Shown piece after piece: positions 1-64,000 of a stretch of DNA of 64,000 bases; within the stretch, counting starts at the first letter, position 1; each line of letters starts with the position of its first letter. The translations under genes were made by a program, and so were the position numbers. The notes below the pieces were generated by a model. That model was given only the letters and a program-made list of their open reading frames with translations, did no database searches and was not told the origin of the DNA. The stretch spans positions 1,178,001 through 1,242,000 of the forward strand of contig ML978121.1 of assembly GCA_010015805.1 (NCBI GenBank), read 5' to 3'. The DNA is from Rhizodiscina lignyota. Its lineage: Eukaryota.

Positions 1-1
1 A

Positions 2-1325
2 GTGTGGTGCTCAGAGCACGCCTACGAACACGGATTCCTTGACCACCCTGAGGAATGGGCAAACCTTGGACAGGGCGCACCAGAGGTGGAAGATGATATT
101 GAGGGATGTTTCGAACGCCCGCACACCATCAATGTCTCCATGAGCGGACGTGAATATGGTCCCACCGCTGGCATTAAACCTCTGCGTCACGCAGTTGCGA
201 ACCTCTACAATGAGCACCACAGGCAGGGAAAGGATAGCAAATACACCTGGGAGAATGTGTGCATTGTCCCTGGAGGACGAGCGGGGTTGATCAGAATCGC
301 GGCGGTGCTTGGACAGGCGTATCTGGCATTCTTCATGCCCGACTACACCGCCTACAACGAGATGTTGAGCCTGTTCAGGAACTTCTCCACGATTCCTATT
401 CCCCTCAGCCGCGCCGACAAATACCAAATCCACCCAGCCAAGATTGCCGAAGAAGTGGCTCGCGGTACAAGTGTGATATTGACCTCGAATCCGAGGAATC
501 CCACAGGTCGCATGATTGTGAAGCCGGAGCTGGCAGAGATCCAGGACATCTGCCGCGATCGCGTGACGCTGATCATGGATGAGTTCTACTGCGGCTATAA
601 CTACACCACCGACTGCGATGGGTCCGTCGTCTCAGCGGCAGACAACGTGGAAGACGTTGACCGGGACGACGTCATCATCATTGACGGGCTCACGAAGCGC
701 TTCAGGCTTCCCGGTTGGCGTGTGGCTTGGGTTGTCGGCCCCAAGGAATTCATATCTGCCATCGGAAGCTGCGGCTCATACCTAGATGGTGGCACCAACG
801 TCCCCTTCCAAGAAGCCGCTGTCAGCATGCTGGAGCCCACGAAAGTTCGCAATGAGATGAAGGCTCTCCAATCTCACTTCCGTGACAAACGAGACTACGT
901 GATGGGAAGACTCAGGAAGATGGGTTTCAACCTGCCCTACACTCCGGACAGTACCTTCTATCTTTGGCTCAACCTCGAGCAGCTGCCGGAAGGCGTGAAC
1001 GATGGCTTGAATTTCTTCAACGCCTGCTTAGAGGAGAAGGTAATTGTCGTACCTGGAATCTTCTTCGATCTGAATCCATCGAAGAGAAGGGACTTGTTCG
1101 ACAGCCCCTGCCATCGTAAGTTGCACATGAGTGGCTTGTATTCAGCTGAATCTGACGATCGTCACAGACTATGTTCGTCTATCGTACGGACCGCGTATGG
1201 ACGTGCTTGAGAGAGGTCTCGACGCCATAGAGCGCATCGTGAAAAAGTAAGGAGAAACTCGAATCCAAACTCGGTTAAATGCTAACTGGTACTTACTTTA
1301 TAGATATGGACTGAAAGATGCTTAG
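2..1325 (+). CDS. PLP-dependent class I/II (aspartate-type) aminotransferase, 5'-truncated by the window edge
   Basis: Motifs YGPTAG, SNPRNPTG, DEFY and GLTKRFRLPGWRV (PLP lysine). Intron 1116-1167 (GTAAGT..CTGAC..CAG) restores HYVRLSYGP. A probable last intron 1247-1303 gives a stop at 1325; the unspliced stop is at 1250. Confidence 0.9.
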
Positions 1326-2123
1326 ACGGTGGAATAGCTGAAGCAGCTGGCGAGTCGGTAGAAACCTGCAGGCACATGATTAACCCAAATGGGATTCGAT
1401 ACATAGCTGAATACCAAAATACATGACTTTTCCTTTCCTTCTGCTCTATCCTGTTTGTTCACGAACATAGTTTGCGCAGTATCAACTCTTGAGCTTATAG
1501 TTAGTGGAGAGTGGTAGTGGGAGTCGGTAGTCCGACCGAGCTTCTGAACGTCGCGAGCATGTTAGTCAGTCATGTTGCGATTATGCTAGGATCCTTTCCA
1601 AGTTCCAACCGGCTTAACCTTCAGCATCAAGGTCCGACAACTACCAGGTATAGAGCTCGACTTGCTTCATGTTCTGCTGCGGTCTTCATTACTTCAAGCA
1701 ATTCCTCTGCCTGTCATTAACCCTTTTCCCTTCCATTTCTCTCCCTTGTCAATTGAAATGACACTGCTCTCTTGGAGGAGATTAATCATCTCCAAGGCAT
1801 CAAAAACGCAAGGGCATGGGATGAGTTACGCAAGCACGAGCCATAGACACTGCAGAGCGAAATATCTTACGCGCACGCATCTCACACGAACACAGGAAGC
1901 ATCAGCCACATCCAGATTCAATTAAATAATTCTACAATGGAAAAAATAAAAATAAAATATGAGACTAGTCCGAATCTTTCCGTGGTCATAACGATGCACG
2001 CTCGCTGAAGGCATCCACGTGCCAGGCCGAATATCCATCAATCCTCTTCGCACGAGAATGAATGCCCCCCGCAAAAACCCAAGCCTATGTACAGTACAGT
2101 GCCATGAATATGAATGTAACGCT

Positions 2124-5081
2124 CTACATCTCCTCACCGAAGAAGCGACTCGCAGACATGATGTCCTCATCGCCGTTCGCAAAATCCCAGCCAACGATAG
2201 TCGGGTCCTGTGAACAGCAGATGATGCGGCGGGCATCGAACTGCAGCTTGAACACCCTTGAATTGGTTCCAGCTTGAACGGCAGCTGCATGGTGATGATG
2301 GTGGTGGTGATGGTGGACGTGGACGGCTCCGGGGTTGGGCTGGCTCGTTTGACCTGGATTTTGCGGGTTTGGCAGTTGCTGACCATGATGCGGGAGTTGG
2401 GTGGTCTGAGATGCAGGCACTCCTTGCCCTGCCTGTGCTGCATTTGCAGGACTGGGGTGAAGCGGGAGCTGATGCTGTTGTGTAGGCGGTGGAAGTATTT
2501 GCAGCACGGGTTGCGTGGGAGGAGCAGGCGTGTGATGATGAGCTGAGGCAGTGGAGGGTCCAGCAGTTGAAACAGATGCAGTTCCTGCTCCGGTTTGTTG
2601 GGCTGTTGAAGACGAAGATGATGCAACAGCCGCCATAGAGCTAGTCGATGATCCCGCAGCAGGGACATTCGATCCAGGATTAGCGTGTGCATTTGCGCCT
2701 TGCTGGTTAACGACTTGATGTGCGTGAGCAATCGTGTTGTGCGCTTGAGCAATTTGCATTTGCGCTTGCTGCACCAAGGCATGAGCCAAAGCTGGATTTG
2801 CAGGATGGGCTGGCTGTCCTTGAGCACCAGCATGGTTTTGGGCGTTGCCGGCTTGTGCGCCATTTGTACCAGCTTGTTGGTTTCCTTGCTGTCCATGTGC
2901 TGGGAAAGTCCTAGGCCTTCCACCAGCGGCTAGCACTGCTTCCCATTGATTCAGACGGTGCAATGGGAGCCAACGCCCTTCATGATTCTTCCTCCAGATA
3001 ATGACAGTCTCGTCATATGAACCAGACACTATTCTAGCCCATCGAGAGCCACCACCACCGGGAGGAATCTTGGCGCCCCAAGCCTGGATGTCTCTTGGAT
3101 TACTGGATCCATTGTTGCGCGCATGGCGCTCTTCTCGAGTTAATGTTGCAGGTACCGAGCCATCTAATTGAGCTTGGAAGTACTGGCGGTCTATCTCACG
3201 AGCCTCTGCTTCGAGTTCTTCCTCATTGCCAGGGAAATCGCCAAAGCGGGCTTGGACAGTTCGCACGAGGTTGCTATGACCCCTCAGGAGAGCGACCTCA
3301 GCACCGGTCACACGGTCGAATATACGGACACTATCGTCGCTGCTTCCACTGACGATCCTACGCCCATCGTATTGAACACACGCGATGCCTTTGAGATGAC
3401 CAGTGATTGTCTTAAGGCAGTGACCAGTCTTGACGTCCCAGACTTTGACCGTGCGGTCTCCTGATGCAGACACAATTTGGCCATCAAGGACCTGAATCGC
3501 ATTGACCGCAGCTGTATGGCCGTGCAATGTCATAAGCAGCGAGAATGGTTTCAGCGGCTTTATCGAGTGTAGAGTCTGAGAGTTAATCACATCCTCTGCG
3601 TTCACAATGTACGATGGGAACCGCGCTGAAGTGCTCACTGGAGCCGGGTAATCTTGGTCTCCTGGGAGAAGTTGTCGTCGGTTCCACACTTTGATGGTCT
3701 TGTCCTTCGAGCAAGTGATCAAAAACCGATCGTCAAAACGAAGGTTCAAAACTGATTCGGTGTGGGCCTTTTCCAACTTGTGGATCAGCTGACCGGTAGA
3801 GAAGCGCCATAGAAGCACGTGGCAGTCGCTTCCTCCAGAAGCAACAAGGTCATGTTCTGGTCTCTCATCAAATTGGAGGCAGAGTACAGACGCATCATGC
3901 CCCCGCAGTACATGCGTTAATCTCTGAGTGTCGAGGTCCCAAATCCGAATTGTGTGATCACGGCTGCCGCTAACAAGGTGTGTCGCCGAGTATTGTATTG
4001 TATAAACGCATTCTCCGTGGGCTTCGTCTGGATGAGCTGGGTGGGGCAACTGAAAATTCTTGAACTTTCCAGTATTCCAGTTTTCCTCGAGTCTTCGTTT
4101 TTGCTTGTAGAGGTACTGCCAATTCACTTTGGCATCTTCCCCGGGTTCTGCTGTGAGAAGTGTAGGTTTTACGGGGGGTTGCAATTGGTCGAACGTTGGT
4201 AATGGCGTTGAAGCCGACATGGGTTCGTCGCCAGTTGGTGGTGACGCGGGTGTGTCAAAGGCAATGTCTTGCATCCTGTCCTCAGCTCCACTCATAGGGC
4301 TATCATCAGCCTCGACTTGGTCGGATTGCTCTGCCCAGCCATGATTGGAATCTTCGGCCTCTTGTGACGACCCGCCCTCACCGAATAACCTTCGTTCACC
4401 GGCTCGTTTCTTGCTGATGTGACGGTCAATGTCGGTGACGGACGGACGGAGACGCATTTTGCGCTCCTTGGACCCTCTACTACGAGCCTTCTCGGCCGCT
4501 TCGTATGTCCTTATCCGTCGTATATCTGGCACCCACCCTTCCGAGCCAAAGAGTTTCCGCCATAACCGACTATCTGTCGCGCGGGACCTCCATGTTTTGG
4601 ACAAGGTCGAAACTCGCAAAAGCGTCGGAGGGTCGAGATAGCGCAGCACGTCAAACATTATCTCGGGTGGAAGGCGCAGGACGGGGTCGATGTGGAGGAG
4701 AGGGTTAAGTCTATCAACAATGGCGGCAATTGACGACGTTCGCAATGACCGGAGAACAATATAAGCAAATTCTGTAGCGCAAGCATATCAGCACCGTTCA
4801 CCATTAACATGATTCGTGGTAGCCATACCACTCCTTTGTTCTTCGGTCATGACCATCAGCCATTCAGGGAGGATGCTGTCAGTGTCCTGATCCATAACAT
4901 CGTCCATGTTGGAATCGCCACGGAAGGCAACGTCGCTTGCTCCACTCTGACTCCGAGTATCCTCGGAATAGCCCTCATCCAGTCTGAATGGCGATTGTCC
5001 AGGCATCATGAGGTTCTTTAAGGCCGCCAGGGCCGGGTTGGCAGCGTATGAGCTGCGGGGGTCCGAACGAAAGGGCGTCAT
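2124..5081 (-). CDS. fwd-1: F-box/WD40 SCF substrate receptor, FWD-1/beta-TrCP (Pof11)-like
   Basis: F-box LPPEIMFDVLRYLD, WD40 repeats (SGSRDHTIRIWD, SASGDRTVKVWD) and C-terminal RVFKLQFDARRIICCSQD. Intron 4828-4772 joins the 4788-5081 ORF in frame (QRS-EFAYIVLRSL). Confidence 0.88.
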
Positions 5082-6385
5082 GGTTCGGCTTCACGGTGAA
5101 TACGAATGGGGCATTAATCAAAAGGCTTGGTGGAGAAGAAGTAAAATATGACTCGAATGAGACTAATGTCGAATGAGAAAGGCGTTGTCGGTCTCCTGAT
5201 GGATGGAAGCTGCAGTGGAAGTGAAGGTGAGGTTGCCCAACTGTCCCTGTACGGATGCGGTGATGCAATAGCACGTCGGTATCGCTGGCTTTCGAGCGTG
5301 AGCAGAGGCGAGTGGGACGCGGTTGAGATGGAGTTGCTTTGACGAGACGGTTGTGAGGCTGCGAGAAGATGATGTCGTGCGCTTTGCCTTTGCCTTCGCC
5401 TTGGGACTGGTGCAAAACAAGGCTTGTTGATCGCTGGAACCTAGAGCGCCCGTCCGAAAATGGACCGCACCGTCACAATCACAGCATCACCAAACAGTGT
5501 GACAGCGGGCTTCGACGACACATGGAACGGCCAATAAATGTGCGAGAACAGTTTCGCTAAAACAGTTTCCTATGCAAACACCCTATGCGTCCTCGACGAG
5601 CGTTGCACCAGTCTCCCTCGGACGACGGCCAAGGAGGCCTTCACCGTAGCGCGCGGTGGCAGAGGATAGCTGCTCCTGCCCTACATACAGCGCCCGGCGC
5701 TACGCAGCACCCCCGGCAGGGTAGATGTCGTATGGAGCGCCCGCTGGCACTCCTAGCCGAAGCTCCGGGACCCGATAGCGGCGGCGAATAGGTAAGCAGC
5801 AGCGCAACAAAGAAGGCGTGCGGGCGAATGGTCGCTCTGCTGTAGCCGCCACAGGGAGCGCGTGAGCTTGGAATCTATTTTGCGGGCGTCGACTGCGCGA
5901 ATCGCGACCCAGCTCAAGGCCACCTTTCGCAGCGATCGAAGACGCGTAGAAGTGCAGAATCGTGGAAGCCAGTGCAAATTTAAAGTTGGCTGCCCGACGG
6001 CGGTACGTGCGAGCGAGCATAGGCGGCTGCCCCTAGCTTTGTAGTGTAAGGTATAGCGCCAAACAGCAGAGCAACCTCACTTTCCTCCTAAATCACCACC
6101 ACCACCACCCTCCTCCTCGTTCATTCCCCGCCGCCTCTACGCTCCATTCTCCCTCCACAACCCCGTTCTCGCGCCTCAATCCGCCCCGGACGCTTGCCTC
6201 GAGCCTCGAACACCCGCGGCCACGCGACTATCCTTACCCGCTTATTACCTGCTGTCGTGCTCCTTGTTGAAATCCTGGCTCGCACGACCGCCCTCCACAC
6301 GGGCGTGCAGGCGCATCCGCGCTCCTGATCCACAAAGACTCCTGAGAAATTCGCCGCCGCGCTGGACTTCACTTCCTCGTAGACG

Positions 6386-9300
6386 ATGGAAGTCGCTTCA
6401 AGCGCATTCGTAACCCGCCCTCACACTGCTTCGACGCATGGTCGACTCCCAAATTACGGAGCTTCACATCCGCCTCTGATGCATAGCCAGAGCCACCAGA
6501 GCCAGTCGAGCTCTTCACAATACTCCTCCTTCTCCGGATACACCCCCCGATCTTCCGCCTCAACCGCTCCTACCTCTGTCTCCACTCTTGGGCCGCCCTC
6601 TTTATCCACCCCTCCAATCCCAAATGGCCAGCCATTGCAAGCGACCAACAACGTCCTCAACAAGCGTGCTGGACAGGAGAGCTCTCTTTTCCAGATCTGC
6701 TTAAACCTCAGACAACGCCTACGCAATGTGCCGGGCTTCGAGGAGATTTTACTGGACGAAGAGGAGGATGCCGATGACGATACCGATCCGGTGACACTTT
6801 TGTGGAGGACATTTCGGAGGGGATACCCATTGATGACCATATACAACGCTTTGAGTCCGCAAGTTCTTTTGGAAGTGGACGACAGCAGGGTCAAAGATGT
6901 GAAACGGCCTCAAGCTGCGACTTTTAAATTCTTGCAGGCTTGCATGAAAGACCTCAGATTTGCGGCTGAAGACTGTTTTATCATTTCTGACCTCTATGGC
7001 GACGACACAACTGGTTTCGTCAAGGTACGCAAAATTTTGGAATACGCTTCAATTCTATAATTGAGTATTGCGCAAGCCGTATGGGATCACTGACATGAGG
7101 TATAGGTAGCACGAGTAGTAAATCGAGTGCTCGATACTCTAGTCCAACGAGGCGTCATCGACCCCGATCGAGATGATGAGGCAAGGTCATCAGATGTTGT
7201 TTCAAATGTTAAACGCTCGCAGCGTGAGCACATCATCGATGAGCTAGTCAAGACCGAGCGAACCTATGTGCAGCATCTGGAACTTCTCCAAGCGTTCAAA
7301 AAGCTCGTGGAAGAAAAGGGTATCATCACGGGCGACGCTGTCCATGACATCTTCCTCAACTTAAACGCATTGCTCGACTTTCAGCGACGCTTTTTGATTC
7401 GGATTGAACAGACGAACGCCCAGCCCGAAGACGACCAGAACTGGGGCAAGCTCTTCGTTCTTTACAGGGATGCGTTCAAGGTTTACGAGCCTTATATTGC
7501 GAATCAAAAGAAGTGCGAAGAGGTTGCAATGTATGAATTTGAAAAGCTTAAAGAAACTGGAGGCCCACCAGAACTACGCCAGATGGTCGAATCTCCAACC
7601 GTGCTCTCCTCATTTCTGCTCAAGCCGTTCCAAAGATTGGCAAAATATCCTCTTCTCCTCAAGGTAAGGACCTTCTCACCCTTTCCAGGTCTGGTTCTGA
7701 TGCATTGTAGGAATTACGAGACAAAGGTGGTTTAGATGATGAAAGAAAGGAAGACATCTCCGTCGGCATTGAGGCGGCTTCTGCCGTGTTGCAAAGGACC
7801 AATGCCGCTGTTGATCGCGAAGAGCGCATAGAAGCAGTCGAAGAGCTGAAGGGCCGGGTAGAAGATTGGAAGGGTCATAAGATTGAGGCGTTCGGCGAAT
7901 TACTTCTCCACGGCACTTTCACTGTATTAAAGGGGGACACTTCTGCGCCCAAGGGAAGCGAGCGTGAGGTAAGACTTCAAAATTCCTATACTCATCTTTG
8001 TCGCATTGATTGACGTGATAGGTGCAGTACAAGATTTACTTGTTCGAAATGATCTTGCTCTGCTGTAAAGAGATCGATATCACCAAGAACAAGAACAAGG
8101 GAAAGAGGAACGACGTTTCAGGAAAGCCAAAGCTTCAGCTGAAGGGTCGAATCTTTATGCAGAACGTCACGGATACCTTGATCATGCAGAAACCAGGTAT
8201 GTGCAGATGGACAGCTTTTTAGCCCTCAAGACTCAAGCTTATCCGTCGCAGGCTCGTACACATGTCAAATATTCTGGAAAGGAGACCCTGGCATCGAGAA
8301 CTTCGTCGTTCGTTTCCCAAGCGAAGAAACAATGAAGAAATGGGCCGCACAAGTAGACACGCAACGACGTATATGGAGAGACGCAGCCAGAGCCAGTAAC
8401 CAAACACGGCAAACCAGCACATCCGCGACAGAGTTCACCTACATGAAGGACCAAGGAGCACTGATAAATCCGTATCAAGAGGAGGACGATGGCGATGAGC
8501 TCGACTACGACGACGGTGCGTCCACACCGAATCAAGGCTATGGCTACATGGGCACAAATGGGTCCAATTCAAGTCTCCGATCGCGAGCTGGAACGGGTGA
8601 CAGTATCTTTCCAAACCAGAACGGCCAGCGAATACCTCCTCCTCGATTCCCAATGCTCAACGACGTGCCTCAACCAGCGCTGCAACTACAAACACGGCAG
8701 CTGGCCAGCTCAGCTAGTACAATGTCTCCGGCGGATCGTGGGGTAGAATCGTACTTCTCACCCACCGCAGAGTCACCAATATCAACACGCACCAGTTCGT
8801 CCTCCAACGGAATGTATCCTTTCACCCGACAAACGAACTTGCCAAACGGTTGGCACCCGGACGACAATGCTCGCTTTACTGCTCCCGCCATGGGCCGTAC
8901 AACTCCGCAGAACAATGCTCGTGGAACGCAACGGCCTTCTTTACCACCCACTTCTCATTCAGCTCACAGCGGCCTGTCTCAGGCTCAGGCCCGGTTACGA
9001 TCGGCAAGCAGCCCAGACATTCAAAATCCCGTTCAACGAGGTGCTCAACCGCCTGTGCCCGATGTGCCCGTCCCTCCATTCCCTACTCACTTCGCCTATA
9101 CTCCGTCTCTAGCCAACCGGAGCCAACCGAATTTACCCGGCAGCCAGATGTCAATACCAACAAGGTCAGCCACTCAATCTCCAACGATTCAAAGAGAAAG
9201 AATGATGCAACCGCGCAGCCATCCGACAGAACAACCTCCGTATTATGACCCTCGATACGGGGCTGTTTCACGCGGAGCGCAGGCTTATGATCCATCGCGT

Positions 9301-9681
9301 GCATATAGTTCGGCGCAAGTCGATTCGAGACGACACTCGCCTCCGTCGCAAGTATCAACGCCCGGTGTGCAGGAGATGGCTACACCGACTCAACTCAAGG
9401 TCAAGGTCCACTGCCCTTCGGCAGGCAGCTCAATGACGCTTGTGGTCGGCACAAACATCAGCTATCAGTCGCTCAAGGACCGAATTGACGCAAAACTACA
9501 GCGATCGACAAACGTGTCGTTGAGCAGCGGCGCAGTGAAACTCAAGTATCTGGACGACGGAGACTACATCAGTATCCAATCGGACGAAGACGTTCAAACG
9601 GCGTTCGAGTCATGGAAGGAGCAGCAGCGGGACCACATCTCAGCTGGGCAGCTGGGTGAAATAGAGCTATACTGTCAATAG
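6386..9681 (+). CDS. CDC24: Cdc24/Scd1 Rho-GEF (CH-DH-PH-PB1)
   Basis: CH-like DPVTLLWRTFRRGYPL, DH ELVKTERTYVQHL and LLKPFQRLAKYPLLL, PH IYLFEMILLCCKE, PB1 KLKYLDDGDYISIQSDED. Four GT-AG introns near 7025, 7664, 7968 and 8197 join the ORFs. Confidence 0.95.
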
Positions 9682-10843
9682 ACAGCCGACTTCTGCCCGA
9701 GAAAGATCGGCTAAATGCAGCAATACGGCGTTTTCGGACCATTCCATGCACATGGGTGGGAGGCGTTGTGGGGTTTAAGTTTTAGGGTATGGCGTTTGGG
9801 AATCGCTCACATACACATCCTCTTCGGCCCTTAGGGGCCTTCGGCGTATACTCCGCATGCAGGGACCATTGGGATAGGAAGGGCCCACTGCTGCTTTATG
9901 CTCCCCTTTTTAATCATAGCGCCTTTGCTCCCGCTCTTCTGCCTCAAGAGCTCATCTGTGTTTTCCATATTCAGCTTCGAAATGCAAGGTAGAGGTGGAG
10001 GATCGGTTCACAAGACAAGGCGGACGAGTGACGATGGAACGAGTTTACGGTCAGTCGCTGCTCCAAGGGTATCTTTGACTGTTTGACATTCCAAATGCAA
10101 TGTATCTGAGTAAAAATAAAGGAGGCGTTGCGCATCCCATCACCTGCATACGAGTCTTAAGTAAGCGGCTCTGGCGTCTCCGTGTGAGCTCGCGTTTTCA
10201 GGGATAAATAAGCATAACGGGTAGATGGGTCGAGACGCAAGATGATGGCACGGCCGAACGCCCACCGCCTCGTTTTTCCGCAAAGCATTTCCGCCTGCCC
10301 TCTTTGTGTCTTAATGTGGCGTTTAACGTGGGAGCGGGCGGTGTGCAATCGACGTTGCGTCGGAGGTCGAGCGCTGCACCTAAAGAGCAGCAGCAATCGA
10401 CGATGGCAACGCCCATTCACTGGCGCGAGGATCCAAGAATACACAAGAAAAGAGCGCGCATGGCAGCTGCAGCTCATCTGTCTCGCGTGAGCCGCCCGAG
10501 CGTTGCCCTACGAAGGTACAGTGGAGCGGGCACCCCAGACGAAGGATTCGGAGCCGTTGAGTGCGCTCTTCCTCACCTCCAACGGCAAGCAGCCGTTCTT
10601 TCCCGAGAAATGCACTGCTCCCATTCGGCCGTCATACATATACCTTCTACTTTACCCACTAGGTTTCGTCATGTCCCATAAAGCACTCTGACCTTTCTTT
10701 CACTTTCTTTCTCAAATTTCTGCTTTGCTACTGGTGACTGTTTGACGACCGTTGGACTATTTGAACGAGCCCACCACACTGAATTTTGCCCTGGTATAAA
10801 ATAAGTTTCGAACGGCGCTTCCAGGCGCGCCATCGCCACCATC

Positions 10844-12786
10844 ATGAATTGTCCATCAAGGGTCGATGCCGACCTACTGAACGATGGACACAATCAAAAT
10901 CCGCCAGCTCTGGCGGCGGATCTCACAACTAACAGCGACCTGAATCACATTGCGAATTCCAGGCGACAGAGGGGTCACAAATTAGACGACGAAGACCCTT
11001 CTATCACGGATAGGATACCGAGCGAGTTATCTGACACGGTTAAAGTTCCCAGCCACGGCGATGGAGGGGCGGAGGGGGGGCGGGAGGGTGGTGATCAGAA
11101 GAGCCAGGCACTTGGTGATGATGTGGAGATTTCAAGGGCCAGCACCCCCAAGCCAGACGACCACCGCTCTTCCTCCGGAGACTCCAACAGAGGTTTTGGG
11201 GCCTATTGCACGACCTCCTTCGACAATGCTCGCAGAGTCTGGAGACAATTTCGCCGCTTCCTGGGCCCCGGTGTCTTGATCAGTTGTGCGTATATCGACC
11301 CTGGCAACTATGCGACAGACGTTGCGGCGGGAGCGTCCTACCGTTTCAAGCTCCTTTTTGTCATCCTCATGGCAAACGTCTTTGCCATATTCCTCCAGTC
11401 TCTTTGTGCCAAGCTGGGATCCGTTACTGGTAAGAACCTGCCGGAGATGTGCAGGGAGCACCTGCCACCTTGGCTGAACTATGTCCTCTATTTCTTCAAT
11501 GAGGTGGCGATTGTAGCCACCGACATTGCGGAGGTAAATCACCCTCGATCTGTTGGAATCGTAGATGATCCCGCTGACACGTTGAATGATAGGTAATTGG
11601 CTTCGCGATTGCGCTCAACCTTCTGTCGCAAAACACCATCCCTCTGGCCGCTGGCTGTGCGATCTCCATTGTCAGTGTGATGTTCATTTTGTTCTTCTAT
11701 AAGCCATCTGGGACTATGAAAGCGATACGCGTTTTCGAAGCCGGCGTAGCTCTTCTTGTATTTGGAGTGGTCGTCTGCTTTTGTATCCAGTTGAGCTTGA
11801 TCAAGGGCACCAATGTCGGCGAGGTATTCAAGGGATACCTCCCTTCCTCTGCGCTTATCCAAAAGAAAGGGTAAGTCGAGTCGAAAACTACTCCGGACAC
11901 ATAGCTCACAGATCCCAGATTGTATCAGGCTTGCGGTATCCTCGGTGCCACGGTTATGCCTCATTCTCTCTTCTTAGGTAGCGGACTAGTCCAATCTAGG
12001 CTTCGAGACTTTGATGTTCGCGAGGGCATCGTTCCTGCGACAGACGAGGTAGATGAGAAAGATACGAGAAGCATGCCAAACCATCAGCCCTCCCTCGCAG
12101 CCATCCGCGCATGCCTGCCGTACTCGATTGCTGAGCTGGCCCTCTCTTTGTTTTCTTTCGCTCTCTTCGTCAACAGCGCCATCCTGATTGTCGCAGGAGC
12201 TGCGCTGTACGGTACACCCGGTGCTGACGATGCAGACATCTTTGGCATCTACAATTTGCTCTCGAGCTCCATTGGAAAAGCCGCAGGTATCATCTTCGCT
12301 CTCGCGCTGCTCCTTTCTGGCACCTCTGCGGGCATCGTCTGTACCATGGCAGGCCAGATGGTCAGCGAGGGCCAGCTGAATTGGAAGATGCAGCCGTGGA
12401 TGCGAAGACTGATCACCCGCACCATCAGCATCATTCCCAGCATCATCATTGCGGGAGCTGTGGGTAGAGAAGGGCTAAGCACCGCGCTCGTCGCAAGTCA
12501 GGTCATTCTGAGCTGTCTCCTTCCGATTGTCAGCGCGCCTCTAATCTACTTCACTTGTCGGGCCAAGTACATGACAGTCGGTGAGGAAAGAGTTGGCCCC
12601 GGCGAGAGATCTGAACTGAGGCCACTTGGGAACGTTGCTGCTGCTGCGGAGGACAACACGTCTGTGATGCAGGGCGTATCGCTGAAGAACAGTTGGATCA
12701 CTACGACTGCTGCCGGTATCATTTGGGCTATCATTACCCTCATGAACGTCGCGGCTATTGTCTTGTTGATCATCGGCGGGAATTGA
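10844..12786 (+). CDS. NRAMP family divalent metal (Mn/Fe) transporter, Smf1/Smf2-like
   Basis: AYIDPGN and GATVMPHSLFLGS signatures, TMAGQMVSEG and multiple TM segments. Introns near 11534-11592 and 11871-11918. Confidence 0.93.
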
Positions 12787-13713
12787 GCGGGGGAAGCGGA
12801 AAGAGGTGAGGCTCAGGCAGAGTATGGAAGTAAGGATTGAACGACAATGGCATTGCAACCCTTTCACCGAGGACTCAGGAGAAAGTGGGCCTTGCATTGA
12901 TGACCAGCATAGAATGAAGGCCTATAGACTCGTAGCTGTTGCTGGGCGAAGGAGATTTGCACGCTTTCTCCCTTGGCCTGCTATGACGACAAAATATATA
13001 GACCGGAACGCCCTTAGAAATAAGACACTCCTTTGCATCCACATGAGCATCAACTATGCACGAAAGAGAACAGAAGGCACGACATGATGTCGTGGAGATA
13101 AGCGTTCATGTCGTCGTGGTCTCGACCATCATGTGCAGGCCACTAGACCCAGTTCAGCAACCATGATCCAAATCTAGAAGCATCTCCATGCTTGGCTTTA
13201 GGATCGGTATGGAAGAAAAAGAGCACAGATTCGATGAGTAGAAGGCTCAGAACGTTATACTTTGCTACCGGTCGCCTTGCGTTCGTAGTCTTAAGACCTA
13301 TCGCGTCTCGCGCGAAGCTTGCGCGCTGTTTGAGCAACGGCAGACATGCCGCCGATCAGGCAGTGTTCCACCAAGACACCTCGAGTGACTTGAATGCTTA
13401 ATCGTCTACTTGTAAGGTATAGATGTCGCGTCGTCGAACGTTATTGCCAATATTCCAAACTTCGCGGTAGACTGACACGCCGAGCTCGACCCGACATGAG
13501 GAAGCAACACGGAAAGGCTCGAAAATCTTAACCTTTCTTCGAGTCGATGCCTTGCAATTGTATTTGCTGATTCTGTAGAGTGCTCGTCATGTGACTTGTG
13601 CTGCATTCAACCCAATTCAAGTGTCGTGGGTCTTGGCAATTCTGAGCGCTAGACTGGGCAGGCTGCCTACTCTACCATCTTCTAACCGCTGGAATTCCTA
13701 CCGGCCAGAATAC

Positions 13714-16371
13714 ATGTATCATCAAGCGTCTTTCGCGGCATCTACTGACAACTTTCAATACGAGTCACTTCCTACGCCGACCTCGATTCGTCTCATCAAA
13801 GTCCTGTCCCCAGCCAATCCACCAGATAGTTTGCAGGTGGAGCCAAATGGAGCTCCAATCCCCCACTTGATTCAGTGTTCAGTAGAGACTATCGATCTAG
13901 CTGAGAGGGACCGTCCGAATTACTACGCACTATCTTATACTTGGGGTATTCCATTCCCCGAGACTTGGCCCACACCCAGTCAGACGAACGACCGCGCCAC
14001 CGACTATGATCCAAACAACAAGCTTCCTATCTTGTTAAATGGAAAAGTCATCTTCGTCACCAAGAATCTCTACGAGTTTCTACGCCGAGCTGAAGAAAGC
14101 GCATCGAATTCAGGCTGTCAAGAACCCAGTGGGTGTATGGTTTGGCCTGGTGATGACATTGAGCGAAGGATAGCTCCGTACAACAAGACGCCGCTGATTC
14201 GTGCTGCGGAGAAAGGTTACTATGACTACGTCTCGGATTTGATCCAGCGTGATGCAGACGTTAATGCTCAGGATAGGTTTGGTCATACTAGCCTCCATTA
14301 TGCTGCTGAGAACGGTCATCTGAGCGTGACGAAGCTGTTGCTTCGGGCGGGAGGGGATCCCACAATCAAGGACACGTCAGGCTCCACGCCCCTCGATACA
14401 GCGGAACAAGTCTCCCAACATAGAGGATTTGATCGGGAAGCGATCTGTCGTGCTCTTTGTGGGTCCGGCAAGGACGAGGCAGAGAGTAGCAGTACTGATG
14501 AAGCGTCTCTGTTCAAACATCACCTCTGGATAGACGCTATGAGTATCAACCAGAACGATGTGCCCGAGAGAAATGCTCAAGTAACACTGATGAAACGAAT
14601 CTACGAAGAAGCTGCAGGGTCAATCATATGGCTTGGGCCAGAAGACGAACACACCAAGATGGCTAAGCATACCACCACACTGATTTGCCGCGAAGCAGGA
14701 GACTGGTGGCTCAGTATGGCCTTGAATTTGGACGATGGGCACGAATCCAGATACAGCGATCCAGATGTTGAATCGAAACAGTTTGCAGCGCTAAATGGGT
14801 TGCTCCGGCGGACGTGGTTTAAGAGAATTTGGGTGATCCAGGAAATTGCAAGAGCAAAGGAGTTGCATGTCTTCTGCGGGAAATACAGATTCCCGTGGGA
14901 GGTACTGTTTGAGTACGTCCATTACAATTGCTCCCCAACCGCATTGAGGCAGTTAAAACGCACACGCCGCTTCCAGCCTGTCAAACCGCTTAGTCTTAAC
15001 AACGACATTGTTACAGACCAAATATTCACTATTCGCCTCATTACACGTGCAGATACCTGGGAGCGCAACTGCATTCAACTACATGGAAGGGAAATGGGCA
15101 AGAGCATTATTCGGAGTCTCCCCGAGAGGGAGCACCTTACGCTAGGCAACCTCTTGGTTATGGTCTGGCGGTTCAAAGCTACAGAGCCAAGGGACAGGAT
15201 CTTCGCCTTACAAGGACTCTTAGCTCACACAGCAGAAATAACCGTTGATTATGAAAGATCGATCAGTGAGATATACACAACCGCTGCACATCTTCTGATG
15301 GAAGGATCGAAAGGGCCAATCGCCGTTCCCCCGCTCTTCGGTCTTACTCTAGTAGAGCCAACAAGGATTCTGAGGCCAAAGGATAGCTTTTATCTTCCAT
15401 CTTGGGTCCCTGACTTCAACATGTACAACCCAACTGTGGCGTTTTTAAGGAACCACTATGCAGCGGGCACAGCACTACCGTTTCAACTAGACACAGGTGT
15501 AAGGAAAGATACTCTTCATCTGCAAGGCATACGTTTTGATGTCATTGACCTGTGTGAAGAAAGAGACAGGAACGTTGAAGAGAAGGTTGCGCATTTCTTT
15601 CAGCCCAAGCCAGAAGCATCTCACGTGCACGAGGAATTTCTGTATCCGCGCCCATTGTTCTGCCCCCGGAGCTTTTTCGGTATTGGATTAAGCTTGAGTC
15701 CCAGCTATCCCGGTGGAGGAACGAGAGTCGAGGCACTCTGGCGCACCGCTACTAACGACTCTATTGGGAGGGACTACTCAGGCGTTAGCGACACTTACGA
15801 TACAGCTAAGAACTCTTTCCGAGACTTCGTTCGTTTCCTTGTTCGAGATCGGGCACCGCGTGATGTCGTTTTGCGGAACATGATCTGTCAGCTGGCTGCA
15901 GATGATGCTTCGAATTCGCTGCCGGCCTCCGACGAGTTCATTCAAGATGGTATTCCGCCAGAGCAGAGGCGATATCATGACGTATCAGATGCTCTTCCGT
16001 GGGACACTATTTGGCAGCAAACAAATTATAACGTTGCTATTGACCTCTTGTTATGGTCACCGGCCTTAGTCAATCATCCTCAGGGCGAAGTGTTCTTCAA
16101 CGACGCGATGTACAAGTACTACCGTTGGCGTCGACTTTACAAGACTTCGACAGGATATCTAGGACTCGGGCCAAGAAGTGTTCGGCCGGGAGATGAGATT
16201 TGGCTGATTGCGGGGGCGCAGACGCCGTTCGTGCTTAGACGAGTCAACTCGAATATCTCACAAGATGGCAGAAAGTTCGAGCTGGTCGGGGAGACCTACG
16301 TCCACGGGATCATGGAAGGTGAAGCGGCAAAGGGACGCGAAAACGATGTCGAAGACATTACGCTTATATAG
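13714..16371 (+). CDS. HET-domain (HET-6-like) heterokaryon incompatibility protein with internal ankyrin repeats
   Basis: HET blocks YYALSYTWG, LWIDAMSINQND..ERNAQV..M..IY, WFKRIWVIQE, ATEPRDRIFAL, LPSWVPD, and HET-6-type C-terminus GYLGLGP...LVGETYVHGIMEGE. Ankyrin motifs TPLIRAA and TSLHYAAENGH. Intronless; first ATG at 13714. Confidence 0.9.
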   Translation: MYHQASFAASTDNFQYESLPTPTSIRLIKVLSPANPPDSLQVEPNGAPIPHLIQCSVETIDLAERDRPNYYALSYTWGIPFPETWPTPSQTNDRATDYDPNNKLPILLNGKVIFVTKNLYEFLRRAEESASNSGCQEPSGCMVWPGDDIERRIAPYNKTPLIRAAEKGYYDYVSDLIQRDADVNAQDRFGHTSLHYAAENGHLSVTKLLLRAGGDPTIKDTSGSTPLDTAEQVSQHRGFDREAICRALCGSGKDEAESSSTDEASLFKHHLWIDAMSINQNDVPERNAQVTLMKRIYEEAAGSIIWLGPEDEHTKMAKHTTTLICREAGDWWLSMALNLDDGHESRYSDPDVESKQFAALNGLLRRTWFKRIWVIQEIARAKELHVFCGKYRFPWEVLFEYVHYNCSPTALRQLKRTRRFQPVKPLSLNNDIVTDQIFTIRLITRADTWERNCIQLHGREMGKSIIRSLPEREHLTLGNLLVMVWRFKATEPRDRIFALQGLLAHTAEITVDYERSISEIYTTAAHLLMEGSKGPIAVPPLFGLTLVEPTRILRPKDSFYLPSWVPDFNMYNPTVAFLRNHYAAGTALPFQLDTGVRKDTLHLQGIRFDVIDLCEERDRNVEEKVAHFFQPKPEASHVHEEFLYPRPLFCPRSFFGIGLSLSPSYPGGGTRVEALWRTATNDSIGRDYSGVSDTYDTAKNSFRDFVRFLVRDRAPRDVVLRNMICQLAADDASNSLPASDEFIQDGIPPEQRRYHDVSDALPWDTIWQQTNYNVAIDLLLWSPALVNHPQGEVFFNDAMYKYYRWRRLYKTSTGYLGLGPRSVRPGDEIWLIAGAQTPFVLRRVNSNISQDGRKFELVGETYVHGIMEGEAAKGRENDVEDITLI

Positions 16372-17593
16372 TGCTCTTGTCGAGAACCAAGTGGAAGGGC
16401 CGTACGACGACGAAACGCGCAGAGTAAGTAAACTCTGAGCATCCAGCTGGTACGGTCGAATTCTAGAATACATGATTAGCAGTGAAGATTGAAGAAATAT
16501 CTCATTATGAGCAGCGTGGTGTGTTCCTCTGCCCGAACTGTCGAGCAACTATGCATTTGTTTAGCGCAGAAGCTTCGGTAAATTGCTCTGGAGTTGGATC
16601 GTACGGACATGAAGGGAAAGCCGTTGGACGACGTTCTAGAAACTCCTGCAAGAATTCCAAATCGTTGAGCACAGCCACAACTCTCGGCCCCTGCATGAAA
16701 GATTGCAGACTAGTGTGCTAGAGCATGCGAGTGCCTCCCTACCTCCGATGTACAAGCCTACAACATCCCCACGCGATCTTACACTCGTTTCCAAATCTCC
16801 ACGCAGAGACTGCTGTGCCGTGCCGCGTCTCCGTCGTCAACGTGGTGTCACGCTAGGTACGCGATGTCACATGTTACTCATTCGCTTTCGATCTGGCCAA
16901 TCACAGTGTCTAACGTGGGAAGGCGACACGTCGTGATGGCAAAGGTGCGCGGCATGAAGAGTTGACTCATCTTTATGACTCCTACGAGTGTAACGGCATC
17001 CGAAAAAGGGAGTTCGGTAACGCGAGAGATTTTCCGTCGTTAGGCAGTAGTCATTACGAAAATTGATGCCTCACGAAGACCCATGTGTGCCTTAATGCGA
17101 CGCCCGATGGATGTCTGACAACGTGTTTGATGGTGAGAAGGGTTATCCAAGCTCGCACGATCGTCGAGCATACGGTTCGATGGTTGCGAAGTCCACTCAA
17201 CAGCAGTACCAGCACTTGAGATGGCAACTATCCGCGCTCGGAAAGCCGACGCATGCAACGTTCCGAGGCTATTCGACTACGAGCCTTGATAAATGAATTC
17301 ACACAACATCTACAAATGAGTGTTTCACATTACTATAGCTACTTGAAGAGCGGAGGAACAATGGACAAGTACAGTGACAAATTTAGGAGAGTACGGAGTA
17401 TAGAGCATTCTATGAGCCTCTGGGTATCTGAGCCAAGGAAAGTATGCAATGATAGTATACTCGAGAGTAGCGAATGTTCGACCGTGAATCATAATCCCCT
17501 CTTGCATCATACAACTTCAGCAACGCCAAGCACAGTCCCAGATTCCCACTTCTCGCCTCTCGACCTGCAAACTCAATCTCCACCGGTTCCCCC

Positions 17594-20500
17594 TCACACT
17601 TTAGCCATCAGCAGCTCCTCTAGACGCTTTAATCGCTCGCCCTGAGACTGTACTTGCTCCTCAAGCTCTCTGTTCCTCTCATCACGGTTCGTAAGCTCCG
17701 TCTTCAGCCTGCGAATTTCCTCACGAGAATCTGGCGAATCCTCGTCACCAAACCTCTCAGGCTTCACGATACTCCCATCTCGCTTCCGCTTCGTGACATC
17801 CGTAACAGTATCCATGGTGCTCTTGCGGCTGTTGAGATGCGAGTCTCTCTCTAGAGATGAATAGCGCCCATCAACCTCTTCTTCAGTCTTTGCTGCGACG
17901 GCGGTCGTGGAGGCCTCGGAAATCGATTCTGTACGTCGATGAACACGGCGCATATGCTCCTGTAGATTTTCCTTGCGCGTGAAGCCGCTACCGGTATGAC
18001 GCTTACAGTTTGGCTCTGGACAGAACAAACGTTTGCCGGTACCACCGTGCATGTTGTGCACTTCGCGCTGATGCCGTAACAGCCCGCCGCTGTATGTGAA
18101 GCCTTGGAGTTTCGAGCATTCAGGGCGTTCGCATCTGTACGGTCTTTCGTGTTTGTCCATGTGCTTCCTGCCATAAAAATTTAGCAGGGTCTTAGGTAAG
18201 ATGAGGAATCATGGATTAAACTTACCCCCATTCGCATTTACGATCGAACGTGAGATTCTTACACCCGGCATTTACTTCACATACCATCTTGCCTTCGGAG
18301 TTGCGAGGAGGGTCACCATCTCGCTTGAATGTGTAGCCGCGGCGCGGAGAGAAGCCATATGGAGAGATCGAATCTGATGGTGCAGGAGATGTTGATTCCT
18401 CTGGGAGCTCTTCAGGCATGTTGGACGTTGTAGAGGGGTGATCGGAAGTTACTGAGATTCTCCTTCTCTTTGAAGTAGGCTCTTCTGAAGCTGATGGTTC
18501 TGGTCTCGTACGATCCTGCGACATTACTGGTTGTTTAATGTGTAAGCCCATTTGTGCAGTTGAAGGTCTTGTGGCTGGTTGTGAGCTCTGTTGGAAATGT
18601 TGGGCTATAAACGCTGTTGTGTCACCCGGCGCAGAGTGTGGCGCTCCAAAAAGATTTGACGTATAGTTTGCCTGAGGAGACGTGGCATATGGGTATATAT
18701 CGTATGCCTGCGGCGCAGCAGCCTGAGCGGCTGTACTAGTCACTAAAGGTGTGCGTTCGCTTTGGTCGGGTATGAGTCTGATATCAGGAACTGGAACTGG
18801 AACAGAAGCCGGCCCGATCAGATGACTACGTCGACTTGATTGTGGCGAATGAGCTCGGGTGGCGGGAGATGATTGAAAATCCTGACTCCGGCGTGCGTTG
18901 TCCTGGTGCCATGCATTGATGTTGAAAGGGCTTTGGCCTTGAGCGGGAGCATTGACTTGGCCTGCAACCTGGTGCCAGAAGTGCGTCGGGCTTTCGAGCG
19001 ATGGGTTGGGCGAACGAGATGCATTATACTCCGCATGTTGCCGGCTCTGCTGAGGCAGGTACGAATCTAGGCGGAATGACCAGTCAGTTCTCAAAATGCC
19101 ACTCTACCCCAGACGTGTACCTTGAGTGGTGACTCACGTTCCCCGTAGTCAATCGGCGAGAGCGATGCTTCGCTGCCTACTGAGAGACTGAGACGCTGCC
19201 GAGGCTGTGCAGGGATCTCGTTGAGAGGATCTGGATCCCGGATCACATCGGTGGCGAGAGCTAAGCCACAATTCCCAACGTCACTTCCGGCACTCCCACT
19301 TAAAAGCATGTCAATGTCACCAGATCCTGTCGCTAGAAGCGCCGCATTAACGTCTTCCAAAGTCTGCTGGCCATACGCGAGGTCTTCACCTGCTGTCAGC
19401 AAAATGAGCCGGGTATATCCGAGACAGGCGCAGCACTTGCGTGTACTTACAAGCTCCATCTTCCGGACGAAACGACGAGTTCAAGAATCGCGCGTTTTCC
19501 GGATCGCTGAGGAAGTTGCCCCGCGACACATGCGAGGGATTATGAGGCCCTTGCTGTGATTGCTGTCCTTGAGACGAGAGAGGATCCCGATTCTGTTCGA
19601 ATCGACGTTGCGACTGCTGCCCTTGAGTTAAAAGAGAACCCCGATCGCGTCCGAATCGATGTTGGGACTGTTGCGCGAACTCATGCTCGCCTTGACCCTG
19701 CGAATTGTAAAACATCCAACATACACCCCACAGCACAGCTAAAGAGGGTTTGATGCTCCATGGCCACGTAGTACTTAGTGGCCTTCTATTGTTTGAGAAT
19801 TCCGAGCACCACTGCCGGCCACCGAGCTTACCTTTTTGCTTCCATTCAGCGTACCATGCGGAGGAATTGGCGACGACAAACTTGGCAAGTTTACCGATAA
19901 AGGCTTCCACTAGGCTCTGCCGGATTCGTAGGAGCAGATGCTCCAGATCAGCGGCAGTGTTTTCCTCGTAGAGCGACTCGTCTCGGGCATGGCCTCTCTG
20001 TAGCGCCCATTCGTGCCGCAGAAGGTGTAGTACTGCTAACGCGTCGTTGACGAATGCTAGATAGCGGCTGAGTTGCTTGAGACCTAGATGATGGATCTTC
20101 ACCTGCTTCTTGCATTGAAGGAACAAATTGTTGTCCGCGGAAACAACTGGGAAATCCGACAAGTCGAGCAGCCTTTCGTTTACATCCTGCGTAATCCCAT
20201 TCAGGTTTTTGCTGTCTCGAAAGGTCTTCAATAGCCTATTGAACAGTCAGTCCGAGGCTCAAGTATAAAGTTCAGAATGGTGTACCGTCTAAAGTGGCGA
20301 CTACCCGTATCAAGACAATGTGAGTTCGTGTTACCACGGCTCCTCCAACCACGACTCTGTCGGTGATGACTCTCCCTCTCATTACGACAAGCAGGACTTC
20401 CCGCACTGCAACGAGTGGTTGATCTGCGGTACTCTGAACTGGGTTTACCAGTAGCGTCAATCGCCTTCCAGCTCAAGCATCTTTCAACCTGCCTCTTTGC

Positions 20501-20803
20501 ATCTCCTGTAAACAGGTGTAAAAACTTGACGTCATCATCGCCATTGTCGTGCTCTTCGCCATGATGGTGGTGATGATGAGGATGGCTGTACTTCGCATTC
20601 GTATTCGCATCTTTCCCCTTTGCGTATATTCTCGTCTCAAAGCTCTTGGCGACACGTAGAAGCCTCACTGCCACGTGCAGATCCGTACTTGGTAAAGAAT
20701 TCGAGCTTGGCATTGGCGACATCGACAAAGTTGGCTGAGTTGCGAGGTCTGGCTCGAGCTCCAAATCATGGTCGGCGCCACGCGGATTCAACTTGAGAAT
20801 CAT
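17594..20803 (-). CDS. C2H2 zinc-finger transcription factor with C-terminal coiled coil
   Basis: Three fingers: CEVNAGC..F.RKCEWGKHMDKH, CERPEC..LLRHQREVH, CPEPNC..NLQEHMRRVH. Exons ~20803-20286, 20235-19451, 19389-19138, 19066-18226 and 18167-17594 join in frame via canonical introns. Confidence 0.8.
19555..19675 (-). repeat. Degenerate 54-bp (18-aa) coding tandem repeat, ~2.3 copies
   Basis: QQSQHRFGRDRGSLLTQG / QQSQRRFEQNRDPLSSQG / QQSQQ within the C2H2 gene. Confidence 0.7.
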
Positions 20804-21783
20804 TCGGAAGATGAGCGATGACCATAACCTAAAAAAATGAGAAGAGAGTAAATCCTAATCACTGAATTGCCATTGTATAGAAGTCGCGCAAAAAGCAGTC
20901 AAATCAAATCTAATTCTAATGCGAGCGGATTCCAAGACCTTATGGATATGTAACACGCTCACCAAGGCTTACCTGCACCCCATCTCAACAATCTAAAGTA
21001 ACTGCGCCACAGATAGAGTCCTGAGGTATCGATATCGTTCTCTGAATCTGCCTTGATTTGTATTGTTATGCTGTTACGAGACGATGGCGTTGTCCCATTG
21101 GCCGTTCCGAGTCACAAAACTGAAGGCGGAACGCCAGCACAGCCGCAATGGCACAAGCCACTAGGCAGCCACACTGCCTCCTATTTTCATTCGACAGCAC
21201 CCAAGTCAGTCTCGTAGGCAGAAGTATTTCATGGCTGTGCGATCGAATCAAATACCGCAAGCACCCGAGGAATCGGCGCGATCGAAGTGAAGATACTATT
21301 GCCTTTCTTGCAAGGCAACCGAGACCGTCGCTGACCACTCCGCTGTCACTTGTGAAGGAAATTCAGCCCTTGCACCCAGGTGCGCATGTGGTCACAGACG
21401 CTAAGCAGATACCTTCACGGATTTCCAGGAGCGGCACAGGTCGTATAAGCGGATCCCGCGAATAATGGAACATACACTCGCTCACTCGTGACAGCCTCTA
21501 CTCAGACATTTAAGCCATTCGCGGAACCTATTTCGATGCACAGCAGACTACGTATCGCAGGAAACTCGGGTTAGGATTTCTTTAGCCTGCATGATTTGCA
21601 TTGAATAACAGAATTTTCGATATACATCGGTCGGGCAATCTGCACAACCCGTATTCAAGACTGCTAAGTCCAACCAGGATATATGTCGACCGGCTTGAGA
21701 TCTCTTCTAATATAATGCAGTATCATGAGATCCCACCAGCAGTTACTACCAGTGAGAAACTCTCTCTTTTGATTCCATTCTCA

Positions 21784-22689
21784 TCACTCCACGTTCTCGA
21801 GTATTTGCTTGACCTTCTCAGTCTCTCGCAAATGCCGGAATGCCATCGGGCGAAGAGCCTCAAACCCATCGAACAAGCTGCCATAAGTGATGCCTCCGCC
21901 TCGCCACATAGGCCGCAGTACCTCAATTTTCAAGGTCTCTGTCTTCTCATCGATTGCATCTTCCCTTACGTGATAGAGGACCGCTTCGCATAACACTAGC
22001 GTTGCCGTTCTCACTGGCGAGCCATCGGCATTCTGTCTGTTCTTCGAATATATCGGCACTGTACTGTGCACCTTGCACTCCATACTAAAAGCCGCCTCAG
22101 CTGGATGTGGGGGCTTCACTAATGTGCTCTGACGAGGATGCAGACCGGCCAGCGGCCATTCCGATTGCTGTGGAGGCGTGTTAACAGCACAGAAGTTTGC
22201 GGCCTCGAGATACCAGTCGCTAATGATGCTAATGCATAGCTCGCCCGTCTCGATACAGTTGCGCAGAGTATCCTTGGTTTCGTCTCCAACAATTGAGACG
22301 GTGTAGATTGGTGGATCGGGAGATACAGCGTTGAAGTAAGAGAACGGAGCGATATTCTGACAGAGACCATCTTTAGAGACTGTGCTAACGAATGCTATAG
22401 GCCGTGGAACGACAGATGAGATGATGAACTTGTAGTTTTGTGTCACAGTTCGAGAAGGATCCTGTGGGTTAATGGAGACCATCTTATGTTGCTTCCATTC
22501 GTCGTTCGATGCGCCATCACCAGGCTGCCACTGTGGATTTGGTGACTTCGAATATTTGTATGTCTTTGATGAGTCGTACTCTTCTCGTGAGGCTTCTACT
22601 GCTGCCCAGTCTGCATGAGGATTGCGCTTGATAAGCGCTTCTTTGTCGAACGCTTCAACGGGATCAGTTGGCTGAATAGATGAAGACAT
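21784..22689 (-). CDS. Flavin reductase-like FMN-binding (split-barrel) protein
   Basis: ISSVVPRPIAFVSTVS..G..NIAPFSYFN, KDTLRNCIETGE, VKPP..AEAAFSMECK. ATG at 22689. Confidence 0.88.
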   Translation of the reverse strand: MSSSIQPTDPVEAFDKEALIKRNPHADWAAVEASREEYDSSKTYKYSKSPNPQWQPGDGASNDEWKQHKMVSINPQDPSRTVTQNYKFIISSVVPRPIAFVSTVSKDGLCQNIAPFSYFNAVSPDPPIYTVSIVGDETKDTLRNCIETGELCISIISDWYLEAANFCAVNTPPQQSEWPLAGLHPRQSTLVKPPHPAEAAFSMECKVHSTVPIYSKNRQNADGSPVRTATLVLCEAVLYHVREDAIDEKTETLKIEVLRPMWRGGGITYGSLFDGFEALRPMAFRHLRETEKVKQILENVE

Positions 22690-24361
22690 GTTTCCTCGAT
22701 AGATCGTGCCCGGCAATAAGAGAAGAGAGTAAAACCAAATGAAATATGGATCAATACTCACTTCTCATGCAATGAGCGAAGAGTCGTCTTACATCTGCAA
22801 GTGTGCTCCGCAAAGGATGAGGGTCTAGAGTGGTTATTTCCTATTGCCGAGGCACCAATGCCTCCCTGCACAGCAGATAATATTTGTGTATTCACATAGA
22901 CCACTGAAATACATCTACAGATTACAAGAGATCAGATTTTTGGCGTGCGTGCAAAAACCATTCTCGGCCCAGATATTAGCATCATAGCCCAAGGGGAAGA
23001 TGGCGATTGGTTATCGGTCTCCTGCTATGAGATGTTAATAGGACACGGACATTGAAAGTGCCCTTTCCTACGAAGGAGCGAGTTTTCGGCGATCGAACAA
23101 GATCTGTAACGACGTCCCTTTTTATGACAACGAGGAGTAAATCTTCTAAGGCAGGCTGGGCGAGCTGCTCCCTGATAACCTTAAATGCAACTGTACCTAC
23201 GCGAGGAAGCTTCTTGGAAGTGCCAGGGGTATCTTCAACAATGTGGCTCCGTAGACTGTTCGCTCGCTGGAAACGAGCGTCTTCGCGACGCCGGATTGGT
23301 CCACTGCTGTAGTTTTGGTCCGGTCTCGCCCAACCAGCGAGTGGGATGGTTGCTTTAGGAAGAAGCCGAAGGCCAGGTATTTGGGATTCAGAGATAGGGT
23401 ACTCTATCCCGTAGGAGCGGCACTCGCGTAACTTGAGATCAGAAACTCATGCTCGGTATACATGTATGTAAACTGCGCGAGACATAGAAAGCTATTATAT
23501 CGGCATAGAGTCCTAATCCTGCCAATGTTTGAAATACGTCTTCGAGTTCGAGGGCGTGAGCAGTCGCAAAAGGTTTGAGCCTTGGCACGCTTGGCGAGCA
23601 ATTTCGGCTCGAATTCTCTTTTCTGGTCAATCCCTTCTACGATACTGACTACATTACTCGACGACGAAGAATCTAGACGACGCTGAACTCCGACGTAGCG
23701 CTCGGATTTCCGCGGCGCGTTTAACTAGACGCCGATATCGTTGCCTTGGACATTTTACGCTTAAGTCGCCTTAAACCGAACACTTTAGGACAACTTCCGA
23801 TGGATTTCTGACAGCAAACTAATCTTCTCTCTCCGCAGTCATGTTCCTTACTTGTGTCAGATCATCACGAAAGCCTCCCATGTCAATTATTCTACCTGTG
23901 AAAGTCCCATTTGCAATAGATCTTGTCCTCGGTGTGGCTCGGCATGTCTCCGCTAGCTATTGCTAATCAGCGCTCATGTGCGAGCACGTCAGAATGGATC
24001 CCGCACCCGTTATCTCTCCCTCCCCCAACTGCATAATGGAAGCCGTCTAGCCGCCTCAATGCGGGCGGCGTTTTCTTGCTCTCAGTAAATTTAGAGACTT
24101 CTGCCCGTGGATGACGGACGTTCCCTGCTGCCGCCGGCCAATTGCCGTTTACGTACCCCTCCAGAGGCCGAAGATACGTACTTCATCTTTGTGTTATATT
24201 CGCCTTCCGATTTTTAATCGAACACTCTGCTCGAAGAAACCATGAGCACTCTCAGGCATTCATTTAATTACTAGATCTCTCTCATTTACGGTGGCTTTCA
24301 TCAACATTTAATCATTTGAGCCCTTTCGCTAAAAGTCAGCTGCCAATCCGCCAATATCAAC

Positions 24362-25764
24362 ATGTCCGACATCGCTTTAAAGAGCCCTCCGCGGGGCGAG
24401 AAGAGGAAACTTCGACGATCTGAAAGGATACAGGATGCTGTGAAACGACGGAAAACCCGTGGCGCGACAAGCTACGAAATTATACCCAAGGATATATCAA
24501 AGCGAACACCGATCGTGAAAATTACCGAAATAGCCACGCCGCCCCCCTCGATACCTCCGACTCCCAGCACCCAAAGTGCTCTTATTGTCGCCAGAAAGGG
24601 TGAATATGAGGTTGTCAACGACTTCCCCTTGACTCCTTTGCAACACGAGGATGAAATCATGATCCGTGGTCACACGGTTGGCCTGAATCCAATCGATTGG
24701 AAGTCAGTAGCCTTTAACTTTTGCCTACCTGATTTCCCATGGGTAAGTACCACCCGACCACAACTCTATATCAGAGTCCTAACAATCTTCGAAAGGTTAC
24801 TGGTCGAGAGATGGCCGGAGTCGTTGAAAAAGTCGGCAAGAATGTCTCGCACGTCCGCCCCGGAGACCGAGTCTGGACAAGCACCTACTACCGCGACGTA
24901 CGGGCCGGCACCTTCCAAGAATACGTAATCGTCCCTCAACATACCGTTCTACCTATCCCAGGGAACATATCATTTGAGGAGGCATCGGTTCTTGGAGTTG
25001 CGGGACTTACAGCCGCAATGACGCTGTGGAAGTGGATGGAGATTCCAATGCCAGGTAACACGTCCGCCGCAGGCCTACCATCTCCACCACAGACTCCTGA
25101 AGAACGTGCAGAAAACTCGACTGTACCGTTTGGGACCCTCTCTGCAGCCTCAGCCGCTGCTTTATCGAAGCAGACGGAGGCCAAGAACTCCAAAGGCTGG
25201 GTTCTTATCTGGGGTGGCAGCACAGTCACTGGCCAGTTTGCGACGCAACTTGTAAAACTCAGCGGCTTGAGAGCAATTACCATCACTTCAGGGCGTACAG
25301 CCGCGCTATCAAAGTCACTGGGAGCGGAGCACGTCATTGTCCGCGACGGGCTCGATTCATCGGATATTCTTGCTGAGATTGCTAGAGTCACTCAAGGTCA
25401 CATTACCCACGCAATCGACATTGTAGGCGAAGCAACTGCTGCACTGGTTCTTCGGGTTCTTTCGTCGGATCTACAACGAAAAGTCATGGGCGACCAAAAA
25501 ATTCCGTTTGCTCCTTTGGCTTTCATGAAGGCTAATCAAGAAGTTCCCGATACAGTCTCGGTGGAGAATGTGGAGATGAAAAGGTTCATATTGGACAAGG
25601 AGTCGAACAAATACGCTCTCGAGTTGAACCGTCTTCTTGAAAGCGGCCAGCTACAGTTGCCCGAGCTCGAAGTAGTGGAGGGAGGATTCCATGCTATCCC
25701 TAAAGCATTGGAGTTGCTGAAGAAGGGAGACATGGGAGGTCGGAAACTCATCGTAAAAGTCTAG
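24362..25764 (+). CDS. Medium-chain dehydrogenase/reductase (GroES-like, trans-enoyl reductase-like)
   Basis: GLNPIDWK, G.EMAGVVEKVG, GTFQEY and LIWGGSTVTGQFATQL. Intron 24743-24795. Confidence 0.88.
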
Positions 25765-26236
25765 TGATTCTTCTGGCGGCTCTCCTGCGTTGCATTTTCG
25801 GCGTTCAAGCATAGCGTTATCTGTTTCACGTAGACATCGGATGTGACTTTAAGCATGGCGAAATGTAAAACATTTCCTACCTCTACCTGGGCTGAGAGAC
25901 GCTGTTCCGGCCATCTTCTGATGATTCTCTGTGCTGGCTCTTGTAGAGGCGTGTGCGCGTTTTGCACTGCATAGAAGCTCTATCACCGCATCGCACACCA
26001 TACAGCCAATTTCGCAGTATGAAGCACTAATATCTACTACGCTCTGAGGGCCTATGCAGCAACTATAGTCTGGTAGCACAAGCTGCTCAATCCACAATCC
26101 ATGTGTAACCAGAACCGTGCTAATCGCTGATTACATAATCCATAGGGCTGAATTGGATACCTTGTAGCGTGGCGCAAAGAAGTTGAAAGTGTTGATGAAG
26201 GTGGAGTGTTAGCTCTAGCTAGCTATATTAAACACA

Positions 26237-27379
26237 ATGTCAACAGAAGTTTGGCCGCCAATATCAGCTCCCCAATTGGCAATAGAGGAGGACGCTACAT
26301 TGGTAAATTGCTACATCAGTGTCTGGCTCGGACCAAGACTAACATGCTCTTCGCGAACATAGGCACGCGAGCTCCAATGGCTCCTCGAATCACTCCAGAG
26401 CACACTGCAGTCACTGAAATCCGGACTGGAAGAATGTGCTGCTCTCCTCGCTCCGGTTGAACCGGGCTCGACGCTCGTATTATCGTCCCATCGCTCCGAG
26501 AATGTCAAAGGCACGGTGACCAGAGTGGGCACGAGGGTAGTCAAGGGCGTAAGTGCTTCGCCCAGAAGACGATATTTACGGAATTATAGAACTAAATTAA
26601 CCTCGCCACAGAATGTACAATTGCGACTTCAGACCCTCCCACCACCGCGAGGAGCGCCAGCTTTCCCACTCGTCGTGTCATCTGCGCCTCAGGCTCCCAC
26701 CCTCGTTCTCGACCAAATCGTCTCCGTTCGTACGCTTATCAATTCGTGTCTTGACATTGTGGATGTCAGTACTTGGACCGGCGATGCGAAGAATGCGGAT
26801 TTTATCTCTGGGCAGCTGCGACTGCTGGAAGAGAATATTCGGGAGGCGAAGGGCACGCTGAAGGGCGGGCCAGACATCCCCAACCCATGGTGGGAGGACC
26901 CGCTAGATGAGAATGTACGTATTGCTTATGGACTTCTTGTTGCTAACGCAACGCATGAGCAGCATATAGCTGACGTTGCTTCGCTGCAGATTTTTGACCC
27001 CCCACTACCTCATTATCTATCGGTCAATGTAGCCGTTGCAGAAGCGGCACTCGTGGTCACAATTCGTACCCTCTCCGCATCTTCACCCCAGCCATCGACA
27101 CCAGAGACACATCAGTCAACCTTCGTACCTAATTTCGGCCTACGAGATCGCCTTGCCGTTGCCCTCGGAGCAACGCGACCGCCAACGCATGACGAGATAG
27201 ATCAAACATTTACATTTCGCGGGGAGCAAGTTTCGGTAAAGGAGAAGGTCAGGGTGGAGAGCCAGGATCCTAGCTTAATGGCCGCTCTGGCAAAGCTCAG
27301 TAGTTTGGAGAGGGTAGTTAAAATGAGTAGGCAAGCTCTGGCAATCGTTATGGGGAGAGACACGAGCGATGACGACTAG
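26237..27379 (+). CDS. RAV2: RAVE complex subunit 2 / Rogdi-like
   Basis: MSTEVWPP..ARELQWLL..STLVLSSHRSENVKGTVTRVG, FISGQLRLL and VKEKVRVESQDPSLMA. Introns near 26303, 26549 and 26916. Confidence 0.85.
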
Positions 27380-27880
27380 TATGATAGACGCCATTCACGG
27401 TAGCACGAAATGAAGATTGAGAAAAGGCCCTTTCAATTCTGATGTACAGAAGAAACACAGCAGCATCAGTGAAAAGTGAGACTCGCTAGTGTAGGCTTCC
27501 TCAATGGTACAAAAGGCTGTCCTCGCCGTTTCCGTCGAAGCACCATTCAATGCTGCAAAAAGGCTCATGCCGAATGCCATCTCTCCTCACAAGCATTTAC
27601 ATGCGAAACAAAAAATTGAGACCAGTATGCTCCACCAAGGAAAATGTGGGTCTCGATTCGATGCAAGATATCCGGAACTCCTCTTCTTCTTTTCAACTTT
27701 TGACGAAAAAGGCGAGGATTCAATGATTCCCTCTTCTATCCGCAAAATGATCGAGAGCCGGTAAATTGTATGACCATGTAGACGATGCCCGTGGGGAATT
27801 GTCTAGCCTTGACGACCGTGGCTGCTCATTCATCATTCATCATTTCTCCCTCATCTCTCTGGCCCTCATCTGCCATCACT

Positions 27881-28336
27881 CTACTTTCTCCTGAATGAGC
27901 AGCCCTCCGTCAGCCGAGCCTTGCCTCCCGTCGGTTGGCATAATACTTGTGAGCAGCCGGCGCAGACGACGACGGTTTGGGCGTGTGAGAAGACGGTCGT
28001 GATCGTGAAGCAACCAGGGCACTTGACATCCATGAAGAATGATCGGGGACCGGGTACGAGCGTCTATAAGAATATATTAGGCTTTGTGCGTGTTGGAAGG
28101 ATATTGATAGGGGCAGTTAGGCGTACCTTCAGCTTGTGCTTGCGAGCTTCCGCCTGTGGCGTAGGGTTGAGGAGATCAACGGCGAGAACCTGAAGATAAC
28201 GTTGTTAGACTCATGCTCAACATTGTCGCAATGATATTTGATTCGTTTGATGGATCTTCGTATGTCGTGTGCTTGTTGCATAGGGGGTGTTCGCCACGAG
28301 GAGCGGTCGGAGGTTTGGGGGTCTGAAACTCACCAT
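27881..28336 (-). CDS. RPS27: 40S ribosomal protein S27 (eS27), 82 aa
   Basis: Not in the ORF track. Exons 28336-28334 (ATG only), 28189-28127 and 28063-27881 give [40 protein letters not shown]...[24 protein letters not shown]. Confidence 0.97.
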
Positions 28337-28514
28337 CTTGACGGATTTGAGTCGTTAAAGGTATTGAAGGCGACGGAGAGGTTGTTTCTGAAAGCTTCGA
28401 GGGTAAAGAAGGTATTCAGCGAGCGCTGTGTTGAAGGCGAGGGTGGAGAGAGGTGGTGATTAGAGGAGGGGAGCGGTAATAAGGTTGCAGCAATTTTGCA
28501 CTTTACCGTGTGTG

Positions 28515-28523
28515 TGTCACGTG
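28515..28523. promoter_or_regulatory. GTCACGTG (Cbf1/bHLH E-box-like) element upstream of RPS27
   Basis: TGTCACGTG lies ~180 bp upstream of the RPS27 ATG. CACGTG elements occur in fungal ribosomal-protein promoters. Confidence 0.4.
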
Positions 28524-29994
28524 TTTTTCGTGGTTCGTGCGCAACTCTGGAAGCGACTTCGAGACTTCCTGCCTCCCGCGCAGCCTCATTTCTATTTCGA
28601 TGACAACAACACATTTGACTCACCATGCCACAATTAATTAAACTCTACTCAGTGCACCAATAGTCCTGACTCATTTTCAGAGGCTGTGCTTCGTATGATC
28701 GATTTCGAGTGATTGAAACCCTCCCCGGCGAAGAGAGTAACTCGGAAAGCGCGGATCGAAATTGCTTGTTTGGTGTCCGGCCACGACAGCTGCTAAAGAG
28801 ATAGGTGATCATGGAAATTATTTGCTGCCTCCCTACCCATATCCCTCATCCTACTCACTTTGGGGCCTGCAAGTGGATGGAAGCCCATTTTGATATGGAG
28901 AGCGCAGACTTCGACAGTGAAAAGGCTGGCGTCGACGAAGGCTGTAACCACTCAAGGCGAGGAGGAGTGAAATTATATTTGAAAGCTGAATTCTACGTAC
29001 TTTGTGTATTATAACAGTAACAGACTCGTTGAAACAACTTGTGCTATGTTATGGAGGCTCACACTAAAGCCGCCGAGCAAACTGCAAACACATGTGGGTG
29101 GCAGCTCTTACACTTCAAGGCAGGTGAGAGTATCTCTGAAAGCTCAGTTATGTGCTCTTTGGAGTGTGCTAAATAATAGCGAGCCATTGGAAAACTTGCA
29201 CTCTTTATCGATCATAGATGATCCACATAATTGCTGTTCATCGTCTTGAAAGCTGCGACCAAAAAGTTGGTCATCCTTGAGGAGGACGCCTACAGTGCAG
29301 GCCAGGCGATCGCTTCGTGTTCGACAAAATAAAGGGAGGGTGAAGCAGGGTCTTCGGCCAAGCGTGCACCGAACAACTTCAACCCCCTTGGCTTAAGCTT
29401 GAAAACTCGCAGACTCGTGGTATTCACATTCGAATCTGCTACCATGAAGGTTTATCTTTCAATTTATTGTATAAGCGATCTACTTCTTTGACCCCACGAA
29501 GCAGACTTCAGAGGGAGATCGAAGTTACTCTAGTCTTCATTAATTGCCCAGGAGAGTTTGCGCTTAACGACTTATGCCAGGCCTTCGGTGTCTCGTGGTA
29601 TGATGTCACACTGCAACGGTAGCATTTGATTCCATCTGTCGACACTCGAACCTTGCATATTTGGATTCAATCTCTTTGGGTAGTCACTAAATGACTCGCA
29701 GGATCATGGACCGTATAGCGAAGCGGAGAAACTGTCAGCGACGGCGCTGAGCGGACGAGAACCCGCAAGCTGGTACCATTTATCCATTGAGGGCCATGAT
29801 CGTCTTTCGTCCCCTCTCCTATGCTTCCTACTTGCCAGAATCCTTCTAGCGCTGTCCACTAACCGTGCTGCTCACGATGAAGGTATACTTGAAAATGAGA
29901 TACAAGGTCGCAAGTCCGCCCTGGAGGTGCACTGCATACCAATTGTTATTCAAAGTCACTTCGAGCATTGCGTTTCAAAGACTTGCGTTTCGAT

Positions 29995-31187
29995 ATGTCA
30001 AGATTTTTCCTCTTCCTTTCCGCCGCTACGGTGATTTCATTTGTATGCGCTTCGTTGGAGAAGAGCGACTCATGGAACCTTGGTCACATGAAATCTCTGG
30101 TCACATTTGGCGATTCATATACAGACATAGAGCGTCTGTCTTATTTGATCAATCATAACGGAAGCCTTCCACCCATCGGATGGGTCCAGCCGCAGGTAGG
30201 TTTCGACCAACTGGTGTATCCGGAAAGAGTTTCGTCTCTGACTAATGCTCATCGAACAGACATCTCCTGCCTCTGATGGAGGTCGCTCGTGGCCGGAATA
30301 CGTATCACAGTACACAGGATGCAATCTCTATGACTACGCGGTTGCTGGGGCGGTTTGCTCCAACAACATAACGCCGAAGTACTTCGACGCTATTCACCGC
30401 AACATGCCCACCGTATTGGAGTACGAGGTGCCTACGTATCTTACTGAAAGTAAGCTCATTACGAACGGCACGGAGTTCCTTGACATTCCTGCATCAGAAA
30501 CAGTCTACTCCATTTGGATCGGAACGAATGACCTTGGAGAATACGCTCTGTTAACAGACTCACAAGTGCCCGGAACGAATATGGTCGACTTTGTAGATTG
30601 CGTATACAATTCTCTAGACGGGGTCTACAACAACGGCGGACGATACTTTGTTATCATGAACATCGGACCATTGCAACTCAGTCCGGAATTTGGCTTTCCC
30701 TGGAACGGAGCAGTGGGCGAGAACCATTACTGGCCCGACAAGCCGAGCAACATCACTCAAATAGCATTCCGTATGTGGGAGAGCGTGGTCATGGTAAACG
30801 ACGACTTCAAATACCGCACACCATTTGAAGTCCTCATCTCGAAGCGATATGCAGGCGCAAATTTTGCAGTCATGGACACGTACGGCCTGGTAAGTCCAAG
30901 TCCATTGAGAATGTCAGCCACAGAAAGCGGGCAGACTGGCTAATAGTGAATTGCAGATTTCAGACATGTGGCATAATCCCTCGGCGTATCTGAATGGGAC
31001 CGCTCCGCTGAACGTGACCGGCTTCGAAACTTACTGCCCGGCAAACCAGACTTGCACGATTCAGAATGCTGATTCATACCTGTGGTATGACGAGGTTCAC
31101 CCATCTGAGCAAGCATTCCGGAAAGTTGCAGAGGAGTTCGTTCGAGTGGTGCAGGGAACAAGCGTTTGGGCCACTTATTGGGGATGA
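29995..31187 (+). CDS. Secreted GDSL/SGNH esterase (CE16-like acetylesterase)
   Basis: Signal peptide MSRFFLFLSAATVISFVCA, FGDSYTD, YAVAGAVCS, IWIGTND and WYDEVHPS. Introns ~30196-30258 and ~30890-30956. Confidence 0.9.
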
Positions 31188-31278
31188 TAATTTCCGTGTC
31201 AGCGAGACTAGTCCCATGTCATGTGCAATTTCAGCTCTCTTGGACGAGGAGTAGAGCTAGACGAGCGTAGCCGTAGTG

Positions 31279-32140
31279 CTAATTCTTAAGCCATTCATCA
31301 AACCATCGGATGGCCTGGAAGTATGCACTTTCCATCGCAAACTTCTTTCTCTTGTCGCTCAGATCCGTGCGGACTGCAAAGCCGTGCTCGACGGCGCCGT
31401 ACAGTGTCAGCTGATAAGGTACACCGAGCTTCAGAAGGATCTCCTCGCTTTCATGACGGTTCTCGGGGCTCATGACGTGATCGATTTCCGCGGCAGCAAT
31501 GCTCAAAGGCCCCCGAATGGCTTTCAGCTCCTCCCGCACGACCAAACTCGGATGCGCGATGAAGCCAGCATCGAGACCTTTGCCCTCTGCAAGGAAGCGT
31601 ACCACGTACTTCCCGCCGAAGCAGTAGCCCACAGCACCAATTTTCTTGACGCCAAATTCGCTTCGCATCGCTTTAATGGCGGCGTCGACGATGGAGTCTA
31701 TCTGCTCCTTCGGGTGCTTTGGCAGCCACTTCTGAAAGTCAAAAGTCGCGCCAGGGGAGAAGGCATCTGTTGGAACGGGGTCGCCGTGGAAGATGTCAGG
31801 CATGACTACAAAGTAGCCTGCATGAGCCATACTATCGGCGAGGCTATTTCGACAGTTAGCGTCCATCTCCGTCGTGTGGGATAGACTGAAAGGCGAAGCT
31901 TATACAGTCGGTTGTTCACAAATTGCATGCCGAAGGCGTCACAAATGTAAACAATTCCATATTCGGTCTTCTTATCGGGAGGATACGACAGATATGTCTC
32001 AGCTAGTGGCTGTTAGAGCCGTTTATGGGAAGTCCTCTATGCAATGGCTTACTTCCGGCGATGTCTTTGAACTCTCCAATCGACTCGCCGTCATGCATCA
32101 CTCCGCTGATGCAGCAGGATCCAGGGGCCTTTGAAGTCAT
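31279..32140 (-). CDS. Dienelactone hydrolase family protein
   Basis: N-terminal PGSCCISGVMHDG, GAVGYCFGG nucleophile elbow, AHPS and HGFAVR. Two introns in 31850-32050. Confidence 0.9.
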
Positions 32141-32806
32141 TGTTGCAAGACAGTTCGTTCAGATGAAAGGCCTCAGAATTCGACTTCAATTCAGAGTTAA
32201 ATCTGAGGCCGTACAAGACGATGACTCATTTCGAGGTATGCATCAGGAAGGGAACGAGCTGAGATGAAGAATGCTTCCACAAATGAGAGCCGAGTACTTT
32301 CGTCCGGTTTCGGCAAAGACTACATGTATCGATGGAGCCACCTTCAAACAAGATAATGACACTGGTATGGATTCCTGTTTATCGTTTTCCATCAACGCTA
32401 CTGCCAATATCTCAGAATAGACTCAACTCACTGCGTTGGTGAATTTTATGAATTTACGAACCGTCTCACCAACTGTTGCGGCATGTAGAGGAAAGTTGGC
32501 GACTTGCACAGTGACCACTAGCTCTTCCAGCCGAGTACGTGGTGACGATGGAGCGGTACTATCCCATAGAGGCGAACAGTATATACCATCAATTACTTCC
32601 AGAGGATAACGTATGTACAGCCCAAGTTGCCTTGCAGTTCACATCCCTTCTCTCAGCTCAGCCCAAACTGACGCCGCGATCATAGGGGCGCATCATCTGC
32701 ACGGGTAGCAGTCGCATCTCTTTGTGAGAGAGCTTCCAATGATGTCACTGGAAGTTGCCGAGTCCCAGTTTCATCTCAATAGACACGTCGAACCCTCAGG
32801 AAGCTT

Positions 32807-34173
32807 TCAGCGAGGAAATACCTCCTTCATCGCGGCTTGGAAGACCCCGACGTTGTAGTCGATTAGTGCCTTCTTATCCGACGGGCTGTCGTCGCCCATG
32901 AGACATATTAGAGCCAGATACCTGCATCACCAGTCAGCTCTCATATTTACATCCTTGAGTGGTCGGATGATATCGACATACTTGTTTATCTCCCTGAGAT
33001 ACAGGTAATTATTGCCCTTCCTCTCCATCGTGATCAAGCTCTCCGCATCCTGATTTCCAGTCTCCTCAACTGCCACCGCCTCACCAGGAATAGCCTCGTC
33101 TCCGCGACCATAGCTGCTTTTTTCTATCAGATTCCGATCCCAGCCGTAGATTTCGCTCACATCGACTACAACATCAATGTAGTCGGAGCATATCTCGTAG
33201 CTTGAGCTGTCTGTCGGACTCGTATCAGTGGCGATGTAGATCTTGCTCAGGACATCAAAGAGATAAGCCTTCTCGATCCGGCAATTACTGCAAAGTGAGT
33301 TGAGCAAGCTCTCCAAGGTCGGAAGTTCTGGTATCAGCTTCTGAATGACTTTACTGAAAGCTTCGAAGATCGAATGGTCGTATATGCTCGTCTGGTAGAA
33401 GCTCACCGGCGCATTTTCGTAACCGGCATCGCTGAGCTCATCTTGCACACGTTGGATGATGTCGCGAAATGTGTCGCTTCTGTAGTCGTCGCTTAGCCCG
33501 TCTACCTTGTGCACAAATACCTCCACGTTGATTGCGGGATAGTGTTGCTGTAGGTTGAGGATGGTGGTGTTGAGGCGGGCTATGGCGTCGAGGTACTCAT
33601 CTTGGGCGTCGATGACCCAAATAAGAGCACCAATCTCGTCGAAGATGTTTTCGGTGTCGAATGCGGGATCGAAATAGTCAACATGCCCTGGGAAATCCCA
33701 CACTTGAAAGTCCATGAAGGAGCTAACAGAGAGTTAGTAAGCCATGTGCATAAAACATGACAAGGCCGAACTAACTGCATGGATTCCTTCTTTATCCTGG
33801 TTGTGGTTTCAAGATAGAGTGTTTCGCTCGGAGGAAGCTTGTGGAAGACAACGCTTGAGATTGATGACTTTCCGCTTCTGCGTTTCAAAAACATAAGTAC
33901 TGATTCTATGTTGGCAACCACATAATATTACCTTCTCTGGCCCATCAATAATAACCTTGGTTTGTTGTCTCCGATCTTGCCATTTGGTAATCTCCCTGTA
34001 TGGTATCGAGGTACGAGTGGACTCGAAGGTGTATCTGCATCTTGGAGGTCCTGAAAGTAGCGTTCAAGAGTTAACCTTGCACCTGGCTGGAACTGCTGCA
34101 ACGGCTGTTCGTGCTGATTTGATTCACTAGTGGAATCGCCTCGAACTGCATCAGACGGGCTTGGGGACGCCAT
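32807..34173 (-). CDS. GTR2: Rag GTPase Gtr2/RagC-D
   Basis: LLLMGQRR-SGKSSISSVVFHK, ETLYLETT, WDFPG, FVHKVDGL, TSIYDHSIFEAFSK and C-terminal ALIDYNVGVF. Three introns. Confidence 0.95.
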
Positions 34174-36147
34174 GAGGAACAAACAAAGGCAAAATGACGG
34201 AGAGGTAAACAAAGACAGTTCAAGGAAAGGATGTCGTGCACCAAGCTCCAGGATGCTATCGCTCCAGGATTATTGCTGCCTCCTCCGTTGAAGTGGATTC
34301 TGGGCTCCCCATGGCAGATCGTTGACGATGTCGAGTTGAGGTGGATCAAAGTCAAGCTACAGCACGCGACCAGTCGGTGCGAGCATGTGATGATTTGTGC
34401 GGCGGATATGGGAAAGTGAGGAAGTCGCGAGACTGCACAAGGGGCCCAGTCAAGAGTTGGGAGTGCAAAGGACTAATTTCAAGAAATAAGGTGTTGGTGA
34501 TTCACCACTAGTGCAAGCAACGTTCCACGAGGCTTCCCGCGCGGCGATTTGCTCGATTGGGTCGAATCAAGTTGCAGTTGCAGATTGATTGGGTAGCACT
34601 CGCTCCCGGACAGCCGGCCGTGAGGCTGTAAATTCGCGAATGCGGAGTGGGTGAGTGCCTGGTTGAGTGGAGGCTCTGGGATGTGCTGCGACGTCGATCC
34701 TTGGGCCGATGATGCGAGGGAACCAACCTAAGGAGGCGGCAGCCACGAGATCACCATCCCACCGCCAGTATGATGGAAAGTTGAGGCAGCCGGTCCAGAT
34801 CGGTAAAAAGCTGCGTAGGGCTGAGGCGTATGCAGGGTCGCTCTTGCTTGGGATTGCGTGGTGCCGCGTGGGACGAAATCTCGGTGGGAAAAAAGCAAAA
34901 GGGAGTGATGAAGCTTGACACCCGAGCGGCGAGCCGCGCAGGAGGAAATCTGGCTTACCATTCTCTCTATTAAACAGCGTACCTGGCGCACCTCCACGCC
35001 CAGTCGGTGGCAGCAAATGCTGCCCAATCTGCCGAGAAACGACAAACGTCGAACAAGCAAAGGGTCAAGCCGGGTGTGGCAGCGTGGCCGGAGCAAGGGG
35101 AGCGGAGCAACAACTCCCACTCGTGCCTTCCGCAGTGCCAGTCGTTCCTGCTCCTGGCCAGCTTCTTCTCGTGCCTTCGGACTGAGTCGGTGGGCGTGCG
35201 GCAGCAGGATGAGACGCAAATGCCGTGCTGCTGTCTTGGGGCCGAGGGGAGGGCCTGAGAGAGGCTCTCGCTGCGCTGTCTTGCGACTCCAGGGCCGGCT
35301 TCACGCCGAGGATGACGTTCGGGCGCTGGCAAAATGAGCAGGGAGAATGCGCTGGCGAGGACAGACGCACGCCGGCGGGTCAGAGTGCTCTGGCTGTGGC
35401 GGAGCGCGGAAAAGCTGTGGTGAGCACGAAGGCGTTTACAGGTGGATGAGATGAGGTTACGCTGCAACTACGAAGGGTCTTTCGCGCGCCAGCGTGCATT
35501 ATCGATAGCCGCGAAGCAAGCTCCGCCGGTACCTAGCTACGTGCAACGCTGCACCGCGTCACCCAGACGCCATCGCTGCCATGGCACTGCGCGCATGTGA
35601 TGATACGGACTGCTCTGTCCTCGCACTGAGAACGGAAGTTGTACGGACGCCAGGATTGCCCCATATGACGGGGTGGAACGCAAAAACAACACACGAGCGC
35701 ATCCTAGCCGCACAGCGTCAAAAAATCCAGAAAATGACGCAGCTTCGCAGCGGAAATAAGCCCTCCGCAGCGGCACTAATGACTCGGCACTGGATAAATT
35801 GACCGCTACTCGACCCTCTGCGCAGCGCCACCATGCACTGCTCATCCAAAGGATTTCGAAGTCGTTCCTGAATTTCTAATTCGGCCTATCCCGACGAATG
35901 GGCGACAGGTGGACCGGGCCGCACCCTGGCTCTCTCACCGAAAACGAAGGCCAACCAGCATCCGCGACACGCTCCATTTGTGCTAGAATTGGGCATCCTA
36001 AGAACAGTACATGAAGCCCACTCCCGACCACTTTGACCGCCAGACAAAGCAAACGCGGAGCTTGCCACCCGCGACCGGTATCCGACAATCCCAACGCCAT
36101 TACCAGAGCGAATTATACCCTACCAAACGCCGAAAATCCAGGAACCA

Positions 36148-37404
36148 TCAGCCTTTGACATCCTTGCTGCCGACCAGCGCATCCACATACTCGTATACCT
36201 CTTCAGGCTTTTCAAAGATGTAGTAGATATCGTTCGGCACACCCTTGAAAGCCTTCTCGAACCGCTCGTCGCTGTTCTTTTCCGTCTCGTCGATTTCCGC
36301 TACTCCAGTCACCTTCCGGATGAATATCTTCCCAATCCATGACGGGTCTCGTCTGTACATCTCGGCATACGCTTCCGGGTCACTCTGCGTGCTGTCACCG
36401 AGGCAGACGAATTTTCGATTCGGGAACCACTTATGCACCTTCATCATTCTGTCGACCTTGTATGCTTGCGTGCCTTGAGTCAGACTCGCTAGGAAGCCGC
36501 CCAGGTTCATCCAGCTGGCGTCGCGCAGAATGAGAGTCCCAGCTGGGTAGTACTGCTCGCGGAACTCTCGCAAGAATGGGTACAGATTGTACGGAGATGC
36601 GGAGAGATACCAGAACGGTGGGTTTGACAGCTTCTCGTTGAGATGCTTGTAGAGCTCTGGCATGCCCGTGATTGGCGTGAATGGCTCGGCGAATGTAGTC
36701 TTCAAGATGCCAACGGGCGAAGAAGTCATGGTGAGCTTGATAGTATCGTCAATGTCGCTGATAACCGCCCAGCCGCTGGGTTCAGCGAAAGTTGTCCGGC
36801 ACGGAGTTGCTGATTGTATGCCGACTGCATTGAAAACCCTCGTGTCTCCGTCTGCACGGTCATCCCAGATGTTTACCAGTTGGCTGCTAATCCCATTCTC
36901 ATCACTGGGACCAAGCTGGGTTGAGCCGTTTGGATTGATATCAACTGAAACGGTATGCGCCGGCAGAATTGAATCCAGCAAAGGCTGCAGTCGTTCGGCG
37001 ATAGTCTTCTCTTGCGCATCTCCGGCACCTATGCCAATCTTCTCCGCCACGTCTGCAGCAATCTTGCTGACATCTTCTCCGCTGTTCTTAATGAAGTATG
37101 CTATGACGAACTCGGCTTCCCACTGCTCTGCATCTGCGTGCGGCGGACGATACGCGGTATTATCCAGCAACCAGACACTGTCTTTCGCAGGGTCGACGCG
37201 ATGATGGATAGGGTTCTTCTGGCCGAGCCAGGAAGTGAATGTATCGATGAGGTCCGCCCGTCGTCGCGATGGGAGGGCAGGCATCGTCGCTTCGAATTCG
37301 GGGAACTTATTGTGGGCGCGAAAGTCTTTCTCCTCTTGCGTCTCTTCGTGAAGCTGGCGCGCATGCGGATACGCATCTGCCAGATTCCCTGCGAGAGACG
37401 CCAT
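36148..37404 (-). CDS. APP1: Phosphatidate phosphatase App1-like (HAD/LNS2-type)
   Basis: VISDIDDTIK catalytic motif, YLSASPYNLYP, GDSTQSDPEAY and IFIRKV. Confidence 0.85.
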   Translation of the reverse strand: MASLAGNLADAYPHARQLHEETQEEKDFRAHNKFPEFEATMPALPSRRRADLIDTFTSWLGQKNPIHHRVDPAKDSVWLLDNTAYRPPHADAEQWEAEFVIAYFIKNSGEDVSKIAADVAEKIGIGAGDAQEKTIAERLQPLLDSILPAHTVSVDINPNGSTQLGPSDENGISSQLVNIWDDRADGDTRVFNAVGIQSATPCRTTFAEPSGWAVISDIDDTIKLTMTSSPVGILKTTFAEPFTPITGMPELYKHLNEKLSNPPFWYLSASPYNLYPFLREFREQYYPAGTLILRDASWMNLGGFLASLTQGTQAYKVDRMMKVHKWFPNRKFVCLGDSTQSDPEAYAEMYRRDPSWIGKIFIRKVTGVAEIDETEKNSDERFEKAFKGVPNDIYYIFEKPEEVYEYVDALVGSKDVKG

Positions 37405-38505
37405 CTTCGTTTTAAATCGCGGCGCTGTACTTTCTGTGGCTTGTGAGGTCTTCAGGTGGGGCTCAGAATCGAGTCAGAGAAGTCAGAAGGTGAGTGCACA
37501 GCTCTAGGCAGAGATGGAAATAGGCAGATGATGAACAGGAAGTTGAGCACGCGGTGATGGCGAAGCAGAGACAGTACTGCCGGGAGAGAGGGGGAATATG
37601 ACCTGCTCGTTAAAGTCATGTTGGAGCGGAGGGCGAATAAGAGCTGAGCGCAGCTGCGTCGTGTGCTGCAGGGAAAAAGGCGCGAAGCACGAGGACAGCC
37701 GCACATTCGAGCTGAAGACCAGGCCTGAAGAGAGACAAAAGTGCCCATGGAATGTGCATATTTACCTGAATGATCAGCCGCAGTGCTCAGCTTGCCAGAG
37801 CAGAGAACACGGTGAGAAGTGTCTTTTGACTTCAGTCAAGAAGGGGCTTTCCTCCACGTCCAGCATCTGAGGTCGCTTCTTAGCGCAAATTTAGCGCGAC
37901 GCTGTGCCGAGAGCAGCATCTTAAAGGATAGTCGTGTAATAGACAGATAAATGCTTATCATTTCTTCTTTTAATTCTCTAGAAGCTTCTCAGTACTCAGA
38001 AATAGAGGCAACGCAGGTTGCTGGTAAATATGCCACCAAAAATGTACGCTTGTGACGCTGTTTTGTGAGAGCCTTCCCCCCGCCGTGCTAAGAGCACGGC
38101 TTCATGTTTGCTTAGAGCGCCTATGTAATGCACCGAACAATAGCAAGGTCTACCCCTGCTGTCGCAGGTGCCATTCTAGGACTTCTAATAGTAGAAAGTG
38201 CAATTACTACTATCTATACTATAAACGAGTGACGAGGTATAAGATAGACGGCATCTTTATTGACAACGAATTTCACGATATAATGTTCAAAACAGGGCAA
38301 ATTCGAAAGTTTTGGCAACAAAGAGCCTGAATATGAAGATGTAGAGTCCCAAGCGAGTGAAGGGCCCTCGAGCTGTTTATATACACGAAATTGAGCTGTA
38401 TTGCAGCATTGCTGCCTCCGAAAGATGCCGCTGCGTCTGTCCTTGAGTCACTTCAGAAACTAGTGACCCGCTCGTCGACATTTATCTCCACCAACTTTTC
38501 TAATA

Positions 38506-41500
38506 CTAAGGACAAGTATTACCTCCGCAATTATCGTTGCACCACTCTGTACACAAAATCTGCCCTTCACAGCAGCTAACAGCGCATGTTAAGCTCCCAA
38601 TGTCTACTCCCCTATCAATACAAGACTGGAACGGTGTCTCTGTCGCTGGTGGTTCCCCACCGCCATCACATAAACAAGCCTCTGCGACAAACGTGCATCC
38701 AGCCCCACACGGGTTCGAGCCTGCCGCCGGCGTCGAGGGTGTTGGCGGAGACGTAGAGGACGTAGGCGAAGGCGAAGGCGAAGGCGGAGGCGAAGGGCTT
38801 TCAGGACTGCTCGGAAACGTAGGTGTGCCTGGGATAGACGGCGGCGTGAAAAGTTGCGAGATGTTGTAGATTTCGCCTTCAATCGACCAGACACCTCCAA
38901 ACGTATTTTGCGCTTTGAGACAGGTATCGATGATCGCATTCAAAGCCTCCATACAATGCGGCAGAGGATGCAGTGCGATATTGTCAGTTCGCTGGATGTC
39001 CAGGCCAATAGAACCGGTACTGAAAGTGATATGGTTCGGCCCTTGGCTAGAGTCAAACGAAGTGTCGCAATTCCGCGTAAGAGCATCGTTTGGAGTCAAG
39101 GCGTTAGCAATATCAGTGCCAGAGAACTCGTTGTTGTTGATGGGATCTCCACACTTAAGATCACCAGTAGGGGTCGCAGCGGGCGAATCAGTTGGTGACG
39201 ATGGATCTGAGGCGGTTGATGAGGGCTGAGACGCGGGGCACGCTTGTCGTTTCTGGTTATTCTGGTTACCAGGAGGGGTGGGGACGCGCTGGTTATCGAA
39301 GCTTCCCCAGTCGTCAGTAAAATCTACTGGGTTGCTCTCAATTTGCAGACGCCATCTGGAATTTTGGCAGGGAGTTCTCCTCTGATCTGCCTCATATTGT
39401 ATGACCACTTTGCCTGTTGGGTCCTGGAAGTTTGGGTCATTTCTAATCGCCTCATAAGGTAGAATCGTTCCCCGAGTGTTGAGTAATTGCTGGAGGGTGT
39501 TCTGGATTTGGTCAACCTCATTTTGATACTGCAGCCTTTGTGCGTTTATAGGGCCCCCTGGTCTGCCACTGGGAGTGACGATAAACGCTTTCGGGCTGAA
39601 CACCGAATTAAGAATTTGGCCTGGACCGGTAAAGTCGGCGATGCCAAACTGAAAGGTGTTCGTACCGTCTCCATGGGGAAGCGTATTGATAACATCGTGG
39701 AGGAAAAGTGGAGAAGGGGTAAACTGCTCGTCTATTACAAAAGATGGGTTCTCCCAGAAATGAGTAACAAAGGCTCCCATTCGAGATACCACTATAACGG
39801 AGGTACAGCCGTAGAGGCCCGTCACACCGGTGACTAGATTTTGATCGTTGAATTGCACTGCTGTTGCTGTAGAGACACCTAGTGTTCCGGCTGCGTTCAC
39901 CCCGTGTCGTACCAAGTTTGCAGAATTCAACGACAACAGCAGTCTGATGAACTCCCCAGCATCGAGTCCGGAGTCCTGGGCAGTGACCATTTGACGCTTT
40001 GAAATGCTGTGCAGAGGGGACGTCGTCTCGTTATCTGAAGTAGACAGTGGGTCGGACGATTTCAGAACTGGCTCTGGAATAAACGTGGAGCTTCCAAGAG
40101 CCCGTTTCGCCGGTGGCCCTGGATTGGCAGTCTCGACAGGAATGTCTGGAATTCCGCCAGCGTCTGTAGTGCAGCTACTACAAGATACACCTGCAGGTGC
40201 CGAAGGATGGTCATTGTTCAGGCACACAGGGTTTGTTGCAGCACATAAGGCAACGCTGCTGGTCGTGGTAGTCGTTGTCACTGTAGTCGCACTGCACAAC
40301 CCAGTGGTGGATGTACACGATGTAGTTGATGTAGAACAGTCGGTGTCAGCTGTCGTACTGGACGGGCAAACGAGGGTAACAACACAGGACGACACCGGGG
40401 TCGTGGTTGTGCAAGAGGAAGAACTGGAACTGGAGGAACTGGAACTGGAACTGGAGGAACTGGAACTGGAACTGGAAGAACTGGAACTGGTGTTCCCGCT
40501 ATCGTCGTTGTTATCATCCCCGTTATCGTCATCATCGCCGGAATCTGGAACGTCGCTAGCATCTGGGAATAGTTCTGGTACGAATGCCGCTGGTAAAACT
40601 CCGATCGGAAGAACAAGTTCGAATGCAGAGGTGATTGTTACAGTTACAGGTGAACCCCCTAAAACAGTGATTAGTTACACTTACGACGTCGATTCTCTAG
40701 AACAGGAACATACCTAGGAGCAAAAGTAATGCAAGCGGTGCAGCATCATCAATATCAGGCAGGTTATCCCGCTGGTCTTTTGGAAGTGTCTCTTTTGTAA
40801 AGGCTGCTGTTTCTGTGGGGTTTGACGGATTTGTAACCACGGCAGAGGACGCAATATGAGCAGGAAGATTCACTGATATTGAGGTGCTGGTGAACGTGGA
40901 TGTAGGCGGATGCAAAGCTGGTGCAACTGTGACTATCACCCCAGGCCCATCAGATTGCGATGATGGATCAGGCGAGGGCGTTGGGAGCGAAGGAGCGTTC
41001 GGAGGAGGCGTTACTGGCGGGGAAGGGCTGTTAGTTGGAGGGTCCGTAGGTGCGGGCTCAGTTGGAGGGTCCGTAGGTGCGGGCTCAGTTGGAGAATCGG
41101 TAGGAGAGCTTCCGGTCGAAGAGCTGTCGGTTGCCGTAGGTACAGCAACTGTGCTCACAGGAACTGTCTGACCTCCAATTACCAATCCCGAAGTGATGGC
41201 AGAAATAGTAGTAGAATCGATTACGAGTACGGGGCCTCCAGCAGAAAGAGTATCCGTGGTCTGCGATCTAGGAAGACTAAATACTCCAGGAGAAATTTCC
41301 ACAGCAGTGATTGTAAACGCGTTCCCAGCGGTACCAGTCAAGGTAATCAACTCTCCTGCTGTACTTGAGAGTGACGGATCGGATGGGGAGCTTCCCGTTG
41401 GAGAAGGCGCGCTGTCCCCTGGGTCTGAAGTTGGATCGGGAGGGAAAATCGGTGTAATGCTACCAACATCGGTCGTAGACACAGAAGTGTCAGAGGTCGA

Positions 41501-41638
41501 AATCGGATCGGAGGGCAGAATTGGCGTGATCGTATCATCGGTAGAGCTTGGATCGGATGGTGAAGGAGAGACAGGATCCTGGGCAAGTGCTGCCTGAACT
41601 CCAAAGAGAAGAAGAAGATAGCTGAGTTTACAAATCAT
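38506..41638 (-). CDS. Large secreted modular protein (~1025 aa): signal peptide, S/T/P-rich region, KR-flanked Cys/His domain, KP4/Hce2-like and Cys-rich C-terminal modules
   Basis: Signal MICKLSYLLLLFGVQAALA. Intron 40713-40659 (GTATGT..CTAAT..TAG) fuses the 40697-41686 ORF in frame to the poly-Ser segment and the 38506-40395 ORF. Confidence 0.8.
40415..40490 (-). repeat. Poly-Ser coding microsatellite (GAACTG/GAG units)
   Basis: Repeated gaactggaactggag on the + strand reads AGT TCC TCC on the coding strand. Confidence 0.85.
41033..41100 (-). repeat. 27-bp coding tandem repeat (PTEPAPTDP), ~2.4 copies
   Basis: agttggagggtccgtaggtgcgggctc repeated directly. Confidence 0.85.
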
Positions 41639-42599
41639 GCCTTCGACAAATATGAAGATAGGAGACAATGAAAAGAGAAAATCCAAATTGAGACCTAAGG
41701 AAATATGAGAATAGGAAAATGAAATAAGGAAAACAAAGCAAGGGAATACGATTTCAGAAGATGTGATGCGAAGCTTGAATGCGAAGCACTCTCATTCTTA
41801 GGGCTCAGAAAGATTTTATACCTTTCTTCTAGTGGGCTCGTTTAGTTCTGTCATGAAATAGAATATCCGAGTCTGAGATTGATTGAATAGGTTGAAAATA
41901 GAACGGACGGAAACATGAAGTCCTCATACTCAACGTTGACAGTTCTGCGTAGAAAGATGAAGCCATAGTCGGAATAGTCGGTAAGATGACAAGAGTTGTA
42001 CATCGCTAAAAGAGTCGACTCCGATCAGAATATCGTGTGCAAGACCTCGCGCTAGCACACATGTGGCGCCTGTTGCCTGTCTGACGAGTTAGTAGTAGGT
42101 GTGAGTGGCAGTGTAGTGTCAAGGATGACAATAGTGCTGATGCGACGTGCTAGAGCAATTTCAGGGGCGGACCGTCACAGGAAGCTTTCCCGTAGTTTTA
42201 CTACACGCCAAGCCACCTATCAGGATTAGAGCTTCCAGCAATTGCCTTAACAAGCATAGTGGCAGGGTTGAGCATGAGTTTGAACTGACCTCGTTCGTCC
42301 ATCGTTCGTCCACGAGAATGTCTTGCGCTCACGTCCACACGACGGCGTAGGATATCAGCGTCCCTTATCTAGTCGCTTGGCGGGCTTGCGCTAGTTTGTA
42401 AAGTGGAAGTCGGGGCGGATGGCGGTAGTGGCGAGTCAGTCCTCCTCAGTTGATCCCAAAGATACTCCGTATCTTTGTGAGCTTCGCCAAAGATAACAAG
42501 GGTCAAAATGTATGAACTGCTCGCCGGATCGATGTCAGTCATCACTGTTGTCTACAGAATGACGGCTCTTCACGATCCCGCCGGCTGTCAGCGAGCGAT

Positions 42600-44874
42600 T
42601 CGAGAGCACGAATGTTGAGACGTAGTTAAAAGTAAGTTGTGTTCTTCAGCAGGAGCTAGAGCATCTCTGAAAGTTCGACTAAATATACACCGGAATGTAT
42701 TTATCTAAAACACGCAGTAAGGGCATTCTTCTGTTCTTCTGTACCATCAGGGATACTCGATCTTCCTGCCGTTTATAGTCCGAAACAAACAACTGGAGCA
42801 CGAGGATATACATCCTCGTAGTTCTATATATTGTAGCCACGACTCAACTATTTTGTCACCCACTTGATCGGGTCGCATTTCAGGACCCACCCGAACCAAG
42901 TCGATGATGGATTGACAGAACATCCCTGCATACAGCTTTGGCGCGAACGGGATGGGATTTCCATTGGCATCGTAGTCATCTACCCATCCTGGAAATTCCA
43001 GCCATACAGTGAGCTCACGATCATCTGCAGTGGTGAAGATCGCTTTCATGGCTAACAGATGGGCATTCTCGTAGCGGGCTGACACCGGGAGGTGCGGTGC
43101 GAACCTGTGCGGGTGGGGCTCTGGACCCGGTGCGATTTCTGCCTTCAGGAGGTAGTTGACGGGTTTTCCGAGCTCCACATCCATGCCAGCTTGCTCCAGT
43201 GCCCGAAGGGTGTACTCATTTACGCGCAGGCACAAGGGACCATAGTTGATGGTGATGCTTCGTTTCCTGTAGTATAAAAGTGGTGTCGCGAAGCCCCGAA
43301 TGCCGACACCAAGGAAGGTCCATTTGTTTGTTGATAGATCTTCGTAGATGGGAATGGCTTTATTGGTGCCTATGTACCCAAGAGCAGCCCTCATTTGGAA
43401 TACTTTGTTGGTGGTGCTGGGTGGCACAGATTCACTCTTGGTGAGCGTGCGGACCAAAGAATTGGGAATGATCTTCGTCAACCTGTTCAAACGAGATTCC
43501 GTGAGGGCAACATCCGCGAATGCATTCAGCACCACCATCATCGCAAATTCGAAAAGGTAGAAATGTGAGCTTGTGAGCGAAAACACACGCTGTCGATTCG
43601 AGAAATGCGAGCGGAAACCAATCGATGGTGCGCCCGTAGTCGCGCCATATGTCGTAGAGCACCTTTTTCTTTCCCTTCTCAGGCGGAGTTGTGTTGCTTC
43701 CAACGTATGATAAATCCCACCTCCGTTTTACCGACGTAGAGGTGATGCATCGTGATGGTACCGCCTGTGAGGAGCCCCGCATAAATACCGCAGTCGGTAT
43801 TTGTTCCCTTCGCTGTGTCTTTTGAGGCATTTCGAAGCGTTTCCAGATTCCACGGCTCTCCAGTGCTCAGAGCTGCGGCGATCCCGTCAGGCATGGCCTC
43901 CACTAAGCTTTCTGCCAGGCTCTCGGGTGTGGTCTCGCGGACGATTTTGCTCGAAGAGGCCGGGAGCAGTTTGTGGTTGTCGCGCATCAAGCTGAACAGT
44001 TCGCAGAAAACCTGCTTGATGAACAGCGGAGGAGTAGGGGAAGAGTTTTGTATGTTGGACGTTTGGACATTGGATGAAGAGGATGGCTGATGGCTTGACG
44101 AAGAGTGGTGGCCGGTGAAGGATGAGGTTTGAGCAGCTGAAAAGGTGGGTGAGGGTTAGCAAAGGAAGTTCGGGCGGTTGGGTATGGAGTTTAAGTGCCT
44201 GGGATTGACGCCCGAGCGTCGGGAACTTGAGCGTCGGAGAGCTGAGCACTGGAGGCGCGAGTATCGGAGGAAGAGGAAGACATGCCACCCGAAAGAGGAA
44301 CCTGAGCCTTAGAGAGCTGAGCACTGGATGCCTGAGTATGGGACGAAGAGGAAGAAGACAGGCCACCAGAAAAAGGAACCTAAGCAATGGAGGCCTGAGT
44401 ATGGGATGAAGAGGAAGAAGACAGGCTACCAGAAAAAGGGACCTGAGCGCTGGAGACCTGAGCATTGAACGAAGAGGGAGGCTGGCCACCTGAAAATGGC
44501 TGTTGAGCGCCCGAGACCTGAGCATTAGATGAGGAGGGAGGCTGGCCACCTGGAAAAGGCACCTGAGCGCTCGAGACCTGAGTATTAGATGAGGAGGAAG
44601 ACAGGCCACCTGGAAAAGGCACCTGAGCGCTGAAGGCTTGAGCATTGAACGAAGAGGGAGGCAGGCCACCTGAAAAGGTCACCTGAGTGTTGGAGACTTG
44701 AGTATTGAACGAAGAGGAAGGCAGATCACCTGAAAAGGGCTGTTGAGCGTTGGAGGAAGAGGCTTGGGTGCTTGATGTTTGATTTGGAAGACGTGGTCGC
44801 TTCGTGACAAAGCGGTCCATAGTATTCTTCTGTGTACTTGGAGTACGGGGAGCAGCTCTCTTGAGTGCTACCAT
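42600..44874 (-). pseudogene. GIY-YIG nuclease-family gene, copy A (disrupted)
   Basis: CGIYAG..HLYVGKTE..RWKQH. In-frame TAG at 44380-44382 where sibling repeats have CAG, and two frameshifts (~43680, ~43600) relative to copy B. Collinear with the 48593-50300 copy. Confidence 0.8.
44225..44760 (-). repeat. ~60-63-bp coding minisatellite (PFSGGLPSSSFNAQVSSAQV-like), ~8 copies
   Basis: Lines 44461-44760 align in register (agcattgaacgaagagggag..ggccacctgaaaa..cctgagcgc). Confidence 0.9.
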
Positions 44875-45679
44875 GGTGATAGCCTGCATGTGAATTAGTA
44901 AGATTATGAAGAAAGGAGAGGTGTAGACTTACTGACGCAAGACAGACGGCACAAGTTGGAAGTCAGGGAAAAAATGAAGTCGGATCAGCTCTTTCGGAGC
45001 AGACCGCCTTTTCGAGACTTTGAGGTGTAGCACGATGAATGGGACTCCAAGGACAGTTTGGAGGAACAGTTGACAGCAACAATTGGGAGGTGATGTGAAG
45101 CGTAATCGTATAAGGCCAGATGGCAGTAAAGTAGCTCTGAGGAAGAGCAAGAGGAAAATTCGAGTGCGGAGGCAAATAACTGCGTGCGCATCGCGCCAAG
45201 AGGTTGGGAGGGAAGGCGCGTAGGGGGAGACATCGTCGGAAGGAAGGTACGAGCCAGGACCCACGTAAGAGGATCCTGTGACTTGTTTAAGCCGTCCTTA
45301 GGGATCTAAGGATGTAAGTTAAAGGTGAGACTCAATTAAGAGATGATCTAAAGGGAATGTAGCTTCAACGGTTGTAAAGAGAGGAGTCAGTCGAACTTTA
45401 CTGTACGATAACTAGACTAATTTATCTAGCTATCGTAGTACTTAGAGTCATGTTGTCATGAATCCATGAGAAACATTAGCCAAAGTGAATGCGTCAAGAA
45501 AGGTAAGAGGCAGAATCTCATTCTCTCCCGGTACATGCCCTCTAACACCGCTAAGAGATAAAGACCCTACCGAGCAGACACCTACTCGACACTAGTGACA
45601 TCCATTTCATCGGAGGAGAGTGCACGCTAGAAGTAGAATTAGTAAATGACTAGACAATGGGAGAGAGGGCATACCCAAA

Positions 45680-46145
45680 AGATTATGAAGAAAGGGAGAG
45701 GTGTAGACCTACGGACGCAAGACAGGCGTCACACGTTGTAAGCTAAGGGCATCCGTGACAGCATCGTTGGCAAAGGCGTTCAGTATGACTATGAAGGCAA
45801 ATTCGAACAGGTAGAAATGCGGCGTTGTAAGAACAGTCGCGCCCCCCCAGTCGTGGTGAAGACAGCTTTGATCGCTAGAAGGTAGTGCGCTGTGGGATAT
45901 TAGGCTGACACTGGCACGCGGGTGACAAAATAGTTGAGCCCGATTAATTGAACACGCGCAGCAAGGGCAAGTTTAGCTCTTCAGCACAGGCGAGAGCATC
46001 TCTAAAAGCTCGATTTAATATATATTAGATAGTATTTATCTGAAGTACACAGCTTTAGTGTGTATAATCTATATTAACGGAGGAGTATATACATCTTCAC
46101 GCTGAGATGTATTACAGCCACGACTCAACTTTTTTGTCACCCACT
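45680..46145 (-). pseudogene. Scrambled fragments of a third GIY-YIG family copy
   Basis: 45680-45740 matches the 5' intron region of copy A (44901-44960). 45750-45832 encodes LTTPHFYLFEFAFIVILNAFANDAVTDA (copy B LTTTHFFYFEFALMATLNAFTDSALTTA). 45915-46145 matches the 3' region 50068-50300. Confidence 0.75.
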
Positions 46146-46413
46146 TGACTGCCCGGTACCTGTGGAGCGAACCGATTTGATGTTCTCGACATTGGCAAGT
46201 TATCATTAGATATAGAAGTAGAATTTTCTATAAAACTAGGTTTCCAAAGATAGAATCTGTCCTACCCTATATAAAATAGTCTGCAAATTAAAATTCAACC
46301 CAAAACACGAAAGAGTTTTTGGTATTAGTCCTTACCTCTGATTCATTGAAATATTCTGGATTAGTTGTATAAGGATATATATATGATTTTTAATTTCGAG
46401 GTAGGGTGAAATA

Positions 46414-46546
46414 GGCCCTTTAGCGCAATGCGAGTCTGCTCTTCTTCTTTTAATAAAATTAATTGCTAATGTCCCAATAGGGTAGCGCGTTGGTTTTCGG
46501 TCAAAAAGTCCACCAAAGGTTGCGCGTTCGAATCGCGTGAGGGTCG
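46414..46546 (+). tRNA. tRNA-Arg(TCG) with a canonical 10-nt anticodon-loop intron (46501-46510) and a 51-nt D-loop insert (46430-46480)
   Basis: Acceptor GGCCCTT/GAGGGTC+G, D stem GCGC/GCGC, anticodon stem TTGGT/ACCAA with loop TT-TCG-G^C, variable AGGTT, T arm GCGCG-TTCGAAT-CGCGT. Confidence 0.88.
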
Positions 46547-46554
46547 AATAAATC

Positions 46555-46563
46555 TTTTTTTTT
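46555..46563 (+). terminator. Pol III oligo-T terminator of the tRNA-Arg gene
   Basis: T9 run 9 nt after the discriminator base, with further T runs downstream. Confidence 0.8.
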
Positions 46564-47519
46564 GTGCTGTTTTTTCTTTCTTCTTTTGGGTTTTTTTTTC
46601 TAGAGTAAAATTTCTATTGCAGTTGCGATTCGTTTGGATTTTACGGAGCGAAAGTGAGCTGAGCGATTGTCAGAGTGCATTTTTGACTATTAGACAGGAC
46701 TCTTCAAGTTTCTAATAGAAACAATTTTGCGAGATCCCGAACTGAGACTGCTGTTGGATAAGAGAAGATCATCATAAACGACATCCACGACATAGATAGC
46801 AAATGTAAGCCAGCAACATTTCTAAACTTGGCCTCCTGGTTTCCGAGGCGACTCTATCCTCGAACCAGGATCGATCAAGTCGCATAACATATTTTCCTTA
46901 GCTCTAATACACCGAAAGCTATTCTCCCTAGCTCCGCCATACAACTAGTCAAAATTTATCTTCGACAAGAGACCAAGTGCGCAGGCCTCGAGATAGAATT
47001 CGTCTTGGACGGAGGAAACGACGTCTTGGTTCCATCGGACGCGGGGCTTCTCGCTCTTTTCCGAGCCTCGTCTTCCTCAGCACGTCGCTTGTTTTGGGTA
47101 TGTCCTCCTACTACTTCTATCCAACGCATCACTTGCTGACCGGGCCATAGCGAGTCATCGCCTCCACAGGAACAGGTGGAGCCGTCTAGCCGGCTGTCCA
47201 TGAAGGAGGGAGTATGGCAAGGCGGAGCGAGACTTTATCGGCGTTTGATGGATGGGGAACGGAGTAAGAGACTACCTTTTTGTTTATCTTAGGCAGATAC
47301 CTTTACAGTGCTCAGGCTGTAAAGAAAGTCTAATCTAATTCCCCTCTCCTATCTTTGCACTTCTTAGACCGCTTCACTTCGTAGACCGTTCGAACCTGCT
47401 CGAAGCACTCACTGCTCACCTCATTTCCCCCAAAGCCAAAGCCCCAAACCTCCTCCGACTTCGCCAGCATATTACGCCGCAACCGGAAGGTTCTCTGTAG
47501 CCAGTAGCTTCGGCTGTAC

Positions 47520-47915
47520 CTACCGCCTTCTTCTTGACTACTTCTTCCTCACGTCAAATACCCGGATCAACTCCTCCTTCGCCCCAGGCGCCTTCTTACT
47601 CAACTACTCCTTCCACAGTGCCTGGCACCTTCTTGGATCAACTCCTTCGCTTCAGGCGCCTTCTTCCTTAACTACTTCTTCCTCCCGTCAATCACTCGGA
47701 TTAACTCCTTCGCTTCGGGCGCCTTCTCCCTTGACTACTTCCTCTACTGTGCCTGGCGACTTCTTGGATTATCTCTTCTTCTCTTCAGGCACCTTTTCGA
47801 TCGACTACTTCCTCTGCTGTGCCTGGCGACTTCTTGGATTAACTCCTCCTTCGCTTCAGGCGCCTTGCGGCTTGACTACTTCTTCCATTCCGCCTGGCGA
47901 CTCTTTGGATTGACA
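47520..47915 (+). repeat. Degenerate ~60-70-bp tandem repeats
   Basis: Recurring gtgcctggc(g)acttcttggat..aactcc(tcc)ttcgcttcaggcgccttc..ttgactacttc units, ~5-6 copies, with no long intact ORF. Confidence 0.7.
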
Positions 47916-48592
47916 TCTTCTTCCTTACTTCTGGCGGCTCAAGTCACGCGCAGAATAACAAGAATAACGCCTCCAACTCCTTAGATAGTTTCCGACTTTC
48001 CAATTCCTCACGTAGTAATTCGCCTCCTAAATAGTACTCAACTCCTGCTTACAATTCAACAGGTTTTCCGTCCGTCCATCGCTCGAGGCATCCGAGAGCT
48101 CATGGCCTCGCAAGCCACTACAATCCATTCCAAGGACAACCAACCCCAACGGCAACCCATCGCAATGCTGCAAGAATCTAGTGCAGTGCAATCCATCTAC
48201 TTGCGTCTTGTATTTAGCTCCAATGTCGTCCACTATGCATTGCGGTTTTTTCAACTTCAACGTGGTGGTGCCGCCTCGTGCCTCCCTCGCATCGCGCCTT
48301 CCCTTCCAACTCTCTCGAGCCCCTAGCGCGTTTCGTCTCGCGCACATCAAATCTTTTGTGGGAAGATGGCAATGTACTTATCCTCTTTGTCTGTTTCTTC
48401 GCCTCCGGTGCTCTCTGTCTCTCGGCGATCTCTTCTTCTCAGCTCCAGGGCAGCTCCAGGACGTTAATATTGTCGGCACTCCTCCTTGTACACTCTCCAT
48501 CCAGTTCAGCTGCTTGCGCGCTCTGGATCGTATTTGTAAGTCATCTGCCCTCTCGTCACCTTAATGGTCTAGCTAACTCGACTAGCTGCAAG

Positions 48593-50360
48593 ATGGTGGC
48601 CATGAAGAGGAAGAATGGTCAGAGTACCTTGGATTCTTTCGTTGTCAAGCGTCCACGGGCTACTACCGACAATGTCGATGTACTTCTTAATCAAGCTTCC
48701 CTCCACGCGGACTTCCACGGCCTTGATGTCGCCAATAATGAACTCCTCTCTGCATTCAGCACTGTCGTCACGCCCGCCGCTCAGAAGTTCATGACCCCTT
48801 CTATCGCGACTCCTGCCTTTTCGATTCATAATACATTCCTCTTGCTATTCAAGGCTCTTCGGAATGAGAGAAAGAGTCTGCCCGGTCCAATGGCAGACCT
48901 TGCACAGCGCGAGCTTCCTGAGCAGCTGGCAGACTGCTTAATTGCAGCTATGCCGGGTGGTCTGATTGAGGTGATGAGTGCTGGTCGCCCGTGGATCCTG
49001 GAAGAGCTGAGAGACTCCTGCTACCGCTCCAGGAAATGCAACAAAACGGATTGCGGCATATACGCAGGCTTGCTCAAGAGTGCCGTGCGTCATCTTTATG
49101 TCGGAAAGACGGAGGTAACGTTCATGGCCAGGACCAACCAGCACATCGCGAGCAAGAATGCCGGCCACGAGAAGTTCTTCTATAATGTCTGGCGAGAGAG
49201 CGGTGCCAGCGTGGATTGGTTCTGGCTTGCCCATTTGAACAGGCAGAGAGTACTCTCGCTCACGACTACGCACTTCTTTTACTTCGAGTTCGCTCTCATG
49301 GCAACGCTCAATGCCTTTACCGATTCGGCCTTGACCACTGCGCGGCTCGAAAAGTGGTGTCGCCTCGTACCCGACCCGCTCTTAAGGATGCTCTCTGGCG
49401 GCAAGATGGTTCCCGACTCAGCCTTGGGCAAGATTCAGCAGATGCGTGAGGCACTCAAGTACAGAGGGACCAATGTCAGCATCCCCTTGTGTGAGGACCG
49501 AAGCGAATTCAATCTTGCCTATGGAGCTACCGGAGTATGGCAAAGCGCCACGTTGACCCAGACCAAGAGAGGCAAGAAGACTACCAGAGTCTTTCAGCTT
49601 TGCGTCGGCGCAATCCGTGTGAATCTCTACGAGAATGAGATCGCCGCGCTAGAGAATACTGGTATCGTTATACCACTGAAGAAGTCGGTCATGTACCTGC
49701 TTCAAGTCGAGATTGCTCAGGGTCCCGTGCCTCATCCCCAGCGGTTTGCCCCTGAAGTCCCTATTTCCACCAGGCACGAAGACGCACACTTGCTTGGCAT
49801 CAAGGCAATCTTTCAGACCGTCGACAACCGCGATGCAGGAATCTAGTTACGAATGCCGCAGTTATAGAATGTTTACGACGAGGACAGCAACGCCATCCCA
49901 TTTGCCCCTACTATTTACCGGGCAATGCTCTGCATGTCGGTCATTGACGTAGTGCGCGCTGGTCCTGGCAATCGCTCAATCGTGCTTCCTTCAAACCGAG
50001 GACATGTCAAATGCACTAGCGGCGAAGCGACAAAGCACATTCAGTTCAGAACTGAGAATAACTCCGTAAGTGGGTGACAAAATAGTTGAGTCGTGGCTGT
50101 AATATATCTCAGCATGAGATGTATATACTCCTCCGTTAATATAGATTATACACACTAAAGCGGTGTGATTTAGATAAATGAACTCTAGTATATAACTTAT
50201 CGACCTTCCAGAGATGCTCTTGCTAGCATTGAAGAGGAAACCTCAATTCTACTAAACATGTTCAACCTTCACAAGAGTCAACTATTTTATCACCCTCGTG
50301 CCGATTTCTCCGGAACTAATCGAATGAATGTGCTGGCTCCTCAGCACGCTGACAAGCACA
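48593..50360 (+). pseudogene. GIY-YIG nuclease-family gene, copy B (N-terminal 417 codons open; C-terminus has premature stops)
   Basis: ATG 48593 follows intron 48536-48585. CGIYAG..HLYVGKTE..RTNQH..FYFE..GTN. TAG at 49844 aligns to W in copy A, and homology continues past it (IPFAPTIY..SVIDVVRAGP..VGDKIVESWL). Confidence 0.8.
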
Positions 50361-50489
50361 GCCCAGGCAAGATATGTTAGTGCCAGAAGGCTTGTAACTT
50401 CAATGTCTAGACCCTGCATAGAGAGCTCTAGACTTTTAATAAAAGAAAGTTATAGACGATAACTATCTTTATTGCTTCTAAGAAGCTTC

Positions 50490-50662
50490 TATCCCCCTTG
50501 CGGCTAGGCATTCCCTGCCTTGGTAAAGAAGTACCCGTATCACAGGGGCCCTAGCACAGTGATTTATTCCATTTTCGGTGAATCATCCCTGGAGCTGGGT
50601 ACCTTAGCCCCCAGGAGTTTAGGTACTAAAACCGGGAATGCCAGGTCTAGCCGCAAGGGATA
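50490..50662. mobile_element. MITE-like element with terminal inverted repeats
   Basis: Left TATCCCCCTTGCGGCTAG-GCATTCCC versus right GGGAATGC-caggt-CTAGCCGCAAGGGATA. TA at both outer ends, embedded in AT-rich DNA. Confidence 0.55.
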
Positions 50663-50932
50663 TACTACGTTAATAAGTTTATATTCGAGGCTATTAGAGA
50701 GTAGCTTACCATGTCTACCTTAGAAATTATTTCTTGATACTACGAAAAAGAGATGTCGTCTTACTATTTGTGTGGAGTTAATAATAGAATATATTACTTA
50801 TAAAGAGAGTTGATTTCTAGTAAAGGACTAATTTATAAAGCTATTTAATTCTAATTACGTTCGTCAAAAAAATATTTAGCGGACCAATAGCGAATTTATA
50901 GAAACTTAAGTAGCTTTAAATAATAAGTCCAT

Positions 50933-51070
50933 ATGTTGCTAGAGATGCCCCGGATGTTCAACTCACACGAAGACGGCAAGGCACTAGCGGCACTTCCGTT
51001 CAATCGCATGCTCTATCAGGCAATAGGGTGCATGTCTATCATCGATGTCGGACGGGCCAAGCTAGGGAAA
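50933..51070 (+). pseudogene. C-terminal fragment of a fourth, more divergent GIY-YIG family copy
   Basis: LEMPRMFNSHEDGKALAALPFNRMLYQAIGCMSIIDVGRA resembles copy B LRMPQL*NVYDEDSNAIPFAPTIYRAMLCMSVIDVVRA. Confidence 0.6.
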
Positions 51071-51338
51071 CACGTATGTAAATTAACCGTTTTATGTAAT
51101 CTGACGTCGACAACCGCACATGGTCTTCGGTAGAGGCCGAGATTGACGCTTCAGGAACCCTATGTGTCATCTCCACAAACAATTTTCATATAGAAACCGA
51201 AATCCAACCACTTGATCAAAACATATTCTCCAGCTTTGCATTAGTTACATATAATATGGCTGCGACATCTCAAAAGCAAAGAGTCGGCTTCCGCTAAAGA
51301 CCATTTCACGAGCGCATCACAATTACAACTCCGACAGC

Positions 51339-53310
51339 ATGCTCGCAGATCTCCCCTTCGAGCTCCTATCTCAGATAGCTCTCCATCTTCCAACCGCCCA
51401 ATCATTCTACTACCTATCTCTAACGTGCCGACGGCTGTGCCAATTCGTAGCGGAAGATGGGTGGCGAACATTCGCACAACACAGATTTCCTTCAATCCCC
51501 ACGGCACCTCACTGGAAAGAGGCATCTCATGCTCTGTCAACGCTGTCACGAAACTGGGATCGAAGAGCTCTGGCTGCTCGATACATCCATCCCGACGGCT
51601 TGATTCTCCGCCTACCAGAGGGACAAAGAGCGCAAAAATGGCAGAAACCGCAAGGCCAGAGCATGGGATTTCAGCCCGTCATCGATGCGTACGAAGAATG
51701 GGCAAGCGACCGTTGGGCATCCAGAAGAGAGGTCCTGACATTCAGTGCAGGAGCCGAATTACTGTTCCGAATTAAAGACCGCGGCTTAGAAGCAGCTCCG
51801 GGATTCACTCCACACAACGCAGATCATCGACATCCAGATTCTGAACGATATCCGGCAAGAGTTCACTGGGTAGTCTACAAACCGCCCGAAGCAAGACAGG
51901 GTTTAGATGATGTCACATGCTTGAGACTCCTCAGGTCCCTGGACTCTGTCCGCCTGAATACAGCAGCAGAAAGCTACGAGAAGCTGATCTTCGGAACGGC
52001 AAAAGGCGATTTGAAACTTGTGAGCATATCCTTGCTCGAGGATGCTGGAAACGGGAGCGATGTCACCAATGCGACTTTTGCTACGAATCAAAGGCCGGTA
52101 CGGTCCATGGACTTGATTCCAGATGGCTCACGTCTAGCTACTTGCCTGTCTGATTCTACCTTGGCCCTTTATCCCGTGCCAACGGAAAATGAGAATCAGA
52201 GAATCACACCAAGCAGTGAAGTAGATGTTCTTGGCGGAAGAACGGCTGGACCGCCGAAGAGACTATGGTCTACACGGTGGCTATCATCAGATCGACTCGC
52301 TGTCGGACTTGGTCCATGTGATAAGCCGCTCCATGTTTACCAGGTTACTGAATCAGGCCTCGATGCCGAGCCAATTCGAAAATTTGGAATCGATGGCACT
52401 GAGTGGGGATGTGATGATCGAATAGATCTTCGTCCGGAAGCCGCAAAGCGGATATCGTCTGTATATCCAATTGTCACGCTGCCGGCAACGTCAGAAGCAG
52501 GGCATGCTGCAGGCAATGTTTTTTTGACAGGCTGCTATGATGGGATCATAAGGTACATGTGCTCCCCCAAGCTCGCTAGTCACTGCTAACGGTAAACATA
52601 GATTGCACGATTTGCGATCTCCACATGCCCATGTGAGTAGCTACTGGGATCCAATCGACGATTCTGCCATCTACTCTCTGCAAGCCTTTGGACGAGAGAG
52701 ACTCGCAGCGGGAAGCGCGCAGAGCTGTGCCGTCAAGTTCTTTGACCTCCGCGTTTCCGGTGGTCGAGCGTATCACTACTTGGATATTCGGCAAGCCAAA
52801 TCAAAATCAAGTTCCACACTTCCTCGAAATGATTCCTTTAATCGACACGGGCCAGACCGCCGTGGTTGGAACCTGTTCCTTGCTCCCCGACCAGGAAATG
52901 TAGAGAATAGCAGAGGCTCTCGCAGGCATCCCTATAATGCGGGTCGTCGAGAAGCACAGAGGGCCGCAGAGTCACCAATATACTCACTCTGCAGTCCTGC
53001 GCCTTATTCGCCGTCTCTGTTTGCTGGTATCGAGAACAATATTGTACAGATCGACTTCACCAGCACGACAGACAAGCATCCAGATCCGCTATTGTCGAGC
53101 GAGCTGTCCGAACACCGTAAATCAGGTCATGTCGATCAACCGACATGGGACTCGGGCGGAAGGGTTGTGAATCTGGCAATGTACGAGCACACCTTGACAG
53201 GCGGGATAGATCTAAAGGTCCAAGTAAGTCCATCGGAGGCGGCAAATCGTCGTGGAATGCTGGAGGGCTACGATGACCGATGGAGAGAAAGCCCGAAATG
53301 GCGAAGGTAG
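51339..53310 (+). CDS. F-box protein with degenerate WD40-like repeats
   Basis: N-terminal F-box LADLPFELLSQIALHL..LSLTCRRL, FLTGCYDGIIR-LHDLRSP and VKFFDLR. Intron 52553-52601. Confidence 0.8.
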
Positions 53311-53793
53311 TATAGAATTCTTTAGTATGACACTTCCGAGGCCTATTCAGAAGGTTTCCAAGACTCTCAAAATCGAGTAATTTGATCATCTGTGCCCATT
53401 GACTCTAAATTCTGAATAAGAGAGCGCAGCATAGACTCAGCGCTTTAGTACAAATGCCGCGCCGTCGACGCTTCACAAACATTGTATTACTCGGCCAAGA
53501 ACTGCCTACAATTGCCTTTATCTATATCGCGTAGCTTCGATTACAACATCAACAGGAACTGGTCTTGTATGCCTTCACACTCTACGAGTGTCGTGTTGCT
53601 TATTCGAGATGTGCAACTAACAACCCTTATGCATGGTTGTGCAGCTTCAATTACAACGACTACAAGAACTCTACTCCTCTGCATTCACGCTTCACGCACA
53701 TCGTATTGCACGACAAGGAATTGCTCTCTATATCAAGTGTCGATTCATACTAGACTTCTCTAGCGTGCTGTATCGCTCTACTCAGCTTCTCTT

Positions 53794-55961
53794 CTATTCC
53801 TCCTCTACCTCTACCCTGCCCTCCTCCTCACCTTCCTCTATGCCCTCAACCTCTTCTTTCTCCGCCATCTTCTTTTCTCCCCACCTCGCGTCTCTCCGCT
53901 CCGGGTCACCAATCACCGCCACCTCCCACCTCCACAGTGCCTGTACATCGTGCGGGTCCTCACCTGACGACGGCTTGGGTACACGCAGGTCGCCCAGGCC
54001 CAGCCGCATCGCGAGCGTGGGAATGTCTTTGACATTCCATGTACGGGCCATCGGGTGATCCGGGTTTGCTTGCACATACTTCAAGACAGCCGTCAGCGGC
54101 CCCGCATCGTCACCCTGCGGCCAGCGATGTGGGACCACGCCTCCCCACAAGCGGTACAGTGGCATATCTGTAGAACGAGTGTTCGGGAGGCAGTTTGCGA
54201 ACCAATTTGCGGTTCCCATGTAGTGCGTCTTTTGCCACTGGCCATCCTTGTAGCACGGGCCCCAGGAGGTCGCCGTTGTGGAATTTTCATTTGGTACGGA
54301 GCCGCGCTGGCGCCATTCGCGGATGCCAAGAATACGGGTAGCACCATCGGTAATGCGCTTCGTCGTGAGGGCTTTCTTGACCATGGTGTTGTCTGTCAAG
54401 CCACGGGCCCAGTTGATAATTTCTGCCATTGTCACTGCCTTATACCCATTGGCATGAAGGCGTGTGACCACCCACGAGAGAAGCGTGTTCTGCGGAATGA
54501 AGCTGAAGAGACGTTAGTATGCGGCTCAAAAAGTTCAAGCATGGTGATTACTTACGTGAGGATTTCCATAGCGGTAACATCCATGTCTGGTAATTCTACA
54601 CATTCCAACACCATTTGGGGGCCGCCAAACTGGCGGATACCCCTTTTGCTTGGTTGCCAATCCTGCGTCCTGTTCCCCACTTGCTCAACCTCATGCTTGC
54701 GTTTCTTCCCCGTGGGCGCAGGACGGGAGACCAGACTTTCGTTTCCCATTCCCACCGCGTACTCTTGGAATGGCTTGACACGGTGAGAGCCAGTGCCTAT
54801 TCCCAGTACCTGTGTCGTATCTTTCTTACCCTTGGGCTCTCCTGGACGAGCAAGATGTTGCGGGGTATGGAACGGAGAACCAAGGGTGGCTTGGGTCGGA
54901 TGTTGTTGGTTGTCTGGTGTGCGGGGGTTGGCATGCGCTTGTGGACGGGTTGACAGCTGGTTATCGGTAGTGTATGCAATTGGATGTACCTGAGGAAACG
55001 CCCATCGATAGTTACTGTCACTCCTGTCGACATTGAGATCCTGTTTCTGAGCCGTTGCTAGAGTTTGTGGTGGTTGACGGGAGAACTTCAAGTTTTCGTT
55101 TACCCATATGAGGGGTGGCGGGGGATCATTAGCGGTATGCACGTTCGGCTGGAGTTGAGGAAGGTGCCCAAGAGGGTTAGGATCTGTCCTATCGCCATGA
55201 TGATAGCGGATTGGATTGTTATTTGCGGGCTCAGGGTTGCTCCTGGGCTCTTGCAGTGGCCGAGGACGCACGGAGAACTCAAACTCTGGCTGGCTTTGGA
55301 CATTGCTGTACTGATATGGATCGGCGGCGACAACCGTCACTTGTCGAGGACTGCAGTGTGTGTTTCTGAGTCGGCAGCTGTGACATGGCCAATTCATATC
55401 GCAAAGCTGTTGTTCTCCATGCCTCTCGCATGGATAACACGGATACATCAATGCGAATCGTAAACGGTAGTGACTGCCATGGTCATCCTGGGGAGGGAGC
55501 TCTGTAGGATATACACCATGGATTGTATACGACATATATCCTATTATTTGTGACGATTCGTTGTTGTTTGCAGTACTGACATTAACGTGGTTGTCCCAAT
55601 GAGTGATGGATGCGTGGTTCGAACTGGACATCTCTGAAGGATCACCTCTAATAGTCTCTGGGGCTTCCAGAGCTGTTTCAAGAGGTTGCAGAGCGTGTTG
55701 TGGCGCCTCACGCCCCAGGTAACTGTGGAGACCCAGAGCCCTAGAAAGTCTAAGAGAGGAAGAGGGTACGACAGTATTATCCAACTGGCCAGCGCTCTCA
55801 TGGTCAGGCGGGTAACGAAGGGTCACAGCCCTGTTGTCTTGATCTTGAGCATGTGTCCAGTGGAATTGCCCCGACAGCTGTGGAATATCTGCTAGGATAT
55901 TAGGATAGGAAGCTGTGAAGGTGCCTGCGCTTGGAGCACCATAAGCATGTGTCGGTGGCAA
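53794..55961 (-). CDS. Hypothetical protein with a central Zn2Cys6-like cluster and an uncharacterised C-terminal domain (true start probably ~56100-56300)
   Basis: CYPCERHGEQQLCDMNWPCHSCRLRNTHC. Intron ~54555-54503 joins EILT-FIPQNTLLSWVVTRL in frame. Upstream intron ~56095-56049. Confidence 0.6.
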
Positions 55962-58326
55962 CGAAACCGGGAACTGGTGCGTTTGCGTCTGATATTGGGA
56001 GCTGTAGTGAGACGCTTCACGAGGTGCTTGAGAGTATGCCCATGCTTTCTACGTGTTAGCAATATGTACTACTACTCAGTGGCTTGAGAGCTTACCTCCG
56101 AAGTGAGTATCATCGCGAGGATTATACAAGTCCCGGGCAGAGACACGTGGCGATGGAGAGAGCGCCCGAACTAAATCATCGCCGTGAAAGTATCGCCTAG
56201 CCCGAGGTCCATGACGATGATTGCATACCTTCAGGATATGAGGTTTCCACATCCTGCTCGACGCCTGCACAAGGTTGAGGGATGTTGGGCTCGCCATCCT
56301 CAGAATTGAGGCCTGAGCTGCCCGCCATTTTGGCGTGGTGTTAGAACGGAAGGTGAGTGGCTGTAAAGCTACACGAGAAAAGCGGCGTGATTCAAGAGTC
56401 CAAATACTCAGGAGGGAGGAATCTGGGACCAGTGTGCTTAGTTTGTCAAGGTGAAGTGAAAGCAGATAAGCTGTGCTGGTTGCCAGGTGAATTTCATTCA
56501 GCCTGGAAGTTTGTTGTTGTTCAGGTGTCGGAGAAAAACAAGCGGCGGCACGCTATGGGCGCGAGGCGATGAATAGCTGAGCAGGATCACGTGCTGATTT
56601 CGTTCTCTTAACACGTGTTAAGCTCCAATGTATTGCGGAAGCTTGTAAAGGCCAGCTCGCCAAGCGAAGTAAACAAGCTTTTGATGACGATTCGGAGGTT
56701 TTGAGGGAGCGTAATAGAATGAACGACTCGATGCTTGAGTGCTAGAGTACGTCTCTTTCGAGTTTGCGTGTTCTAGGTGATACGATAGAAAAGTAGCGTG
56801 GGTGCGTAGTTAGAGGAAACAAAACGAGATACTAACACACGTACCAAGCAAGAGGTGATGACAAAAGCAGAAATGTTCTTGAAATACAGTGCAGAGATAT
56901 TCCCATCTATGGAACATAATACAAGACGTTCCATTGAAAACTAAAAGTGTCATTCATCAGTGGCAACGAAACACGAACGAACAGAAAACAGCAGTTATCA
57001 GTGCAGGATACAAAACCTTCATCCCTAGGGTACCCCGTCCCAATAACCCGGCACGGATATGTAGGTCTTGTGTCCCTCTAAAACATCTGCCCGAGGATGT
57101 CCATGCCTTACAGCTATAGATCATCTCGTAGCGTCGTCGAGAAATCCTAATATCGAGCTCTATTTCAGAGTCTTGCAGATGGCGCTGATTCGACTCAGCC
57201 TATAAAAAGTGTAATTGCGTTCGAGGAGGTGACACGCTCCCTCGGGGCGTTCTTCGTTGGTTAAGACGACGGCCGTTCTAGATGTCTCCTCAAACGCTGA
57301 AATTCTCCGTGCAAGAGTCCTGGAATAATTTGATAGCATGCATTGCTTTCGGTCATCGAGTCATCGACGTCGTTCAGGATATGCTGTTGGTGAGCACCAC
57401 CTGATCGATGTGCGGAGCCCACACGAGAGGTTCCATCAGCCACCTACCGCTGTTATAATCTTATGTCCCCCCTCAGTAGCCGTAAAGAATTGTTTGGTGC
57501 TTGTAAGGGAGCTCCTGTGCTTCACCTCTCTCAGTAAGAGGAGACGCGAAGGCAAAGATTGTGGTTGTTTGAGGAGAGCACGTAGAGCGACCACTGTCGG
57601 TGCTTGTCTCCGGCGTCGACATATCGTAGGTCCTCCTTCCCTCTTGCTGTCAAGCTTTAATAACTTAGAGTTAATGGTTCGTGGGGACATGATGAGAGGT
57701 GCGGTCGGTGATTATGTATCGAGACGGAAAAGGGAGAACAGTATGGCAAGCGGAGGGACTAGGCCTGGTACTGGACGGCGGCCTTGAATATTTCTAGAGG
57801 TTATTCTGTGCATAAGTAAGTGCGCGGTTGCTTCAGTTATCCTTCTTCTGCCGCTAATTGGGCTCTCCTTGAGCATCTGGACGGACATGTACAGCGGATG
57901 GAGGTTGAGAACTGGGGTCACTCTCTACCTCGGCGAGCAGCAGCGGTTTCTTACATTACGATACCCCTATTCAGCATCTCCACTACTCACCTCCCTAAGA
58001 GTCGTCTTCGTTCTACAAATCAGTTCTAACCATGATTCTAGAACAAATCATGGCCTAGTTGCTATCTTATGGTCTGAGTTCACCGTTGAGACGACGCATG
58101 GGCAGTTCTTTCATCTCTTTGCGATGTGTAGTGAACATATATCGCATGTCCATTCATAGCCTTGATATCTTCTAAATGAATACACGCAGGACGACAGTAT
58201 TTCCCCTTACCAGACTATCGAAAACGACATGAAAACGTGCATAAGCGTCGCCCGATTTATAAAACAGCTCATGTCGCAGCACTCGGCGGCGTACCCATCC
58301 TTTACTGGCCGACTTGTCATGGAAAT

Positions 58327-59086
58327 TTATTTTCCTCCGCCAACTTGCGCTACGATGCCAGTGTAGACATCCCAAACCGGTTTGCTCACCCTCTTCCAGC
58401 TTTCCCTCCCACTCACTTCCTCCCACCATCTCTTCACGTTCGGATTTGCCTTGATGGCCTCATCCTCCCCAGTGACCGACAGGGCCAAAAACTCCGGCAA
58501 AAAGCTGATATCGGCCAGACTGAACGTCTCACCTCCCATATACTTCTGTTTCGATAGAATTCCATCCACGACTGCAAGAGTAGCCGCGACACTCTTTCTA
58601 CTCTTCTCTATGACTGCTTGGTCGGGGATCATTCCCATGAGCGGCGCATGCGTAAGCTGGAAGAAGAGCTGTGTCACATCTGCGTCCAATTTCTGCGCCT
58701 CGATCGCAAGACCTTCCTCAAAGCGCGCGAAAGCGGGATACTTATCGGTCGATGGGAGCAGCGATGGCGACTTGTCGGCGAAAACGGTTGCCAGGTAACG
58801 CGCAATTGGGCGCGATTCGTACATTGGTCCAGCATGCGGGCACTCAAGAACTGGCACCTTCCCCCAGGGGTTTTTTGAGAGCATCTCTGGAGACTGAGCG
58901 TATACAGCTGTCAGTGAGGAGCTAATTACATACAGTGTGGACAATGAGAGAGGGGCGGACCTTGTGCTCGCCCTTGACCAGATCCACGACTATGGGTTCA
59001 TGCTCAATGTTCTTCTCGGCGAGGACCATATCAACTCGCAAACTGTTGTGAGATAGAGGGCTTGTATAGAACTTGATTCCGGCCAT
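58327..59086 (-). CDS. Glutathione S-transferase
   Basis: Exon 1 MAGIKFYTSPLS..VDLVKGEHK, intron 58960-58894, then NPWGKVPVL, MYESRPIARYL and YMGGETFSLADI. Confidence 0.92.
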
Positions 59087-60359
59087 TTTGAATTTATTTT
59101 AGGAAGTGTTAATTTGGAGAGTAGGCTGGCCTGCTCGTAACGGAGCTTGAATGAGAGAGTCGCACTCACGAGACAAAACACAGAAAGGAGCAAACGCGAG
59201 AGCAGTTGACCTAAGGTAAAATGCTTAGACGATAATTTTTTGGGGTGTCAACTTGGAAACTTAAATAGTGGCACCTCGTCGTATCAGCTTATGTCCCATA
59301 GCTCGTATGAACTGTTCGCCGAGCTGGAGACTCAAATATCCCCTTGCTTCGTGCTTTCTGAACGAACCAAGTCACCAGTAACTTTCGGCGCCCCAGGTTA
59401 GCTCTTGACCAACTGTGCGACTGTGGTAATTAGGCGCTTCTTGCGAGCATTACCAGGGCAAGGGTGCTCCAAGTTCTGTCCTCCTTCGGGGCAATCCTGA
59501 CATAAGCGCTATCTAATGCGGAATGTAGGAACTGCGAGAAGAGAAATCGGACACGGCGAGACTATAAAGATTCTCTGGATATACTATCTCCGCGGCGGAC
59601 ATCTTGCACGATTGAGAGGATGGCGGTGAGGTGAATGGCAGCTGTAATTCAGAGGTCACCAGGATTTCATACGGCCGGGTAAGCAAGAAGGAAGAGGCGG
59701 TACGGCTAGTTTAATAGACTGGCGGAAATGTTCCGCTAGGTCGCGCGAGTGTATTTACCAATTGAGAAAATGAAGTCTTTCTGAATCCTATAGCTACTTA
59801 CCATTTTCTATTTCTAGACAGCCGTAAACAAATGATCGTCTTGTGGCATAAGCCCACCATTATGCCTAGCGTTCTTCTGAAACTTGAGTATCGTATTCGG
59901 AAGGAGAACGTCATATCCAGGTATGAATGTAAACATGCATAAGAGGCTCGGGCCTTTAAACGAGTATAATGTTTACTTATCGAGGTCTCCCTCGGGTAGT
60001 TAAAGAAATGATATGAGTCGTTCATATCTGGTTCTCCAAGTTCAACATAGATAAGTAGCCGGCCTCGAAGGTGACAAAAGGTAGCTCTTGATGAAGGTGG
60101 AAAGGCCGTAGAAAACCTGGCATTGCTCTTCAATCGAGGTGAGAGCATCCTCAAAACTCTTGGTTTAACATGATTCGCCCAGTGTCTGTCAATTTTGTAC
60201 AGCTCCAATGAATATGATTAATCTTAATCAAAGGGACTGTGCACTGTGCACCCTATATGTCGGAGCTGTCGGAGCTGTGGGATACCGGTTTGTCACCTGC
60301 AAGCTCCCACACCACGTTCATCTGTAATAGAATAGATCTATTAAAAAAAACACAATCTC

Positions 60360-61031
60360 TCATGTTTTCCCAGCCCGTTCCGTCCATAATCTTTCGATGG
60401 CCAAGTTCGTCCCTTCAACAATTGCTTTCCACTCCGTCTCGTGAATGCGTTGCTCTAGCGCCTCTAAATCATCATCGCGAGGATGTTCAAGATCAATCTC
60501 CCGAACCAACAGTGGCTCCCCTTCATCTACCGCCCTAATGACTTTGTGAATCATGACCCCTGTCTTCTCGAGCCCTCCATCCATAAATTTCTCATGCGCT
60601 CGCTGGATCGCATTTGCTCCATTGAATTGGCCTGGCAGCGCCGGATGCAAGTTGATGACCCATACACCCTTTTCCTCCAATGGTTTCAGACACTCGTCTG
60701 AGAAGATGTGCATCCAGCCCGCGCACACGACCAGGTCTGGCTTGTCTTTCAAGATGAGCGCCGCCAGATCTCTGTCGTACTCAGTACGAGCAGCCGCGAC
60801 TCCAGTATCGTCAGCTGGATGTCGGTCTTTGTACGCCTTGAGGTTGTGGTATTCAGTGGAAATGCCGACTTTCTTTGCACGCTCCAGTCCGTACGCGGCG
60901 CGGCGGTTTGAAATGACGCGTACTATGCTGACCGGTTCTACATATTTAGACGACTGTTGTGCATCGATGAGAGCTTGGAGATTCGTGCCGGAGCCGGATA
61001 TAAGGATTGTTACTCGTGTTGGCTGTTCCAT
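60360..61031 (-). CDS. ADE8: Phosphoribosylglycinamide (GAR) formyltransferase
   Basis: ISGSGTNLQAL, CAGWMHI, INLHPALPG and GVMIHKVIRAVDEG. Confidence 0.95.
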   Translation of the reverse strand: MEQPTRVTILISGSGTNLQALIDAQQSSKYVEPVSIVRVISNRRAAYGLERAKKVGISTEYHNLKAYKDRHPADDTGVAAARTEYDRDLAALILKDKPDLVVCAGWMHIFSDECLKPLEEKGVWVINLHPALPGQFNGANAIQRAHEKFMDGGLEKTGVMIHKVIRAVDEGEPLLVREIDLEHPRDDDLEALEQRIHETEWKAIVEGTNLAIERLWTERAGKT

Positions 61032-61787
61032 GATGTCCGCAGGCTGATGTGATTCTGAAGAGATACTGGACTTTGGACGGAAGAGTCCAAGTTTGGTAGC
61101 AAATGAAGGAATACCAAAAATCTGGATCTTCGATATAATATGCTTCTTTCCGCGTTATGGCGGTGTTATGCAGAAGAATGCAAACTTGAGGTTGATGCAG
61201 TCTTTGAGAAATGCTCCGCTTCCCAATTTCAATGGTAGTATCAACGTTCAATACAGCCAACCAATGATGACACAATACAATCTAGTCGTCAGATTGCCGA
61301 GTTTTCTTTTGTTGGAACCCTTCAGGCTGATGAGGCTCAATGGAATAGAGTTGTGGCTGTCTGAGCCACGCGAAAAAAAAGGACTAAAGACCTAAAAAAA
61401 AATTACAGTGATACAGGGACCGCGCTCTACAAAGTAGAGACTCTCAAGGCGGTGGTTTGTAACGTTTGGTCAAGAAAGAACATGATAGGCACCAACCTTC
61501 AAATACAAACGTCCATCTTGAAATGGCCAATTGATGAATTCAAGATGGACGAATGTGATGTGGGCTGGACTTCAATGTCCAATCTGTAACTCCCTAATCC
61601 ATATCGAGTTTTAGTGGCGACATTGTAGTGGGGCCATTTTCCTACTCTTGAGGCGGAAACCTTTGCGCCGATGTCGCGGCATTTCTCCTCCGGCATTCAA
61701 CCCGCAATATCATCCGGGTGTGTATGAAGACAACTCTCACGATGCCTTCAAACAGTTCTCCACATCCTGCCCGACCCAATTGCCAAT

Positions 61788-62943
61788 ATGACGACAAACG
61801 GTTCAAACGGCCACCGTAACCCAGTCCCACCCAGCGGCATCTGGTGAGTGCACCTCCACCTGAACCCACGAGACTGGCTGGAATGAATTCGATTCTTACA
61901 TCTACCCAGGGTGCCAGCTGCGACATTATTCGATCCACAGACCGATGAGCTCGTGCTCGATGCTCAAGCAAAATACTACTCCCATCTGTCGAAGACTGTA
62001 TGTCCATAGCATCAAATCTCCTCACCTCTCGCGGGCTCGTTTATGTCCATCTCGATGACCTTCTACTTTGCAATACAAGAACATATCCTAACAGCATTGT
62101 CAGGGCCTCGTAGGACTCGTTATCCTCGGTACCAACGCCGAAGCCTTCCTGCTCACGCAATCCGAGCGCAAAGCCCTCATCTCGGCCGCTCGCAAAGCAT
62201 GCGGTCCCACCTACCCCATCATGGCTGGCTGCGGCGGGCACAGCACAAAGCAGACCCTCGAGCTGCTCTCCGACGCGGCGGAAGCAGGCGCCGACTACGC
62301 ACTGGTTCTGCCGCCTGCGTACTTTGGCAAGCAGACCACAACGCAGGTCGTTGAGCGCTTCTTCGACGAGGTGGCGAACCGCAGCCCACTACCGATTGTG
62401 ATATATAACTTCCCGGGCGTATGCAATGGCGTGGATCTAGATTCAGATCAGATTGCCAGACTGGCGAAGAAACATCCGGGCAAGATTGTCGGCGTGAAGC
62501 TGACATGTGGCGTAGTGGCGAAGATCACAAGGCTGTCGGCAGAGCTGCCCGCAGACACCTTCGCTACGTATGGCGGACAGTCTGACTTCCTGGTCGGCGG
62601 GCTGGCAAGTGGTTCTGCGGGGTGTATCTGCGCGTTTGGGAATGCGTTCCCCAGAACAGTGGTTAAGATTTATGATCTGTGGAAGGCTGGGAAGCACGAT
62701 GAGGCGCTGAAGCTGCACCACATTGCTGCTTTGGCGGAGAGGGGGACTAAGGGTGGAATCGCGACTGTGAAGTATGCTGCAAGCCTTTACAGCGCAGGGA
62801 CAGGGAAGGGACAGGCCGGGATTGAGGGAGTTGAGAAGTTGTTACTACCAAGGCATCCGTACACTGAGCTTGGGGATGAGGCTAAGAAGACGCTAAGGAG
62901 CATTATGGATCCGTGCTGGGAGGTTGAGAAGAGTCTGATGTGA
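61788..62943 (+). CDS. Dihydrodipicolinate synthase-family (class I) aldolase
   Basis: PPSGIWVPA, LGTNAEAFLL, VLPPAYF, IYNFPGVCNG and IVGVKLTCG (Schiff-base Lys). Introns near 61844 and 61998. Confidence 0.9.
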
Positions 62944-64000
62944 GAGGAGAAGAAAGGGAAGCAAAATAGCGTTTTATGAATATTCCCATGATTGGGTATC
63001 AGACGCTCATTAGAGCGGGTTGAAGACATAATTTGTGGCCAACACCGGGTCAGCACTCTTTATCAAGAGCAATGCATTTCCAGTAGAGTTATGGTGCGAC
63101 TGCTCCACTACTGGAATCTCATCACAATAGCATAGTAGATGTGATTTTCAAGAATCGAATCTCATTGAATGCTATCCACTAAGCTTATGCAAAAGGCGCA
63201 TGAAACCACCTTTGTGCGATCGTTCAGAAGATCCGACCACGCTCACGAGCTGCTACACCGCTCCTTACTCCCCAGCAAAAGTGACTATTTTTTTCTATAT
63301 TGTTTTTTCTTTTTGGATTTCCATTTTCTTTTTGCTTTTCACAATCCTATTCCCTCCTTGCGATACGCCGGTGGCGTTCGCAGCCCACTTTACTCCGTAA
63401 ATCCGCCTTGTCCTACAGGAGATCCGAGAGGTGTCGAAGGAACCCTGATTGGAACAAGTCGTACGTGTATACCGAAGTGAACAAAGAAGGGATCTAGTGA
63501 ATGCAGCCTTGCCAGCGCCTTGCCGATGCAGAGGGTATCATTCCACGTACGATCCTAATCCATGCCAACGCCGTGTACGTTCGAAAGCCGATAGGTGAGA
63601 CACGATAAGTGTCATGTGCACAAATGCAGTGCATTGGGTGATGAGAGGCGTACATTGTCGATCGTGTTCCTCAACAAATTGAATGGAGAACTCAATTTGG
63701 TTCCGTTCAGAAGACACAAGAATTAAAGGAAATGAAAGAGGTCAAGCAATTGGGGTATGTGAAAATCGGCAGGGTGGCAGATAGCACATGGGAAGCAAAG
63801 CAAATTAAGCCAGCTACTCGCCGGCGGGGGAAGATGGGAAAGAGGGCTATTACGGGGGTTCTGTGGTTAGTATTTTTCCAGCCCTGATAAGCTCTTGCAA
63901 TTGAAGAGCGTATCAAAGCATGTAGGTGGGGTTGTGCGTTCTGACTTGCACGGCGTGCCGACGAAGACTCGCTGCTTACAGATTCAGGATCTTTGTCGGG

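Follow-up and report, generated by a model that had tools for sequence, protein, structure and literature searches.

Among the systems described to date, those closest to the locus reported here are genes for structural RNAs that are interrupted by spliceosomal introns. In Schizosaccharomyces pombe, the U6 RNA is a transcript of RNA polymerase III (Pol III) and its intron, which is removed by the spliceosome, holds the B block (Tani & Ohshima 1989, cited in PMC5855946); in the survey of Canzler et al. (2016, cited in the same article) fungal U6 genes carry up to four spliceosomal introns. The nuclear rDNA of ascomycetes is another host of such introns (Bhattacharya et al. 2000, also cited there), and the list given in that article of non-coding RNAs with spliceosomal introns comprises U6, U2, U5, U1 and rRNA, with tRNA being absent from it. 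The canonical eukaryotic tRNA intron, which lies between positions 37 and 38, is removed by the SEN endonuclease and tRNA ligase (PMC10275265, Phizicky & Hopper 2023; PMC12530127, van Hoof et al. 2025), and in their accounts of splicing these reviews have tRNA splicing proceed without the spliceosome and treat the two types of introns as unrelated and separate. Ectopic tRNA introns of the bulge-helix-bulge type have been described from Cyanidioschyzon merolae, nucleomorphs and archaea (PMC3978253, PMC9602550). Our literature search, whose coverage excluded most subscription journals, turned up no account of a tRNA gene with spliceosomal introns; an earlier description is thus possible.

We analyzed a 64,000-nucleotide stretch of Rhizodiscina lignyota DNA (hereinafter the window) and found that the plus strand at 46414-46546 encodes a tRNA-Arg(TCG) gene with two interruptions, namely a 51-nt insert in the D-loop and a 10-nt intron at position 37/38 (Table 1). 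In our reading, which we consider probable, the locus represents a functional nuclear gene for tRNA-Arg(UCG) from a filamentous ascomycete, and its two introns, which differ in kind, would be removed by the spliceosome and then by SEN. The initial annotation of this DNA had proposed a 16-nt 5' segment followed by a 51-nt insert with the motifs GCGAGT, GCTAAT and TAG and by a 10-nt intron at 37/38, and our rereading recovered this layout at the same coordinates, along with the intact B-box, oligo-T terminator and TATA-like tract that it had also listed. U8, A14, G18-G19, U33, the T-loop TTCGA and C61, which we take to be the positions conserved in such a tRNA, can all be read in the gene. The boundary of the D-loop insert can slide by one base because G46430 and G46481 are identical, resulting in two equivalent placements. 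As the insert begins with a G, the A-box-like stretch is kept across the junction. The insert has a GC content of 33%, its longest run of T is 4 nt, and there is no AG between the presumed branch A and the acceptor TAG. The A- and B-box-like stretches are about 91 nt apart, a spacing at the top end of the range of 30-90 bp quoted for tRNA genes (PMC5855946).

Table 1. Features of the split tRNA-Arg(TCG) gene and its flanks; positions are those of the window
Feature	Position	Strand	Remarks
TATA-like tract, upstream	46368..46386	+	28-46 nt before the mature 5' end; from reading the sequence
tRNA exon 1	46414..46429	+	acceptor 5' strand, U8, A9, D-stem 5' strand, D-loop A14-A15-U16
A-box-like stretch	46421-46431	+	extends 2 nt into the 51-nt insert
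51-nt insert of spliceosomal type (GC-AG)	46430..46480	+	D-loop, between positions 16 and 18
Putative donor GCGAGT	46430..46435	+	GC variant of GTGAGT; from reading the sequence
Branch motif GCTAAT	46465..46470	+	branch A predicted at 46469, 11 nt short of the final base of the insert
Putative acceptor TAG	46478..46480	+	from reading the sequence
tRNA exon 2	46481..46500	+	G18-G19 onward, D-stem 3' strand, anticodon-stem 5' strand and loop; anticodon TCG at 46497-46499, G37 at 46500
Canonical 10-nt tRNA intron at 37/38	46501..46510	+	ARAGORN i(37,10); on a 5-bp anticodon stem
tRNA exon 3	46511..46546	+	position 38, anticodon-stem 3' strand, variable loop, T-arm, acceptor 3' strand, discriminator G
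B-box-like stretch	46525-46535	+	in the T-arm of exon 3; 8/10 match to the consensus
T9 run, Pol III-type terminator	46555..46563	+	starts 9 nt past the end of the gene

The initial annotation had predicted both that standard finders would probably miss this gene or call it a pseudogene and that exact excision would yield a fully paired cloverleaf, and both predictions were borne out. In the intact window neither ARAGORN nor Rfam at its gathering score detects a tRNA. At a relaxed threshold, the Rfam tRNA model returns a partial match of 16.8 bits (gathering score 29) over 46471-46546, which we rejected: the last bases of the insert are mistaken for an acceptor arm, and 3 of the 7 pairs of this arm are mismatched. 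Upon removal of 46430-46480, ARAGORN calls a tRNA-Arg(tcg) with the intron i(37,10), and with both excisions made, 21 of 21 cloverleaf pairs are standard. The cloverleaf of the spliced sequence has a free energy of -25.6 kcal/mol against -28.0 for the minimum free energy fold, which is not a cloverleaf and which we judged uninformative. The gene was also recovered by a blind screen, wherein 7016 candidate introns were deleted on both strands of the window and each product was run through ARAGORN: there were four tRNA matches, all at this locus, with the exact deletion being called tRNA-Arg(tcg).

The insert carries the three signals expected of a spliceosomal intron. Its first six bases are the GC variant of the GU(or GC)RAGU donor, GCTAAT provides the fungal CTRAY branch motif close to the acceptor, and the terminal TAG is a YAG acceptor. 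When random 51-mers were screened for a G[TC]RAGT start, a YTRAY motif with its A 8-25 nt from the end and a terminal YAG, 19, 37 and 28 sequences passed per 3,000,000 draws under three base compositions, i.e. about 1 in 100,000. The mRNA introns of the window, which are heuristic candidates obtained by joining open reading frames, are 49-71 nt long, start with GTAAGT-type donors (GTAAGT, GTGAGT or GTATGT) and have the branch motifs CTAAC, CTGAC or CTAAT. The length of the insert falls within this range, and the resemblance in size and layout to the pre-mRNA introns of the window, which had been noted from the outset, therefore holds; 44884-44932, one of the introns that had been cited as an example, lies on the minus strand. 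A blastn search revealed no second copy of the insert within the window, and an origin from an introner or a repeat was rejected on this ground.

The initial annotation had further suggested searching for tRNA halves split by GT..CTRAY..AG inserts. We scanned metagenome contigs with the exact 20-mer of exon 2 (46481-46500), an approach that samples only those tRNA-Arg(UCG) genes carrying this 20-mer, and recovered 74 loci, on contigs of up to 178 kb, which collapse into 59 clusters at a threshold of at least 97% identity. Fifty-five of these clusters were resolved as tRNA-Arg(TCG) genes, 24 with one or two extra inserts, including two with an insert at the D-loop site, and 31 without; the remainder are a locus cut by the contig end (L012), a broken one (L050), one that is cut or unclear (L064) and one that is not a tRNA (L052). 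The same 20-mer had a single match in genome contigs, a chance occurrence in a bacterial coding region, and none in viral contigs. With that of the window included, we counted 33 inserts comprising 26 distinct sequences of 46-66 nt, which lie at 11 sites: 5/6 in the acceptor stem, 16/18 in the D-loop, 45/46 in the variable loop, and 53/54, 54/55, 55/56, 57/58, 58/59, 59/60, 60/61 and 62/63 in the T-arm. Two genes (L003 and L066) combine a D-loop insert at the same site as that of the window with a T-arm insert and the canonical intron, and another (L043) has two T-arm inserts. The canonical intron, 11-45 nt long, is found in all 24 insert-bearing clusters.

These inserts have a consistent architecture. 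All 25 distinct metagenome inserts start with GTA and end with AG on the sense strand of the tRNA, their donors being mostly GTAAGT, GTATG or GTACG, while the 3' ends of the 33 inserts are CAG (22), TAG (7) or AAG (4). Of the 26 distinct inserts, with that of the window counted among them, 23 have a YTRAY branch motif of the CTAAC type, which in the metagenome inserts is mostly situated 9-15 nt from the 3' end. We enumerated the placements that restore the T-arm and acceptor stem without using the terminal dinucleotides; there are 1-6 exactly equivalent placements per insert, and in every gene exactly one of those enumerated is GT..AG. None of the 40 distinct canonical 37/38 introns, a count that includes the empty no-intron class, has the form GT..AG.

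Conservation of donor, branch and acceptor had been set beforehand as a test of the spliceosomal reading. In 29 pairwise comparisons between genes sharing an insert site, the exons differ at 42 of 2092 positions, or at 42 of 1512 once the 20 of 72 nt per gene that are fixed by the search pattern are left out. The corresponding figures are 599/1713 for the inserts, 731/1640 for the 5' flanks, 542/1318 for the 3' flanks and 161/438 for the canonical introns; in other words, inserts and flanks diverge by 35-45% while the exons are nearly invariant. Site-by-site alignments of the inserts conserve only the donor, the branch motif (TCTAACA, ACTAAC) and the AG, as the spliceosomal reading predicts for these metagenome inserts. 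The tRNA body of the window, with acceptor GGCCCTT and T-stem GCGCG, has no ortholog among the metagenome loci, and between its insert and those of L003 and L066 only the splice signals can be aligned. For this reason, the argument from conservation extends to the gene of the window by analogy.

The GC donor of the window's copy stands against GT in all 25 distinct metagenome inserts, and the copy could be a weakened or dead allele. Under this alternative, it would be an inactive or decaying gene, once spliced or never spliced, in which the donor had changed from GT to GC, and the codon CGA would be decoded by another tRNA-Arg gene. The genome may indeed contain an uninterrupted second Arg(UCG) copy, and the metagenome set contains both insert-free and insert-bearing relatives: some genes of the two kinds agree fully in their exons, have their canonical intron in common and possess similar leaders (L009 or L029 versus L019, L034 or L035). 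Moreover, that set offers no ortholog displaying constraint on the window's own gene. However, decay would be expected to have cost the gene some of its features, and its cloverleaf pairs are without exception standard, the TATA-like tract and T9 terminator are intact, and donor positions +3 to +6, the branch motif and the acceptor all fit. Furthermore, fungi do splice GC-AG introns whose donor is otherwise strong. We consider such a decaying allele unlikely.

If the gene is functional, as we favor, its maturation can be pictured as follows. It would be transcribed from end to end, most likely by Pol III, a proposal we make because of the upstream TATA-like tract, the surviving A-box, the B-box about 91 nt downstream, the T9 run and the lack of any run of 5 or more T in the insert. 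The major spliceosome would then take out the 51-nt D-loop insert by means of the GCGAGU donor, the UGCUAAU branch site and the UAG acceptor, joining U16 to G18, and only afterwards could the elbow between the D-loop and T-loop form. Subsequently, SEN and tRNA ligase would remove the 10-nt intron at 37/38, and RNase P, RNase Z and CCA addition would finish the tRNA. We infer the spliceosome as the cutting agent, the order of these events and the polymerase from sequence features. As a counterpoint, exon 1 of the window's gene amounts to 16 nt plus the leader and that of L051 to 5 nt plus the leader, which is short for an uncapped substrate of the spliceosome.

Spliceosome assembly is normally coupled to RNA polymerase II (Pol II) and the cap. 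A different polymerase has to be weighed: the inserts may be spliceosomal, with the genes being transcribed by Pol II into capped and longer precursors, from which RNase P and RNase Z would free the tRNA after splicing. The very short first exons fit such precursors, as does the greater frequency of TATA-like motifs in the region from -80 to -15 of insert-bearing cluster representatives (19/24) than of insert-free ones (14/31). In addition, the B-box core is cut without any substitute by three inserts at 55/56 that are related to each other (L046, L048 and L056). Nevertheless, terminator-like runs of at least 5 T within 40 nt downstream are about as common in insert-bearing (21/23) as in insert-free representatives (26/31). 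None of the 33 inserts has a run of more than 4 T, but as a test of Pol III read-through this avoidance is not significant, since such longer runs are rare in the window's candidate mRNA introns as well (3 of 28 with at least 5 T). Four of the 26 distinct inserts contain the B-box-like GTTCGA, and they all belong to the 7 inserts that cut the B-box core, a count reached in none of 20,000 shuffles; it is effectively about 3 of 6 given that L028 and L049 are close relatives. Thus, inserts cutting the B-box core tend to hold a GTTCGA of their own, like the fission-yeast U6 intron. The inserts at 53/54 rebuild AGTTCGAGCCC at the 3' junction. Given also that S. pombe U6 is itself a spliced Pol III transcript (PMC5855946), we regard transcription by Pol II as quite unlikely.

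Spliceosomal removal of the 51-nt insert also has to be set against removal by a protein enzyme, be it the tRNA splicing endonuclease or a different one, with the GT/GC..AG look being incidental. Ectopic bulge-helix-bulge introns resemble the present inserts in occupying the D-arm, T-arm and other sites away from 37/38, in occurring several per gene, as in C. merolae and archaea, and in escaping standard finders (PMC3978253, PMC9602550). However, they are defined by the motif that the endonuclease cuts, and in its place the present inserts have GT/GC, a branch motif and AG. Using both strict and relaxed criteria for this motif, which consists of two 3-nt bulges holding the splice sites and a 4-bp helix between them, we detected it in none of the 26 distinct inserts. 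In the insert of the window, none of the 4 central-helix pairs forms and the helices on either side measure 0 and 1 bp; the location of this insert between 16 and 18 is not the endonuclease-type position that the 10-nt intron occupies. Among the 39 distinct canonical introns, 11 satisfy the relaxed criteria and 36 are borne on a 5-bp anticodon stem. Further, the GTA..AG termini shared by the metagenome inserts and their CTAAC-type branches are unexpected for introns cut by an endonuclease, and GT..AG is absent from the canonical introns. The preference for a spliceosomal over a bulge-helix-bulge intron expressed in the initial annotation is accordingly upheld, and cleavage of the insert by a protein enzyme appears very improbable. 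A group I or group II self-splicing intron was likewise ruled out, as no Rfam intron family matches 46300-46650 at E-values up to 10 and 51 nt are too few for either fold. Finally, that the insert is a chance insertion, a transposon footprint or an assembly error resembling an intron is hardly credible: the locus is covered by a single DNA data set, possibly the source of the assembly itself, but the contig of that data set is identical over 46200-46800, the three signals would seldom coincide by chance, the window contains the insert only once, and the same architecture recurs in 24 independent clusters.

With the spliceosomal reading thus preferred, the split tRNA-Arg genes share with fungal U6 a small structural RNA gene of Pol III type, which has a TATA upstream as well as A and B blocks, and short introns at many independent sites that have canonical donor, branch and acceptor signals and are otherwise unconserved. 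With S. pombe U6 in particular, they share the intronic B block, the counterpart of which is the GTTCGA found in 4 of the 7 tRNA inserts that cut the B-box core. They differ in that the host is a tRNA, which lies outside the spliceosome, and in that its transcript carries an endonuclease-type intron as well. As tRNA is not a component of the spliceosome, reverse splicing at the spliceosome's active site does not account for the origin of these inserts. Ascomycete rDNA is similar in having GT-AG introns scattered over many sites of a structural RNA gene that is not transcribed by Pol II, but its genes are transcribed by Pol I into long transcripts that lack a second type of intron. Similarly, the 10-nt intron at 46501-46510 is of the canonical kind, whereas the 51-nt insert lies elsewhere, lacks a structural motif and has the splice signals of an mRNA.

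Because inserts of this sort recur across numerous related tRNA genes of fungi, it may be that some tRNAs depend on the machinery that splices mRNA. On balance, we lean towards the view that fungi possess a widespread and overlooked third class of tRNA introns, which would be true spliceosomal introns inserted repeatedly, at no fewer than 11 sites, into Pol III-transcribed tRNA genes, in some cases with a B-box of their own. If this is true, the class would take in about 44% (24/55) of the sampled distinct environmental genes for tRNA-Arg(UCG); the spliceosome would be needed to mature tRNA-Arg(UCG), and perhaps other tRNAs, and the capacity to decode one arginine codon would be tied to splicing. 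A tRNA requiring both machineries would break the division between tRNA and spliceosomal introns held in the reviews. It would also join U6, U2, U5, U1 and rRNA among non-coding RNAs with spliceosomal introns, and would be the second natural Pol III transcript, after fission-yeast U6, to serve as a substrate of the spliceosome. With 11 sites in a 72-nt RNA, these genes might further offer a compact non-coding system for the study of intron gain.

A more immediate consequence concerns annotation. ARAGORN called none of the 29 insert-bearing metagenome loci a tRNA-Arg, finding nothing in 18 and mis-naming 11, and for this reason fungal tRNA gene sets may be systematically incomplete; many fungal tRNA genes would then be missing from current annotations. 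When 35,425 candidate introns were deleted from the metagenome loci, ARAGORN called tRNAs that span the junction in genes with a single insert, albeit often with a mis-set anticodon, and the same screen returned no further split tRNA in the 400-nt flanks of these loci. In four of them (L001, L007, L061 and L074) the tRNA-Arg gene is adjoined by a tRNA-Gly(GCC) gene that carries the canonical intron only.

The initial annotation had described a tRNA-Arg(TCG) gene split by a 51-nt GC-AG insert with a branch motif and bearing a separate 10-nt intron at positions 37/38, along with an oligo-T terminator and a TATA-like tract, and we could read all of these elements at the positions tabulated here. 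The insert boundary allows a one-base slide (G46430 is identical to G46481), and the gene is intergenic, because no ORF of at least 120 aa lies between 45297 and 47368.

Features of the interrupted tRNA-Arg(TCG) gene in window coordinates
Feature	Position	Strand	Remark
TATA-like tract	46368-46386	+	upstream of gene
tRNA 5' segment	46414-46429	+	read from sequence
D-loop insert, 51 nt	46430-46480	+	GCGAGT start, TAG end
Branch motif GCTAAT	46465-46470	+	branch A 46469, 11 nt from insert end
Remainder of tRNA	46481-46546	+	read from sequence
Canonical intron, 10 nt	46501-46510	+	directly after G37
T9 run	46555-46563	+	9 nt downstream of gene

As had been anticipated for standard finders, the undisturbed 64 kb yields no tRNA, either with ARAGORN (with or without intron search) or with Rfam at gathering score; the best that the Rfam tRNA model achieves once its threshold is relaxed is 16.8 bits (gathering score 29), on the 3' part of the gene. 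Exact deletion of 46430-46480 gives tRNA-Arg(tcg) with i(37,10) in ARAGORN, and with both introns removed 21/21 cloverleaf pairs are standard, which bears out the predicted cloverleaf. When each of 7016 candidate introns from both strands (G[TC]R..YTRAY..AG, 35-129 nt) was deleted in silico and the product submitted to ARAGORN, four deletions yielded a tRNA, all at this locus, and the three splice signals occur jointly in 19-37 per 3,000,000 random 51-mers. The split gene itself is confirmed. The insert's claimed likeness in size and layout to local pre-mRNA introns also holds against the candidate mRNA introns of the window, which are heuristic ORF-joining calls of 49-71 nt with GTAAGT-type donors and branches of CTAAC, CTGAC or CTAAT; the insert is of this type except that its donor is GC and its GC content lower, at 33%. 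The window as a whole has about 50% GC.

Metagenome contigs were scanned with the 20-nt second exon of the window tRNA, a sampling that covers a single tRNA species through exact matches to that 20-mer, and the 74 matching loci (designated L001-L074) form 59 clusters at 97% or greater identity. Of these, 31 are tRNA-Arg(TCG) genes of the usual kind, some with the canonical intron and some lacking it; another 24 have an additional insert or two, so that the proposed search for further split tRNAs with GT/GC..CTRAY..AG inserts was productive. Three fall outside both classes (L012, at a contig end; L050, broken past the anticodon arm; L064, cut or unclear), and L052 was rejected as not being a tRNA. 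The canonical introns of some family members are long, at 39-49 nt (L064, L058, L071 and L026); within that of L064 a CGGCAGCATG-like unit is tandemly repeated, and no 3' exon was found before the contig end.

With the window's included, there are 33 inserts of 46-66 nt, representing 26 distinct sequences. All placements restoring a valid T-arm and acceptor were listed with dinucleotides ignored, and exactly one per gene was GT..AG. The 25 distinct metagenome inserts all start with GTA and end with AG on the tRNA sense strand, a feature imposed by a G[TC]..AG search pattern at four loci (the D-loop inserts of L003 and L066 and the inserts of L043 and L051). A YTRAY branch motif is present in 23/26, mostly as CTAAC, 9-15 nt before the insert's 3' terminus, and none of 40 distinct canonical introns is GT..AG. 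Named by the flanking tRNA positions, the 11 insertion sites lie in the acceptor (5/6, L051), the D-loop (16/18, L003, L066 and the window gene), the variable loop (45/46, nine clusters) and the T-arm (53/54, 54/55, 55/56, 57/58, 58/59, 59/60, 60/61 and 62/63). L003 and L066 have three introns apiece (D-loop, canonical and T-arm), and L043 combines the canonical intron with two T-arm inserts. ARAGORN calls tRNA-Arg at none of the 29 intact insert-bearing loci, being blank at 18 and wrongly assigning the 11 with variable-loop inserts to Glu, Lys or Gly, with an intron of 58-64 nt.

No bulge-helix-bulge was detected in any of the 26 distinct inserts under strict or relaxed criteria with all equivalent boundary placements tried, the window insert forming 0/4 central-helix pairs; of the canonical introns, 36/39 sit on a 5-bp anticodon stem and 11/39 satisfy the relaxed test. 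No Rfam intron family matches at the window gene. To our knowledge, the spliceosome is the sole machinery that reads such signals, and we infer that it excises both the window and the metagenome inserts, an interpretation already offered for the window insert and now supported at the sequence and comparative levels. Its weak points are the GC donor of the window insert, as against GT in all others, and a first exon that is very short by the standards of spliceosome substrates. The window gene is probably a tRNA-Arg requiring the spliceosome for its D-loop insert and SEN plus ligase for its 37/38 intron; we are more confident still about the class to which it belongs, the fungal tRNA-Arg(UCG) genes in which this architecture recurs. 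If true, tRNA would be a new host class for mRNA-type introns.

A U6 review (PMC5855946) describes the fission-yeast U6 gene as transcribed by Pol III and spliced by the spliceosome, with its B block within the intron, records up to four mRNA-type introns at many sites in fungal U6, and lists only U6, U2, U5, U1 and rRNA as non-coding RNAs with spliceosomal introns. Like those of fungal U6, the tRNA inserts would work as mRNA-type introns; unlike them, they occupy a new host class and share the transcript with an endonuclease intron. tRNA splicing is treated as spliceosome-independent by Phizicky & Hopper 2023 (PMC10275265), van Hoof et al. 2025 (PMC12530127) and a review of non-canonical splicing from 2026. 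The full-text literature searched, which includes few subscription journals, yielded no description of tRNA genes with spliceosomal introns, nor does the literal string 'spliceosomal introns in tRNA' occur there.

A T run of at least 5 lies within 40 nt downstream of 21/23 insert-bearing versus 26/31 insert-free genes. The longest T run in any insert is 4 or less, an avoidance that is not significant, as a run of at least 5 is present in just 3/28 of the window's candidate mRNA introns. L017, L020, L022, L025, L040, L057 and L051 lack a T run directly 3' and have conserved trailers instead, such as AATYCGTAAATGTCAG, a possible sign that they are co-transcribed with an element further downstream. 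The B-box core GTTCGA is found inside 4/26 distinct inserts (L011 at 54/55; L016, L028 and L049 at 57/58), all among the seven that cut the gene's own B-box core; 0/20,000 shuffles reached this 4/7 enrichment, which is effectively about 3/6, L028 and L049 being closely related. Inserts at 53/54 restore AGTTCGAGCCC at the 3' junction, and three related 55/56 inserts interrupt the core with no substitute. The A-box-like stretch of the window gene stays intact because the insert begins with G, and the B box follows about 91 nt further downstream, a spacing at the limit of the 30-90 bp that the U6 review (PMC5855946) quotes for tRNA genes. By the fission-yeast U6 parallel Pol III is therefore favoured, and a Pol II precursor, though a live alternative, is improbable. 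Pol III would transcribe the interrupted gene, the spliceosome would excise the insert, and SEN and ligase would act thereafter.

In 29 pairwise comparisons between genes with a common insert site, exons differ at 42/2092 positions (42/1512 excluding the 20 nt fixed by the search pattern), inserts at 599/1713, canonical introns at 161/438, and 5' and 3' flanks at 731/1640 and 542/1318. Between L003 and L066 the exons differ at 0/72 positions, the D-loop inserts at 13/47 and the T-arm inserts at 13/48. When aligned by site, the inserts conserve nothing beyond the donor, the branch (TCTAACA, ACTAAC) and the closing AG. Nearly invariant exons and conserved splice signals amid diverged inserts and flanks are as expected of real introns in genes under purifying selection, not of pseudogenes. 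The metagenome set contains no ortholog of the window's tRNA body, and the window insert aligns with those of L003 and L066 at the signals only. Insert-free L009 and L029 have the same exons and canonical intron sequence as insert-bearing L019, L034 and L035, with similar leaders; an uninterrupted tRNA-Arg(UCG) copy may exist elsewhere in the genome of the window. Together with L037 and L072, these loci have in common CTGCTGYAG, TATAWA and ATCGAAAT, in that order in the 5' flank, with ATCGAAAT immediately before the gene. The shared elements suggest a conserved upstream promoter and, for this group of insert-free and insert-bearing genes, either loss of the variable-loop insert as an intron or the presence of paralogs that differ in having it.

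The window also encodes a Rogdi-family protein and an ORF combining a HET (heterokaryon incompatibility) domain and ankyrin repeats (13579-16368, +), a combination typical of filamentous ascomycetes; the nearest clusters are ascomycete, which places the organism among the filamentous ascomycetes. Diverged copies of one gene family flank the tRNA (42750-43727, -; 45692-46148; 48218-49843, +; 50060-50307). The family's two long ORFs share 48% identity over 200 aa (E 2e-55) with no Pfam match at 1e-5, a third, degenerate fragment stops about 270 nt short of the tRNA on its upstream side, and repeats in direct and inverted orientation (25-127 nt, 70-97% identity) link the three copies. A six-copy 60-nt tandem repeat lies inside a Ser-, Pro- and Gln-rich ORF at 44348-44815, and the opposite flank has four or five copies of ~70-nt repeats, 60-88% identical, at 47533-47920. 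Adjacent ORFs of 722 and 364 aa at 38506-41791 (-), high in Ser/Thr/Pro with long poly-Ser runs, look like secreted or cell-wall proteins.
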